From positions 41,432-105,431 of the forward strand of contig CAVJRF010000003.1 of assembly GCA_963651945.1 (NCBI GenBank): a stretch of DNA of 64,000 nucleotides. Direction: 5' to 3'. The translations under genes were made by a program, and so were the position numbers. Below are positions 1 to 64,000 of the stretch, piece after piece. Within the stretch, counting starts at the first letter, position 1. The number at the start of each line of letters is the position of its first letter. This stretch comes from Eggerthellaceae bacterium (GTDB lineage: Archaea; Thermoplasmatota; Thermoplasmata; Methanomassiliicoccales; Methanomethylophilaceae). Under the pieces are notes generated by a model. That model made no database searches. It was not told the origin of the DNA and saw nothing but the letters and a program-made list of their open reading frames with translations.

Positions 1-518
1 TCGGTGACCGAAGGTGCCAGCGTCACGATCTTCAATTCCTGGCCAGTGGTGATGGACTTCCCGTCCACGGCATAGCTGTAGTATCCGAACCCGGTCGTAT
101 CCGTACCGGGGATGAGTGCATCGGGCCCGGACGTACGGGCCCAACAGATGACCCTGTGCTCTCCCGCATCCAATGATGCGGGGTCGCTCTCCTCCCATCC
201 GTCGTCACCGAGGATGAACATCATCCATGTGACACCTACGAGATTGTACTCCCCGTTCACGGAGTACACCGAACCGTCCGCAAGACGTGTGACCTCGTAT
301 CCTTTGATCGCACATGCGGCCTCTAGGACATCGTACCCATCCATCCCGGACGAGAGAGGCATATCGATCCATTCGATATCCCAATAGCCGAAATCCAGGA
401 CCAAGCCTTCCCTCTCATCGGCCGACGATTCCGTGAGCCCGATGAAAGGTAACGAGACGATCACCATCGCGACCACGATGGCGGATGCGATCAGCTTGGT
501 CCGGACGGAGTTCATCAT
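1..518 (-). CDS. ABC transporter substrate-binding protein (BtuF/Fe-siderophore class) with N-terminal DUF4430-like domain; runs off window start
   Basis: Not in ORF track because it is open at the edge. Manual translation from ATG 518 gives MMNSVRTKLIASAIVVAMVIVSLPF (signal/TM)...VYSVNG...WMMF...KIVTLAPSVT, a typical start of a class III binding domain. GAGGT RBS upstream. Confidence 0.75.
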   Translation of the reverse strand, partial: MMNSVRTKLIASAIVVAMVIVSLPFIGLTESSADEREGLVLDFGYWDIEWIDMPLSSGMDGYDVLEAACAIKGYEVTRLADGSVYSVNGEYNLVGVTWMMFILGDDGWEESDPASLDAGEHRVICWARTSGPDALIPGTDTTGFGYYSYAVDGKSITTGQELKIVTLAPSVT

Positions 519-529
519 GTTCGATTACC

Positions 530-3049
530 TCAGTGGTTCCTGCGGAATATGATGAAGCCTGCAACTCCGACCACGATCAGCACACCTGCGACGATCGCTA
601 CGATCATCATCGTGTTGTCATTCGACGGTGTATCTGAACCTATGAGATCCTCCGATGCCACGAAGTACATGGAGAAATGCTCGGTCTCGAATGTCACCGT
701 ACCTTCCTTGCTGTCATAATCGCAAGCGAATTCCTCAAGCTTTCCGTCGGCATTTATGTGGTATACTCTGAGGTCATCGGCCTTCTCGCCCGTTCTCAGT
801 GCGTACTTCATTGTGATGGTGGCCTTGCCACCAAGCTCACCGTTCTTCAGACCGTCGATGCTGTAGTCGTAGACCTGTCTGTCCCCGACGGTGCTCTTCT
901 GAATATCCGTCAGGTCGTCGCTGACGACCTTCTTGAATGTCAGTGTGAATCCTCCTTCGGATGCGTTCTTCAACACGTCCACGGACAGTGTGATGCTGCC
1001 GTTTCCGGTGATTGTGAGTGTGTATCCCGAATCGGACTCCACCAGCTTATCCTTCGCACCGGCATCCATGTGGAAGCTTGCATCCCTGTCGTCGACGATC
1101 TCGACCTCGTTGTTGGCTATCTTCGAGATGTCATCGTCGGAGTAGATCGCGAATACACATTCGGCCCTGAGTGTCCCGTTGGCGACGGTGGCGACGATCT
1201 TGACGGTGCCCGCCTTGATGGCGGTGACCATACCTTTCTCGTCGACCGTTGCTATGCTCGTATCCTGGGATGACCATGTCACCGTCCTGTCACCGGCATT
1301 CTCCGGCAGGACGATCGCGTTCAATGTGTATTGGTCACCGACCTTCAGCGCACGGTTCCCGTCCTCTATGCTGACGGACCTCGGCGTCGGAGCGACGACC
1401 GTGATGGTGATCGAATCCTTGTAGTTCCCATCGACTGTGGAGACTGTCAGCGTGACCGAACCCACGCCTTTGCCGATGACCGTACCATCCTTACTGACGG
1501 TGGCGATGTTCGTGTCGGAGCTCTCCCACGTGACATTTTTGTTGGTTGCATTGGACGGCGTTATATCGGCCGTCAGATGTATCGACGAATCGATCTCCAC
1601 CAGAGAGATGGTCTTGGAGATCGTCACACCCTGTACGGATATGTCCGATGACGTTATGGTGATAGAAACGGAATCTTTGTGGCCTCCGTCGACCGTTGTT
1701 ACGGTCACCGTTACGGTGCCTTCCTTCTTGGCGACGAGTCTTCCATGGCTGTCGATGGTGGCGAGGTCATTATCCGACGTGCTCCAGATCAGACCCTTGT
1801 TGGTTGCATCGGCTGGCGAGATGGTCGCGGAGAACTGTGCGATCTCACCCGTCCTGATCGTCGTAGGGCCGGTCGTGATACTTACCGAGGTGACATTCTT
1901 TCCGGTATCCCCGGAGGATTTCTCGTAGAACTTGGCCTTGATGGTCGTATCGCAGATGACCTGACTGTAATTGCCTTCCCAGCCGGTGAAGATGTATGTC
2001 TTTCCGTTGGACGATGACTTGGATGCCGTGGAGGGTGCGGTCACGCCTCCGAAGTAATCCGCCGTCTTAGTTTCCACGACATTACCGTCACCATCGACGA
2101 ATTTGACCTCGCAGCCGTTCAGAATCTGTGCCTTGGGCGGCTCCGGCGGTGTCTGTCCGTGGTCCCATTTGACATTCTCGTTCGTGGTGATCTGTCTGAC
2201 CAATGCGAAGTATTGTGTGACGGACGGGTCGTAGTGTCCCATCGTTTCACTATAGACCCAATCGTTCACCGAATCGTCCCAATAGAACTGACTCCAATAC
2301 CTGTATCCTATCTGGGTCGAACCAGAAAATACATTCTCATCACCCAGCCCGAGGAAGGAGAACAGCCACCCGACATAGTCGAGATCGACGATACCATCCT
2401 TCACACCGTCACTCATGTTGAGTTCGAAATCATATCTGGAACAGGCATCCATGAATGCCTCGGCGAGGTTGGAACCCGTACCGGAGATCCAGAAACCTGC
2501 CTTCCTCTGTTCCTCGGTAAGTACGGAGGTGACATACGCATTCGCATTCACATCCTCGACGAATTTGATGTAGAAATAGGCCGTATCGGATGGTTTGGTG
2601 ACAGGTGTATAATAGACGGTCTTCCCGTCCTTGATGTAGCTCAGGGCATAGTAGACGTAGTACGAGGTACCATCCTTGAGGAAGCTATCTCCATTGCTGT
2701 TGAGATATGTGTAGGTCCAACCTGTCGGCGGCCTCCATTGGAATACGACCCAGGAGTAATCCCCGCTGTTCGTCTTACCGTCCACGGATTTCACCGTTCC
2801 GTTATTGTTCACTTGGATGTCATGACCATTCTTCTGCATCGTGTTCGTTATGATGGATTTCAGACTGCTTCCGCTTCCGATGTATGTTTGCGTACCGCTC
2901 TCAGTACCGTCACCGAACATGACCTTGACATTGGATGTCGTGGCCCCGTCGCCGTCATCCGATGTCACGATTACGAATGCGGATGACAATAGCAGGAGCA
3001 TGATGATACCGACGATAACAACTCTAGACCTCACAGGATCACCGTCCAT
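530..3049 (-). CDS. Membrane-anchored surface protein: DUF4430-like N-terminal region, three Ig-like (Big_2) repeats, HFS-motif domain, C-terminal TM
   Basis: 839-aa ORF with N-terminal hydrophobic segment, VKSVDG...YSWVVFQW, repeated 'P.NATNK.V.W.SSD..IATV...G.V' units, and a TM plus basic tail (FRRNH). Confidence 0.85.
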   Translation of the reverse strand: MDGDPVRSRVVIVGIIMLLLLSSAFVIVTSDDGDGATTSNVKVMFGDGTESGTQTYIGSGSSLKSIITNTMQKNGHDIQVNNNGTVKSVDGKTNSGDYSWVVFQWRPPTGWTYTYLNSNGDSFLKDGTSYYVYYALSYIKDGKTVYYTPVTKPSDTAYFYIKFVEDVNANAYVTSVLTEEQRKAGFWISGTGSNLAEAFMDACSRYDFELNMSDGVKDGIVDLDYVGWLFSFLGLGDENVFSGSTQIGYRYWSQFYWDDSVNDWVYSETMGHYDPSVTQYFALVRQITTNENVKWDHGQTPPEPPKAQILNGCEVKFVDGDGNVVETKTADYFGGVTAPSTASKSSSNGKTYIFTGWEGNYSQVICDTTIKAKFYEKSSGDTGKNVTSVSITTGPTTIRTGEIAQFSATISPADATNKGLIWSTSDNDLATIDSHGRLVAKKEGTVTVTVTTVDGGHKDSVSITITSSDISVQGVTISKTISLVEIDSSIHLTADITPSNATNKNVTWESSDTNIATVSKDGTVIGKGVGSVTLTVSTVDGNYKDSITITVVAPTPRSVSIEDGNRALKVGDQYTLNAIVLPENAGDRTVTWSSQDTSIATVDEKGMVTAIKAGTVKIVATVANGTLRAECVFAIYSDDDISKIANNEVEIVDDRDASFHMDAGAKDKLVESDSGYTLTITGNGSITLSVDVLKNASEGGFTLTFKKVVSDDLTDIQKSTVGDRQVYDYSIDGLKNGELGGKATITMKYALRTGEKADDLRVYHINADGKLEEFACDYDSKEGTVTFETEHFSMYFVASEDLIGSDTPSNDNTMMIVAIVAGVLIVVGVAGFIIFRRNH

Positions 3050-3157
3050 AGATGTTGTCGACTACCTTTTCAGAAATTATAAACCTGACCAACGATGGAT
3101 GGTGATGCGGGATGGATGTTATGTGGCAGTCTACATAAGATAAAGAATGGGGACTTC

Positions 3158-3228
3158 CCCGTGTCCGGGAGGACACGGGTGCATCCCATGACTAAAGGGT
3201 TTGGGAACGGTCGATCAACGACCGTTCC
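3158..3228 (-). terminator. Two intercistronic stem-loops (3158-3179, 3204-3228)
   Basis: cccgtgtcc-ggga-ggacacggg and ggaacggtcg-atcaa-cgaccgttcc perfect inverted repeats just after the adhesin stop. Confidence 0.6.
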
Positions 3229-3241
3229 GCGTTCGCATCGT

Positions 3242-6200
3242 TCAGTTACCGCGGATACGCAGGATCATGGAGACGATGGCCACGGCGATGAGTGCCGCGA
3301 GAAGACCGATGACGATCTTCAGGAGGGTGTTGAGCTCGTTGTCGCCACCTGTGTCGGTGGGCTCATCCGCAATCAATGACTCCTCACTCACAACGAAGTA
3401 TGAGAAGTGGTCAGTCACGAACGACACCGTTCCTCCGATCGCATCGTACTTGCAGCTCATCTCCTTGAGCGTACCGTCGTCATCCACGTGGTAGATCCTC
3501 ACATCGCTGCTGACGGTGCCCTTGAGGGCATACGGCAATGTCACGGAGACCTTACCGCCGAGCTGGTGGATGCTGGTCTTACCGAGTGTCGCACTGAGCG
3601 AGAAGACCGTCGAATCCTTGACCTTCTCCTTCATCGCTTTGGTGACGTCCTCATCCGACACCTTCTCGATTCCGAGTTTGAGATCGGAACCGTCGGATGA
3701 CAGCGTGGATATTACATCGGATGACATCTCCAACGTACCGGCCGATGTGTTCACACGGAGTGTGGTATCGTTACCGTCCGCGATCTGTATCAGGGATTCG
3801 TAGGAGAGGTCGATGCTGGATGACACTGCGGTGCTGGCCTTGCCGATGTCGATTACGATCACCGGTTCGACACTGCCTCCGGCGGTGTTCTTCACGGCTC
3901 CGATCTGATCCACGGCCGAGAGGATATCCTCCTTAGACACGGATACGATCTCCTTTCCGTCCTTGGTCTGGATCTTCGCTTCCACCGTCGTCTTGACTTC
4001 GGATTCGATGACCCTTCCGTCGGCATCCTTCTTGACTGTAGCTTCGGTCTTGACGGCCTTGTTCTCGGATTCGGCGGAGATCTTCACATCGGAACCCATG
4101 GATTTGTCGTTCTTGTCCTTGGTCTCCTGGGTGTTGGTGGTGATCGTGCTGTCACCGGATACCGTCTTCTCCTCCTTGGTCACCGTCTTGCTGCCATCGG
4201 TGTTCTCCTTCGTATCCTCCTTAACGACCGATTTCTCGGATACGACGACCGTACATACGGCAGTGAGATCTCCGTAGGACACGGTAATCGTCGCCGTTCC
4301 GGCCTTGTATGCGTACACATAACCTCCGGACACGGAGGCGATGGATGAATCGGAACTCTTCCAGCCGATGTTGTCGCTGAGTGCCTCATCCGGGTAGGTG
4401 GTCGCTTTGAGTGCGGAGTTGGATCCGACCTCGAGTCTGATCATCGTCTTGTCGAGCGTGATCTCCGAGACCGTACCTTCGACCTTGATCGTGCAGCTTG
4501 CCGAGTACGAACCGTCGACGGATGTCGCGGTTATGATCGCGGTACCCTTGGACAATGCCTGTATTGCACCGCTCGTGGTCACCGAGACGACGGACGGGTT
4601 GCTGGAGGCCCATGTGACCCTCTTGTCCTCTGCATCAGTAGGCGCGATGGTCGCGGTCAATGCGGATGAGTCTCCGACCTTCATGGTCTTGGATATCTGG
4701 CTCAGCGATATGGCCGTGACCTTCTTGAGGGATACCGTGACCGTACAGACGGACTTGGCATCGCTGTTGTCCATAGCCGTTGCCGTTATGAGAACGATAC
4801 CTTCGGAGATGGCCGTGACCTTTCCGTTGGAATCGACTATGGCGATCTTCGGATCGCTGCTGGTCCAGATGACTCCGACACCGTCGAGATCCGTGGATGC
4901 GGACAATGTCTCGCTACCGCCTTTGTACAGACCGATCGAGCTCTTGTTCAGAGTGACCGTGCTGGATGTCGGTTCGACTACATTGACCTCTACGGTGATC
5001 GTTTGATCCTTGATCGGTGATGAGACCGTAACCGTCATGACTGCCTTACCGGCCTTCAGAGCAACGAGTTCCCCGTTCTCGATCTTGAGGATATTGTTGT
5101 TGCTGCTCGAGATCGTATAGACTCCGGAACCGTCCAATGTCACGGTGACCTTTCCGTCGAATCCGACGAGGAGTGTGGTCACATCCTTGTCCTCGACGAT
5201 GAGATCATCACCGATCTTCACCTCGACATTGTTGAATGTCTTGTTGTCCTCATACCAGACGGCTTCGAGTACAACGTATCCTTTCAATACATAGCCGGGC
5301 GCGGTTATTTTGTCACCATTGACAGAATACTTGTAGATGGTCTGCCCATCGGTGAAACCGACGAATGTGTATCCGTCTTTTGTAGGCAATTTTTCCAACT
5401 TAAGTTCGACGACATCACCGCTCTGACCGTAGTACGTATAATACTCGTCACCGTAACCGTACGAGACGTACGGTTTGAGCTTTTCAATCGTCATGGGCTC
5501 GTATGAACGGAGGTCCTGTACGATATCCTTGACAGAGACTGTGACGTGCTCGTCCTTGGTCTCGACGTAGTCCCATTTCGCATCCGGGTCCAGATTGTCG
5601 GCAGAACTCACATCCTTGTTGAGATAGAACGTTTTGATCTTACTGAACTTGTTCAAGTTGAATGTATCCGTGAATTTGACAGAGTACGCTTGACCATCGT
5701 TTCCATAATAGTAGACGTAGTATGTTGCTCCGAGTGCGTATACAGTACCGCTCGTCTTATCGAACGTTGCCTTCCTCACACCGAGCATGTTCGCCACGGC
5801 CTTCTCGAAGGCCTTGATCGAGTCTCCGTCCACACCGTCTCCCGTCGTGATCTCGGCAGTGTCGCCGTTGTCGACGAAGAACCAACTCTTCTTGGCGAAC
5901 TCGGGAGTACCGTAACAGTATACGAATCCCGAATCGTTGTAGAATATCAGCTGCCCTTCCGTTCCGACACGGACGGCCTGTGAACCGAATCCCGACTCGA
6001 TGGAGAACTTCACACCCTTATCCGAGAGTGTCCATTCGCCATCTTTACAGACATCCGTGAAGATGCAGATTACCTGACCTGCAGAATAGTTCATTATGTA
6101 GATGTAGACCTCTCCGTTGAGCTTCCCATCAGCACCCTTGGTAAGGTTGTACGTCGATGCGACGATGCTTCCATGGGAAGCGACCGAATCAACCTCCTCG

Positions 6201-9200
6201 ACGAAGACAGGCTCTCCATCCTCTCCGATGTCAAAGACCTGGAAATAACCGACCTGCGATTGGGATGCCTTCGTGATATTGAGATATCCGCGACCATTCT
6301 GTATCACAAATGCAGATGTGAGGGAATCGCGATTCTCCTCCTTACCATTCTTGTCCTTGATGATGACGTATTCCGGATCATTGATGGTGGTACCGTCCAC
6401 CTTCATGTATCCGATGACCGAATTGCCAATCACATCATACGTTCCGAAGAGACCTTTGGTATATGCAGTGATGTATAGATATCCGTTATAGTAGGTCAGC
6501 CAACCATCATCGAGATAATACCCGTAAAGTTTATCGAGTTGCCGGCTCCCGTAGGCACCATTGCTCAGATTCAACGCATTGATGGTTATGTCCCGACCGT
6601 TCACGGAGATGTAATACATCACATCGCCTTCAACGATTGCATGGGATGTCGTTCCATACATATATTGGAATGCATTGACGTCCGTTTGAGTAGCTTCCCA
6701 AAGATTCTTCATGACCTTCGAATCATCAAGTTGTGTGGGACTCATCTTCCAGACGGTGCCTTTCGAACTCTCATCATCTTTGACGATTCCGTAGAAGAAA
6801 CCATCATGCCAGACGGTATACTGGATGCCTTTGGGTATTCCGCATACCTCTTCAAGATCATATGTATAGACCTTCATCGAAGTGTAATCAACGATGTACT
6901 CTTCGCCTCCGGCGCCTCCGCCGTACCCAAGATAATGGTAGAATTGAGTGGTCGATACGCCTGTCTGGATGTAGGAGATCGTAGCACCCGTGTTGGCATC
7001 GAGACAGACTATCCTGTCATTCACCTGGATGTATACACGATCATCGACAATCAACGGTACGCTGGGCATACCGGACCAGGCCATACCCGACTGATTCACT
7101 TCCCCGCTGAACCTCCAAGCAAGTACTATATTGTCTGTGGGCTTTGGCGTATCCCTTTCGACAACATATTCGAGATCCGTTGAGGATGAGAAGTATTTGA
7201 CTATGGGCGTGATGCACGCATAACCAGAGACGCTACTTATGCTCAACGTCAAATCATCTTGCATGACATCTTCATTGAGATTCGTTAGACCCATGCCGAT
7301 GAGGGTATACCCTGTGTATGGTACAAATCTGAGCTTGACTGTTCCGTTGGTGAATGTTCCACCATCGTACTTTTCTCCGATCGTTCCATCATCCTTCAGA
7401 ACATAGAATATACCTGCGGAACTATCAAGATCAAGATAATCGCCCAATGATTCCCACTTGGCATAGAGCGTACAATCCACTGTTATGTGACCTGCATCGT
7501 TAGCCTTGTACATGGCAGCAGTATCATCGGATGAGGTGTACCAGCCCAAGAACTTGAATCCCGGACGCTCCGGTGTCGGAAGGGCTGATGTCAATATCGA
7601 ATGCCCGTCATAGATATATATCGGCGAGATGTCAATCTTCGTACCATCTTCACCGGTATTCGCATCGAATGTGACCTTATGCCATTTGGTACCGTCAGAG
7701 CCATCCTCCTTCTCATCGATGATAATTAGATAGACGGTACTGCTGGAATACGAACCTATGGAATACTCCATCTCATCAGAAGCAGTCAATAGCGTCATTT
7801 CTCCATCGCTGCCCTTTATCTGTACGATCAGGTCTCCCGGAGAGAATCTATCCTCAGAGTTGACTGTGAATTTACCTTCGCTGTTAATTGATTCGATCTT
7901 GGCGAAGTCCGATAGAACATAAACCTTCGTATCTTTGACCGCTTTGAGCACACCATAGTCAGCGTCGTAATAGATCAGACCCTTATAGTTACCATTCCAG
8001 GAAGTGGACATCGTCTCGGAAACATAGCAGTCGATGCTGGAATCGACCAATCCTTCCTTGAATGATAGTCCATCTATCGAGAGATTCAAGACTGGCTTTA
8101 CATTGTTGGCATTGACTATCTTGTCAGTATGAAGCTTGATCTCCTTGGAAGCGAGTGTCAACTGTTTCAATCCCTTAGAATTGTCTACCAAGTTTTCCGA
8201 CCAGTTAATCGTATCATCGGCAGATATCGTTAATGATGTCATGAAGTAAGCTTCTTTGCTTTCCAGGTTCACTGCCATTTGCGAGAACGTGACGTTCTTA
8301 CAGACTATGGTCAATGATCTCACCATCAGGTGGTCCGTATTTGTGATCTTGACGTCACCGCCTTTTATGAGAATGGATTCCATGATATGACGTGGCAACG
8401 ACTCTATATTAAAGGTGAGAGATCCGCTACCCGAATCTACCGTTAATCTTTGGAGCATGTCACACTGATAGAATGCAATTCTCTGGACATCCGATGCCCC
8501 ATAGATGACGAGTTCCTTCACATTCACATCCCTTAATGCGGACTGTCCTATGGTATCGATGCCAGAGATCTCGAGATACCCATCCGTCGGCATGCTACAA
8601 GGGACCGCGACCAGAACACCTTCTATAGTGACGAGCATTCCAGAAACACTCTTGTATTTGGCATTTCCATCCTGGACAGAGATCCTTTTGAGATTAGGAA
8701 GTATTGAAATCGCCGAATCCACTGTAAGGTTGGTTGCGGTCACTTCTTTAATTCCCTCGATCTCCGAGATGTTCTTCTTGATAAAGATCGATTCCACATT
8801 CGGATTGATCATGACGATCTTCTTGCCACCGTCCGTTGCATCCGTTATTATCATGTCGCCATCTACGGCCATCTTGCCGCCACTCTCGATCGCAATACCA
8901 TTCGATTGGCCATCGGATGTCATCAAAGATGTACATCCTATGAACGAATCCACCTGAACGGTCTCCAGTGCCTTTGATACGTATACCTCCTTGATGGAGA
9001 TGCACCCATTGAATGCCCTCGGCCCGATCGACGTCACACCGTTAAGTTCTAAACGTTCTTTACCCTTGGATGAGGTGAGCAATACACAATTCTCGAATGC
9101 ACCGTTGCCTATCTTTGACCCAAGAGAATCTGACGATTCCTGCATGAACGTCACTGTCTTAAGATTCTCACAGGTTGTGAAGGCAACCTGATCGATGTCG

Positions 9201-12200
9201 ACATAGGCAGAGAACGTCACCTCGGTAAGCTCAGAACAGCTATCGAATGCATGGTCACCGATCTTCACAATTCCGTTCGTTGGACTTGATATTGTTATAT
9301 TCTTCAATCCTGTATTGTTAAGAGCATAATCTCCGATAGAATCCGACTTGATGACATTCACACCATCTTCAGCGGTGCCATATGTCAAGCTATCAAGGTT
9401 GTTACAATCTTTGAATATACCTAGCGGAAGAGGGAATCCTTCTTTCTCTATGACCACTTCTTTCAGAGAAAGACAATTCTGGAACTGGTATGAAGATCCC
9501 TCAAGTTTCTCTACTGAGATAATGGCCTTCTTGACAGCTGTGCCTGAGAATGCTTCTGTACCGATATCAGCAGTGACTCTTACAACTCCCTCGGTATTAA
9601 AGACCAGACTTGAACATCCTTTGAAGGTCTGAGTTCCGAGTACCAAATCATCCGAGTATGCAATGTAGACCAAAGAGGTACAATCGCCGAATACGTTCGT
9701 TCCTATCGATTTCACACTGACGATGGAATTCTCGCTATTGCCGATGGTTTTCAATGACGCACAACGATAGAATGCATAATTCCCAAGATCCACCTGATCG
9801 GATGACCATGTCACGGATTCTATGGTCTTGGATCCATAGAAGGCATTCGTTCCGATATGTTTGATCTTACTTCCGAGATCGATGGTCTTGAAAGGAAGAT
9901 TTCCGAAGACCGTTGCCTCACCGGTTTTGTTGTAAATGGAGGTGATATTCCATTCATCCAATAATTTCAGCTCGGTCACATCCCCCGTGACCTGTACCTT
10001 CATTATCTCGTTCCCTTCATATTTATCATTATTCATGTAGAAGATAGAGCATTGATCATTCACCTTCAACTCTGTCGTTCCATATAGTTTACCATTGATG
10101 TATAATCTACTGTAATCTACTTTGACCCCACTAGGATCGGTAAACTTACTCTCAGAGGTCACATTAAGTCCGTATGATGTGTTATCGAATGCACTTGTTC
10201 TGATTGTCCCATTCACTCCGGTCAGATCGACATATTCATCCTCTGCTGCAAGACCCTTACATCCCATGAATGCGCGATCCCCAATATTATTGACCTTTCC
10301 GAAATTGACAGAGGTAAGACTGACACATCCTGCAAATGCTAAATCGCCTATGTCCAAGTTTCCAGTGGTGGTGATCTCTAATTTGGTGATGTATCCATTG
10401 GAGGCACTTATGGTGTTTTGGTACTGTTTTGTGAAATAATAAGCTGGAATTTTAGTCACATCACCAGATATCGTAACATCTTTCACATCAATGTCATAAA
10501 AGACTTTGGTACTAGCTTGTGTTATCTTATTAATTATCAATTTTTTAGCCGACACTCCCTTAAAGCAATCTTGCTCAAACTGTCCAGTATCGTTGAGTAT
10601 TGTGATCGTGTTGAATTTGGTCCCTTCCGGAATGATCCCTGCTGCAAGGAGATCGAGTTTTATGTCCTGCAGACTGCTGAAATCGACTGTCAAGCAAGTT
10701 ATAACTTGCTTCTGACCGTCCGCCTCATATGTATTCCAATCCGATCCAAATCCTGTTGCATGATTCCAGTCTGTGATTCCTATCGAATTGAGCTTTGAAC
10801 ATCCATAGAATAGCTCCTGCTTATACTGTGTCACTGATGTGGGGATAGAAGTGATACTTATGAGGCTGCTACAGTTTTTGAAAGCGGATGCACCGACGTC
10901 TTTCAATTGTGAGCCATTCAGTATTGTAATAGTATTCAAAGCCGAACAATCCTGGAACGCACTCGAACCTATCGATGTCACGCTCGATGGTATGCTAATC
11001 TTGCTCAATGATGTACATCCGGAAAATGCACTCTCCCCGATGGTCTCAAGCCCTTCATCCAATGTGACTGAATTGAGTTTTGTGCACCCGTTGAAAGCAC
11101 TCTTACCTATTGATTTTACGGTCGATGGTATGCTAATTGTGCTCAATGATGTACATCCGGAAAATGCAGCCTCCCCGATGGTTCCAGGCCCTTTATCAAA
11201 TGTGACTTTAGTGAGGCCTGTGCACCCGCTGAAAGCAGTGGAATCTATCGATGTCACGCTCGATGGTATTCTGATGGTGGTCAATGACGTACATCCGGAT
11301 AATCCCCCGATGGCACTGATCCCTTCACTAAATGTGACTGTAGTGAGGCCTGTGCACCCGCTGAAAGCAGTGGAATCTATCGATGTCACGCTCGATGGTA
11401 TTCTGATGGTGGTCAATGACGTACATCCGGATAATCCCCCGATGGCACTGATCCCTTCACTAAATGTGACTGTAGTGAGGCCTGTGCACCCGCTGAAAGC
11501 AGTGGAATCTATCGATGTCACGCTCGATGGTATGCTAATGGTGGTCAATGACGTACATCCCTTAAACGCCGTATATCCGATGGTCTCAAGCCCTTCTTCC
11601 AATGTGACTGTAGTGAGGAGGCCTGTGCACCCGTTGAAAGCACTCTGACCTATTGATTTCACGGTCTGTGGTATTGTGATCGTGGTCAATGACGTACATT
11701 TATAGAATGTTTGTGTTCCTACCGTTTGTACACCTGATGGTATTTTGATTGTGGTCAATGACGTACATTGATAGAATGCCTTATCTCCTATCGTTTGTAC
11801 ACCTGATGGTATCTGCATGACTAGTTTGCTGCATCCTCTAAATGCTTCCCCTCCGATCGTAATCAATCCAGCATTGTCCTCGCTGCTAAACGAGACAGTC
11901 GTTAACTCTGTGCACCCATAGAATGCTTTTGCCCCTATCGTTGTCACACTATTGGGAATAACCAGTTCTTTGAGGCTATTTTTGACTGCATCTGCTATCT
12001 TACTTCCAGTTCCTAGATTGGTGACTCCCTTGCCATTATTGGTTATTTTAGACAAATCCAGTTGTCCGTCTGCGGGAATCTGCGTTATTTTGGTTATGAT
12101 CAATCCACCGTCAGTTTCTGTATATTCTACTGTAATGCCACTAAATGTCTCTGTGGTTGCTGAAGACTCATGATCCATCGCAATGATACAACCAGCGACA

Positions 12201-12256
12201 ATGATTATGCACAAAAGTAAAGGTGATAGAATAACGATGGCTCTCCTGTTATTCAC
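3242..12256 (-). CDS. Giant adhesin-like protein: BspA-type LRR (LRR_5) array, InlB B-type repeat, PQQ-like beta-propeller, Big_2 Ig repeats, HFS-motif domain, C-terminal TM
   Basis: 3004-aa ORF, GTG start with GGAGG RBS. Many 'IP.SVT.IG..AF.GCT.L' repeats, 'VTFDAN...LPTPERPGFKFLGWY..LYAKW', 'SVPLIVDDRVYI...IVCLDANTG', and 'VTW.SS.PS.V.V...G' repeats. Confidence 0.9.
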   Translation of the reverse strand: MNNRRAIVILSPLLLCIIIVAGCIIAMDHESSATTETFSGITVEYTETDGGLIITKITQIPADGQLDLSKITNNGKGVTNLGTGSKIADAVKNSLKELVIPNSVTTIGAKAFYGCTELTTVSFSSEDNAGLITIGGEAFRGCSKLVMQIPSGVQTIGDKAFYQCTSLTTIKIPSGVQTVGTQTFYKCTSLTTITIPQTVKSIGQSAFNGCTGLLTTVTLEEGLETIGYTAFKGCTSLTTISIPSSVTSIDSTAFSGCTGLTTVTFSEGISAIGGLSGCTSLTTIRIPSSVTSIDSTAFSGCTGLTTVTFSEGISAIGGLSGCTSLTTIRIPSSVTSIDSTAFSGCTGLTKVTFDKGPGTIGEAAFSGCTSLSTISIPSTVKSIGKSAFNGCTKLNSVTLDEGLETIGESAFSGCTSLSKISIPSSVTSIGSSAFQDCSALNTITILNGSQLKDVGASAFKNCSSLISITSIPTSVTQYKQELFYGCSKLNSIGITDWNHATGFGSDWNTYEADGQKQVITCLTVDFSSLQDIKLDLLAAGIIPEGTKFNTITILNDTGQFEQDCFKGVSAKKLIINKITQASTKVFYDIDVKDVTISGDVTKIPAYYFTKQYQNTISASNGYITKLEITTTGNLDIGDLAFAGCVSLTSVNFGKVNNIGDRAFMGCKGLAAEDEYVDLTGVNGTIRTSAFDNTSYGLNVTSESKFTDPSGVKVDYSRLYINGKLYGTTELKVNDQCSIFYMNNDKYEGNEIMKVQVTGDVTELKLLDEWNITSIYNKTGEATVFGNLPFKTIDLGSKIKHIGTNAFYGSKTIESVTWSSDQVDLGNYAFYRCASLKTIGNSENSIVSVKSIGTNVFGDCTSLVYIAYSDDLVLGTQTFKGCSSLVFNTEGVVRVTADIGTEAFSGTAVKKAIISVEKLEGSSYQFQNCLSLKEVVIEKEGFPLPLGIFKDCNNLDSLTYGTAEDGVNVIKSDSIGDYALNNTGLKNITISSPTNGIVKIGDHAFDSCSELTEVTFSAYVDIDQVAFTTCENLKTVTFMQESSDSLGSKIGNGAFENCVLLTSSKGKERLELNGVTSIGPRAFNGCISIKEVYVSKALETVQVDSFIGCTSLMTSDGQSNGIAIESGGKMAVDGDMIITDATDGGKKIVMINPNVESIFIKKNISEIEGIKEVTATNLTVDSAISILPNLKRISVQDGNAKYKSVSGMLVTIEGVLVAVPCSMPTDGYLEISGIDTIGQSALRDVNVKELVIYGASDVQRIAFYQCDMLQRLTVDSGSGSLTFNIESLPRHIMESILIKGGDVKITNTDHLMVRSLTIVCKNVTFSQMAVNLESKEAYFMTSLTISADDTINWSENLVDNSKGLKQLTLASKEIKLHTDKIVNANNVKPVLNLSIDGLSFKEGLVDSSIDCYVSETMSTSWNGNYKGLIYYDADYGVLKAVKDTKVYVLSDFAKIESINSEGKFTVNSEDRFSPGDLIVQIKGSDGEMTLLTASDEMEYSIGSYSSSTVYLIIIDEKEDGSDGTKWHKVTFDANTGEDGTKIDISPIYIYDGHSILTSALPTPERPGFKFLGWYTSSDDTAAMYKANDAGHITVDCTLYAKWESLGDYLDLDSSAGIFYVLKDDGTIGEKYDGGTFTNGTVKLRFVPYTGYTLIGMGLTNLNEDVMQDDLTLSISSVSGYACITPIVKYFSSSTDLEYVVERDTPKPTDNIVLAWRFSGEVNQSGMAWSGMPSVPLIVDDRVYIQVNDRIVCLDANTGATISYIQTGVSTTQFYHYLGYGGGAGGEEYIVDYTSMKVYTYDLEEVCGIPKGIQYTVWHDGFFYGIVKDDESSKGTVWKMSPTQLDDSKVMKNLWEATQTDVNAFQYMYGTTSHAIVEGDVMYYISVNGRDITINALNLSNGAYGSRQLDKLYGYYLDDGWLTYYNGYLYITAYTKGLFGTYDVIGNSVIGYMKVDGTTINDPEYVIIKDKNGKEENRDSLTSAFVIQNGRGYLNITKASQSQVGYFQVFDIGEDGEPVFVEEVDSVASHGSIVASTYNLTKGADGKLNGEVYIYIMNYSAGQVICIFTDVCKDGEWTLSDKGVKFSIESGFGSQAVRVGTEGQLIFYNDSGFVYCYGTPEFAKKSWFFVDNGDTAEITTGDGVDGDSIKAFEKAVANMLGVRKATFDKTSGTVYALGATYYVYYYGNDGQAYSVKFTDTFNLNKFSKIKTFYLNKDVSSADNLDPDAKWDYVETKDEHVTVSVKDIVQDLRSYEPMTIEKLKPYVSYGYGDEYYTYYGQSGDVVELKLEKLPTKDGYTFVGFTDGQTIYKYSVNGDKITAPGYVLKGYVVLEAVWYEDNKTFNNVEVKIGDDLIVEDKDVTTLLVGFDGKVTVTLDGSGVYTISSSNNNILKIENGELVALKAGKAVMTVTVSSPIKDQTITVEVNVVEPTSSTVTLNKSSIGLYKGGSETLSASTDLDGVGVIWTSSDPKIAIVDSNGKVTAISEGIVLITATAMDNSDAKSVCTVTVSLKKVTAISLSQISKTMKVGDSSALTATIAPTDAEDKRVTWASSNPSVVSVTTSGAIQALSKGTAIITATSVDGSYSASCTIKVEGTVSEITLDKTMIRLEVGSNSALKATTYPDEALSDNIGWKSSDSSIASVSGGYVYAYKAGTATITVSYGDLTAVCTVVVSEKSVVKEDTKENTDGSKTVTKEEKTVSGDSTITTNTQETKDKNDKSMGSDVKISAESENKAVKTEATVKKDADGRVIESEVKTTVEAKIQTKDGKEIVSVSKEDILSAVDQIGAVKNTAGGSVEPVIVIDIGKASTAVSSSIDLSYESLIQIADGNDTTLRVNTSAGTLEMSSDVISTLSSDGSDLKLGIEKVSDEDVTKAMKEKVKDSTVFSLSATLGKTSIHQLGGKVSVTLPYALKGTVSSDVRIYHVDDDGTLKEMSCKYDAIGGTVSFVTDHFSYFVVSEESLIADEPTDTGGDNELNTLLKIVIGLLAALIAVAIVSMILRIRGN
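11209..11533. repeat. Perfect 132-bp (44-codon) tandem repeat, ~2.5 copies, in the LRR region
   Basis: tgcacccgctgaaagcagtggaatc recurs at 11221, 11353 and 11485, with identical intervening sequence. Confidence 0.9.
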
Positions 12257-12453
12257 TTATAATTCCTCCTTAAATTACTGTTGATGGCTGTTGTATGGGA
12301 TGATCGGACCTATCGCCATAGTAAAGAGAAGGAACGGCTGCTCATCAAGCGCCACTCCGTATCCGGCGCAATTGGAATCCTGCTCCTTTGCTCGCAGATT
12401 CTTCACTATAGTCTCAACACACGAACTCACACAACAACATCAAAATGAGCTTC

Positions 12454-12541
12454 GGGCAAGGGTTAGACGTCCCTGGATTTCCTGTTTCAACGTCCAACCC
12501 TCGCCCATCGATGTGATGCGACATCTATCCGATATCGCATC
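12454..12541 (-). terminator. Two intercistronic stem-loops (12454-12506, 12515-12541)
   Basis: 17-bp and 11-bp inverted repeats. All mismatches become G-U pairs on the minus-strand RNA. Confidence 0.6.
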
Positions 12542-12548
12542 CCACCAG

Positions 12549-13583
12549 TCAGCTGTACTGATATGTCATATACACCAGCCGGTAGCCCGAGCATACCATG
12601 TCATACATCGTGCTCGTTGTGCCGACATAATCGGTTGGCACGTTCTCCAATGTGCTATAAGCGCCCATGTTGAATGACAGGTAGACTCCCGAGGATGTGT
12701 TCTGGACCCAATATGTATAATTGGTTCCACTGACAGTACCGAGTCCAAAGATCGTTGTGATCCATCCATTGTATGGACCATATGCGTCAATACCAACCAC
12801 GTTAGCAGCACCTATCGCATTCTTAAGTGCCGCGTATGCATTCGATCCATATCCGCGAACGGTTATACCCGTTGTAAGATCTGAAGCCTCGAGAGTTTTT
12901 GATGCCCAGCTGTCCCCAGTCTTGTATTGTACAGTTGTTGATCCTGCTATGGATGGATCAGATGTGGTATCGATCTTAAGGTAGAACTCTGTCTCATAGT
13001 TAGCTTTGACATCATCTGATAAGACATCAATCACTGATCTTAAGGCAAGATCTGATGTGTATTCATCTATCTGCTCGATAATTGCTTCTTGACTACTCTC
13101 CTGACCATAGTAGAGTACTACATTCGCGGATGAAATTGCACCATCACTGAATGGAACAATAAAACCGATCGCATCCGGGCCCATAATCCAGGAATTATTG
13201 GAATAATAGAATGTAATCCATTTGTTACTACCTGCTTCTGTAACACCATTTATCGTGAGAATGTCACCGTAATTCGAATTGATCTCGTCATATGTTCCCC
13301 AATCATTGGATTTTTGTATGACGTAATCAGTCGACAGGAATGTTGTTGATGTCGTGCTCTCGTAATGTGATGCAGCAACGACTGTCGCTGTACTTGCCTG
13401 CAATGCCTGAAGGGCATTGTACCCGGACAGGTTCGTGTAATCTGTCCATCCATCTCCGTCATAGACGTAGATATTCATTGAGCCGGCTGTGACCGCTTCG
13501 GAATCGTCCGCGTTCATCGATACGATGAATGCGCCGAAAACGAACATGGCCGCAACGGCTACTGCTATTATTCTCTTACTCAT
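12549..13583 (-). CDS. Secreted/surface protein with DUF4430-like domains
   Basis: Signal peptide MSKRIIAVAVAAMFVFGAFIV, then GYNALQAL...ILTINGV...KWITF and NAYAALK...GWITTIFGL...YWVQ. ATG 13583 follows an AGGTG RBS. Confidence 0.8.
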   Translation of the reverse strand: MSKRIIAVAVAAMFVFGAFIVSMNADDSEAVTAGSMNIYVYDGDGWTDYTNLSGYNALQALQASTATVVAASHYESTTSTTFLSTDYVIQKSNDWGTYDEINSNYGDILTINGVTEAGSNKWITFYYSNNSWIMGPDAIGFIVPFSDGAISSANVVLYYGQESSQEAIIEQIDEYTSDLALRSVIDVLSDDVKANYETEFYLKIDTTSDPSIAGSTTVQYKTGDSWASKTLEASDLTTGITVRGYGSNAYAALKNAIGAANVVGIDAYGPYNGWITTIFGLGTVSGTNYTYWVQNTSSGVYLSFNMGAYSTLENVPTDYVGTTSTMYDMVCSGYRLVYMTYQYS

Positions 13584-13720
13584 AGGTAACACCTACTCTC
13601 TCTCATCTCGAGCCTAACTCCGACACATTCTCTCTATGAGCACACACGTTTGCGAATGCACACACTTGTAGGAAGCAAATTTCGAAGTAAGGTTCGAGAG
13701 ATTGTCTGTTAGATTTCTTA

Positions 13721-13738
13721 ATTGGATTATAAATCCAA
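13721..13738. promoter_or_regulatory. Palindromic operator overlapping a TATA box (surface-protein operon)
   Basis: attggattataaatccaa = TTGGAT-N5-ATCCAA. Reads TTTATAAT on the minus strand. Near-identical copy at 15094. Confidence 0.6.
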
Positions 13739-13910
13739 CCACTATTGGTTATGAGAACGATCGCTTTTCTAGGCAAAACACAACAATCAATCGAGAATGG
13801 TAGATTGACCAAACGTACATCCAAAGTTGGCCCTATTCGTCGACAAGATACCACAGGAATCCATCCAACCTACCCATGATTAAAACATGATGTCCGCACA
13901 TATTCTTCAC

Positions 13911-14498
13911 ATGGTACTTCTATTGGATGTCGATAGATCGGGCACCCCACACAGATTCACCGATGCGGATGCATTCCTCCTCCTCGAGATATTGTCCAAG
14001 AATCATGGGATGAGCAGGAAGGAACTGTCGAGGTACTTGGGACTCGGAGAGGGCAGCGTAAGGACGCTCATTGAGAAGCTCAAGGAATTCGATTTGATCT
14101 GCGTGAAACAGACCGGTATCACGATACGTCCCCAGGGGTCGGAGATCCTCAGATCACTGGGCATCAGATCCACGGATCTCTCCGTCGGGGAATATGTCAT
14201 GGGGGAACATCAGTTCGGTGCCGTCATCAGCGACTCGTCCGAGAAGGTATTCAACGGCATAGACCAAAGGAATATCGTCATAAGAACAGGCGGCGAAGGA
14301 TGCACGACATGGGCGAACAGGGAAGGGAGGATCGTAATGCTCCCGGATTGGGATGTCGATACGCACGAACCCTCACTATCGAGGACGATAAGGGAACATG
14401 CGAAGATGGGCGAGGGCGATGTGTTGATCGTTGCAGGAGGCGATACGGAACGTATCGCCATGATATCCGCCATAACCGCCGCGTTGGACCTTATCTGA
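13911..14498 (+). CDS. Winged-HTH transcriptional regulator (DUF4443-like C-terminus)
   Basis: MSRKELSRYLGLGEGSVRTLIEKLKE HTH, then GIDQRNIVIRTGGEGCTT. Start uncertain (13887 or 13911). Confidence 0.75.
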   Translation: MVLLLDVDRSGTPHRFTDADAFLLLEILSKNHGMSRKELSRYLGLGEGSVRTLIEKLKEFDLICVKQTGITIRPQGSEILRSLGIRSTDLSVGEYVMGEHQFGAVISDSSEKVFNGIDQRNIVIRTGGEGCTTWANREGRIVMLPDWDVDTHEPSLSRTIREHAKMGEGDVLIVAGGDTERIAMISAITAALDLI

Positions 14499-15047
14499 TC
14501 ATATCCTCGGCATGACCTTGATCGAAAGACTGTCCTTTACGACCTTGATCACCCTGAACAGGGGCAGACCCAACTCCGATGCGATCGCCAGACAACCCTC
14601 TCCATTCTGATACCTTTCGGTTATCCACTTCTTCCTCACGGCTATCGGATCCTCTGCGACCACATGCTTCTCGATCGTTCTGGGCGGTTCGTTCCAACGG
14701 TTGGAATTGCAACTGGGGCATCTGGATGGATCATCTCCCTCCTTCCTGCGTATCCACTCATGACCGCAGACGAGGCACGTACATCTGCTGGTCTCCTTGT
14801 TCCATGAGTATGAACCGCATCTCGGACACTTCATAGGCGTATCCTTGCGGCTGGTCCAGTCGAAACCGCATCTCTTGCAATGTACCGCATTCTTCGCGGG
14901 TGTCGGTTCGCGAACAATAACTTTGAATCTACCGCTGCAGTATGGGCATGTGCACTCACCCTTCGTAGCATCGACCTCATCGACATTCACCTCGACTACA
15001 TCATTCAGAACAACATCGGTACACTTCGTCATTTGGACCCCGGACAA
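14499..15047 (-). CDS. Multi zinc-ribbon protein with C-terminal HTH, putative regulator
   Basis: Five CxxC motifs (CPYC, CKRC, CPRC, CLVC, CPSC) and C-terminal YQNGEGCLAIASELGLPLFRV. Start may be ATG 15032. Confidence 0.75.
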   Translation of the reverse strand: MSGVQMTKCTDVVLNDVVEVNVDEVDATKGECTCPYCSGRFKVIVREPTPAKNAVHCKRCGFDWTSRKDTPMKCPRCGSYSWNKETSRCTCLVCGHEWIRRKEGDDPSRCPSCNSNRWNEPPRTIEKHVVAEDPIAVRKKWITERYQNGEGCLAIASELGLPLFRVIKVVKDSLSIKVMPRI

Positions 15048-15093
15048 TCTCCAATCCCCGTGTGTGATATTAGAATGATGTTCAGTTGGTCAT

Positions 15094-15112
15094 ATTGGAT
15101 TATACATCCAAT
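15094..15112. promoter_or_regulatory. Second copy of the palindromic operator, upstream of the Zn-ribbon/HTH gene
   Basis: attggattatacatccaat, 17/18 identical to 13721-13738. Confidence 0.6.
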
Positions 15113-15310
15113 CACACACGAATACATCCAACCGACGATGCCCGGAATCCACCCGTATGGATGGTGTGTTCCGATCAAGAACAGATGTGCATATGGGATC
15201 ATCGATTCTGCCTGTGATCACATATTTCACCATCATGTGATCGAAGATTGGACTGTCCCGTCTATGTGTCCGTAATTCATTGTAATATTACAACAAACTA
15301 CGAATGGATA

Positions 15311-16756
15311 TCATGACTGGTGTCCGATCTCCTTGATCCTCGTTATGATATCGTCGATATGCGACGGTCTGAGATTCGGGTTCAGGAGCGTGAACTTCAG
15401 CATCACACGTCCGTCCTTGACGGTCTGTCCGATCACGATGCCCTCTTTCAAGAGTTGACGTCTTATCCTCTTGTTCACGTCATCGGATGCATCGAAGGCG
15501 AACACTACTGAGGACATCTCCGGTTCCACGGGTGCGATGAAATCATCGTCCTTCGATATCTTCCCGTAGAAATACGATGCATTCTCCACTGCGGTATCGA
15601 TGATACGTCCGAATCCATCCTTCCCTCTGGTCTTGAATGCCATGAAGACCTTCAACGCATCGAAACGTCTCGTGGTCTGCATCGATTTACCGACGAGGTT
15701 GATGTAACCGTCCTCCTCGTCCTCCTCGCGGTTCAGATAATCCGCGTGGAGTTCGAAGCATTCCAGGAGCTTCGCGTCCTTCACGATTATCGCTGAACAG
15801 GATATCGGCAGCAGGAACATCTTGTGGAAATCCACCGTGAGGGAATCGCATAATGCGATATCCTTCACCCTGTGGCCATATTTCTCGCTCATGATCAATC
15901 CGGAACCGTATGCGGCATCCGCATGGAGGTGCATCCCGTATCTGTCGCACAGCTCCCTCATACCGCGTGCATCGTCGATGGAACCGAAATCGGTGGTCCC
16001 GAATGTGGCGACGGCACAGAACGGATACAACCCATCATCCACGTCCTCCTTCAGCATCCTCTCGAATGCCTTCAGACCGATCCTACATTTGGAATCCACG
16101 GGGATCTTCCTGACCGCAGAGTAACCCATACCGAGGATGTGGCTTGCCTTATCCATCGAGAAATGCGAGATCTCGGATGTGTATATGCGCAACTTGCGAT
16201 ACTCCGGAGGGAGACCGTCCATCTTCACGTCCCATCCGAACCTCTTCATACAATACCGATCGCGCGCGGCGATGATCGCGGAGATGTTGGATTGCGAACC
16301 TCCGGATGTGAAACATCCGTCCGATGTATCCTTGGGGAATCCGTACAGCTCGACGAGACCGTGGATCATACTCTCCTCCACCTCGGTGGCGGCAGGTCCC
16401 TGGTCCCAACTGTCCATGCTGTCGTTGAAACATGATATTATCAATTCGGAGCATATCGTCTCCGTCAATACAGGGGAATGGAGATGGGGCATGTACTTGG
16501 TGGACCACGTACGCAGGAGATGGGGCAATATCTCGTCCCTCGTCTCCTCGAGCACCTTATCGAATCCCATACCGTGCTCCGGCAGGAATCCCAATGCGCC
16601 TACCCTCTCCCTCAATTCATAGGGATCGATACCGGAGAACGCACTGTCGTCGGAGAACGAGTCGAACACCGCCTTCAGCGTATCGTCGATCATCTCCGAG
16701 AATCTCTTACGGACCTCTACATTCTCCGACAGAAGGAGCGGATCATCCGAGGACAT
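15311..16756 (-). CDS. ddc: L-2,4-diaminobutyrate decarboxylase (group II PLP decarboxylase)
   Basis: YMPHLHSP, SMDSWDQGPAAT, FTSGGSQSN, HADAAYG, VDFHK (PLP Lys), QTTRRFDALK. Overlaps dat. Confidence 0.88.
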   Translation of the reverse strand: MSSDDPLLLSENVEVRKRFSEMIDDTLKAVFDSFSDDSAFSGIDPYELRERVGALGFLPEHGMGFDKVLEETRDEILPHLLRTWSTKYMPHLHSPVLTETICSELIISCFNDSMDSWDQGPAATEVEESMIHGLVELYGFPKDTSDGCFTSGGSQSNISAIIAARDRYCMKRFGWDVKMDGLPPEYRKLRIYTSEISHFSMDKASHILGMGYSAVRKIPVDSKCRIGLKAFERMLKEDVDDGLYPFCAVATFGTTDFGSIDDARGMRELCDRYGMHLHADAAYGSGLIMSEKYGHRVKDIALCDSLTVDFHKMFLLPISCSAIIVKDAKLLECFELHADYLNREEDEEDGYINLVGKSMQTTRRFDALKVFMAFKTRGKDGFGRIIDTAVENASYFYGKISKDDDFIAPVEPEMSSVVFAFDASDDVNKRIRRQLLKEGIVIGQTVKDGRVMLKFTLLNPNLRPSHIDDIITRIKEIGHQS

Positions 16757-18086
16757 CCTTCTCGACCTCTTTGACAGCGTTCTCGAAGATCGTCATCGCA
16801 CGGTCGATCTCCTCATCCGTGATCGTCAATGCGCAGAGACATCTCATGACGGAACCGTAGCGACCACCCTTCTCCATGATCAATCCGTTCTCGAAGCATG
16901 TGTGCTGTACCTTGGCGGTGATCTCGCCGCTCGGTTCGGGTACGCCCATGATGTCCTTCGGACCGTTGGGGTCGATGAACTCGATACCGAGCATGAGTCC
17001 CCTGCCTCTGACATCGCCTATTATCGACACCTCATCCTTCAGTTTCGATAGGCGGGACCTTATGATCTCACCCTTACGGGTGACATCCTCGAGGAAACGG
17101 GGCTCCTTTATCCTGTTGACGACGACCGTACCTGCAGCGAATGCCAGCTGGTTACCGCGGAACGTACCTGCATGCGCACCGGGACCCCAGAGGTCCAGTG
17201 CCTTATCATAGACCATCACCGATAACGGCTGACCGCCGCCGATGGCCTTGGATATCAAAATCACATCGGGAACGATACCCGCATGTTCGAATGCGAAAAC
17301 CTTCCCGGAACGTCCCATACCGCATTGGATCTCGTCACAGATCATCGGTATGCCCAATTCCTTGGTTATCCTGCGTACCGCTTGAAGGAACTCCACGGGT
17401 GCGGGTATCACTCCGCCCTCCCCCTGGATCGCCTCCAATATGACCGCCGCGGGTTTGGTGACACCGCTCTCGGGATCCTTAAGTAAACGTTCAAAATATG
17501 CGATACAGGCCTTCGTACCCGCCTCTCCCCCTAGCCCCATGGGGCAACGGTATGAGTAAGGATAGGGCATGAACTGTACGCCGGGCATGACGTTGCTGAC
17601 CTTGTTCTTCGCATTGCAGTTCCCGGTGAGTGCCATGGAACCGTGTCCCATGCCGTGATATCCTCCGGAGAACGCTATCACGGTACCTCTTCCCGTGGCC
17701 GTCTTACATAGTTTTATCGCGGCCTCGGTGGCATCCGTACCGGAAGGTGAACAGAATTGGACCTTCGCCTTCTTGGCCAACTCTTCGGGTATTATCGTGA
17801 ACAGGGCTTCCACGAACCTGTCCTTGATGGGTGTGGCAAGATCCAACGTATGCAATGGAGCCCCGGAATTGATGACTTCGATCATCGTCCTATTGATCTC
17901 TTCATCGTTATGGCCGAGAGCATGCGTGCCCGCGCCGTTAAGGAAATCGATGTAACGTTTCCCTTCCACATCTTCAACAACCGCACCCTTAGCCTTCGCC
18001 ACCGCAAGAGGGAATTTGCGGGGATAGCTTCTAGCAGAGGACTCATAGTCACTCTGACGACCAACGAAGTACTGGTTCGTACCCAT
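16743..18086 (-). CDS. dat: Diaminobutyrate--2-oxoglutarate aminotransferase (class III)
   Basis: ESSARSYPRKFP, GAPLHTLDL, EAIQGEGG, DEIQCG, SKAIGG, HAGTFRGNQLA. Start set at MGTNQYF. Confidence 0.9.
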   Translation of the reverse strand: MGTNQYFVGRQSDYESSARSYPRKFPLAVAKAKGAVVEDVEGKRYIDFLNGAGTHALGHNDEEINRTMIEVINSGAPLHTLDLATPIKDRFVEALFTIIPEELAKKAKVQFCSPSGTDATEAAIKLCKTATGRGTVIAFSGGYHGMGHGSMALTGNCNAKNKVSNVMPGVQFMPYPYSYRCPMGLGGEAGTKACIAYFERLLKDPESGVTKPAAVILEAIQGEGGVIPAPVEFLQAVRRITKELGIPMICDEIQCGMGRSGKVFAFEHAGIVPDVILISKAIGGGQPLSVMVYDKALDLWGPGAHAGTFRGNQLAFAAGTVVVNRIKEPRFLEDVTRKGEIIRSRLSKLKDEVSIIGDVRGRGLMLGIEFIDPNGPKDIMGVPEPSGEITAKVQHTCFENGLIMEKGGRYGSVMRCLCALTITDEEIDRAMTIFENAVKEVEKDVLG

Positions 18087-18190
18087 ATGAGAGGGATTGC
18101 CCGTTGATATAAAAGTATATGTACCCCCTCCGGAACAGAGGGGGGCGACAGGGGCACGAATATGGCAGGAATGCGTGAAAACAGGCGATC

Positions 18191-19471
18191 TCAGGGGCCG
18201 AGAGCGGTTATCGGTACGACGTACACACCGTCTTCCCTGCGGTATGCGTAACCGCCCTGACCTGTTATCACACAGAGGAATCTGGGGCATGTAGCACCAT
18301 CCCTCTCCATGAAATCACGGATCCTCTTCAGATTCTCCGCTCCATCGTCGATGGCATCCTGTCCCAATTTTATCTCGAAGGCACCCCAACCGACATTCTT
18401 CATCTCCACTACCGCATCTATCTCTCTATCACCGTGATCGCGATAGTGGAACAGTTCCCCGTCGAACGTATCGGCGTATATCCTGAGGTCCCTCTCGCAA
18501 AGGGCCTCGAAGAGGAATCCCATCGTCCTCAGATCGCTCATCAGGGCCTTCTTGTCCAGTCCGAGTGCCGCAGCGGCAAGGGACGGGTCCGCAAGGTGTC
18601 TCTTTTGGTTCTTCCCGACCCTCACCGATGACCTGTAATTCGGTGAGAATGCGGGTTGGTCCTCGATCAGATGTAACTTGTCCAAAACATCGAGATAATC
18701 CGTGACAGTATCGTTGTCCAGATCACCACCATCGAATTGCGATATGTCTGAGGAAAGTTTTTTCTTTGTTGCTATGGTACTTTCGTTCCTGGCTAAAGAA
18801 CGGAAAAAACGTTTCAGTTTAACAACATCCCTTCTTTTAGCATCGGTTTTCTGTGCATCTTCTTCACATACTTTGTTGATGTAGTCGGAAAGGAATGCTC
18901 TAGTGGTTGTTTCCTTATTTTTCAATAATGCAGGCCACCCCCCTCTTACAATCAACCAGGATATTTCTTCCAACGTAGGAGGGTCAACCTTGACGGTCTT
19001 GAAATTTCCGTCGAACAACCCTCTTAATGATACTTTTCCACTGGAGTCGCCAGATTCGTAAAGTGACATTGTCCGCATTTTAATGTCGATTATTCTACCG
19101 GCCCCTGAATGGCTTCTTTTCGCTTTGTCTACACTAGACGAACCGCAAAGTATGAATTTTCCTTTCTTTCCATCTTTATCAACGATATAACGAACAGCGT
19201 CCCATATTTTTGGAACATCTTGCCATTCATCGATTAGGTGCGGTTCATCACCCTCCAATGCAGCCAAAGGATCTCCTACAGCGATACGTAGGTTGATAAA
19301 GTCATTTGTTGGATCCATAAGAGAGTATTCACTATTGGAGAAGGAACGGGCACACCATGTTTTGCCACAATTCTTTGGCCCTTCTATACTAACAGCTCCA
19401 GCTGATTCGAGCATCATTTGTATTTTATCTTCCACGAGCCTTCTTAGATATCCTTTCGGTGTCAGGACCAT
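18191..19471 (-). CDS. AAA_14-family ATP-binding protein with DUF4143 domain
   Basis: GPKNCGKT Walker A, LIDEWQ, SHSGAGRI, GGWP, HYRD...EIDAVVE...FEIKLG. Confidence 0.88.
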   Translation of the reverse strand: MVLTPKGYLRRLVEDKIQMMLESAGAVSIEGPKNCGKTWCARSFSNSEYSLMDPTNDFINLRIAVGDPLAALEGDEPHLIDEWQDVPKIWDAVRYIVDKDGKKGKFILCGSSSVDKAKRSHSGAGRIIDIKMRTMSLYESGDSSGKVSLRGLFDGNFKTVKVDPPTLEEISWLIVRGGWPALLKNKETTTRAFLSDYINKVCEEDAQKTDAKRRDVVKLKRFFRSLARNESTIATKKKLSSDISQFDGGDLDNDTVTDYLDVLDKLHLIEDQPAFSPNYRSSVRVGKNQKRHLADPSLAAAALGLDKKALMSDLRTMGFLFEALCERDLRIYADTFDGELFHYRDHGDREIDAVVEMKNVGWGAFEIKLGQDAIDDGAENLKRIRDFMERDGATCPRFLCVITGQGGYAYRREDGVYVVPITALGP

Positions 19472-19502
19472 ATCTGAAAGATAATGTGTTGTTATTTATT
19501 CA

Positions 19503-19569
19503 TCCCTATGTTTTCATGGGATTCATTCCCATGTTTTCATGGGATTCATTCCCATGTTTTCATGGGATT
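19503..19569. repeat. Three tandem 23-bp units, each an inverted repeat
   Basis: cccatgttttcatgggattcatt at 19528 and 19551 (third unit diverges after ...gggatt), variant at 19505. Core TCCCATG-TTTT-CATGGGA. Confidence 0.9.
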
Positions 19570-19585
19570 GTACTGCAGTTCATTT

Positions 19586-19807
19586 TTCGATTAGATCGAC
19601 TTCATCGCATCCAAGGGGGATGTGTTGGGGTACTATCAGGCATCGTACCTTCTCGCATCGGATTCGACGATCGAACGCGAGTTCCGTTCATTGGAATCGA
19701 TAGATGACAACTATCCGAAATATGTACTCTCGATGGATACGATCAATCGTAGCAGGAACGAGATAAGGCACATGAACATCATCGATTGGTTACTCCCATA
19801 TCGATGA
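19586..19807 (+). pseudogene. Orphan 3' fragment of an AAA/DUF4143 ATPase
   Basis: FD*IDFIASKGDVLGYYQASYLLASDSTIEREFRSLESIDDNYPKYVLSMD...HMNIIDWLL matches the family C-terminus. The 5' part is missing. Confidence 0.75.
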
Positions 19808-20089
19808 ATATCAGCGATCTGCACCGATACCGGAGATGTACAGTCCATCGACATGATGTCACCGATTGATCTCGTGACGTAACTACCCCCCCTATCCGTC
19901 ATACTCGAAGGGATCGTAAATGCGCTCACTCTTAAGGAGAAATCATGCTCACAGGGACCTGTCCAATCTTTGATAGCGAGTTCTGATCGATCATCATAGA
20001 GATTAGGACGACAGACGGACGTATTGAATCCACGCCAGTCACCTCCGACTGAGGAATGTTTTTATCGGACATCGCCTTCATCAAAGGCG

Positions 20090-20647
20090 ATGGAAGCTAA
20101 CACCGTGTCTTCTAACGTTTCCGTCCTGGACCTCATCTGTAAGGACAAGTATGCAGAGGCCAACAACCACAAGCGTGCAAGGGACGAATTCAACAAGGAA
20201 TCGAAGAATTGGATCAACACACGTAACACCAATTCCGAGAGGGCGAGGGAACTCTCCAAGAAAGCGGCCGAGGCCAAGGCAGAACGCGACGCCTACAACC
20301 AGAAGGTACGCGAGCTGAAGGAACTCAGGGATCAGATGCACGCGAAGGCCGCAGAGCTCAAGGAGAACGGTGGCGAGGGCTATGAGGATGCCAAGGCTCA
20401 GGGTAACATGTACCATGACGAGATGGCATCGTACGCCGCAAAAGGACAGCTTGCACATCAGTTGATGATCCAATGCTACGAGGATGCGGATGTTGCTAGG
20501 AAACTATCCGACATCGCACACAGGAAATCCATCGAATGCAGGGAAGCGGCCAACAGGGAGCATGAGGCCTTCGTGAACACGCTCAAGGATCTCGAAGAGC
20601 TCAAGAACGACCCGTTCGGTGCGATCGATTCAGAAGATGATGCGTGA
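20090..20647 (+). CDS. Archaeal coiled-coil protein
   Basis: Long heptad-rich helix (KRARDEFNKE...ERDAYNQKVRELKELRD...HEAFV) with highly biased codon usage. Confidence 0.7.
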   Translation: MEANTVSSNVSVLDLICKDKYAEANNHKRARDEFNKESKNWINTRNTNSERARELSKKAAEAKAERDAYNQKVRELKELRDQMHAKAAELKENGGEGYEDAKAQGNMYHDEMASYAAKGQLAHQLMIQCYEDADVARKLSDIAHRKSIECREAANREHEAFVNTLKDLEELKNDPFGAIDSEDDA

Positions 20648-21352
20648 CGCATCATCGGAATCCACCTTTCTTCTTATCAATCCCGGTACTTCACCGGCGG
20701 TGCCGAACAATCCGTTCACATATGCGAGACAACCGTCCACACCCTCTATCGAGGCGATGGATTCCAATGCCTCCGACAGGACATCCGATGAACCTTCCCT
20801 CACCTTGTTCCCCAATGATGTGGCACAGCAATCCGCGAGTATCACATCGTCCGATATCACCGTACATATGCCACTGACGCCGAAGGATACCGACGGACCG
20901 ACCTTACCGGATGACGAACATATCCCGAATATGCGATCCCTGGGTCTCACATCCAACGCTATATCCCTCATCCTCTCGTCACCGGAATACAATCCGACCG
21001 TCGTATCGCGATCGATTATCAACGCTATATCCCCGCCGTTCTCGACTATCGCGTATGATGCTCCTTCGCTCACCATCCGTTCCACGGCATATGATGCGAC
21101 CGCACCGGCCACACCAGCCATAGGGCCCACGCCTGATCTGACCGATGCGGCGCACATACGTCTGATGAGATCCTCATCCGTACTCGATACAGGATATGGA
21201 TCGTAGGTTATCTTGAAGAACGGATCCTCCGCGATCTTGGAGATTATTATCTCCCTGGCCTCGAATATGGCATCCTTGGCACATCTGTGGAAGATGTCGT
21301 CGGAGATGACCGTCACCGCGGTCTCTCCGACCTCGAAATGTATCGGCCTCAT
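20630..21352 (-). CDS. UPF0280/COG2122 ApbE-like protein (sulfur assimilation)
   Basis: VGPMAGVAGA, VENGGDIA, GICSSSGKVGPSVSFG, ADCCATSLGN. ATGA overlap with the upstream gene. Confidence 0.85.
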   Translation of the reverse strand: MRPIHFEVGETAVTVISDDIFHRCAKDAIFEAREIIISKIAEDPFFKITYDPYPVSSTDEDLIRRMCAASVRSGVGPMAGVAGAVASYAVERMVSEGASYAIVENGGDIALIIDRDTTVGLYSGDERMRDIALDVRPRDRIFGICSSSGKVGPSVSFGVSGICTVISDDVILADCCATSLGNKVREGSSDVLSEALESIASIEGVDGCLAYVNGLFGTAGEVPGLIRRKVDSDDASRIIF

Positions 21353-21753
21353 AACTTCAGGGTGACGGCCTTGGTGGAACATGCCGAGATGCATGCGCCG
21401 CATGCGACACATGTATCCTCATCCAAATGGACCTCGTATGTCTCGGGATCCAATTTGAACGATTTCGTGGGGCATACCGATACGCACGAACCGCAGTTGA
21501 AGCATTTGTCCATATCACGGGATATGTGCCTGCCCAACTCCTCGATGAATATGCTCTCCTTACCGAGATCGGAGATCGCACTGTCGATCTGTGCCTCCTC
21601 TCCCCTGAGCTTGATGATCAATATGCCTCCGCTGCCCTCGATCTCCGCACGCAGTATGACGGGCTGTATACCGTACTCCGATACCAACTTGTAAGCGATT
21701 GATTCCTGCAAGGCATCCTCATCCGAGAACCTGATCTTGTACTTCTTCTCCAT
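21349..21753 (-). CDS. NIL domain-2x[4Fe-4S] ferredoxin (homocysteine synthesis partner)
   Basis: VILRAEI NIL-like segment, CFNCGSCVSVCP and CVACGACISACS. Confidence 0.88.
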   Translation of the reverse strand: MEKKYKIRFSDEDALQESIAYKLVSEYGIQPVILRAEIEGSGGILIIKLRGEEAQIDSAISDLGKESIFIEELGRHISRDMDKCFNCGSCVSVCPTKSFKLDPETYEVHLDEDTCVACGACISACSTKAVTLKL

Positions 21754-21758
21754 GTGGA

Positions 21759-22907
21759 TCACTCCTTCACCGTGAGGCCGTTGACCGCACTCTTCTTGGG
21801 CAACATCCTCACCGGCTGTGTCAGCTCGAACTCGCCTCTCTCGATCCAATCCTTGAGCTCCGACGCGACCTTCCTCGCACCCCAATAGGATGATAAGGAT
21901 GACGTCCTGATCCTGTGTCCCTCATACTCGATGGAACCGGATCTGAGCTGTGCATAGCTGTACTGTCCGAGAACGGGCCTCTTCTTCGAGGTCACACCGT
22001 AGTCGATCATGTTGGTGAATATCTCCTCATCGGAGATCGCCGCACGTCTCACGACATCCTCATTGAGTGCGGGTATCGGGATACCGACACCTATCGCAAG
22101 CGATGTACCATATCCGTAGACATCCAATCCGCGGACGTATCTCCTGTCCATCTGTTTCATGTCACCGATCAATGCCAAAGTCCTTGCTCCGGATACGGGC
22201 ACGCCGTTCTTCTCCGGTGTCTCGGTGTTGAATTGGGATCCCTGCCATGATACGTATCCCTCTCCGCCTCCCATGAATATGTGGGTACCGATACCGATGG
22301 TATCGAGGTGGGGATCGTTGAGCAGTGGCGACAACTGTCCCGCCGAACTGTATGTGGCGTTCTTCATCCTCGGAAGGAGTTTACCCATGTACGTGTGCAA
22401 CGTCCTGTCCGATGTGTTGGTCGCGAGGTTGTAATTCTGATAACAGTTACGGGGATTGAACATGTAACACTCGTTGAGATCGTCGATCGTGAGGTACGTG
22501 TCGATATCCTTCCTGACGTAACAATCCGTACCGGGACCCCATGCATGGAGGTGTATCCTCTTCCCTGCGATCAGGTCCTCGATCACGTGTCCTCCGCCGT
22601 ATCCTTCGGGATTGTCGGATTTCGCCGTTGATGCGATGTATGTATCGACGGCCGCGAGACCACCGTATGCCTCCACACCATTCATCATGATGTTCGTCAT
22701 CCTTATGGGAGGGTCCGAGTGACCGAAGTTGATGAATGCACCCGATGAGCACATCGCACCGAACGTTCCGGTCGTTATGACATCTACCTCCTCCGCTGCC
22801 TTCTCCACGCCCTTGTCCTTGACGAGATCGATGATCTCCTCGGCCGTGTAGACGACTGCTTTCTTCTGACGGATCTTCTCGTTGATCTCCTCGTACGTCT
22901 TTGCCAC
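21759..22907 (-). CDS. DUF39 homocysteine biosynthesis protein (aspartate-semialdehyde sulfurtransferase), no CBS tail
   Basis: VDVITTGTFGAMCSSGA, YGGGHVIEDL, GTDCY, NPRNCYQNY, SSAGQLSPLLND. GTG start after GAGGT. Confidence 0.88.
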   Translation of the reverse strand: MAKTYEEINEKIRQKKAVVYTAEEIIDLVKDKGVEKAAEEVDVITTGTFGAMCSSGAFINFGHSDPPIRMTNIMMNGVEAYGGLAAVDTYIASTAKSDNPEGYGGGHVIEDLIAGKRIHLHAWGPGTDCYVRKDIDTYLTIDDLNECYMFNPRNCYQNYNLATNTSDRTLHTYMGKLLPRMKNATYSSAGQLSPLLNDPHLDTIGIGTHIFMGGGEGYVSWQGSQFNTETPEKNGVPVSGARTLALIGDMKQMDRRYVRGLDVYGYGTSLAIGVGIPIPALNEDVVRRAAISDEEIFTNMIDYGVTSKKRPVLGQYSYAQLRSGSIEYEGHRIRTSSLSSYWGARKVASELKDWIERGEFELTQPVRMLPKKSAVNGLTVKE

Positions 22908-22917
22908 TTTACCGACC

Positions 22918-23979
22918 TCAAATGAGTTTCTTTGCATATGCGAGCTCTGCGTTAAGAACGGAACCTCCGGCCCCACCCCTGAGGGTGTTGTGGGAGAGAG
23001 CGAATATCTTGTAGAACTCGTCCTTCTTCCTTATCCTTCCGAGTGTAACGGCCATTCCCTTGGACCTTCCCGTACCTCCGGCGAACACATCGAACGCTGG
23101 TTGGGGACGGTTCTCCTCCTTCCTGACGATGATCGGCTGTTCGGGTGCGGACGGGAGCCTGAGCCTCTGGGGTTCGCCCCTGAATTCCTCGAATGTCCTG
23201 ATCATCTCATCGATCGAAGGCTCCGAATCTAGGCTCAATGTCAATGATTCCAGGTGACCGTCCACGACGGGGACCCTGGCACAGTTCGCATATACCTTGA
23301 AATCCGCGAACTTGAATTGTTTATCCTCATACTTGCCGAGCATTTTGGCGAGTTCGGATTCCATCTTCTCCTCCTCTCCCTTGATGAACGGTACAACATT
23401 ACCGACGGCATCCAATGACGGGACACCGGGATAACCCGCTCCCGAGAGTGCCTGATACGTCGAAATGAACACCTGTTTCAATCCGTATGCCTCGTTCAAC
23501 GCCGCGAGGGGGGCCGCGATACCTGTGGATGAACAGTTCGCATTGGTGATGATGAACCCTCCGTTGCCGTACGTATCCTGATCCTTTATGGACTCGATAT
23601 GCTGGGGATTCACCTCGGGTATCATGATCGCCACGTTCTTATCCATCCTGTGGGAACCTGCATTGGTGAACACTCCGACACCCTTCTCGGCCAACTCCGT
23701 CTCCGTAGGGCCGGCGAGATCCGACGGGATACCGCTGAATGCGATCCTGCAATTCTTGGATATCTTGTCAAGATCCATGGTCTCGATCCTTCTCTCCAAC
23801 GTCTCTTCCTTGTAGACGTGGTCCCTGACCTTCAGGACGTCCCCGAGCCTCTTACCCTGGGACCTCTCCGATGCGTAGAGCCCTTCCATCTCGAAATATG
23901 GGTGATCCTCGAGCATCTCGATGAATCTCTGTCCGATCATACCTGTTGCGCCTAAGACTGCGACCTTGACCTTTTCCAT
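22918..23979 (-). CDS. asd: Aspartate-semialdehyde dehydrogenase
   Basis: [51 protein letters not shown]. Confidence 0.95.
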
Positions 23980-24144
23980 TCGTTCATCACCATCTGAACA
24001 TCGCCGTAGACACATTGTATTAATATAATTGTGCTAGGGCGACCGACGATCGGTGTCCAGAAAATCGGAGGGTCGCCTGTCAGTGTCGCTTGATATTACC
24101 ATCATCGGATGACGGCCGGTATAAGAATGCGATCCCAAGAAGGA

Positions 24145-24417
24145 TCATTCGAAATAGTGGTGCTGTCTCTCCTTCGATATCTTGAGGATGACATCGGCGA
24201 TCTGTCTCGCTTCCCCTTCGGAGAGACTGACCTCCTGACACAGCTCATGGTATCTCTGAACGACCTCTTTCTCCTTCCTCTCGTCCCAATAGCTCTGACC
24301 GGATAGCTTCTTGGCCTTGGCCAATTCGTCCGCGATCTCCAGGCGTGTAGCTATTGACTCGATTATCTGCTGATCCATTTCCTTGATCATGTTCCTGAGT
24401 TCGGAGGTCGTGGGCAA
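24145..24417 (-). CDS. Chorismate mutase (AroQ-type, standalone)
   Basis: LRNMIKEMDQQII..IATRL.IA..LAKAK....WDERKEKEV. TTG start after AGGTGA. Confidence 0.8.
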   Translation of the reverse strand: MPTTSELRNMIKEMDQQIIESIATRLEIADELAKAKKLSGQSYWDERKEKEVVQRYHELCQEVSLSEGEARQIADVILKISKERQHHYFE

Positions 24418-24513
24418 GAGTGTTCACCTTACTATCACTCATTCACGGAAGATATTAAAAAGTTATTCAGATGGGATTGTTAAAATCATCGGATCCGATG
24501 AGTAAAATAAAGG

Positions 24514-24533
24514 GGAGGGTCCGTGGACCCTCC
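24514..24533 (-). terminator. Hairpin plus U-tract after mgtA
   Basis: ggagggtc-cgtg-gaccctcc followed on the minus strand by ctttattttact. Confidence 0.55.
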
Positions 24534-24538
24534 GTTGT

Positions 24539-27256
24539 TCAGCAGGCGAAGTAGCCGTGCGTCCTCAACATGCGCTTCTTGATCAGGTGCGAACCGAAGA
24601 AGTAGACACATGCGATGAACGGCATCCAGATCAGTGACCATAAGGGTATGGACTCTCCGACACCGCCGGCGATTATCTCCCAAAGAGGGCCGGTGAATGG
24701 CAGCACGGTACCCACGACGAGAGCGATTATGGTCGTCGCTACGAGTATCTTGGATGAACATGTCTGGAAGAACGGCAGCTTGTTGGTACGTACGATATGG
24801 ATGGACCACACCTGCATCCAATACTGTTCGATGCACCATAGCGATTGGAACAGTATCTCATAGGATGTACCCGATAGATCCACCCTCTGGACGATCGCCT
24901 CGCCCATGTTGCCGGTGAATCCCTCCACGCCTACGACCGTTATGCCCGCACATACCACGAATGTGAAGAACAGCCACGACATGACATCGGTGATGGGACA
25001 CATCGGCCCATACCTGAACATCACGTTCTTCAGGTTGATCGCATCCCACTTACGCGGTTCCCTCACGAACTCGTCCTCGACCTTGTCCCACGGGATGACG
25101 AGACATGCGAAGTCGTTGATCAGGTTGAAGATCAAGATCATCATCGCACCCATCGGCGTGAAGTTGAACAAGAGCGATGCAAGGATCAGCGAGAACATGT
25201 ATCCGAAGTTGATCGAACCGATCATCTTGACGTACTTGATCGTGTTGACGTACACCTTCCTGCCTTCGATGACACCGTCCTTCAGTATACCGAGATCCTT
25301 CTCCAGGAGGATCATGTTGGCGGTATCCTTGGCGATGTCCGTTCCCGTGTCCACCGATATGCTGACATCGGCGTTCTTCATGGCGACGATGTCGTTGATA
25401 CCGTCACCTATGAGTCCGACGGTATGGCCGTTATCGCGCAATGCCTTGACGACACGTGATTTGTTATCGGGCGTGAGCCTGACGAACACATCTGTCTCCT
25501 CGACATGCTTCCTCAGCTCCTCATCGTCCATGGCGTCGATCTGAGGTCCGACCATCATCGTCTCTGTGGAGATGTCGATCTGATCCGCGATGTAACGCGT
25601 GACGAACTCGTTGTCACCTGTGAGGACCTTGGTCGTTATTCCGTAATCCCTGAGGTCGCTGATGGCCGTCTTGGCGGTGCTCTTGACCGGATCGGTGAAC
25701 ACGACGAATCCCGTGAAGATCAGGTCGCATTCATCCTCTACCGTTACGGTCTTCCCGTTCGGTACGTACTTGTACGCCACACCGAGGACACGCATACCCT
25801 TCTCGCTGTACCATTCGACGAGTCCCATGACATCGTTCTTGACCTTGTCGTCAAGGACCTGTATGTTCCTGTCCTCGTCCAGGTATCCGGTGGAGATGGA
25901 GAGGATCTCGGGTGTCGCACCTTTGGTGATGACGATGTTGATATCCTCATCCTGTTTCACGACGACGGTCGCTCTTCTCCTGAAGAAATCGAACGGGACG
26001 TCAGCGACATAGGGGTACTGTTCCAACTCCTCTGTGAAACCGTACTCCTCCGCATACTCGTCGATGGCCCAATCGATCTGATTGGTCGATGATTTGAGGT
26101 TCCTGCTGTTGAGAGCGGTGAACACCTCGACCATGTGGCTGCTGTTACCGTGTATGTCGTTACAGTCCTTCACCGAGATCCTGTTCTCGGTGAGCGTACC
26201 GGTCTTATCGGAACATAGGACATCCATCGCACCCAGGTTCTGGATGGAAGTGACGTCCTTGACGATGACCTTCTTCTTCGACATATCGATGGAACCCTTC
26301 GCCAGGTTGGTCGATACTATGGTGGCCAACATCTCGGGCATCAGTCCGATGGCCAATGTGACGGCGAACAATGCTGCCGTCTTGGCGACATCCACCGGAT
26401 CCTCGCCGTTCATCAGACCTTTGGCGACCATGATGATGATGACCGGGGGCACCATGTAGACCATGAGCTTGACGAGGACCTTCGTGATCTGCTTGGAACC
26501 TTTGTCATAGGTCGTCGCGGTCCTGTCCCTGGTGATCTTCTCGGTCATCGAACCGAAAATCGTATCGTCACCCACGGCGACGACGATCGCCTCCGCGGAA
26601 CCGCTGATCACGTTGGAACCCATGAACGCCATGTTGGAGCATCCGAGGATGCTCTCGCAATCGGTCAATGGCTGATCGGTCTTCGTCACCCCTCCGGACT
26701 CGCCGGTGAGTGCGGACTGATCCACCTTCAAATGATTCGACTTAAGGATCCTGACATCGGCGGGGATCATATCGCCGGCATCAAGAATGATTATGTCTCC
26801 GACGACAAGATCGGCGGAGTCGACCTCGATCTCCACATCCTCACGGCGGAGGGTGATGATCGTAGTAACCATGCTCACAAGTTTAGCTGCAGCATTGCTA
26901 CTGCGGGTCTCTTGGATGAAGGTCATTGCCCCACTCACGAAGATGAGAGTGGTCAAAATTACAAGATATGTGTAATCGATCTCCTCGCCGCCGAGTACTG
27001 CGCATACCGGCCAAAGGATATCGATTGCTGCTAAAGCGATAATAAAGACGTTAACGAATGAGTGATAGAGTCTTTTTAGAACCACGTGTTTGTTATGATT
27101 GGTAACTACATTGTCCCCGAACTTGATACGGGATGTGGTCACTTCTTCGTTATAATGCCCCTCGGGTCTGCTATCTAGTCCTTTCATCACAGTCTCTGCG
27201 TCGGATGACGCAGCGAACTTCATTCTTATATCCGGGTCAGCTAAACCATTTACCAC
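24539..27256 (-). CDS. mgtA: Mg2+-translocating P-type ATPase
   Basis: LTGES, GLMPEML, CSDKTGTLT, PFDFFRRR, GDGIND, IPWDKV, IHIVRTNKLPFFQ. Confidence 0.9.
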   Translation of the reverse strand: MVNGLADPDIRMKFAASSDAETVMKGLDSRPEGHYNEEVTTSRIKFGDNVVTNHNKHVVLKRLYHSFVNVFIIALAAIDILWPVCAVLGGEEIDYTYLVILTTLIFVSGAMTFIQETRSSNAAAKLVSMVTTIITLRREDVEIEVDSADLVVGDIIILDAGDMIPADVRILKSNHLKVDQSALTGESGGVTKTDQPLTDCESILGCSNMAFMGSNVISGSAEAIVVAVGDDTIFGSMTEKITRDRTATTYDKGSKQITKVLVKLMVYMVPPVIIIMVAKGLMNGEDPVDVAKTAALFAVTLAIGLMPEMLATIVSTNLAKGSIDMSKKKVIVKDVTSIQNLGAMDVLCSDKTGTLTENRISVKDCNDIHGNSSHMVEVFTALNSRNLKSSTNQIDWAIDEYAEEYGFTEELEQYPYVADVPFDFFRRRATVVVKQDEDINIVITKGATPEILSISTGYLDEDRNIQVLDDKVKNDVMGLVEWYSEKGMRVLGVAYKYVPNGKTVTVEDECDLIFTGFVVFTDPVKSTAKTAISDLRDYGITTKVLTGDNEFVTRYIADQIDISTETMMVGPQIDAMDDEELRKHVEETDVFVRLTPDNKSRVVKALRDNGHTVGLIGDGINDIVAMKNADVSISVDTGTDIAKDTANMILLEKDLGILKDGVIEGRKVYVNTIKYVKMIGSINFGYMFSLILASLLFNFTPMGAMMILIFNLINDFACLVIPWDKVEDEFVREPRKWDAINLKNVMFRYGPMCPITDVMSWLFFTFVVCAGITVVGVEGFTGNMGEAIVQRVDLSGTSYEILFQSLWCIEQYWMQVWSIHIVRTNKLPFFQTCSSKILVATTIIALVVGTVLPFTGPLWEIIAGGVGESIPLWSLIWMPFIACVYFFGSHLIKKRMLRTHGYFAC

Positions 27257-27414
27257 GGGAATTACGTATGGCGTTTTACGTTTAAAGTTAGTCCTCGGAC
27301 CTCATATAAACCGATGGATGTCTGGCACATCATCATTGTCCCCACAGGGACATCGTGTCTCATATGGGTCGTGTCCAACAATGTACATATATGTACACTT
27401 GAATCCACCATACG

Positions 27415-27912
27415 ATGGATATCTCGCTCTCAGATTTCGATGGATCGCCCTCCCAGAAGAATGTCGCTGCCGTCATGCTCGACCACGGATTGTCCGTGAA
27501 GGACGGCAAGGTATACTGCGGCGATATCGAGATATCCGATGCGGCACTCGGTCGTGCCGCAGGGGTGGACAGACGTGTTGTGAGGTCCACCATAACGAAG
27601 ATAGAATCCACGCCTTCGCTCAAGTCCATATTCACCAAGCTCAGATCGATGGCCCTGCTCTCGGATGTCGCTCCGGAGATAGGGTGCAGCGTGATAGAGA
27701 TAATACCGGATGATGCATCGGAACCGGGGATATTGGCCGACATCACGCGCATAATATTCAACGCGGGGATATCCATAAGACAAGCTGTCGTGGATGACAG
27801 GGGTGTGAAGGATGATGCCCGCCTCATAGTGGTCTTGGACGGACAGTTGCCCTCGAGGCAGATCCCGAGATTGATGTCCTGCCACGGTGTGAAGAGCATC
27901 ATCCTGAAGTGA
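27415..27912 (+). CDS. ACT-domain amino-acid metabolism regulator (COG2150-like)
   Basis: PSQKNVA..ML.HGLSV, GVDRRVV, PGILADIT....AGISIRQ. Confidence 0.85.
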   Translation: MDISLSDFDGSPSQKNVAAVMLDHGLSVKDGKVYCGDIEISDAALGRAAGVDRRVVRSTITKIESTPSLKSIFTKLRSMALLSDVAPEIGCSVIEIIPDDASEPGILADITRIIFNAGISIRQAVVDDRGVKDDARLIVVLDGQLPSRQIPRLMSCHGVKSIILK

Positions 27913-27955
27913 TGATAGATGGAGTTGGAATATGGGGCCATCGGCCCCATATGAT

Positions 27956-29569
27956 TCATTCCGATTCCTTGTATTCTATTGCAGCATCGACGAGACCGAC
28001 ATGCAATGGGGACGGTCTCATCGGACGCGATTTGAACTCGGGATGGAACTGCGATGCCATGAAGAACGGATGGTCGTCCAACTGTCCGACCTCCATCGTG
28101 ATACCGTTCTCCGAACGGCCGACGAACTTCCATCCGGCGGCCTGCAATTGATCGATGTATCTGTTGTTGACCTCGTATCTGTGCCTGTGCCTCTCGGATA
28201 TTTTCTCCTTGCCATACAGTTCGTATGCCTTGGAACCCTTATCCAGGATCACGGTCTGTGCACCGAGTCTCATGGTGGCACCGAGATCGCTCACTCCTTC
28301 CTGCTCGTGCATCAGACAGATGACGGGATTCTTGGCATCCTTATCGAACTCGGTACTGTTGGCATCCTCCAATCCAAGCACATGCCTCGATATCTCGATC
28401 GTGGCGATCTGGAATCCGAGACATACGCCGAGGAACGGGATCTTGTTCTCGCGTGCGTAACGTGCGGCCTCGATCTTACCCTCGATACCTCTGTTACCGA
28501 ATCCTCCGGGGATCAGTATGCCGTGCACATCGGACAGCAATGCCGCGGGATTGCCGTTCAGCAACGTATCGGAATCCACGAACTTCACGTGCACCTTGCA
28601 TTTCCTCTCGGAACCCGCATGGGTCAACGCCTCCATGTGGGAGAGGTACGAATCCGCCAACGATGTGTACTTACCGACGACGGCGATGGTCACCTCCTTC
28701 GCAGGGTTCAGGATGTTGTTGAGGAATGATTCCCATTTCGCCATGTTCCTCTTGGAGGTCATGGGTGCGAGCTTCATCTTGTTGATTATGAGATCCGCCA
28801 CTCCCTGCTTCTCGAGGTTCAGCGGTACCTCGTAGATGGAACGTGCGTCCGGCGTGGAGATCACAGCGTTCTCGTCGACATCGCAGAACATGGCGATCTT
28901 GGCCCTTGCCGCATCGCAGATGGGTTGCGAACAGCGTCCGATGATGATGTCCGGGTGGATACCGATGGCCATCAGTTCCTTAACGGAATGCTGTGTGGGT
29001 TTGGTCTTCTCCTCACCTACGGACCCCATTATGGGTATGAGCGTGGTGTGTACGAAGAGAACGTTCTCCTCCCTGCCGAGGTCCCTGCCCAACTGCCTGG
29101 CGGCCTCGAGGAAGGGCATGGATTCCATGTCACCGACGGTACCTCCCAATTCGACGATGGTCACATCGGCACCGCTCTCCCTGGCGAGGGTGGTTATCCT
29201 CCTTTTGATCTCGTCCGTCACGTGCGGAATGATCTGTACGGTCTTACCGAGATAGTTTCCATGTCTCTCGTTGTCTATGACGGACCTGTACACCTTACCT
29301 GTGGTGATGTTGTGGTCACTTCCCAAATCGATGTCGAGGTATCTCTCGTAGTTACCGAGATCGAGATCCACCTCCCCTCCGTCATCGAGCACGAAGACCT
29401 CTCCATGCTCGTACGGATTCATCGTACCCGCATCTATGTTGAGATACGGATCGATCTTTATCATCGATACGTTGAGACCGCGCGCCTTCAGCAAACGTCC
29501 AATGGACGATGCCGTTATACCTTTTCCGAGACCGGAAATCACTCCACCGCTGACGAAAATCAACTTCAT
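27956..29569 (-). CDS. pyrG: CTP synthase
   Basis: [51 protein letters not shown]. Confidence 0.97.
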
Positions 29570-29766
29570 GCAATCAACGGGATTTATACAATAATGCAAT
29601 AGTAGATAAACTATTTGATTAGACAAATGTCTATTCATTCAAAATAATACAAGACATCGGAGAAATCATTATCCTATGACGAATGACCGTCCGGGTTCGT
29701 ACGGGCAATCATCAAATCATAGATATGCAGTGATAGCCGATGACGTATCGATCGACAGAGGTGTCC

Positions 29767-30201
29767 ATGATGAGGTATGAGGAGAAGGAACAGTTCGAAA
29801 GGCACAATGTATTCGGAACAGGGACAGCGAACACCGCATATGCACAGTATTTCGTCGGAGATTCCTTCCTCAATCCGCTCACGGATCCGAAATGCGGTCT
29901 GTTCGCGGCCAATGTGACGTTCGAGCCGGGATGTCGCAACAATTGGCATATCCATCACGCATCCGAGGGTGGCGGTCAGCTACTGATCTGTACGGTCGGA
30001 GAGGGATGGTATCAGGAATGGGGCAAGGAGGCCGTGAGCCTGCATGAAGGCAGTGTCGTCACGATCCCTGCCAACATCAAACATTGGCACGGAGCGAAGA
30101 AGGACAGTTGGTTCAGTCATATCGCCGTCGAGATACCCGGTAAGGATTGCAGCAACGAGTGGTGCGAACCCGTATCGGATGATGATTACGAAAGATTGTG
30201 A
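29767..30201 (+). CDS. Cupin-domain protein
   Basis: NVTFEPGCRNNWHIH, GGQLL, KHWHGA, FSHIAVE. Confidence 0.88.
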   Translation: MMRYEEKEQFERHNVFGTGTANTAYAQYFVGDSFLNPLTDPKCGLFAANVTFEPGCRNNWHIHHASEGGGQLLICTVGEGWYQEWGKEAVSLHEGSVVTIPANIKHWHGAKKDSWFSHIAVEIPGKDCSNEWCEPVSDDDYERL

Positions 30202-30233
30202 GAGGATACCGATCCTCTGAAAGAACGGGATCA

Positions 30234-30262
30234 GGGACATCCCCCTTCGAGGAGGATGTCCC
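30234..30262. terminator. Hairpin between convergent cupin and carB genes
   Basis: gggacatcc...ggatgtccc inverted repeat. Confidence 0.55.
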
Positions 30263-30273
30263 AAGGATCCCTT

Positions 30274-33200
30274 TCATTGGAAGGTGTGGTACTCGCGCAT
30301 GGACCTGACGGTCAGATCCTTGCCCCTGAGCACCTTTATCGCGGCGACGGCCATCTTTGCACCGTTCGCCGTGGTCAGGAACGGCATCTCCAACTCCACG
30401 GCCAAACGCCTGAGCTGGTATCCGTCCCTTATGGCACCGGATTTGTTCGACGGGGTGTTGATGATCATGTTGATCATACCGCTCCTCATGTACTCCGTGG
30501 CCTGAGGCTTGTACTTCTCAGATATCGTGAACACTGTGGTGGTCTGTATACCGTTCTTCCTGAGGAAGGTGGATGTACCCTTCGTCGCGTAGATGTTGAA
30601 TCCCATCTCGTAGAGATCCCTTACGCAATCCAACACCTTCGGCTTGTCACCGTCGTTGACCGTGACGTACACACCGCCCTCCATAGGGAGGTTTGTACCT
30701 GCGGCGATCTCCGCCTTGTAACAAGCGATGTCGAGGTTCTCGTCGATACCCATGACCTCTCCCGTGGATTTCATCTCGGGCGTGAGGATCGAATCCACTC
30801 CGGGGAGTTTGAGGAACGGGAACACGGATTCCTTGATCGCGTAATGGTCGATGGCCCTGTATCCCATCGTGAGACCCAATTCCTTCAGTGTCTTGCCGAG
30901 CATGATCTGCGTACCGATCTTGGCGAGCGGTATGCCGGTCGCTTTGGAGATGAACGGTACCGTACGGGATGCCCTCGGATTGACCTCGATCATCCATACC
31001 TGTTCGTCCTTAACCGCCAACTGGAGGTTCATCATACCCTTGACGTTCAGAGCCAATGCGACCCTCTTCGAGATATCCACGACCTCATCGATGATCTTCT
31101 TGGACAATGTGATCGGAGGAAGCACCATGGTGGCATCTCCCGAGTGCACACCGGCGTATTCGATGTGCTCCATTATTCCTCCCACATAGACATCCGTACC
31201 ATCCGCGACGGTGTCCACATCCAATTCGATCGCCTCCGTGAGATACTTGTCGATCAGCACGGGGTGGTTCCTCGAGACGCGCACGGCGGTGTCGATGTAG
31301 ATCTTCAGCTCCTCGGTGGAATAGAGGATCTCCATACCGCGTCCTCCCAGGACGTATGACGGCCTTATGAGCACGGGATAACCGATCCTCTCGGCGATCT
31401 CCTTGGCCTCCTCGAAGGAATAACCGGTACCGGATTCCGGCTGTCTTATTCCCAATTCGTTCATCAGAGCGGAGAATCTCCTCCTGTCCTCTGCGACATC
31501 CATGTCATCCGGTGTCGTACCGAGGACCTTGGTCCCGGTCCCGGCCAATGCCTTCTCAAGGTCCATGGCGAGGTTGATACTGGTCTGACCTCCGAACTGT
31601 ACGATGACACCGTCGGCCTTCTCCTTCTCCACCACGTTCAATACATCCTCCAACGTCAGCGGTTCGAAGTACAGTCTGTCGGATATGTCGAAGTCGGTGG
31701 ATACCGTCTCCGGATTGTTATTGATGATCACGGCATCGACACCTGCATCCTGCAATGCCATGACACTGTGCACACAACAGTAATCGAACTCGATACCCTG
31801 TCCGATACGGATCGGTCCTCCGCCTATTATCACGACGCATTTCTTGCTCCTGTCGCGGGTGGATTCGCATGAATCGCCGTATGTGGAGTAGAAGTAAGGT
31901 GTCTTGGCCTCGAACTCGGCCGCACATGTATCCACCATCTTGTAGACAGGGACGATGCCTTCCTTCGACCTCATCTCGCGTACGTCGAACTCCTCCATGT
32001 TGGCGAACGATGCTATCACGGAGTCGGGGAATCCCATCCTCTTCGCCTTCTTCAATAGAGCGGGTGTGAGCTTCTCCGTCTTTATGGTGTTCTCCATGTC
32101 TATGATGTTCTTGATCTTCAGTGTGAAGAAATTGTCCCATTGTGCGAGATCCGATATCTCCTGCGGGTCGTGACCTCTCCTGAGTGCCTCGGCTATGGCG
32201 AAGAGACGCCTATCTGTGGCGTGTCTGAGCTCCTCCTCAATCTCGTCCTCCGTCATATCCGGCGGGTTGAGGTACATCGCACCGATCTCCAGGGATCTTA
32301 CGCCTTTCAGGAGGGCCTCCTCGAAGTTCCTTCCTATCGCCATGACCTCACCGGTGGATTTCATCTGCGTACCGAGATGCCTGTCGACCGTGCGGAACTT
32401 GTCGAACGGCCATCTTGGGATCTTCACCACCACATAATCTATCGCGGGTTCGAATGCCGCGAACGTCGTACCGGTGACCTTGTTCGGTATCTCGTCCAAT
32501 GTGTATCCCAGTGCGATCTTGGCGGATACACGTGCTATGGGGTATCCGGTGGCCTTGGATGCCAATGCGGATGACCTGGATACACGGGGGTTCACCTCGA
32601 TCAGACGGTAATCGCCGTTCTTGGGGTTGAATGCGAACTGTACGTTACATCCACCCTCGATACCCAACTCGCGGATGACCTTGAGCGCCGAGTTCCTCAG
32701 CCTCTGGTGATCCTCATCGGATATCGTCAGTATGGGTGCGCATACGATACTCTCTCCCGTATGGATACCCATGGCATCGAGGTTCTCCATGGTACAGATG
32801 ATGATGCAGTTATCCTTGCTGTCCCTCATCACCTCGTACTCGTACTCCTTCCATCCGAGAACGGATTCCTCGATCAACACCTGATGGATACGCGAATACG
32901 ACAATCCGCGTCCGCAGATGTCCCTGAGCTCCTTCTCGTCGTATGCGATACCTCCTCCGGTACCTCCGAGGGTGAATGCGGGACGTACGAGGACGGGATA
33001 CGAACCGATGAACTCGACGGCCTTGAGCGCCTCCTCGATGGAGTTGACGCTCATGCTCTTCGGAACGGGCTCCCCGATCTTCTCCATGGCCTCCTTGAAC
33101 AGTTCACGGTCCTCGGACCTGGCGATGGCCTCGGGCTGCGTACCCAAGAGTGTCACGCCGTGCTTCTCAAGTATTCCCTTATCGGCGAGTTCGGAACAGA

Positions 33201-33486
33201 TGTTCAGTGCGGTCTGTCCCCCCATACCTGCGAGGATACCGTCCACACCCTCCTTGACTATGATCTTCTCTATGATCTCCGCCTGCAACGGTTCGACGTA
33301 GACGCTGTCGGCCATATCGACGTCCGTCTGTATGGTGGCGGGGTTGGAATTGACGAGGACGGTCTTGTAACCCTCCTCCCTGATGGACTTGCATGCCTGC
33401 GAACCCGAGAAATCGAATTCCGCTGCCTGCCCTATGACTATCGGTCCGGAACCGATGACCATGATCTTCTTGTATTCCTTCTTCAC
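30274..33486 (-). CDS. carB: Carbamoyl-phosphate synthase large subunit
   Basis: GSGPIVIGQAAEFDFSG, EVNPRVSRSS, GPIRIGQGIEFDY, C-terminal MGS domain. Confidence 0.98.
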   Translation of the reverse strand: MKKEYKKIMVIGSGPIVIGQAAEFDFSGSQACKSIREEGYKTVLVNSNPATIQTDVDMADSVYVEPLQAEIIEKIIVKEGVDGILAGMGGQTALNICSELADKGILEKHGVTLLGTQPEAIARSEDRELFKEAMEKIGEPVPKSMSVNSIEEALKAVEFIGSYPVLVRPAFTLGGTGGGIAYDEKELRDICGRGLSYSRIHQVLIEESVLGWKEYEYEVMRDSKDNCIIICTMENLDAMGIHTGESIVCAPILTISDEDHQRLRNSALKVIRELGIEGGCNVQFAFNPKNGDYRLIEVNPRVSRSSALASKATGYPIARVSAKIALGYTLDEIPNKVTGTTFAAFEPAIDYVVVKIPRWPFDKFRTVDRHLGTQMKSTGEVMAIGRNFEEALLKGVRSLEIGAMYLNPPDMTEDEIEEELRHATDRRLFAIAEALRRGHDPQEISDLAQWDNFFTLKIKNIIDMENTIKTEKLTPALLKKAKRMGFPDSVIASFANMEEFDVREMRSKEGIVPVYKMVDTCAAEFEAKTPYFYSTYGDSCESTRDRSKKCVVIIGGGPIRIGQGIEFDYCCVHSVMALQDAGVDAVIINNNPETVSTDFDISDRLYFEPLTLEDVLNVVEKEKADGVIVQFGGQTSINLAMDLEKALAGTGTKVLGTTPDDMDVAEDRRRFSALMNELGIRQPESGTGYSFEEAKEIAERIGYPVLIRPSYVLGGRGMEILYSTEELKIYIDTAVRVSRNHPVLIDKYLTEAIELDVDTVADGTDVYVGGIMEHIEYAGVHSGDATMVLPPITLSKKIIDEVVDISKRVALALNVKGMMNLQLAVKDEQVWMIEVNPRASRTVPFISKATGIPLAKIGTQIMLGKTLKELGLTMGYRAIDHYAIKESVFPFLKLPGVDSILTPEMKSTGEVMGIDENLDIACYKAEIAAGTNLPMEGGVYVTVNDGDKPKVLDCVRDLYEMGFNIYATKGTSTFLRKNGIQTTTVFTISEKYKPQATEYMRSGMINMIINTPSNKSGAIRDGYQLRRLAVELEMPFLTTANGAKMAVAAIKVLRGKDLTVRSMREYHTFQ

Positions 33487-34568
33487 AATCTCCCCTCCTG
33501 GACCATCTTCTTGAACTTATCGAAGAGGAATGTGGTATCGTTCGGACCGGGTGCGGCCTCGGGGTGGTACTGACATGTGAAGATCGGTAGGTCCCTGTGC
33601 CTCACGCCCTCCACGGTACCGTCGTTGACATTGACCTGATCCACCACCAATCCCGTACCGTCAAGACTCTCGTCGTCGACGGCATAACCGTGGTTCTGCG
33701 ATGTGATGTACACCTTGCCCTCGTATTTGACGGGCTGATTGGATCCCCTGTGACCGAACTTCATCTTGTATGTGCTTCCGCCCATCGCCAGACCGATGAG
33801 CTGACTTCCGAAGCATATGCCTGCGAGAGGCATCACAGACGAGAGATCCTTGATCGTCCTGACGGTCGTATCCCTCAATGCGGGATGTGCCGGGTCCCCG
33901 GGTCCGTTGGTGATCATCACTCCTTTGACACCGGAATCGATGATGACCTGCGATGGTGTATCATATGGGAATATCTCGATGTCGAATCTCTGCGAGAGCT
34001 GATCGATGATCCTCCTCTTCGTACCGCAGTCGATGACACCTATCCTCAATCCCTTCCCGTTGTCGAGACTCGTGATGCCTTTGGCACAGACCTGTCCGAC
34101 GAGGTTCTCGCTCATGGGGGAATCCATCGTCCTGAGGTTCTTCATGACCTCCTCGACCTTGCTCGCATCGTTGACGATCGCACCCTTGAATGCTCCCTGC
34201 TGACGTATCTTCACAACCAATTCCCTGGTATCGATACCGGAGATCGCAGGTATCCTGTGATCCTTGAGATATGCATCGAGAGGGTCCCCTCCGTGCAATA
34301 CCGACGGATGTTCGCAGTATTCCGATACGACGACACCACGTACATGGACGTCATCGGACTGTTCGAACTCCTTCCTCACACCGTAGTTCCCTATCAGAGG
34401 ATATGTGAATATTAGGATCTGTCCGCGGAAGGAGGGGTCTGTCAGGGCCTCCTGATAACCGCACATACCTGTTGTGAAAACGACCTCGCCGTATGTCGAT
34501 GAATCGTATCCGAACGATTCACCCTCCATAACGGTTCCGTCCTCGAGAAGCAAGTAACTGGTTGCCAT
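33483..34568 (-). CDS. carA: Carbamoyl-phosphate synthase small subunit
   Basis: GEVVFTTGM.GYQE.LTDPS, NGPGDP, GICFG, SQNHG, QYHPE. Confidence 0.97.
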   Translation of the reverse strand: MATSYLLLEDGTVMEGESFGYDSSTYGEVVFTTGMCGYQEALTDPSFRGQILIFTYPLIGNYGVRKEFEQSDDVHVRGVVVSEYCEHPSVLHGGDPLDAYLKDHRIPAISGIDTRELVVKIRQQGAFKGAIVNDASKVEEVMKNLRTMDSPMSENLVGQVCAKGITSLDNGKGLRIGVIDCGTKRRIIDQLSQRFDIEIFPYDTPSQVIIDSGVKGVMITNGPGDPAHPALRDTTVRTIKDLSSVMPLAGICFGSQLIGLAMGGSTYKMKFGHRGSNQPVKYEGKVYITSQNHGYAVDDESLDGTGLVVDQVNVNDGTVEGVRHRDLPIFTCQYHPEAAPGPNDTTFLFDKFKKMVQEGRL

Positions 34569-34761
34569 CAGAATAATGATGAGTGATTGGTATATAATAA
34601 CAACTTAATCAACCTGTAAACATAAGGACAGCAATCATCTGTAAAGAACATTAAATCAGAATGTAATAAAAATTCTAGACATCGATGATTATTATCGAAC
34701 ATTTTTCATCCCCATCCTCATCTGCACAAAATACAATAACATCAGAGCATATCACCACGAT

Positions 34762-35799
34762 ATGCGCATACTAGGTCAGAACCCTGCGGACAACAGCATC
34801 AGCATCCGTCTCGAAACGGATGACGACAGTTGGCACCTCTACAACATAGTGGAGATAGGGGACCTGGTGACCGCCTCCACCACGAGAAGGGAGGAGAAAT
34901 CCGCCGACAAGATCAACAATGAGCGCATGGAGAAGAAGAGGATGACACTCGGTGTGCGCATCGAGAAGATCGAATTCTCCGAGGACGACATGAGGATCAA
35001 GCTCCTCGGTACCATCGAGAAGGGGCCCCAGGATATCGGACAGCACCACACGTTGATGATCGAGGTGGGCGACAACCTCTCCATCTCCAAGAGGAAGTGG
35101 AAGGAATCGCAGACCGAGAGGTTACAGCGTGCCGTTGCCGATACGACGAAACCGCGCATCGTGTTCATCTCGTTGGATCAGGACGATGCAACGATCGCCG
35201 TGATGAGACAGTACGGTCTGAAGGAGATCGCTACCATCCGTTCGTCGAGGAGCGGTAAGCAGTACGATACGAAGGATACGGGCGACTATCATGGGGAGAT
35301 AATCTCCAAGATCAAACCGATGCTGGAGAAGGATATGCCCTTGGTACTGTTGGGCCCCGGATTCGAGAAGGAACTGTTGGCGGAGGACGGTAAGCAGAGG
35401 GAACCCGCACTATTCTCGAAGGTGTTCGTCTATCATACGGGGCAATCCGGGATGCAGGGCATCAACGAGCTCATGAAGAAGGGTCTCGGTTCCAACCTCC
35501 TCAGGGAATCGAGGATGGGCATCGAGATGGAGGCCGTGGAGAAGCTCATGACCGAGATAGCGAAGGATGGTCTCGCCACCTACGGTACCGAGGAGGTCAG
35601 GAATGCCGCTTTGGCCGGTGCCGTGGAGACATTGTTGATCGTGGACTCCAAGCTCCGCGGCGGGGATTATGATGATATGATCAGATCCACGGAGACGCAG
35701 AAGGGCAATGTCATCGTCGTATCCGAACAGCATGATGCGGGTAAGGAATTGTCATCCCTCGGCGGTTTCGCCGCATTGCTGCGTTACAAACTGTGCTGA
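34762..35799 (+). CDS. pelA: Pelota mRNA surveillance protein
   Basis: ETDDDSWHLYNIV..GD, GQHHTL, GPGFEK, YGTEEV, LGGFAALLRY. Confidence 0.93.
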   Translation: MRILGQNPADNSISIRLETDDDSWHLYNIVEIGDLVTASTTRREEKSADKINNERMEKKRMTLGVRIEKIEFSEDDMRIKLLGTIEKGPQDIGQHHTLMIEVGDNLSISKRKWKESQTERLQRAVADTTKPRIVFISLDQDDATIAVMRQYGLKEIATIRSSRSGKQYDTKDTGDYHGEIISKIKPMLEKDMPLVLLGPGFEKELLAEDGKQREPALFSKVFVYHTGQSGMQGINELMKKGLGSNLLRESRMGIEMEAVEKLMTEIAKDGLATYGTEEVRNAALAGAVETLLIVDSKLRGGDYDDMIRSTETQKGNVIVVSEQHDAGKELSSLGGFAALLRYKLC

Positions 35800-36440
35800 T
35801 CCTTCCCGTACCATTCGTCATAGAATTCTTTCAGGAATGCTTCCATGAATGCGTGGCGGTGCTCCGCGATACCTTTGGCGGTATCGGTGTTCATCATATC
35901 CTTCAGAAGCAACAGTTTCTCGTAGAAGTGATTGATCGTTGTGCCCTCGTTCGAGAAGTACTCCTCCTCGGACATGTCATCCTTATGATGTTCCTTGGGA
36001 TCGTACATCGCCCTTCCGGCCTTCCCGCCGTAAGCGAACGCTCTTCCGATGCCGACGGCACCGATCGCATCCAATCTGTCGGCATCCTGTACGATCATCC
36101 CCTCCAACGTGTCAGGCGTTACGGTATCCTTGCCTTTGAACGATATCTGCGATATCACACGGATCACCCTCTCCTGTACGGAGATGTCGATGTTATGATC
36201 CTTCATTATCGATCTCGCGTTGGAATGGTCCGAGGTATCGAAGAGCTTCCTGTCGTCGGCATCATGCAACAGCGACGACAATCTTATCACATCGATGTCC
36301 CCGCCTTCCACTGCCTGTATGGCGACAGCGGTATCGTGTACCCTCTTGGTATGGTGTATGTCATGCCCGCTGCTGTCCCCCTCGAACAGCATTGCGACCG
36401 CATCCCCTATGGAATCGTACACATCCTCACTCAGTGCCAT
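35784..36440 (-). CDS. HD-domain phosphohydrolase
   Basis: GHDIHH..RV, LLHDADD, QDADRLDAIGA, HFYEKLL. Confidence 0.9.
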   Translation of the reverse strand: MALSEDVYDSIGDAVAMLFEGDSSGHDIHHTKRVHDTAVAIQAVEGGDIDVIRLSSLLHDADDRKLFDTSDHSNARSIMKDHNIDISVQERVIRVISQISFKGKDTVTPDTLEGMIVQDADRLDAIGAVGIGRAFAYGGKAGRAMYDPKEHHKDDMSEEEYFSNEGTTINHFYEKLLLLKDMMNTDTAKGIAEHRHAFMEAFLKEFYDEWYGKDQHSL

Positions 36441-37308
36441 CCGAACACCTCTTCAGGACATACGGTATCAGTGCCGTGGCCATACAAGTCGCCAGTGCCA
36501 CAGCGAACAGTGCCACCGCCATCCCAACATAATATCCGATCGCAAGTATCGACAGGGTGGGGATGAGACAGATGATGCATGCGAACACCTTCTTCCTCGA
36601 GAATCCCGACGGGACGTATCCCACGAATCTGTGCTCGATTGCTATACCTATCGATGCACCCGCCAATGCGCCGATCTCCGCGGCGTATTTGGTGGTGATC
36701 GTATCGAAGGATGCTATGCACACGCCCGTGATCGCTGCGAACAACAGGTACCCGGCACACACGATGAAGAATGTACGGTCATCCCTGTCGGCCAATCCGA
36801 ACAGATATTGGTTCAAAAAGATCATCACCAGACCGATGATCACACCGACGATGACATCCAACGGCGTGTGCACACCGAGATACAATCTCGAGAACACGAT
36901 GAGCGATATCAGCACGATGAACGCTATGCGCAGACCGCGTCCTACCAAAAAGGATATCTGACCGTATCCCGCGACCGTCGATGACGAGTGACCGCTCGGG
37001 AACGAATATCCCTTGGCATCGTCCATGGCCGCTTCGCTCGGTTGGATGGACTCATCGATCACCCATGGTCTCGGTTCCTTGACGGCACATTTCACTATGT
37101 TCGTGAGACAGGTGGTCGAAAGTACCGTGAACAGGATGAGTCTCCCGACCCTCTTGTCGATGAACCATAGATACACGAGAGCTACGAGCAATACCGGTAC
37201 GACGTATATCAACGGAGTCGATATGAATTCGAAGAATCCGTTCACCGCATCCGGAGCGTTCAGACGGATGTCCTGCAATCGAAGTAGGAAGTCGATACCT
37301 GTCCACAT
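36427..37308 (-). CDS. PAP2-family membrane phosphatase
   Basis: K....EPRP, SFPSGH, SRLYLGVH, multiple TM segments. Confidence 0.9.
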   Translation of the reverse strand: MWTGIDFLLRLQDIRLNAPDAVNGFFEFISTPLIYVVPVLLVALVYLWFIDKRVGRLILFTVLSTTCLTNIVKCAVKEPRPWVIDESIQPSEAAMDDAKGYSFPSGHSSSTVAGYGQISFLVGRGLRIAFIVLISLIVFSRLYLGVHTPLDVIVGVIIGLVMIFLNQYLFGLADRDDRTFFIVCAGYLLFAAITGVCIASFDTITTKYAAEIGALAGASIGIAIEHRFVGYVPSGFSRKKVFACIICLIPTLSILAIGYYVGMAVALFAVALATCMATALIPYVLKRCSDGTE

Positions 37309-37475
37309 CGGGTGCGTATATGCATCCCAAGATAATCATTGTCCTTTTCATGAACGTAACATCTTGTCAGTGCACACATATATCAAGAAACAAACGCTGT
37401 CAAAAGAGACTTCTTAGGATCGATTATCTGGTACATTGATTGTTGTACGTTTCCCATTTTTAATGGACAAGATTG

Positions 37476-38336
37476 TCACACAAGAAGGAGCAACGTACCA
37501 GCGACGATCCCGACCAGACCGATGAAGGAACGTTTGGTCAGAACCTCTTTGAAGACTATGAACGAGAACAATATCGTCACAAGTATGCTGAGCTTATCGA
37601 TAGGGACGACTACGCTTGCCGGACCTTCCTGAAGGGCACGGAAGAAGCACATCCATGATGCGCCCGTAGCAAGACCAGAGAGCACCAGGAAACCCACGTC
37701 CTTACGATCGATCCCTTTCATCTGGCTCTGTTTACCCATCACGAATACCATCATCCATGACATGGCGAGTACGACGACCGTGCGTATCGCGGTCCCGAGG
37801 TTCGATTCCACGCCCTCGATACCGATCTTCCCCAGGATCGATGTCATTGCCGCGAATACAGCAGAACCGAGAGCGAAGATGAACCAACCGTACTTCCCGT
37901 CGGTTGTTCTCTCCACATCCTTCCTCTCTATCATCAGCAACGTACCTATGGCGATGAGCACCGCACCGGCAACACCGATGGGTGAGAGCCACTCACCGAG
38001 GATCACGGCCGCGAGGATTATCGTGATGACCGTACTCGACTTGTCGATGGGTACGACCTTGTTCACATCACCCATCTTCAATGCTTTGTAATAGCACAAC
38101 CAGGATGCTCCCGTACATAGCCCCGATAGTATCAGGAACAGCCATGTCCTCCCGTCGATCGTTCCGATATCCTGGGCCGATCCGACGATGAACACCATAG
38201 CCCACGCGAACACCAGGATCACGATGGTACGGAGTGCCGTAGCCAAGGTGGAGTCGACATCCTTCAGACCACATTTGGCAAGTATCGATGTCAATCCTGC
38301 GAAGAAGGCCGAACCTACGGCGAACAGTAACCACAT
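37476..38336 (-). CDS. EamA/DMT family transporter
   Basis: Two repeats of 'SA.FA..TSIL.K.G...V.S.L.TA.RT' and 'VVPIDK.S'. Confidence 0.9.
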   Translation of the reverse strand: MWLLFAVGSAFFAGLTSILAKCGLKDVDSTLATALRTIVILVFAWAMVFIVGSAQDIGTIDGRTWLFLILSGLCTGASWLCYYKALKMGDVNKVVPIDKSSTVITIILAAVILGEWLSPIGVAGAVLIAIGTLLMIERKDVERTTDGKYGWFIFALGSAVFAAMTSILGKIGIEGVESNLGTAIRTVVVLAMSWMMVFVMGKQSQMKGIDRKDVGFLVLSGLATGASWMCFFRALQEGPASVVVPIDKLSILVTILFSFIVFKEVLTKRSFIGLVGIVAGTLLLLV

Positions 38337-38464
38337 ACCATCATATCGTTGTACGACACAGCCCGGATATACCGTTTTCCACATGGCCGAAGATTGCATG
38401 GATCGGTACAAAGTCGATAAATACTCCGTAATTGATGCAGAGAATGGATGTCGATCGGCCCTCT

Positions 38465-38844
38465 TCTCGGTGGTCGTAAGATGTTTAAATCTTCAATAGT
38501 TCAACCGAAAGGCGAACTATTTGAAGGACCAGGGAGACTTTTTGAAGTAGGACTCCCTGGTTCTTCTCGCAGTCACCATCTCCTTTGAATCCTCCCAGAC
38601 AATCCTGAAACCGTTCTAGTGATGAGATGTAGGCCCTTGCCGTCCTCGCATGATGGAAGGAACACCAGAATCTCGATGACGAAGTCAATAAATACTCTGC
38701 CGATAATTGATATACAGAACGTTGACCGACCGCCTCTCGGCGGCCGTAAGATGTTTAAAACTTCAATAGTTCAACCAAAAGGCGAACTATTTGAAGGACC
38801 AGGGAGACTTTTTGAAGGATGACTCCCTGGTTCTTCTCGCAGTC
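38465..38844. repeat. Direct repeat, two ~110-bp copies (38465-38574, 38735-38844) offset by 270 bp, each with internal hairpins
   Basis: cgtaagatgtttaaa.cttcaatagttcaacc.aaaggcgaactatttgaaggaccagggagactttttgaag...gactccctggttcttctcgcagtc occurs twice. Weaker similarity extends to ~38411 and ~38682. Confidence 0.92.
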
Positions 38845-38850
38845 GGCTAT
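38755..38850 (-). CDS. Candidate 31-aa amphipathic peptide (non-canonical ATA start)
   Basis: GGAGGTGA at 38862-38855, then ATA...(I)ADCEKNQGVILQKVSLVLQIVRLLVELLKF-TAA. The same frame is open in the other copy (stop at 38485). Confidence 0.35.
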   Translation of the reverse strand: MADCEKNQGVILQKVSLVLQIVRLLVELLKF

Positions 38851-39080
38851 TTTGTCACCTCCCTTAAGAATTCTCAAGGCGTCTGTCCGCAAAGAGTCAA
38901 AAGTCCTCATATGCGGACTTCGACCCTGGCGATTGATAGTTAGTCGTACCAGGTCAATATAAACCGAATATTACAGTTAACAAGTTAATACGAACGACTT
39001 GGACGTACCGCCCCCTATTATGATCGTTCGATGACGACGATATACGTATAAACGGCGTTGACATCCCACCCTCCGATAAT

Positions 39081-39452
39081 ATGACGATCGTTGCCGTCAC
39101 TTATGATAACGGAGAGGTCTTCCAACACTTCGGAAGGACCGAGATGTTCAAGCTGTTCGAGATCGTGGATGGAAAGATAGTATCCGAAAGAGTCATCGAT
39201 AACGGTGGTTTCGGCCACGGTTCCCTCGCGAACTATCTCAAAAGTATGGATGTCTCGGCACTCATATGCGGTGGTATCGGATCGGGTGCATTGAACATGC
39301 TCACATCACAGGGCATCAAGGTATACTCCGGAGCGACAGGCCCTGTGAATTCCGTCATCTCGAGATACATAGAAGGTAGAATGTGTGAGACCGACGGATG
39401 CACATGCGACCATCACAGCGGAGTCCACGAGTGCTCCTGCGGTAAACATTGA
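39081..39452 (+). CDS. NifB/NifX-family (dinitrogenase FeMo-cofactor-like) protein
   Basis: VFQHFGRTEMF, LICGGIG, Cys/His-rich tail. Confidence 0.88.
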   Translation: MTIVAVTYDNGEVFQHFGRTEMFKLFEIVDGKIVSERVIDNGGFGHGSLANYLKSMDVSALICGGIGSGALNMLTSQGIKVYSGATGPVNSVISRYIEGRMCETDGCTCDHHSGVHECSCGKH

Positions 39453-39458
39453 AGGGTA

Positions 39459-41270
39459 TCACCCCTTCTTCTCATCCTTCTTCGCTATGGAGACGTCGAC
39501 CTTCTTCCTCTGACGTCCGCCCGTCTTCTTCAGCTTCCCTTGACTGATCGCCCACTCGTAGTTCTCCATCTCGGGAGGGGATATCAGCACACGGTCGCCC
39601 TTACCGAACTTCCTGCCCGTGGCCCAGTTCGTGAATGAGGATAGAACACGATACTCATCCGCATCCATGACTATCTCCCTCACATTGGGGCGTCCTTTCA
39701 TCGCCGAATACGTCCCGGGGAACACCTTTATGTGCTGATCCTTGACCTCTATGACCTTGGTGCACACGGTGTCGAGGAAGTATCTGTCGTGTGTCACGGT
39801 GATCAGTGTACCATCATATTCATTCAATGCGGATTCGACCGCGTGTCTCGCGGGTATATCGAGATAGTTCGTAGGCTCATCCAGGATGAGTAGATTGGTC
39901 TCCTGCAGGAGGATCAATGACATCGCCACCCTGGCGCGTTCGCCTCCGGAGAGTGTCTTCATAGGCCTGTCGACCTGATCCCCGACCAACAGCATCCTTC
40001 CCAGGATCGCTCTTGCCTCTCCGCGTCTCTCCTTGCCGATCACCTGTAATATCTGTTCCTCTGCGGTGAGTTCGAGATCCAATCTCTCCTGATTCTGTGC
40101 ATAATAACCGATCTTGGCACCGGGGGCCAACCAGAGATCTCCTTTGGATGGTATCTTCCCCAGCAATGCCTTGATCAATGTGCTCTTACCCTGACCGTTG
40201 GAACCGAATATACCGATCTTCTCGCCCTTCTGTATATCGAGATCGATACCTTCCAGGATCGTCCTCCCGCCCAACTCGACGGATAGACCTTTCGCAGTTA
40301 TGACGTTCTTACCGGATTTGTGGGCACTTTGTATCCTTACGGTTATCTCCCTCGTATCCTCGGGTTTCTCCTTCTCCTCGATCCTGTCGATCATCTTCTG
40401 CCTGGTCTTGTGCATGGCCATGAACCATTGGTCCTTGTGCAATTCCTCGGCGATCTGTTGTTGGACCCTCTTCTGGATGGTGTATCTCCTGTACTCCTTC
40501 TCCATCCTCTCCATGTCCAACTGCTTCTTCATGATGAAATCCGAATAATTGCCCTTGTACTCCCTAGTCTTACGGTTCGCTATCTCGGTGACCCTCGTGA
40601 CCACCTTATCAAGGAAATATCTGTCATGACTGACGACCAATATCGAACACTGGGATTCGAGGATGAAATCCTCCAACAGTTCGACGGTCTCGATGTCGAG
40701 ATGGGATGTGGGCTCATCCATGAACAATATGTCGCAACCCTCGGCCTGAACGAAGATACGGGAGAGCATGACCTTCGTCCTCTCCCCTCCGGACAATAAG
40801 GACATCTCCCTGTCCACGATATCCCATGACAGACCGACCTTCCTCAGGGAACGTCTCTGATTCTCCTCGTTCTCGGAATCGGATTTTGATAACTCCTGCT
40901 CCAGATGTGCGTATTCCGTCGTCAGAGAGTTCCAATCGAGATCGCCGCCTGCGGACATCAGATCGTCGATCTCCTGCATCCTCCTGCGGAGATGCTCCAC
41001 ATGACCGTACGGGCGACCTAACACCTCGCGCACGGTCGCGGATGAGGAATCCGCGAACTGTTCGAGATAACCTATGCGATGTGTGTTGCGGATCAATTCC
41101 CCGGTATCGTATCTCTCCAATCCCAGGAGGATCTTCATGAACGTGCTCTTGCCGGCACCGTTGATCCCTATCAGGCCTATGGCGTCCCCTTCGTTGATCT
41201 GGAGATCCGCACGGTCGAGTATCCTCACCTCACCGAATGATTTGGTTATCGCCTCAGCCCTGAGAAGCAT
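39459..41270 (-). CDS. ABC-F family ATPase
   Basis: Two ABC domains (GINGAGKST/LSGGE/DEPTSHLD and GSNGQGKST/LSGGE/DEPTNYLD), VSHDRYFLD, no TM. Confidence 0.92.
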   Translation of the reverse strand: MLLRAEAITKSFGEVRILDRADLQINEGDAIGLIGINGAGKSTFMKILLGLERYDTGELIRNTHRIGYLEQFADSSSATVREVLGRPYGHVEHLRRRMQEIDDLMSAGGDLDWNSLTTEYAHLEQELSKSDSENEENQRRSLRKVGLSWDIVDREMSLLSGGERTKVMLSRIFVQAEGCDILFMDEPTSHLDIETVELLEDFILESQCSILVVSHDRYFLDKVVTRVTEIANRKTREYKGNYSDFIMKKQLDMERMEKEYRRYTIQKRVQQQIAEELHKDQWFMAMHKTRQKMIDRIEEKEKPEDTREITVRIQSAHKSGKNVITAKGLSVELGGRTILEGIDLDIQKGEKIGIFGSNGQGKSTLIKALLGKIPSKGDLWLAPGAKIGYYAQNQERLDLELTAEEQILQVIGKERRGEARAILGRMLLVGDQVDRPMKTLSGGERARVAMSLILLQETNLLILDEPTNYLDIPARHAVESALNEYDGTLITVTHDRYFLDTVCTKVIEVKDQHIKVFPGTYSAMKGRPNVREIVMDADEYRVLSSFTNWATGRKFGKGDRVLISPPEMENYEWAISQGKLKKTGGRQRKKVDVSIAKKDEKKG

Positions 41271-41531
41271 GTAAGGGGAGATACGGCTTCTCCGATAAAT
41301 GATGTGTGGACATCGTTCGATTGAGATCCGTGGTCTCTGTCGTCCATGGATCGTTGGGCGGTCCCATGGGGAGATATGTAAGATCGTTCGCTTCCGCAGT
41401 CGATCAGGATATGCATCGGATGATCGCGATATACTCGACGACGGTGGTGACCTCTCATCCGACGACCGTTCTGATGCGCTCGTCGATCGGTTCGGCGATG
41501 ATATCCTGAGAATAGGTTATTGAAAAAGGAT

Positions 41532-41557
41532 GTGACGGGGGTGTGACCCCCTGTCAC
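41532..41557 (-). terminator. Hairpin plus U-tract after the dehydrogenase gene
   Basis: gtgacggggg-tgtga-ccccctgtcac, then ccttttt on the minus strand. Confidence 0.55.
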
Positions 41558-41560
41558 CGT

Positions 41561-42787
41561 TCAGTTCTTCTTGGCGGCCGCGATGGATGCGTCCACGTAA
41601 CCCTGCCAAGCGGTCTCGAGATCCGGCCTCTGCATGGTCTCCATGATGTAGTCGGCGAACTCGTTACCGGTAGCGCCTGTGTTCCTTCCGGTCATCACGA
41701 GCTTCTTCTCGAACTGTGTACAGATATCAAGGGCCATGTTGAGCTTCTTGGCCTTCTCTATCTCTCCGATGTGCTCCATCATCATGGCGACCGCCTTGAT
41801 CATCGAGCAGGGATCTGCGTACTGCGCACGTCCCTCGGTGACCATCCTGGGTGCGGAACCGTGGATGGCCTCGAACATCGCATACCTCTTTCCGAGGTTG
41901 GCCGAACCGGCCGTACCTACACCGCCCTGGATCTGTGCGGCCTCATCCGTGATGATGTCACCGTACAGGTTGGGGAGGACGAACACCTTGAAGTCGCTCC
42001 TCCTTGCGGGGTCGATGAGCTTCGCGGTGGTGATATCGATGAACCAATCGTCCCACCTCACATCGGGGTAGTCCTTGGCGACCTTCTCTGCGATCGAGAG
42101 GAACTTACCGTCCGTGGTCTTGATGATGTTGGCCTTCGTGACGAGTGATACGTAATTCTTACCCGTCTTCTTGGCGTGCTCGAATCCGGCCCTGATGATC
42201 CTCTCGGTACCCTGTGTAGTCGCGACACAGAAGTCCATAGCGAGATCGTCCGTAACATTCACACCGTCGGAACCGAGTGCGTAGCTTCCCTCCGTGTTCT
42301 CCCTGTAGAAGACCCAATCGATACCGAGTTCCGGAACGGATACGGGCCTGACGTTGGCGAACAGATCGAGCTGTTTCCTCATGGCGACGTTGGCCGATTC
42401 GATGTTGGGCCACGGGTCACCCTTCTTGGGTGTCGTCGTCGGACCTTTGAGGATGACATGACATTTCTTCAGTTCCTCGAGCGTATCGTCGGGGATGGCC
42501 TTCATGACCTCGACACGTCTCTCGATGGTGAGACCGTCGATCTGCCTGATCTCGACCTTCCCTGCCTTGATCTTCTCTGCGAGGAGGAATTCCATGACCC
42601 TCTGTGCCGATGCACAGATGTAGGGTCCGATACCGTCACCGCCGCATACGCCGATGATGAGCTTGTCCAACTTGGAGTAGTCGATCCAATCTCCTTCTCC
42701 CTTGAGTACATCGACCCTCTCGAGCTGTCTCCTGAGGAGCTCTCCGAATCTCTCCTGGGCCACCTTGATTGCCTGTTCGTCGACCAT
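41561..42787 (-). CDS. Isocitrate/isopropylmalate dehydrogenase family protein
   Basis: GDGIGP, LKGPTTTP, SANVAMR, RENTEG, NLYGDIITD, FEAIHGSAP. Confidence 0.92.
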   Translation of the reverse strand: MVDEQAIKVAQERFGELLRRQLERVDVLKGEGDWIDYSKLDKLIIGVCGGDGIGPYICASAQRVMEFLLAEKIKAGKVEIRQIDGLTIERRVEVMKAIPDDTLEELKKCHVILKGPTTTPKKGDPWPNIESANVAMRKQLDLFANVRPVSVPELGIDWVFYRENTEGSYALGSDGVNVTDDLAMDFCVATTQGTERIIRAGFEHAKKTGKNYVSLVTKANIIKTTDGKFLSIAEKVAKDYPDVRWDDWFIDITTAKLIDPARRSDFKVFVLPNLYGDIITDEAAQIQGGVGTAGSANLGKRYAMFEAIHGSAPRMVTEGRAQYADPCSMIKAVAMMMEHIGEIEKAKKLNMALDICTQFEKKLVMTGRNTGATGNEFADYIMETMQRPDLETAWQGYVDASIAAAKKN

Positions 42788-42883
42788 GATATACCTTATC
42801 GGATGGATGAATGCGATAGTATTAAAGCAAAACGATTGGACGCTGGGATTGGGATTTATACCACACCGCCCATATCACGGCAC

Positions 42884-43591
42884 ATGGATGATGACGTCCG
42901 TCTGAACAAGTACATCGCAGATTCGGGTCATTGTTCCCGTCGCGAGGCCGACCGTCTCATAGAGGCAGGCAAGGTTACCGTCAACGGACGTATCGCGGAG
43001 ATGGGCGAGAGGGTCACCTCCAAGGACAAGATATTCATCGATGGTAAGAGGATCGTACGCGACGAGGAGACCATACTGTTGATATTCAACAAGCCTCCGG
43101 GCATCACGTGCACCACGGCGGAGGATGACGAGACCAATGTCGTGAAGTATCTCGACTATCCGAAGCGCATCTACCCCATCGGAAGATTGGACAAGTACTC
43201 CGAGGGATTGTTATTGATGACGAATAAGGGCGAATTGGTCAACGGCATCATGAGGTCGAGATACGGACACGAGAAGGAGTACATCGTGACCGTGGACAGA
43301 CCCGTCACGGAGGATCTCCTGAGGAAGCTCACCGGCGGTATGCAGCTGAGCGAGGACGAGTATGCGAAACCATGCTTCGCGGAGAAGACCGCACGCAACA
43401 AGTTCAGGATGATCATCACACAGGGCCTCAACAGACAGATCAGGAGGATGTGCGAGAACGTCGGTTGTCGCGTGACCAAACTCAAACGCGTACGCATAAT
43501 CGATATCGAGCTCGGAGACCTTCCCGTCGGGGAGTACCGTAAGGCCACACCGAAGGAGCTCAAGAGCGTCCTTTCCAGGATCGATGAATGA
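42884..43591 (+). CDS. RsuA/RluF-family rRNA pseudouridine synthase with S4 domain
   Basis: VRLNKYIADSGHCSRREAD, FNKPPG, IGRLDKYSEGLLL, QGLNRQIRRM. Start at MDDDV. Confidence 0.92.
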   Translation: MDDDVRLNKYIADSGHCSRREADRLIEAGKVTVNGRIAEMGERVTSKDKIFIDGKRIVRDEETILLIFNKPPGITCTTAEDDETNVVKYLDYPKRIYPIGRLDKYSEGLLLMTNKGELVNGIMRSRYGHEKEYIVTVDRPVTEDLLRKLTGGMQLSEDEYAKPCFAEKTARNKFRMIITQGLNRQIRRMCENVGCRVTKLKRVRIIDIELGDLPVGEYRKATPKELKSVLSRIDE

Positions 43592-43600
43592 ACTACCCCA

Positions 43601-44860
43601 ATGCATTTTATCGATGATCCCGATACTATCGATATGGCGTGGACCACCTACTATTGCCCGGATTGTGGGAAGAAATGTACCAACTTGACAAAGAACAGGA
43701 AGGCCGAAGGCAATATCATAGAATGCCCGGATTGTGGCAGATACACGATCGAATGTGATAATGGCAGATTCTTCATCGCAGGGGACAAGCGCATACCGTA
43801 TCTGCCGAACGTCCAATCGGTCGACGTCACAAAACATTACAGGCTCGACAAAGATGATCTGAAGAATCTGAAGGATTACAAAGAGGCGCTCAAATGTGCA
43901 CACTCGGCATATGATCTCTGTATAGAACATCTCGAATACTTTCCGTTAGCGATGGAGATAAGAGATAGGATATGCGACCTGTGCAGAGATGGTGTCGCCA
44001 AAGGATTCGATCTCAGGAACGAACTGATGGAGAACCTGGCACCCCTCTCATTCTTCGGAGATAAGAGAGTGTTGATGGAGGGTATCGAAACCGCCAAGGA
44101 TATTGGAACGATAACAAGGGATGTCCACATCCTGATGGATTCTGTTTTCTTGTTCAAATACTACGATGAGCTTGAAGGACTCTGCAAAGTATTGTCAGAG
44201 AATTACTCGCCCAAACGTGATGACGACATCCCACCGATCATCGAATATTATCTGCGTATGATGTATGATGCTTCATTGAGTGAAGATAGATACATCGCCA
44301 TCGCAGAGAAGGCCGTCAAGGAATCCAGGCATTACATGGAAGGGAACGTGAACTGGAAACTCGTCGAATCGATAGAGGTGATCTGCATCAATTATCTTGA
44401 TGTCTGCGATGACGATCTCAAGAGGGAACGGGTATTCGCCGACCTACGCTCCTTCACGGAGAGGAATGCGATGGTCAACCCCGTCAGCTATTGCGAGGTC
44501 TTGAACTACGGGTACAGAAACGGCCTTTGCGCGAGAGAGGATCTCGATAGGGTGGAGGAGATATACAAGAAGACCAACGATCGTGATTGTATGACACTGT
44601 ATCTTGAATCCATCTTCCTCAAGGCATATGACGACGAGAGCCAGATCGAAAAAGGATTCGATTTCGTCACCGAACATGGAGAGGACGTCCCATATAGTGT
44701 GTACATGACTGTCATCTTGGAATATTGCGAATACGTTGCAGATGACCCTGTCAGATATAAGGCCGCGATGAAAAAGATCAGGAAGAACGGCGTGACGAAG
44801 AAGGATATCGACGAATGGAAGAAGCAGAACGAAATCTGGTATGATCATGGGGATCCCTGA
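43601..44860 (+). CDS. Hypothetical protein with N-terminal Zn ribbon and helical acidic body
   Basis: 419-aa ORF filling the gap between genes, with CPDC...CPDC. Confidence 0.7.
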   Translation: MHFIDDPDTIDMAWTTYYCPDCGKKCTNLTKNRKAEGNIIECPDCGRYTIECDNGRFFIAGDKRIPYLPNVQSVDVTKHYRLDKDDLKNLKDYKEALKCAHSAYDLCIEHLEYFPLAMEIRDRICDLCRDGVAKGFDLRNELMENLAPLSFFGDKRVLMEGIETAKDIGTITRDVHILMDSVFLFKYYDELEGLCKVLSENYSPKRDDDIPPIIEYYLRMMYDASLSEDRYIAIAEKAVKESRHYMEGNVNWKLVESIEVICINYLDVCDDDLKRERVFADLRSFTERNAMVNPVSYCEVLNYGYRNGLCAREDLDRVEEIYKKTNDRDCMTLYLESIFLKAYDDESQIEKGFDFVTEHGEDVPYSVYMTVILEYCEYVADDPVRYKAAMKKIRKNGVTKKDIDEWKKQNEIWYDHGDP

Positions 44861-44948
44861 TCCCTCATCAGATGTAGATCGAGATGTCGGATAAGACAAA
44901 GGATAAGTACGCATCAAAGATACATACAATCCAACAGGGGACCGTGCG

Positions 44949-46262
44949 ATGAGCATCAGAGACGACGTCATCAAGGCAAAGGAGGTGGCCACATCATTGG
45001 CCGCCTTGGATACCGATGTGAAGAACAGAGCATTGCAGACGATGATCGAAGCCCTCGACGGGAACCGTGATGCGATCCTCTCGTCCAATTCGAGGGATGT
45101 CGAGGATGCGGAGAGGATGGAGGCATCCGGCGAACTCTCTAAGGCCATGGTGAAGAGACTGAAGGTCGACGATGACAAGATCTCCGGCATGATCGCCGGG
45201 ATCGAGGATGTCATCAACCTCCCTGACCCCGTGGGAAGGACCATCTCCACCAAGGAGTTGGATGATGACCTCGTACTCTATCAGATCTCATGCCCGATCG
45301 GTACCATCGGTACCATATTCGAATCACGTCCCGATGTTGTCCCGCAGATAATGTCGCTCTGTCTCAAATCGGGGAACACCGTTGTGTTCAAGGGCGGTCG
45401 CGAGGCATCGAGGACCAATATGGCATTATTCGACATACTCACCAAAGCGGCATACTCCGCAGGTATCCCCGAAGGTGCGTTCGTATTGATGGAGAAGAGG
45501 GAGGATGTCAACGAGATCCTGAGCATGGATCAATACATCGATCTCCTCATCCCGAGAGGCTCCAACTCGTTCGTACAGTACATCAAGGAGAACACCAAGA
45601 TACCTGTCCTGGGACATGCCGCAGGAATATGTCACATATACGTGGATGATTCCGCGGACATCGGGATCGCACTGAAGGTCGCCTTGGATTCCAAGGTACA
45701 GTATCCCGCTGTGTGCAACGCGGTCGAGACGTTATTGGTGGACTCGAAGATAGCACCGACGTTCCTTCCGAGCATGGATGAGATCTATCACGACAACAAC
45801 GTCGAGATGAGGGCGGATGAACGTGCCATCGAACTCATGGGACACGCCGTGAAGGCCGAGGATGAGGATTGGGATACGGAATACGGCGACCTCATAATAT
45901 CAGTCAAGATAGTGGATGGTATCGATGATGCCATATCATTCATCAACAGACATGGTTCGCACCATACCGATGCGATCATCTCGAAGGACAGAGAGAACAT
46001 ATCGAGATTCATAAAGAACGTGGATTCGGCAGATGTATTCGTCAACGCATCCACCAGATTCGCCGACGGATACAGATTCGGCAAGGGTGCCGAGGTCGGT
46101 ATCAGCACGAACAAGATACACTCCAGAGGGCCTGTCGGCATGGAAGGTCTGATGATCTACAAGTACGTCCTCATAGGGGATGGACAGGTCGTGAAGGATT
46201 ACGTCGGCAAGGATGCCAAGCACTTCACCCACAAGGATATCGACAGGGAGCTGGAACTATGA
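44949..46262 (+). CDS. proA: Gamma-glutamyl phosphate reductase
   Basis: FESRPDV, PRGSN, CNAVETLL, NASTRFADG, GISTNKIHSRGPVG. Confidence 0.97.
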   Translation: MSIRDDVIKAKEVATSLAALDTDVKNRALQTMIEALDGNRDAILSSNSRDVEDAERMEASGELSKAMVKRLKVDDDKISGMIAGIEDVINLPDPVGRTISTKELDDDLVLYQISCPIGTIGTIFESRPDVVPQIMSLCLKSGNTVVFKGGREASRTNMALFDILTKAAYSAGIPEGAFVLMEKREDVNEILSMDQYIDLLIPRGSNSFVQYIKENTKIPVLGHAAGICHIYVDDSADIGIALKVALDSKVQYPAVCNAVETLLVDSKIAPTFLPSMDEIYHDNNVEMRADERAIELMGHAVKAEDEDWDTEYGDLIISVKIVDGIDDAISFINRHGSHHTDAIISKDRENISRFIKNVDSADVFVNASTRFADGYRFGKGAEVGISTNKIHSRGPVGMEGLMIYKYVLIGDGQVVKDYVGKDAKHFTHKDIDRELEL

Positions 46263-47377
46263 GCCGCAGGGAGATGTTGAAGGATGTCGATACCGTTGTG
46301 ATCAAGGTAGGTACATCCTCCATCACCGGCGGTGGTAACAAGGTGTTCGACGGATTCATGGACTCCGTCGTGGATCAGGTCAAAAGACTGAAGGACATGG
46401 GCAAGAAGGTTCTGATCGTATCATCCGGTGCTATAGGTGTCGGTCTTGCCGCCATGAACGCCAAACCCAAACCAAAGGAGGTGCCGATAAGACAGGCGGC
46501 CGCATCCGTCGGTCAGGGCATCCTGATGCAGAAATGGAACGATAGTTTCCAGAAACAGGGATTGCTGGTGTCACAGATCCTCCTGACATACGATTTCTAC
46601 TCCGATCGCGAGAAATACCTCAACCTGAGGAATGCGATACAGACCTTGCTACAGTATGATGTCGTACCGATAATCAACGAGAACGATGTCATATGCATCA
46701 GGGAGATCGATGCCGTCTTCGGTGATAATGATACGTTATCCGCATACGTCTGTAGCAAGATGGATGCCGATCTGCTGATCATATTGTCTGATGTGGACGG
46801 CCTGTACGACAAGAACCCGAAGATATACCCAGATGCCAAGATAATCCACACGGTCACCGACGTATCGTCCGTGAGGCACATGGCAGGCGATGCCACCTCC
46901 AGGGTCGGTACCGGCGGTATGAAGACCAAGCTGAATGCGGCGGAGATATGCAGCGAGGCAGGCTGTAACATGATAATCGCATCGAGCAACGAACCCGATG
47001 CCATCGTAAGGGCCGTATCGGGTGACGAGGTAGGTACGATCTTCCTCGCAGGCGAGAAGGAGAGGAAGAAATCGCGTTGGATCAGAGAGGCCCACGCCAA
47101 AGGTACGCTCATCGTGGACAGCGGTGCGGCCGAGAAGATCTGCAAAGGCGACGTGAGTCTCCTGGCAGTAGGTGTGAAGGATGTCATCGGAAGGTTCGAG
47201 AGAGGGGATGTGGTGAACATCGAATGCTCCGGCAGGATAATCGCCAAAGGCATCCCCGATTACGATTCGGAGGAGATCTTCAGGATACGTGGTATCCGTT
47301 CCGACAGGATAGAGGCCGTCCTCGGACATAAATCATATGATGATGTGATCAGGAGCGAGAATCTCGCCCTGTTGTGA
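46259..47377 (+). CDS. proB: Glutamate 5-kinase with PUA domain
   Basis: IKVGTSS, VSSGAI, INEND, GDNDTLSA, GTGGMKTK. Confidence 0.97.
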   Translation: MSRREMLKDVDTVVIKVGTSSITGGGNKVFDGFMDSVVDQVKRLKDMGKKVLIVSSGAIGVGLAAMNAKPKPKEVPIRQAAASVGQGILMQKWNDSFQKQGLLVSQILLTYDFYSDREKYLNLRNAIQTLLQYDVVPIINENDVICIREIDAVFGDNDTLSAYVCSKMDADLLIILSDVDGLYDKNPKIYPDAKIIHTVTDVSSVRHMAGDATSRVGTGGMKTKLNAAEICSEAGCNMIIASSNEPDAIVRAVSGDEVGTIFLAGEKERKKSRWIREAHAKGTLIVDSGAAEKICKGDVSLLAVGVKDVIGRFERGDVVNIECSGRIIAKGIPDYDSEEIFRIRGIRSDRIEAVLGHKSYDDVIRSENLALL

Positions 47378-48094
47378 TCACTTCTTGTAGAAAGGACATC
47401 TGCCCTTCACACATTCATCGTTCCTATCGGAGAATGTACATACGATGTCGCGTGTGACATCCATCTCCACTCCCAGCTTCTCCTTCACATAATCGACGGT
47501 CTCGATGATCGAGATGAACGAGTTCCTCTTGCAGCACCTGGGGCCGTCTATCGATGATATCTTACCGAGACAGTTGGACACGAGCCTGTTGGTATCGCTC
47601 CACGAACCCTCGCTGTGGGGTGTGGTACCTGTGACTATCGAATAGAATATGCCGCAGGATGCGGATGCACCGCACGTACCGCAGAGACCGCATATCCCTC
47701 CGGGGAACCATGATCCCCTCTTCTGTGCGTCCCTCAATGCGGAATCGATATCGATCTCCCCTCCGCTGTTCCTGTATGCGGCAATCAGAGCGGATGCCAC
47801 CATCGTATGATGCTCCTGATCGTGCATCCTTATGTTGTCATCCCCCATCAGGCCCATGGCTATCTCGATGGGATCCTTTGATGTCGTCTCGGAGCACACA
47901 TCCATTATCCTCCTATTGGCGGCCTTCCTCCTGCAGGCATCGCAGACATAGTGTCCGTTCTCGCAGACCTCCCTGTCCATGGCCTCCTTACCGCATCTCA
48001 TGCAGGTCCTGTTCTCCAATAAGGAGAGGGTGACCTTCCCGCCGCATTCCGGACAGCGCACATCGAGATCGTTCCTTATCGACGACATGGTCAT
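47378..48094 (-). CDS. Cys-rich DUF5714-like protein
   Basis: CPECG, CMRCG, CENGHYVCDAC, HDQEHH, GGICGLCGTCGA, GPRCCKR, C.F...N.EC....CPF. ATG overlaps the ArsR stop. Confidence 0.8.
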   Translation of the reverse strand: MTMSSIRNDLDVRCPECGGKVTLSLLENRTCMRCGKEAMDREVCENGHYVCDACRRKAANRRIMDVCSETTSKDPIEIAMGLMGDDNIRMHDQEHHTMVASALIAAYRNSGGEIDIDSALRDAQKRGSWFPGGICGLCGTCGASASCGIFYSIVTGTTPHSEGSWSDTNRLVSNCLGKISSIDGPRCCKRNSFISIIETVDYVKEKLGVEMDVTRDIVCTFSDRNDECVKGRCPFYKK

Positions 48095-48387
48095 CAGCAA
48101 CACTTCGGCGGAGAGCATTTGTTCAACATCAGTTCGAAGAATCCGGTCAATATCGCCACCTGCTTCGGATCCAGGTTGTATTCGAACCTATCTTCCTCAT
48201 CGCATGCCACGAGCAATCCCGCATCCTCGAGGATCGCTGCCTGTTCCCTGACGGTATCGATATCCATACCGGTCATCTCGGACAGTTTCCTGTCATCCCT
48301 ATCGCAATCGGCCAACAATTCAAAGATCTTCAGACGCCTCTCGTCGGCGAGGGCCGATATCATCTTCACGGTATCCTTCGAGGACAT
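48094..48387 (-). CDS. ArsR/SmtB-family regulator with C-terminal Cys cluster
   Basis: ALADERRLKIFELL...ILEDAGLL, ending KCSPPKCC. Confidence 0.8.
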   Translation of the reverse strand: MSSKDTVKMISALADERRLKIFELLADCDRDDRKLSEMTGMDIDTVREQAAILEDAGLLVACDEEDRFEYNLDPKQVAILTGFFELMLNKCSPPKCC

Positions 48388-48444
48388 ATGCCGTAGAACG
48401 ATGAAGGGATATTTCCCACCTATGCTTGATCACAGAAACAAGAG

Positions 48445-48520
48445 TGGTGGGCCCGTCCAGATTTGAACTGGAGTTACTTACACCCCAAGCAAGAAGGATA
48501 CCAAGCTACCCCACGGGCCC
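48445..48520 (-). tRNA. tRNA-Pro(GGG), CCA encoded
   Basis: GGGCCCG...cttgc-ttGGGgt-gtaag...GTTCAAAT...CGGGCCCACCA cloverleaf. Confidence 0.93.
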
Positions 48521-48659
48521 ACATATAAACGGTTTGTTGGACACACCTAATACGCAGTGGTATTTGTACCTTTACACAGACCGGTACGACGGCAGGGATA
48601 CCAGTATACAAAAGAGAGATAACGTGGTCAGGCATTGTCACGGATGACGAGGGTATCGG

Positions 48660-49460
48660 ATGGAACGGATGAGGTTGTCGATGGTCTGTATGCATTCCGT
48701 GGTGGGAATGATCGATGATAATCTTGAGAGGATGATAGAACATATCGAACAACTCTCCTCCGAGGGTTCCGATCTGATATGCTTCCCCGAGCTCTCCCTC
48801 ACGGGTTATTCGTCACGTTCCAGTACAAGATATGCGATGTCGCTCGACGATCCCGTTGTGCAGAGGTTAATCGATACCGCCAAGGACGATGATGTTACGA
48901 TCTGTTTCGGCCTTGTAGAAGAAGGAGCATACATCACACAGGTCATCACCGAGAAAGGAAGGATATGCGGTACGTACAGGAAGACCCATCTCGGCGAGAG
49001 GGAACGGAATGAGTTCCTCGCAGGCTCGTCGTTCCCTGTCATCAGGACATCCAAAGCGGATATCGGCATACAGACCTGTTGGGAATCCCATTTCCCGCAG
49101 ATAACAGCCGAATATGCGAGGAAGGGCGCGGACATCATCCTGATGCCCCATGCATCCGGTCTGTCCGGAGAACGCAGAAAGGACAGTTGGAACAGGATAT
49201 TGCCTGCCAGGGCATACGACAACACGGTGTTCGTGGCATCATGCAACATGGTCGGGGATAACGGCGAAGGTACGATATTCGGAGGCGGTGCATGCATACT
49301 CGACGAACGCGGGAACACGTTGGCCGAGGACTATTCAGGCGAATGCGTCGTATCCGCTGATCTCGACCCTACGGACATGGAACGCATAAGGTCCCCCGGA
49401 TACGAGACCATGCGCGACCTGTGCTTCGTGGATAAGGTGCGTTGGGAACTGTTCAGGTGA
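48660..49460 (+). CDS. Carbon-nitrogen hydrolase (nitrilase superfamily)
   Basis: FPELSLTGY, YRKTHL, TCWESHFP (E-K-C triad), ARAYDN. Confidence 0.9.
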   Translation: MERMRLSMVCMHSVVGMIDDNLERMIEHIEQLSSEGSDLICFPELSLTGYSSRSSTRYAMSLDDPVVQRLIDTAKDDDVTICFGLVEEGAYITQVITEKGRICGTYRKTHLGERERNEFLAGSSFPVIRTSKADIGIQTCWESHFPQITAEYARKGADIILMPHASGLSGERRKDSWNRILPARAYDNTVFVASCNMVGDNGEGTIFGGGACILDERGNTLAEDYSGECVVSADLDPTDMERIRSPGYETMRDLCFVDKVRWELFR

Positions 49461-49566
49461 ACATCCTACATCATATCCGGAAGCCAGTCCATCCGCCGGA
49501 AGCGACCGTGATAATTCTAAATAGTATCTTCCTGCTAATGAGGACATCCAATACAGGTGATCCCAG

Positions 49567-51048
49567 ATGAAGATAGGATTCGATAACGACCTCTACTTGA
49601 AGACACAGTCAGAACACATAAAGGAACGTATCGAGAAGTTCGGTGGGAAGCTGTACCTCGAGTTCGGAGGGAAGCTCTTCGATGACTATCACGCATCCAG
49701 GGTACTGCCGGGATTCCACCCCGACAGTAAGATATCCATGCTCATGCAGCTGAAGGATCAGGCGGAGGCAATCGTCTGCATCAACTCCAACGATATCGAG
49801 AAGAACAAGATCCGCGGGGACCTCGGCATCACATACGATCTCGAGGTGATGAGATTGGTGGATTCCTTCGAGAACAGAGGGATCAGGGTCTGCGGAGTCG
49901 TACTCACGATGTACGCGGAACAGCGTGCCGCCAAGGTCTTCGAGCAGAGGTTGTTGGATCAGGGTATGAAGGTATACCACCACTACGAGATCGAAGGATA
50001 TCCCGCGAACATACCGTTGATCGTGAGCGAAGCGGGATACGGTAAGAACGAGTTCGTCGAGACCACCAAGCCCCTCGTCGTCGTGACGGCACCCGGTCCT
50101 GGAAGCGGTAAGATGGCCGTCTGTCTCTCACAATTGTATCACGAGAACAAGAACGGTACCAAGGCAGGATATGCGAAGTTCGAGACGTTCCCCATATGGA
50201 ACCTCCCGCTGATCCATCCTGTGAACATCGCCTATGAGGCGGCGACAGCGGATCTGAACGATAAGAACATGATAGATCCGTTCCACCTCGCCGCTTACGG
50301 CAAGACCACGGTCAATTACAACAGGGACATCGAGGTGTTCCCGGTCCTCAACGAGATGCTCAACCAGATCATGGGCATCTCCCCGTACAAATCACCGACC
50401 GATATGGGTGTGAACATGGCAGGCAACTGTATCGTCGATGACGTTGCCGTACGCAAGGCCGCAGAGGAGGAGATCATCCGCCGTTACCTCAACGCACAGC
50501 GCGAGAGGAAACAGGGTAACGGAAGCGACAGGATCGTGACCAAGATCGATCTGCTGATGAAACAGCTCGACATCAAAGAAGATGACCGCAAGGTCGTCTC
50601 CGCGGTCAGGAAGAAGATGCTGTCCGTCAACGTACCCGTAGCCGCCATAGAGCTCAATGACGGGACGATCGTCACCGGGAAGGCCGGCGACCTGTTGGGA
50701 GCATCGCCCGCGATGATACTCAATGCACTGAAGGTCATCGCAAACATACCGGATGACGTGCACCTCATCGCACCGGAGTTCGTGGAACCCGTGCGTAAGC
50801 TCAAGGAGATAATGGGCGAGAAGAACGTCACGCTCACCATCAACGATGTGCTCATCGCGTTGTCCATCTATGCGGCGAAGGACGAGAACGCGAGGAGGGC
50901 ATTGGATCAGTTGCCGAACCTCAAGGGTTGCGAGGTACACCTGTCGATAATCCCGAACAGCGTCAACGAGGCCACGTACAGGAAGTTGGGTGTGAACCTC
51001 ACATGCGAACCGAGGTACGAGACCAGTTGCATGTATCACAAGAATTGA
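49567..51048 (+). CDS. DUF1846/UPF0371 family protein
   Basis: LYLEFGGKLFDDYHASRVLPGF, APGPGSGK, KFETFPIWN, SPTDMGVN. Confidence 0.9.
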   Translation: MKIGFDNDLYLKTQSEHIKERIEKFGGKLYLEFGGKLFDDYHASRVLPGFHPDSKISMLMQLKDQAEAIVCINSNDIEKNKIRGDLGITYDLEVMRLVDSFENRGIRVCGVVLTMYAEQRAAKVFEQRLLDQGMKVYHHYEIEGYPANIPLIVSEAGYGKNEFVETTKPLVVVTAPGPGSGKMAVCLSQLYHENKNGTKAGYAKFETFPIWNLPLIHPVNIAYEAATADLNDKNMIDPFHLAAYGKTTVNYNRDIEVFPVLNEMLNQIMGISPYKSPTDMGVNMAGNCIVDDVAVRKAAEEEIIRRYLNAQRERKQGNGSDRIVTKIDLLMKQLDIKEDDRKVVSAVRKKMLSVNVPVAAIELNDGTIVTGKAGDLLGASPAMILNALKVIANIPDDVHLIAPEFVEPVRKLKEIMGEKNVTLTINDVLIALSIYAAKDENARRALDQLPNLKGCEVHLSIIPNSVNEATYRKLGVNLTCEPRYETSCMYHKN

Positions 51049-51055
51049 AAATGTA

Positions 51056-51133
51056 TGGCGGACGAGGGGGGATTCGAACCCCCGGCTTACAGCTTAGGAG
51101 GCTGTCGCCATATCCAAGCTAGGCCACTCGTCC
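51056..51133 (-). tRNA. tRNA-Arg(CCT), CCA encoded
   Basis: GGACGAG...acagc-ctCCTaa-gctgt...GGTTCGAATCC...CTCGTCCGCCA. Confidence 0.95.
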
Positions 51134-51189
51134 GTATGATTCCGTGTATAAGGGAGTTAGATAAAAAGGTTTGGAGAGAGGAGTGGGTC

Positions 51190-51933
51190 TCACTCCTCTG
51201 TCTTCTCTTTCTTCGCTGCAGGCTTCTTCTTTTTCTTGTCTGCAACATCCGTCGCGGGTGCCTTGGACCAGACCTCGACGAGCTTGATCGTGTCGACACC
51301 GAAGGACTCCCTCATGTCGCTGACGATCTTGAATTTCATCATGGGCCACTCCTGGCTGAACTTGACGATGTCGGGGAGGAGGATCGAGACCTCGTTGTCT
51401 CCGAACTCGAACGAGAATCCATCGGATGTTCCGAATGCCATCTCGACGATCGCTTTCGCCTTCTCTTCCTGGCCCTTGATGACCTCGGTCACGGTGAACT
51501 CGTACCTGAGGTCCTTGCCTGCGAGAGGGTTGTTGAAATCGACCTTGACACGTCCTGCTCCTGCGGACATGATGATTCCTGTCCTGTTGCCGAATTTGAC
51601 CTCGAGTCCGGGGTAGGGGTTGATCTCCTGCTTGTAGAACTCCCTGACGGGGTATGTCTCGATGAGCTTGGGGTCCCTCGCTCCTGCTGCATCCTTGGAC
51701 TCGATCTCGATGGAGACCTCCTTGCCGATGGATGCGTTCGTGATTGCCTCGTCGAGTGCCTTGAAGACCTTTCCGGATCCGACGATGTATGCCATGGGTG
51801 CGTACTTGTATTTCTCGTTGTAGAGACCTGCATCCTTTGCTTTGGACTCCGAGGTGGTGTCGTAGAGCCTGTCGATGTCTGCGATGTATGCGTTGTAATC
51901 GATGCGAACGATGTCGCCCTTGTTGAATGCCAT
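51190..51933 (-). CDS. Archaeal long-type FKBP peptidyl-prolyl isomerase (SlyD-like)
   Basis: GDIVRIDY, YDTT, GRVKVDFNNPLAGKDL. ATG 51933 after AGGTGA. Confidence 0.9.
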   Translation of the reverse strand: MAFNKGDIVRIDYNAYIADIDRLYDTTSESKAKDAGLYNEKYKYAPMAYIVGSGKVFKALDEAITNASIGKEVSIEIESKDAAGARDPKLIETYPVREFYKQEINPYPGLEVKFGNRTGIIMSAGAGRVKVDFNNPLAGKDLRYEFTVTEVIKGQEEKAKAIVEMAFGTSDGFSFEFGDNEVSILLPDIVKFSQEWPMMKFKIVSDMRESFGVDTIKLVEVWSKAPATDVADKKKKKPAAKKEKTEE

Positions 51934-52141
51934 TTGATTCACCTTTCGCAGCAATGCTGCTATGGGCGGTACTATCTCTGCGGATGATATAAACATTTAG
52001 GTGTTTTTTCAAATATATTATATCAATATTTCCATCCGTGTATAGAAAAATTTATAAATTGTTTGTAGCAAATCAAGCCATCTCGGATAGCCAGACAAGG
52101 ATAAAGATTAAAAAGGAGTCCGATATACACGGATTGCTAAT

Positions 52142-52218
52142 GCCACCTTTGCATAGCCCGGTAGTGCGGCTGACTTGTAATCAGCAGGTCGGGGATTCGA
52201 ATTCCTCAGGTGGCTCCA
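52142..52218 (+). tRNA. tRNA-Thr(TGT), CCA encoded
   Basis: GCCACCT...gctga-ctTGTaa-tcagc...TTCGAAT...AGGTGGCTCCA. Confidence 0.93.
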
Positions 52219-52760
52219 TTCCTTCTAACAACCATCATCAAGCTACTGCAGAGATCATAACGCCCTCTTCAGATTACGATTTCAAGTTTGAAGAAGACCT
52301 CATTCGGTCAGTAATCTGAGTGTAGAGCCGTAATACAAAGAAAGTCTATGGATCGTCTCTTCACTCACATCTGACTCATTGTCTTTGGTGAGTGGATGAG
52401 GCGATGTTTCGAACGAAATTTCTGGATCGTGACGCATGGAATCCGAAGAGATCGACTTCGATGACTCGCAATCACCCATCATCATTTGTATGAATCTCTT
52501 ATCCTGTTCCATCCATCTCATCTCCGATATGCTTGGTCATCGACCTATGATGCATCTATCGCTGCAAACGATCTTGGATCGTTTCCATTCGGTATGTTCG
52601 GCAATTATGACTGCGGCGTAATCGCCAATCCCAGACATTGGTTCCATCGATGATATGCCGAAACGTCCGACCCTCATTGGACAAGGTATGTGGGGCGTGA
52701 GCTCCCGCCATCCATCCCCTTACCTCGCAACGTAGTCCATCGATCGATTTGCCTTTACGG

Positions 52761-52973
52761 TTACCTGTCTCCCTTCCACGTTATGTTCACATCTGTGTTC
52801 AGTTGGCGTATCTCCAATCTGATATCTTCAAGAGCCTTCAATACAGCCATCTTGAACTCTGCATCACTCATATCTACGATTCCTTTCTGCCATTCCATCA
52901 TCTTCTCACTCTCCTTATACGTCTCACTCTTCTCGGAACATTCTTCAGCACTGTACCATTCCGTCTCGGACAT
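52761..52973 (-). CDS. Small hypothetical acidic/coiled-coil protein
   Basis: 70-aa ORF with protein-like composition (MSDAEFKMAVLKALEDIRLEIRQL). Confidence 0.5.
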   Translation of the reverse strand: MSETEWYSAEECSEKSETYKESEKMMEWQKGIVDMSDAEFKMAVLKALEDIRLEIRQLNTDVNITWKGDR

Positions 52974-53125
52974 CCGTCATACCGCACGAAGAATCCAATT
53001 GATCATTAGAACAGGATGCGACTATAAAGCGATACATATAACGCGGATATCCGGCGACAAATGCCTCCGCACAATACCTGACATCCAACAGAAAGACCAC
53101 AGCCATCCTTGGACCATGACAACGA

Positions 53126-53271
53126 TCAGAATGGTCTCTCCAGGATCTCCTCGTCCATCAGGAAATCTATGATTCCCAGGTGATGATGCCGCGATCATCC
53201 ACCTACGGACGGCTTCTCCCGTTGATTATGATGAATTTTCTGAAGGAATCGTTCACCTTGAGGAAAGGTCT
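53126..53271 (-). pseudogene. Orphan, disrupted 3' fragment of a paralog of the 53426-54679 ATPase
   Basis: RPFLKVNDSFRKFIIINGRSRP*VDDRGII/(frameshift)GIIDFLMDEEIL aligns with RPFLKTGDFFKKIVV...DDRGILYIGVMDFLLD. Confidence 0.8.
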
Positions 53272-53320
53272 GCCAATTTTTAGTCGACACGTAGACATGT
53301 AATGGAATGATATCTACGTG

Positions 53321-54839
53321 CTTCGGACATCAAGATCCATGCAGACATGATATCCGGCGCATACATTCGATCATATGGGCCCGAAACTTCGGTATCTCAT
53401 AACTCACATGGATCCGAGGTCTTGGTCAGAGATCCATACTATCCTGATCGAGGAGGAAATCCATGACGCCAATGTAAAGGATCCCTCTGTCATCGCGATG
53501 TGCTGGCGCATCATACCCGGTCACTACGATCTTCTTGAAGAAATCACCCGTCTTCAGGAATGGTCTGATCTCGGATGCCCTCTTCTCCTCATCGTCCATC
53601 ACATATGCCGACTGAATATAGTAGCGTTTGTCCCCTTTGTTGGCAACGAAATCTATCTCAAGCTTCTTCTTCATGACCTTGCGATCCGATGTTCTCTCAG
53701 ACACATCCACAACACCCACATCCACCTTGAATCCTCTTGAACGGAGTTCGTTGAATATCACATTCTCCATCAGATGTGGAAATTCGGTCTGTCTGAAATT
53801 CAACCTGGCATTCCTCAGGCCCGGGTCCACGGAATAATATTTCACAGTATGTTCCAGGTAGGACCTTCTCTTGAGATCGTACCTCTTGGATTCTTCGAAG
53901 AGATATGCATCCTCCAGGAACGTGATGTAGCTGGAGACGGTGGAATCGTCCACCGCTCTGTTCCTCTTAGTGATCAACGTATCCTTCATCTTAGTGGGAT
54001 TGGATAGACATCCGATATTGGAGGAAAGGACATCGACCAGGTTATCCATCACAGCGGGCATCCTGATGTTGTGACGTTCCTTTATATCCCTCAGATAGAC
54101 CATATCCATCACGAATGCCAGATAGTCGGCCTTCTGCTCCCCGCCCTTCTTATTCACGACCTCTGGCAATCCACCGTATGTCATATACTCCTTCCATGCC
54201 TCGGATACGGTACCGTCGAAGACAGAATAGAACTCGGAGAACGATAACGGCCTCAGGTGTACCTCGTCCGCTCTCCCCCTGAATTCCGTTATGACGTCGC
54301 GTGAGAGCAATCTTGAATTGCTACCTGTCACGTAGACATCTACATTCCCCATCTTCAGGAGACCGTTCAATACCGATTCGAAATTATCTGCGAGCTGTAT
54401 CTCATCCAACAGGACATAGTATCTATCGTCGCTTCCGATCAGTTCGCATATGTGATCGTACAAAGGTTCGGCCGAGAGATATCTTATGAACTTCGGCGTA
54501 TCGAGAGGCATCTCGATTATGTGCGATTCATCTACGCCATCATTCAACAGGTGATCCTTGAACAGTTTAAACAACAGGTATGATTTTCCGCATCTCCTTA
54601 TCCCTGTGACGACCTTTACCGTGCCATTCCATTCTCTGTCGATCAATCTCTGGAGATAGATGTCCCTTTTGATCTCCATCCTATTCCTCTGTTTGTCTAT
54701 TGTAATATAAATTGCCGAATATCTATTTAAAATTTATATAGTCAAATATCCGACGATCAGCATGTTCTTACATTACAACCAGAACTTCAAACATCGGAAT
54801 CCGCGCAAATATGATATCCGGCGTGTCCATTCGATCATA
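53321..54839. repeat. Imperfect 55-bp direct repeat (53321-53375, 54785-54839) bracketing the ATPase
   Basis: Gap-free manual alignment, 43/55 identical, with cores atgatatccggcg and cattcgatcata. Confidence 0.75.
53426..54679 (-). CDS. AAA_14-family ATP-binding protein with DUF4143 domain
   Basis: GIRRCGKS, LLDEIQ, TGSNS, YGGLP, MENVIFNEL, EIDFVA. Confidence 0.9.
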   Translation of the reverse strand: MEIKRDIYLQRLIDREWNGTVKVVTGIRRCGKSYLLFKLFKDHLLNDGVDESHIIEMPLDTPKFIRYLSAEPLYDHICELIGSDDRYYVLLDEIQLADNFESVLNGLLKMGNVDVYVTGSNSRLLSRDVITEFRGRADEVHLRPLSFSEFYSVFDGTVSEAWKEYMTYGGLPEVVNKKGGEQKADYLAFVMDMVYLRDIKERHNIRMPAVMDNLVDVLSSNIGCLSNPTKMKDTLITKRNRAVDDSTVSSYITFLEDAYLFEESKRYDLKRRSYLEHTVKYYSVDPGLRNARLNFRQTEFPHLMENVIFNELRSRGFKVDVGVVDVSERTSDRKVMKKKLEIDFVANKGDKRYYIQSAYVMDDEEKRASEIRPFLKTGDFFKKIVVTGYDAPAHRDDRGILYIGVMDFLLDQDSMDL

Positions 54840-54870
54840 AGAACAATCCACATCGAACGAACGTGAGCCG

Positions 54871-55443
54871 ATGGTATACGAGAACGTCCTCAACATCACC
54901 TCCAGAGCGGAATTCAGAGAATGGCTGGAACAGCATTCACAGAGCGAGAGGGAATGCTATGTATGTGCGGTCAGAGGGCGTCCTACGGATGATGATCGTC
55001 TGTGGTACATCGATGCGGTAGAGGAGGCACTGTGCTTCGGATGGATCGACAACACCGTCAGAACGATCGACGGCAGGAGGATGCAACGCTTCTCGCCGAG
55101 AAGGAAGGGCAGCAATTGGACTGAACTGAACAAGGAACGCGTCCGCAGATTGGAGAGACTCGGATTGATGACCGATACAGGAAGGGCCGTACTCCCGCCG
55201 ATGGACGATCCCGTGACGGACGAGGAGATAGAATCCGCCCTCAGGGATGCCGGCGTATGGTCCACATTCACCACCTTCCATCCACTGTACCAGCGTGTCA
55301 GGATCTCCAACCTGTGCTCATGCCGTGATCGGGATCGCGGATCCTATGAGAAGGGATTGAAACATCTTATCGAGGAGACCTCCGAAGGAAGGATGTTCGG
55401 CGATTGGAACGATCACGGAAGGCTCTTGGATGATGGGATGTAG
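54871..55443 (+). CDS. YdeI/OmpD-associated family protein
   Basis: FREWLEQH, AVEEALCFGWID, FSPRRKGSNWTELNK. Confidence 0.85.
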   Translation: MVYENVLNITSRAEFREWLEQHSQSERECYVCAVRGRPTDDDRLWYIDAVEEALCFGWIDNTVRTIDGRRMQRFSPRRKGSNWTELNKERVRRLERLGLMTDTGRAVLPPMDDPVTDEEIESALRDAGVWSTFTTFHPLYQRVRISNLCSCRDRDRGSYEKGLKHLIEETSEGRMFGDWNDHGRLLDDGM

Positions 55444-55549
55444 ACGTCACCCGTCCCGCAGATCGGACGGGCTCGTGGCCTCCGGTTTGACGCAGGATCG
55501 AACTTTGCTATTCATCGTTTTATAATGAGAGTACATTGCCCGGTCTGGG

Positions 55550-58500
55550 ATGCGTATGAACGAGAAGGTTCTCAGAGAGCTCACAGGACTCAGGGACAGG
55601 ATTAGAAAGGATACGCCTACGGAGAGCGGAAGGACCGCTACGATCTGTACCGACAAGGCATTGGTGAGCATCGCCACGGAGATGCCCAGAACGTTGGACG
55701 AGATGAGGAATCTCGACAACGTCAGCAAGGAGTTCGTCGATAAGTACGGCGACCAATTCCTCGAGATAGTCAAGAGGAACCTCGTATCCGTCGATGTCTC
55801 GCAGAAAGGTTACCAGATGACCGAGAACCAATCATCCGTCCTGAAGGAGTTGGAGAAGAACCTCGTCGACATCAACAGGAGGAACAAACTCCTGTATCTC
55901 GCGAAATCGCAATCCAAACATGCCCAGGATCTCTACAGCAAGAGATTCGATATCAGGGATCTGGTCTTCGGCAGGAGGAGGGAGATCGTCATATGCGATC
56001 GTAACGACGATCCCAAGGGCTATACCGCATTCTCCAGCATCCTCAGGGAGGCCAACCGTGACATACGCGAGAAGGGAAGGAACGACCTCTACATCGGATA
56101 TCCCTTCGTCAAGGGAAGATTGCAGGGAGAGGGTTTCGAGGTGAGGGCACCGTTGGCACTCATCCCCGTGAAGGCCGATAGGAATCCCGACCGCATCTCG
56201 TTACGTCTCGACGAGGATAGGACGACACTGTTCAACAACATCCTGATCCTCGCTTATCACAAACATAACAACATCAGGAAGGTGCTCCCCGATCCCGAGT
56301 TCGAGGATTATGACGGTACCAATCTCGTCTCCACCATAATCAGGCACTACGCAGACGAGGGCATTGTGATCCGCACGAACAATGCGGACATAGATACGGT
56401 CCCGTTCAAGGACTACAAAGCGGGGGAGTTCCCGAAGTACTCCGTAGGAGAACTGAATCTCGAGATGGCCTCCGTATTGGGTAAGTTCACCATGCAGACC
56501 AGTTCGATCCACAGGGATTACGACCAGATGCTCGAATCCAACGAGATCAACGACCTGCTCAACAACCTGATCGATGCATACAACGTCGATACGTACGACG
56601 ATACATTCTACGGCGACAAGGAGATCGCCGACAGGAAGGACCGCGGGGACGTATCCGAGAAGGATATGGTGTACATCAACGATCTGAACGGATCCCAGGA
56701 GATGGTGCTCAAGACCATAGAGAGGACGAAGGAACTCGTCATACAGGGTCCGCCCGGTACAGGTAAATCGCAGACCATCGCCAGTCTCATCGTGGACTCC
56801 GTCAACAAAGGGAGGACGGTGATGATGGTCTCCGAGAAGAAGACCGCGTTGGATGTGGTCTACTCCCGTCTCGGCATACTCTCCAAGTATGCCGTCCAGA
56901 TAGACGATATCGGGGACAAGGAGAGCTTCTACAAGCAGATGGACGATCTCATCAACATACGTTACACACCGCAGCAATGCTCGGAGATCGATACGATCTC
57001 CGCAGAGATAGATGCCGAGGTGGAACGCCTGAATGCGATCGCACGCACCCTCTTCACACCTAACGAGTTCGGTATCGAGCCCTATCAGCTGTATCACTGC
57101 AACGACAAGGTCCCGACGTACGACAACCGTCAGTACGAGGTGTACAAGACACTCTCGCAGTTCAACGGCATCACCGATATGAGATACAACGACCTCAAGG
57201 GATCCTACGACCTGTTCTGCAACCAGTACATGACGGACAACCTCTGCAGGTACAAATCCCACATAGGGAACTGTTCCGTGCTCCCCTCATTCGACAGGAG
57301 CCTGAAGAACTTCGACCTCCGCTCCATGACCGACGATATGGCCCGCATATCCGGTGACATCGACAGGTGGAAGAGCAAATTCTTCCTCGTGAGGATATTC
57401 ACCAAGGGATCCGTCAACAAGGAGATCCGCGGGTTCGTCGACAGGTACATGCCCAACGGCAATGCCGGTGAACTGACCAACGACATACTGAACAAGGGAT
57501 TCGGGAACATCAGGTACGGTATCGACAACTATGACGATTTCATAAGCACCAATGCGATCTTCGAAGGGATAACCGACGCACAGAGGGAGTATCTCGATGT
57601 GTTGTCCACCATAAGGACATCGTATCCCGACGGCAACATGGCCAATCAGCTCCTGTATTCGCAACTGATAGATTGGCATATCGAGGAGTTCAGGAAGAGG
57701 AACGTACAGGTCTTCAACACGATCGATGATTTCAACAACATCATCAGGAGGATACAGGACCTCACAACCAAGAAGAAGGAGCTCTCCATCAGGAAGACGG
57801 ATCGTCTCCTGTATGACGACCTTGCGATGTACATGAACGATCCCGAGAAGAAGGGTTGCAAGGAACTCCGTCGCAGGGTCGAGAGCAAACGCAAGAAGAG
57901 CGTCAACCTCTTCGTGAGGATGTTCTCCGCCCAACTGTTCAAGGGTGTCAAGATATGGCTGATGACACCCGAGGTCGTATCCGAGATAATACCGTTCGAG
58001 AAGGGTAGATTCGATCTCCTAATCTTCGATGAGGCATCGCAGATGTACAGGGAGAAGGGACTGCCGGCGATCTACCGTGCGAAGAAGGTCGTCATCGCAG
58101 GTGACGACAAACAGCTCCGTCCCTCGAGCATCGGTAAGGGGAGATTCGATTCGTCATCCGATGACGATGATGAGGATCAGGATGCAGCGATAGAGGAGAC
58201 GAGTCTCCTGGATCTTGCGAAATCCAAGTACACACCCGTCCTTCTGGACTACCATTACCGTTCGAAGTACGAGGAGTTGATCAACTTCTCCAACTACGCC
58301 TTCTACAGGGGGAGATTGTACGTCTCACCCAATGTCGCCGAACCAGATGAACCTCCGATCAAGATGCATATCGTCAACGGTGTGTGGGCCGACAGGTGCA
58401 ACATCAAGGAAGCGAAGAAGGTCGTCGAACTCATCAAGGAATTCTTCGACAGGAGGAGGAACAAGGAGACGTTGGGTGTGATCACGTTCAACATCAACCA

Positions 58501-59275
58501 ACGCGATCTCATCGAGAGACTGATCGACGAGGAATGCGCCAAGGACCGCGTGTTCGCCGCAAGATACGAGGAGGAATCCGTTCGTAAGGAGAACGGCGAG
58601 GATGTGGGATTGTTCATCAGGAGCATCGAGAACGTACAGGGTGACGAACGTGACGAGATCATATTCTCCGTCGCATACGCCAAGGATTCCGACGGACGTT
58701 TCAGACGTCTCTTCGGTATGCTCAGTCAGGAGGGCGGAGAGAACCGTCTGAACGTGGCGATAACGCGTGCGAAGAGGAAGATACAGATCGTCACATCCAT
58801 GAGACCGTCGGAGTTCGATGTCAGCGGTATATCGTCCAAAGGGCCGTTCTTCCTCAGGAAGTATCTCGAATACTCGTATGCGATCAGCAACGGTGACAAG
58901 GAGGCGGCCAAGAGGGTACTCCATTCCTTCCATGACGAACAGGATCCCGGTAGTTCGGTGAGGTTCGACAGCGAGTTCGAAGAAGAGGTGTACGATGCGT
59001 TGAAGGACAGGGGATTGGATGTCGATACTCAGATAGGTGTCGGAGGATACAGCATCGATCTCGCCGTGAAGAAGAACGGAAGATACATCCTCGGAATAGA
59101 ATGCGACGGCAAGTTGTATCATTCATCGAACTCCGCCCGCGAGAGGGACTTCCACAGACAGAAGTATCTCGAATCCAGAGGTTGGAGTATCCACAGGATC
59201 TGGAGTCCGAACTGGTGGAACGACAGAGAGAAGGAATTGGACAGGATCGTGTCGATCGTCCAATCGCTCTCGTGA
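55550..59275 (+). CDS. HRDC + DUF4011-like + SF1 (Upf1-like) helicase + Vsr/MTES_1575-like endonuclease
   Basis: N-terminal DKALVSIA..MPRT....VDKYGDQFL, LVDINRRNKLL, GPPGTGKS, DEASQ, HYRS, VQGDERD, RLNVAITRA, IDLAV...IECDG..YH...RERD..RQ. Confidence 0.88.
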   Translation: MRMNEKVLRELTGLRDRIRKDTPTESGRTATICTDKALVSIATEMPRTLDEMRNLDNVSKEFVDKYGDQFLEIVKRNLVSVDVSQKGYQMTENQSSVLKELEKNLVDINRRNKLLYLAKSQSKHAQDLYSKRFDIRDLVFGRRREIVICDRNDDPKGYTAFSSILREANRDIREKGRNDLYIGYPFVKGRLQGEGFEVRAPLALIPVKADRNPDRISLRLDEDRTTLFNNILILAYHKHNNIRKVLPDPEFEDYDGTNLVSTIIRHYADEGIVIRTNNADIDTVPFKDYKAGEFPKYSVGELNLEMASVLGKFTMQTSSIHRDYDQMLESNEINDLLNNLIDAYNVDTYDDTFYGDKEIADRKDRGDVSEKDMVYINDLNGSQEMVLKTIERTKELVIQGPPGTGKSQTIASLIVDSVNKGRTVMMVSEKKTALDVVYSRLGILSKYAVQIDDIGDKESFYKQMDDLINIRYTPQQCSEIDTISAEIDAEVERLNAIARTLFTPNEFGIEPYQLYHCNDKVPTYDNRQYEVYKTLSQFNGITDMRYNDLKGSYDLFCNQYMTDNLCRYKSHIGNCSVLPSFDRSLKNFDLRSMTDDMARISGDIDRWKSKFFLVRIFTKGSVNKEIRGFVDRYMPNGNAGELTNDILNKGFGNIRYGIDNYDDFISTNAIFEGITDAQREYLDVLSTIRTSYPDGNMANQLLYSQLIDWHIEEFRKRNVQVFNTIDDFNNIIRRIQDLTTKKKELSIRKTDRLLYDDLAMYMNDPEKKGCKELRRRVESKRKKSVNLFVRMFSAQLFKGVKIWLMTPEVVSEIIPFEKGRFDLLIFDEASQMYREKGLPAIYRAKKVVIAGDDKQLRPSSIGKGRFDSSSDDDDEDQDAAIEETSLLDLAKSKYTPVLLDYHYRSKYEELINFSNYAFYRGRLYVSPNVAEPDEPPIKMHIVNGVWADRCNIKEAKKVVELIKEFFDRRRNKETLGVITFNINQRDLIERLIDEECAKDRVFAARYEEESVRKENGEDVGLFIRSIENVQGDERDEIIFSVAYAKDSDGRFRRLFGMLSQEGGENRLNVAITRAKRKIQIVTSMRPSEFDVSGISSKGPFFLRKYLEYSYAISNGDKEAAKRVLHSFHDEQDPGSSVRFDSEFEEEVYDALKDRGLDVDTQIGVGGYSIDLAVKKNGRYILGIECDGKLYHSSNSARERDFHRQKYLESRGWSIHRIWSPNWWNDREKELDRIVSIVQSLS

Positions 59276-59300
59276 TCGTATGGGGAGTATTCCCCATCGG

Positions 59301-61220
59301 TCATCTTCTTCTTTTGTCGCCCTTCCTCTTGTTGAAGGATTTGTGTCCGAAGGACTTCTTCCTGTAACCGTCATCGATGAATATGGACTCGAATGTCGCG
59401 AGGTCGTCCTTCTCCTCATAATGGTCGCGGACGAAGTCCTTGACGGCATCCGTCTCGCATACCTTCCTGAGCCATTTGACCGACGGTAACGAATCGTCAC
59501 CCTCCATCTCCAGCTCGAAATAGAGCCTTGCGGCCTCCATGTCCGCCCCGCTGTCGTGGAGGGCGTAGATCATCGCCTTGGAACGGTACCTCTTATCATG
59601 CATCCTGTTGATCAGTTCGTTCCTGCATTCGGTGTATCCGTTCCTCGCATTGACCCTGTACCAATCCATCTCCTTCTCGACACTCTGCTCGCCGAGTCTC
59701 GAACCGACCTTGAGGATCAGAGATCTGTCGCTCTGACAGTACTTCTCCAGGTACATCGTATCCTCGAATCCGTCGAAGTATAATGATAACAATCCGTCGA
59801 GATCCATCCTTGCGAGGTAGATCTCGGCCACGGACCTCTTGATATCGGGCCTGTACATCAATGGGATGAGTTCCTCCAATGCCTCGTCCGAACCTGCCTT
59901 GGCGGCCTTCACCATCTGCGGGATCCAATCCTCCTTCTTCGCCTGGAGGTTCTTGGCCCTGAGGAATAATCCGAAGGGTGTGTCCTTGATGTTCAGATGA
60001 TACTCCTCGGAGATTATCAGTTCCTTGAACTGGGGATACTTCTCCTTCAGCCATGACATCTCGGTGCCCTTCGACCTGTTGTCCATGTACTCGAGGAAGA
60101 ATGCCGCCTCGGGGAAACGGGGTGCCAACCTCTGCAGGCCCCTCACCGCCGACTGGTTACCTTTCATGGCGTGTGCGAAGCTCGTGTGGACCGATTGTCT
60201 CAATCTCTTGTTCTCCTCGAAACGCTGCAGATTCCTCTCAGCCCTCACGGAGTCCTTCTTCCTTTTGAGGAGTTTGAGACCATCGACGACCTTCGGATCG
60301 TCATCGCCGCAGTCGCTTGCGAAGACATCTATGATGGGATCCTCTCCCTCGACCTCCTCCAAGCGTATCTTGCAGTAGATGGCATGCCTGTTCTCATCCG
60401 AATATCTTGAATCGAAGAACGAACGGTCGTATGTCCTATCGAGTGTGAAACAAAGATAATCGTACTCCACCAACGCATCCTCGGAGCATCTCTCCTGAAT
60501 GGTCGCCCTCTTCTCCGCAAAGTTCTCCTTGCCTATGTTGCGCAACATCGACAAGGCGTTGTTCTCGCAACCTTTGCTCATGAGTACCGCACCGTGGAGG
60601 TACATGATCATCGCAAGATCATCCTTACCGTTCGCCTGACAGTCGACGCCTCTGAAGAGCAGTTTCTGCGAATCAGACGGGAGCTTGAACCTCCTCTCGT
60701 CATGGACCTGTTCCCTGTCGTTGCGTACATCATCGCCGTCACGAGGTCTGAATTCCCTACGGGGTCTATCTCCATCCCTCGGCTGACGCCTGTCGCCATC
60801 ACGTGACCTGAACTCTCTGTGTGGCCTGTCACCGTCGCGGGGTCTGAATTCCCTGCGGGGTCTGTCCCTATCATTTCCATCGCGGGGCTTGTACTCTCTG
60901 CGGGGTCTGTCCCCATCACGAGGTTTGAATTCCCTATGAGGTCTGTCCCTATCATTCCCGTCACGAGGTCTGAATTCCCTGCGGGGCCTGTCGCCATCAC
61001 GGGGCCTGAAATCCCTGTGAGGCCTATCTCCATCCCTCGATTGATGCCTGTCGCTGTCGGACCTACGTCCTCTGCCGAACGAACTGTGACCACCGTGGGA
61101 GTCCCTGCCATGAAAGTCCCTGCGACCTCTGTCATGACCTCCGTCAGCATCGTTCCCCCTCCCGTTACGGTAAGGTCTGTCTCTGGGTTTGTGATCGTGG
61201 TCTCTTCTCTCGTCGGTCAT
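59301..61220 (-). CDS. Hypothetical protein with Arg/Asp-rich repetitive N-terminus and helical body
   Basis: 639-aa ORF with ~175 aa of RPRREFRPRDG(N)D-type repeats and a basic C-terminal tail. Confidence 0.8.
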   Translation of the reverse strand: MTDERRDHDHKPRDRPYRNGRGNDADGGHDRGRRDFHGRDSHGGHSSFGRGRRSDSDRHQSRDGDRPHRDFRPRDGDRPRREFRPRDGNDRDRPHREFKPRDGDRPRREYKPRDGNDRDRPRREFRPRDGDRPHREFRSRDGDRRQPRDGDRPRREFRPRDGDDVRNDREQVHDERRFKLPSDSQKLLFRGVDCQANGKDDLAMIMYLHGAVLMSKGCENNALSMLRNIGKENFAEKRATIQERCSEDALVEYDYLCFTLDRTYDRSFFDSRYSDENRHAIYCKIRLEEVEGEDPIIDVFASDCGDDDPKVVDGLKLLKRKKDSVRAERNLQRFEENKRLRQSVHTSFAHAMKGNQSAVRGLQRLAPRFPEAAFFLEYMDNRSKGTEMSWLKEKYPQFKELIISEEYHLNIKDTPFGLFLRAKNLQAKKEDWIPQMVKAAKAGSDEALEELIPLMYRPDIKRSVAEIYLARMDLDGLLSLYFDGFEDTMYLEKYCQSDRSLILKVGSRLGEQSVEKEMDWYRVNARNGYTECRNELINRMHDKRYRSKAMIYALHDSGADMEAARLYFELEMEGDDSLPSVKWLRKVCETDAVKDFVRDHYEEKDDLATFESIFIDDGYRKKSFGHKSFNKRKGDKRRR

Positions 61221-61327
61221 GGGACTTATCTCTTAACAGTTCCATAACGATTTGATATTAAATCTATCGTCACGACCATCCCGTACGGGACTCATGATTA
61301 TATCCGAATTCGACATTCATCCCAACC

Positions 61328-61819
61328 ATGACCATCCTCTCTGACAAGGATATTACCGAAAGCATAATGACCGGCAACATAGGGATCTCGGATTTCATCG
61401 AGAAGAACCTGACACCGAACGGATACGATCTCACCATCTCCGAGATAAAGATCAACGGCTCGGACGAGATCCATAAAGAGGGCGTGGTCAAGATACCCGG
61501 AAGGACCTTGGCATTCGTATCCACCAAAGAGAGGGTGAGGATGCCCGACGACATCTGCGGACAGTTATGGATGAGGACCACATGGATGAGGAAGGGGCTC
61601 ATCGGTGTGTTCGGCAAGGTCGATGCGGGTTACGAAGGGACGCTCACGTTCGGATGCTACAACACCGGTGACAACGATGTCGAGTACCCCATAGGCGAGA
61701 GGTTCTGTCAGATCGTCTTCGAGCAGATGGCATCGCCGAGTGCCAAGAGCTATGAGAAGAGGAGCGGACACTATCAGGGTTCCACCGGGATCGTGCTCGA
61801 CCCCATCAAGAAACAGTGA
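61328..61819 (+). CDS. dcd: dCTP deaminase / dUTPase family
   Basis: ILSDKDI, PNGYDL, RTTWMRKG, VDAGYEGTLT, RFCQIVF, YQG. Confidence 0.85.
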   Translation: MTILSDKDITESIMTGNIGISDFIEKNLTPNGYDLTISEIKINGSDEIHKEGVVKIPGRTLAFVSTKERVRMPDDICGQLWMRTTWMRKGLIGVFGKVDAGYEGTLTFGCYNTGDNDVEYPIGERFCQIVFEQMASPSAKSYEKRSGHYQGSTGIVLDPIKKQ

Positions 61820-61843
61820 ATACATCCCCCGCAAGGGGGACAT

Positions 61844-62839
61844 TCATCTTCTTTTCAGATCGATGACGTATACGCTCGCGGTTGGCGAATATGTCTTCAG
61901 TTCCTTCAGTTCGGATATCTCGCAATCGAGGCCTTTATCTTTCATATCATCGACGAGGTCCCTGCAGAATTGATCGATATCCGCACGTTCGAGGATCTTA
62001 TGCATATGGACGGTACCGCCGACCTTCGTCTTGGACAGTGCATCCGGCAGGAAGTCCTGTGCGATCTGCGGAAGGTTCATTATCACCCTGTCCGCGTCGG
62101 GAAGGTCCTTGACCACTTCCCTCGCATCCCCTTCGAGCGGTATGATGTTGTCGAAATGGTTCAACCCGACATTGATCCTAGCATATTCCACGGCATCGTG
62201 ATTCAGATCGATGGCGTACACCACCTTGGGGTGTGCGTATCTGCATATGGTCAGCGGGAACGGTGCCACTCCGGCGAACATATCGATCACCACCTCACCA
62301 TCCTTCACCAACGATGCGACACGCTCCCTCTCCGTCGCCAATCTCGGATTGTAGTAGACCTTGGCCGGATCGGTCATCATCACGACACCCGATTCGCGAT
62401 GCTTGGTCTCTGATGGACCTGTGCCTGCGATCAGTTCCAGATCCCTGACACGGAGCTCTCCCTTCACACCTCCGTCCAGAAGGACGCACCGTGTGTTGGA
62501 TGATGTCTTCAGCAATGCCTCCCCTATCTCGTGCTTCAGAGGCAACAGCTCATCCACCAACTTCACCACGAGGACATCCCCGATGTTGTCGTACGAATTG
62601 GGAAGGATGTCCCTCACCTCCTCCGGGAGATACAGTCTGTAATCCGTTATCTTGCGGTCGATATGCTCCAGATCCCTGTCGCATACCTCATAATCCTCGA
62701 AGGAATCCGCGAGGATCGGTATCAGAAGATGATCCCCGTCCTTACCTATCCTGGTGTCGGGATCCAACACATCCAGATCCTTCAGTCTCATCCTGACGGC
62801 ATTGCCTTCGACCTTCGGGACACGGATGCATCTTACCAT
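61844..62839 (-). CDS. trm5: tRNA m1G37 methyltransferase (Trm5/Met-10+ family)
   Basis: YDNIGDV, VYYNPRLATERER, DMFAGVAPF, IDLN, DRVIMNLP. Confidence 0.85.
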   Translation of the reverse strand: MVRCIRVPKVEGNAVRMRLKDLDVLDPDTRIGKDGDHLLIPILADSFEDYEVCDRDLEHIDRKITDYRLYLPEEVRDILPNSYDNIGDVLVVKLVDELLPLKHEIGEALLKTSSNTRCVLLDGGVKGELRVRDLELIAGTGPSETKHRESGVVMMTDPAKVYYNPRLATERERVASLVKDGEVVIDMFAGVAPFPLTICRYAHPKVVYAIDLNHDAVEYARINVGLNHFDNIIPLEGDAREVVKDLPDADRVIMNLPQIAQDFLPDALSKTKVGGTVHMHKILERADIDQFCRDLVDDMKDKGLDCEISELKELKTYSPTASVYVIDLKRR

Positions 62840-62959
62840 GTCCACTCGATGATACTGACTAGTAGATAAATGTATTTCACGTCACACATCACTGTGCCAG
62901 CCTCGATTTTGACATAGGTGTATTTATAATCGTACGACAATCCGTATCCCGTGGGTCAA

Positions 62960-63724
62960 ATGTCTAAAGGGGTTCTGTTGATCGGATACGGTTCGGATAA
63001 GCCGTACAACCATGATGCATTGCTGTCGAATGCTGATAAGCTCAGGAAAGCAGGATTCAACACTTACATCGCATTCATCGGTCCGGATGAACCCAACATC
63101 AGATCCGCTATGAAACTCATGTCCGAGGACGGTATCGACGATGTCGTCGTCATACCGTTCATGATGTCATCGGGAGAGATGACGTTCAGCTACATCCCGA
63201 GACAGCTCGGGTTGAACGATGACAGATACAAGGACTACAATGTCAGGAACATGATCGTGCATTATGTCAGACCCATCGGGGAACATCCCGGCATCGTGGA
63301 CATAATCGAGAAGCACATCAACTCAGTGTCCGACATAGACAACGAGACGGGCATAATGCTCATCACCCACGGCTCACAGATGAAATACAGCGCACAGATG
63401 GCCCAGAAGAATGCCGACGAGCTCACGAAGAAAGGCTACAAGAAGGTGTTCACGGCTTTCATCGATCATAACGAACCGTCGATCGGCGATTGTGCAAGAT
63501 TCATGATGAGCACAGGCGTCAGGAGGATCATCGCCGTACCCCTGATCATATCCACCGGATTGCTGGTGAACTGCAACATACCGAGATACCTCGGATTGCC
63601 GGAGAACACGGATTGCGGTACATCCATACAGTTCGGTGACGAGATCGATGTGTACATCACCGGCGCCATAGGCGTGGATGATGGGTTCACCGACCTCCTG
63701 ATCGACATCATCAACGGTGCATGA
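62960..63724 (+). CDS. Tandem-domain CbiX/SirB-family chelatase-like protein
   Basis: Two repeats: LLIGYGS...AF...EP.I...VVIPFMMSSG and MLITHGS...AF...EPSI...AVPLIISTG. Confidence 0.8.
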   Translation: MSKGVLLIGYGSDKPYNHDALLSNADKLRKAGFNTYIAFIGPDEPNIRSAMKLMSEDGIDDVVVIPFMMSSGEMTFSYIPRQLGLNDDRYKDYNVRNMIVHYVRPIGEHPGIVDIIEKHINSVSDIDNETGIMLITHGSQMKYSAQMAQKNADELTKKGYKKVFTAFIDHNEPSIGDCARFMMSTGVRRIIAVPLIISTGLLVNCNIPRYLGLPENTDCGTSIQFGDEIDVYITGAIGVDDGFTDLLIDIINGA

Positions 63725-63767
63725 ACCCGACATACCTTTTTTTACTACAGCACACATCGACGATGCG

Positions 63768-64000
63768 ATGACATCCGAACTGATCTTTGTTGGACTCGGC
63801 CTCAGCGGGACCGACGGTATGACCGTGAAAGCATATGAAGCGTTGAAGACGTGCGACAAGATATATGCCGAATTCTACACATCGTTCCTGATCGGAACGA
63901 GCATCGAGGATCTCGAGAAGGCGTTGGGGAAGAAGATCAACGTACTCTACAGAGGACAGGTCGAAGAGGGAGAGGATGTAATCAACGACGCGAGGACCAT
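63768..64000 (+). CDS. dph5: Diphthine synthase, 5' part (runs off window end)
   Basis: Manual translation MTSELIFVGLGLSGTDGMTVKAYEALKTCDKIYAEFYTS...RGQVEE. Confidence 0.9.
   Translation, partial: MTSELIFVGLGLSGTDGMTVKAYEALKTCDKIYAEFYTSFLIGTSIEDLEKALGKKINVLYRGQVEEGEDVINDART

Follow-up and report, generated by a model that had tools for sequence, protein, structure and literature searches.

The question raised by this locus is what occupies the 744-bp gap between an EamA gene on the minus strand (start at 38336) and a Nitro_FeMo-Co gene on the plus strand (39081) in the 64,000-nucleotide stretch of DNA analyzed here (the window). A sequence-only reading had recognized two copies of a highly structured element in a gap of ~740 bp, and had proposed that they form a type I toxin–antitoxin-like locus encoding a 31-aa peptide on the minus strand. 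The two copies are indeed present: left and right share 115 nt at 93% identity, lie 270 bp apart, and can be aligned over ~170 nt at 84% identity. The right copy (38681-38988) represents the whole ~310-bp module, in which an operator box is followed by a TATA element, a structured leader, GGAGGTGA, ATA, 31 codons, a GNRA hairpin and a convergent TATA element. The TATA, Shine-Dalgarno sequence (SD), ATA and 31-codon frame of this copy are all located where they had first been placed, whereas the limits originally drawn for the locus were too narrow, since the unit extends to the operator box at 38971-38988. The left copy, described earlier as keeping the frame without a clear start, is also devoid of the promoter, leader and SD, and retains the reading frame together with the stretch that an antisense RNA would cover. 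The features of the gap are listed below.

38971..38988, minus strand: 18-bp upstream box, 7 nt from the sense TATA and a candidate site for an activator, with 16 sites in the genome.
38956..38963, minus strand: sense TATA TTTATATT, from the sequence; the 5′ promoter scores as forward-oriented in 37-44 of 48 copies.
~38932-38934, minus strand: predicted sense transcription start; five leaderless genes with the same box begin 56-58 nt past it.
38863..38933, minus strand: structured 5′ leader, from the folding of growing transcripts, alignments and covariation; its 5′ end is conserved.
38900-38921, minus strand: early leader hairpin, which competes with a longer hairpin at 38885-38918.
38862-38879, minus strand: hairpin abutting the SD, part of the leader structure.
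38855..38862, minus strand: SD GGAGGTGA; GAGGTG is invariant in 30/30 aligned copies, all of them picked as SD-bearing.
38755..38850, minus strand: 31-codon ORF, with the near-cognate ATA at 38850 and TAA at 38755.
38794-38835 and 38762-38795, minus strand: RNA stems within the ORF, from the covariation analysis.
38747..38756, minus strand: AAAC-N3-TTA motif past the stop codon; AAAC and TT are invariant in 30/30, and the motif is present in 63/79 units.
38727..38746, minus strand: 3′ hairpin with a GAGA tetraloop; two-sided changes in 6/7 pairs.
38681..38694, plus strand: the right copy's putative antisense promoter, with TATA-like AATAAATA at 38687-38694; position fixed in homologues, spacer variable.
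38717..38845, plus strand: predicted antisense RNA of the right copy, its start placed by promoter geometry and its 3′ end where conservation stops in SD-less copies.
38408..38600, minus strand: left copy, with an eroded SD region (38576-38596), a startless intact frame (38485-38574) and an imperfect 3′ hairpin (38456-38476).
38411..38423, plus strand: the left copy's putative antisense promoter, with GATAAATA at 38416-38423, which scores 6.9 as antisense and 2.4 as sense.

The view that the pair arose as a local duplication fails, as the two copies are members of a family with 17 copies in eight loci of the host genome (iterated DNA profile). Nine of the 17 are complete, with the upstream box, TATA, leader, SD, ATC or ATA and an intact 30-31-aa frame, and seven of the eight partial copies have a complete copy upstream of them in their array. 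A search with the peptide profile extended the family to 42 of the 261 genomes of the order, a count in which a few hits near E 1e-4 are possibly false, and every one of these genomes belongs to the host's family. Besides the host genome, 41 of 173 genomes of that family were matched (36/62 in genus g14, 2/11 among congeners of the host, 2/21 in g11 and 1/8 in g17), versus 0/87 in six other families. When 353 genomes sampled from the rest of the class were searched with a broader profile, none matched. Among 1.84 billion representative proteins 54 matches were obtained, 52 of which resemble the peptide family; many had been lengthened by gene callers to an upstream start, and the ten that we looked up were all unnamed.

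Records with true units are titled Methanomethylophilaceae, Ca. Methanoprimaticola, Methanomassiliicoccales or Thermoplasmata, and the host is probably a methanogen of the Methanomassiliicoccales. Five bacterial-titled records also contain true units and were not counted as evidence for occurrence in bacteria, as the contigs look like this archaeal family. The flanks of L095, L102 and L105 are 70-92% identical to the host genome, and those of L099 and L100 match its genes at 49-63% amino-acid identity. Chance pattern hits (L087, L089, L134, L136, L142, L148, L157 and L166) were dropped from the counts. None of the covariance models of Rfam 15 matched the element (best E 1.8), the peptide had no match in Pfam, NCBIfam, PHROGs, PADLOC or PDB sequences (profiles of TisB and other type I toxins included), and viral contigs contained 0 exact matches to the element pattern. 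One subfamily (L048, L051, L056 and L057) has a longer N-terminal region between the SD and the conserved core.

With respect to strand, the preference for the minus strand expressed in the sequence-only reading survives on grounds other than energy. Folding of 38670-38960 gave z scores of -5.1 for the minus strand and -4.6 for the plus strand; both fold far beyond shuffles, and energy alone therefore does not choose between them. The loops of homologues do point to the minus (peptide) strand, where 43/63 hairpins carry a GNRA or UUCG loop, versus 0/63 on the opposite strand. The proposed fold (a leader hairpin, a hairpin abutting the SD, two stems in the ORF and the GAGA hairpin) also gains from covariation. 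Specifically, in 30 complete units 91% of the cells in the four helices (leader, two coding stems and 3′ hairpin) are paired, and 18 of their 32 pairs show two-sided changes; slid controls reach 28-50%, and the structure was derived from the same 30-unit alignment, which favours it. Folding predictions further suggest that the leader could form an early hairpin and then a longer one. Two other elements were considered and dropped: a K-turn at CUGA/UGA, whose flanking pairs, judged by eye, are not conserved in the alignment, and a fold-back of the 3′ end onto the leader, for which complementarity exists in the host genus only.

The peptide frame is conserved in homologues. Over a 19-codon block in 78 units, a stop interrupts the peptide frame in one unit, versus 62, 26, 56, 35 and 38 units for the other five frames, and pN/pS in this block is lowest in the peptide frame at 0.47 (others 1.11, 2.48, 0.71, 0.57 and 1.55), a modest value given that one opposite frame reaches 0.57. 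These 78 units were chosen with the peptide profile, and two sets selected on DNA weigh more. The frame is unbroken in 9/9 complete copies of the host genome, and in 29 of 33 true metagenome matches it runs unbroken from ATG, GTG or a one-mismatch codon (39 pattern matches, of which six chance ones were dropped; the other four true matches are broken). On these comparisons the peptide is under selection.

The product is predicted to be one helix (residues 2-30, pLDDT 83), with a charged N-terminus followed by a hydrophobic helix that bears a narrow polar stripe of Q13, S16, Q20, R23, E27 and K30; conservation reaches at least 90% at both R23 and E27. Of 74 peptides, 72 satisfy the hydrophobic-stretch rule for type I toxins as given in the available part of PMC2887945 (ORF <70 aa, with 10 of 15 residues among IVLFCMA). 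Compared with shuffles, the window peptide is marginal in hydrophobic moment (p = 0.07), and the first atlas hit, a TisB cluster at 0.78, is a lead only.

In terms of initiation, the ATA start had been raised as a caveat against the coding reading, and it proved to belong to a family trait. An SD is present in 59/79 units, and 57 of these 59 have, at a conserved spacing of 10-16 nt after its first G, an in-frame ATG or a codon with one mismatch to it. The starts are ATC (28), CTG (10), ATA (8), ATG (6), ACG (4) and TTG (1); kin are non-independent in this tally and five of the ten CTG calls also have ATC or similar one codon earlier, yet five different substitutions are all one base off ATG. 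Canonical starts sought in homologues were thus found, in the form of six ATG codons at the same place. The SD-to-start spacing agrees with that of a natural archaeal SD-led gene described in PMC6237735, which also reports selection against non-canonical starts by aIF1 in Sulfolobus. The right copy additionally contains an in-frame ATG 20 codons upstream (38910), which the sequence-only reading did not mention. The 51-aa reading from this codon was rejected as the family start, as it is found in one subfamily only and 27/59 SD-bearing copies have no in-frame ATG, GTG or TTG further upstream; as the start of the right copy itself, ATG 38910 is possible. A search of the peptide frame for a conserved mok-type leader ORF found none; upstream stops in this frame lie 3-45 codons away.

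Structure predictions place at least half of the SD in pairs in 37/41 complete copies, with the start region as its main partner (mean 46% of SD pairing). Codons such as ATC, CTG and ACG may therefore both weaken initiation and tighten the SD hairpin, and because they strengthen SD pairing their conservation need not reflect initiation alone. We infer translation from near-cognate codons on the basis of the aligned sequences. Such starts would account for the way in which gene callers overlook the genes or misplace their starts, and the family, with ATG, TTG, CTG, ACG, ATC and ATA occurring naturally behind an SD, lends itself to the study of near-cognate initiation in archaea.

The interplay of structure and frame also invites a non-coding explanation, in which the element is a structured RNA or a non-autonomous mobile repeat, its frame is a by-product of the stems, and its apparent starts act as anti-SD only. 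The best-conserved codons (DQG and LVL) are the arms of one stem, the SD pairs with the start region, and copies are dispersed and patchy, as this explanation would have it. We nevertheless consider it very improbable, as third codon positions vary most (entropy 1.35, 1.02 and 1.59 for the three positions), ATG recurs at the same place in six copies, stop codons fall directly after the helix, and length differences within the aligned ORFs are 3 or 6 nt. A mobile repeat is further disfavored by the lack of terminal repeats in the window, by the single integrase among 102 flanking proteins, and by several loci that the host genome has in common with G020. The integrase-core (rve) gene at L031:3336-4391 (G000 C13), 421 nt from a complete unit, is the sole mobile gene among the 102 neighbors scanned.

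Genomic context bears on a different proposal, namely that the element is a cis-acting leader (riboswitch or attenuator) of eamA or that a plus-strand ORF beginning MFK(S/T)SIVQ, which the sequence-only reading had offered as an alternative, is the actual gene. The units in the window do face eamA and lie 74 nt from its longest frame. Across 59 loci, however, the downstream gene is on the same strand in 24, convergent in 29 and missing in six, and the flanking genes are functionally unrelated housekeeping genes in any orientation. The eamA genes of four congeners have no unit (no syntenic empty site was found at eamA, synteny being lacking), and Rfam gave no match. As for the plus-strand ORF, it differs between the two window copies, stops after 23 codons in the right copy, and has a counterpart of any kind in only 32/79 units. 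We give this proposal almost no credence. In being tandem or multicopy, intergenic and independent of its neighbors, the element shares a trait of type I loci.

A type I arrangement predicts a promoter facing the gene from the 3′ side, and a TATA-like element was found there, at a fixed distance past the 3′ hairpin and with a variable spacer. With promoter models trained on the host genome, this element was antisense-oriented in 51/60 cases (535 gene promoters), 47/60 (genes plus tRNAs) or 30/60 (43 tRNA promoters only), and the same three models read the 5′ promoter as forward in 39, 37 and 44 of 48. The antisense promoter of the left copy is identical to the right copy's element at 14/16 nt and would give rise to a second antisense RNA from ~38446. 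Two complete copies on C2 and their partial neighbors (four copies in all) are without the 3′ TATA. This array (L027:2824-3629, G000 C2), composed of two complete and two partial copies, also has a lengthened 3′ hairpin; it may depend on RNA supplied by other loci, or its activity may be lower.

Copies that have lost the SD are informative with regard to the antisense side. In eight pairs of a complete and an SD-less copy, identity over the promoter, leader and SD is 56-61% (leader 59, SD 61; shuffled baseline 53%), versus 84-89% over the ORF from codon 2 and 77% at the 3′ TATA. The corresponding values for seven complete/complete pairs are 89% for the leader, 98% for the SD, 82-85% for the ORF and 86% for the 3′ TATA. 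SD-less copies therefore keep what a counter-transcript would cover, which suggests that they are antitoxin-only copies. Gene conversion is a live alternative: the synonymous share of changed codons is alike in SD-less (17/49) and complete (22/69) copies, and gene conversion and antitoxin function account for this similarity equally well.

A sense–antisense duplex would call for a nuclease, a usual though not a universal part of type I systems, and the module is a candidate substrate for the short RNase III of the order. The host's RNase III domain protein is a stand-alone domain of 167 aa. The RNase III gene at L112:1321-1824 (G000 C6) encodes the full signature, with no room for a dsRNA-binding domain. 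The domain occurs in 179/261 genomes of the order and is absent from some whole genera (g7 and g10). Enrichment together with the element was not observed (36/42 carriers versus 133/174 in the family), and RNase III was not found in the complete genome G031, which carries an intact unit.

The sense promoter ties the module to other genes of the host. The 18-bp box just upstream of the sense TATA has 16 sites in the genome, compared with 2-3 in shuffles, and these score 23-32 versus 12.6 for the next best. Eight sites lie in modules and eight before other genes, namely a pilus/T2SS ATPase operon, a TctA-family gene, genes for an 88-aa protein (hydrophobic N-terminus, TM and a weak OB-fold lead) and a 1334-aa lamin-tail-domain protein, and four uncharacterized genes; seven of the latter eight sites are also found in G020.

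Non-module box sites (G000), part 1: C21:9237, C43:63, C12:25576, C8:16873 (loci within L124-L130, L032).
Non-module box sites (G000), part 2: C3:107037, C6:9227, C9:22258, C27:7566 (loci within L124-L130, L032).

In two methanogens, natural transformation cannot do without a type IV-like pilus and a TctA-like protein, and in one it also requires a single-TM OB-fold protein (PMC10133366). The genes behind the box are mostly leaderless, and together they probably form a DNA-uptake regulon. We examined this link with a matrix trained on 13 tctA and pilus promoters only (genera g1, g11 and g17), which scores 17 module promoters at a mean of 13.5 (two are low, at 4.6 and -1.0) versus -5.0 for 16 antisense promoters. 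The match between module and tctA/pilus promoters holds in 5/5 genomes of g1, g11 and g17, and G136 and two G123/G130 copies match the box by eye. The same type of test fails in g14 (8/17 genomes, p 0.68), the genus that supplies 36/42 positive genomes, and an own-genome permutation test moves from p 0.004 to 0.38 once four genomes are removed. A box shared family-wide is consequently not supported; in other genomes, too, the tctA promoter has a lineage-specific box in common with the pilus promoter (own 10.5 versus cross 7.7 of 14). For the host, the promoter comparison supports the link, which is lineage-limited. The 18-bp operator marks probable DNA-uptake genes in gut methanogens and, if the link is true, would be the first handle on competence regulation in an archaeon.

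The occurrence of the box at DNA-uptake genes in three genera would also suit a released membrane-lytic peptide that acts in competence and frees the DNA of neighboring cells, with the antisense RNA shielding cells that are not induced, comparable to phenol-soluble modulins and fratricide peptides. The sequences of paralogous peptides differ, as they do in competing peptides. This account is improbable in our estimation, given that no conserved leader peptide, exporter or immunity gene was found beside the units and that the net charge of the peptides centers on 0 to +2.

A weightier alternative is an antisense-regulated small membrane protein that is non-toxic and serves as an accessory or modulator of DNA uptake or stress, like sP24/asRNA94 of Methanosarcina mazei. 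The coding, structural and promoter evidence fits it equally well, the shared box ties the peptide gene to pilus and TctA-like genes, and two complete copies persist without an antisense TATA. There is also precedent in M. mazei, where a membrane peptide paired with an antisense RNA is reported to help growth in salt, and not to kill (10.1101/2025.10.28.685009). Patchiness would be unexpected for a helper, however: only 2/11 congeners have the peptide, while tctA and the pilus ATPase were present in 29/30 genomes tested. Nor should a helper need a buried SD, a weak start, many copies and frequent decay. We therefore judge this alternative unlikely, though deserving of serious weight.

Taken together, these observations support the statement that the element is built like a type I toxin–antitoxin locus, and its best reading, which we hold to be probable, is that of a new type I toxin–antitoxin-like family in archaea. 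From the earlier proposal, the frame, SD, spacing, ATG-started homologues and 3′ TATA speak for this reading, and the two complete copies without an antisense TATA speak against it. In the mechanism that we propose, the minus-strand promoter would yield an mRNA of ~220 nt for a membrane helix of 30-31 aa, whose synthesis would be restrained by three brakes: an SD hidden within a fold, chiefly through pairing with the start region; a start codon one base from ATG; and a counter-transcript that would run from the promoter past the 3′ hairpin across the 3′ end and coding region. The sense–antisense duplex would be cleared, with the host's short RNase III as a possible agent, and downstream copies that lack promoter and SD and keep the antisense promoter would act as extra antitoxin genes. 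Because the sense promoter carries the pilus/TctA-like box in the host genus and in two others, induction of the message there probably accompanies that of the DNA-uptake machinery. Once induced, the message could outrun the antisense RNA, and the peptide would then lower the membrane potential and hold back growth, in the way that TisB acts during the SOS response. We infer antisense transcription, the role of RNase III, induction and toxicity from sequence and from analogy with known systems.

Among those systems, txpA/RatA of Bacillus subtilis, like its relatives in that species, has an antitoxin that runs toward the toxin gene and overlaps its 3′ end, and, like the archaeal module as proposed, it involves duplex decay by RNase III and a sequestered ribosome-binding site, as far as the available parts of PMC4147584 and PMC12390103 describe it. 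Unlike txpA/RatA, the archaeal module has TATA promoters, a near-cognate start, an antisense RNA that is predicted only, and a host RNase III that is a 167-aa stand-alone domain; no similarity in sequence between the two was detected. The genes of tisB/IstR-1 in Escherichia coli have a divergent layout. TisB is likewise a membrane helix of ~30 aa, and its promoter contains an operator of a larger regulon, so that induction can outrun a steady antitoxin, a situation that the box parallels (PMC13159721 and PMC4147584, in the portions available). IstR-1, in the same portions, acts on a 5′ standby site, unlike the archaeal module, and involves no 3′ counter-transcript (PMC13159721, PMC4147584). 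The tisB regulon is SOS, whereas the archaeal box regulon resembles DNA uptake, and the Pfam TisB profile did not match the peptide at E up to 10. By analogy, the module combines a txpA/RatA-like layout with the size and regulon wiring of tisB/IstR-1, and is homologous to neither.

The aapA1/IsoA1 system of Helicobacter pylori has a 30-aa peptide, a cis antisense RNA from the opposite strand, a translation-blocking mRNA fold and metastable structures that form while the RNA is being made, according to PMC5416894. It is not homologous to the archaeal element, for which the analysis showed neither a 3′-processing switch nor a long-range 5′–3′ lock. Within archaea, the M. mazei spRNA/asRNA set comes closest, and it is reported to be non-toxic. 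In the available portion of that report, spRNA24/asRNA94 and four other pairs each match an RNA for a small protein to a cis antisense RNA; sP24 itself is a membrane peptide, and hok/Sok is the comparison that the authors cite (10.1101/2025.10.28.685009). These pairs are reported to promote growth in salt, are most likely leaderless and have a narrow range; the same portion does not describe them as toxic, multicopy or near-cognate-started, and we liken them to the module by description only. The transformation genes of Methanococcus maripaludis (pilus, TctA-like and single-TM OB-fold protein) parallel the box regulon, and the available account of them describes no shared operator and no toxin-like peptide (PMC10133366).

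A 2025 paper, in the part available, states that type I systems are found in three bacterial phyla only (PMC12390103). Our literature search, in which most subscription papers were beyond reach, returned no archaeal type I system and no account of this peptide family. If the type I reading is confirmed, antisense-controlled membrane toxins reach archaea. A bolder version would make this the first archaeal type I family in a competence regulon, with one activator box driving the pilus, the TctA-like DNA channel and a bank of membrane toxins with near-cognate starts, with arrest or lysis of part of the population while DNA is taken up, and with decapitated tandem copies as dedicated antitoxin genes. 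We advance this version tentatively, and doubt that it will hold in full.

Two further observations concern the coding region and its 3′ border. The AAAC-N3-TTA motif (38747-38756 and 38477-38486 in the window) is among the best-conserved unpaired sequences of the peptide family. Several otherwise intact units (L041:1501-1593, L066:1009-1101, L144, L152 and L165) contain an in-frame TAG, at the same site in more than one assembly. Pyrrolysine is used by the order Methanomassiliicoccales, and this TAG could be either a plain nonsense change or a site of pyrrolysine read-through.
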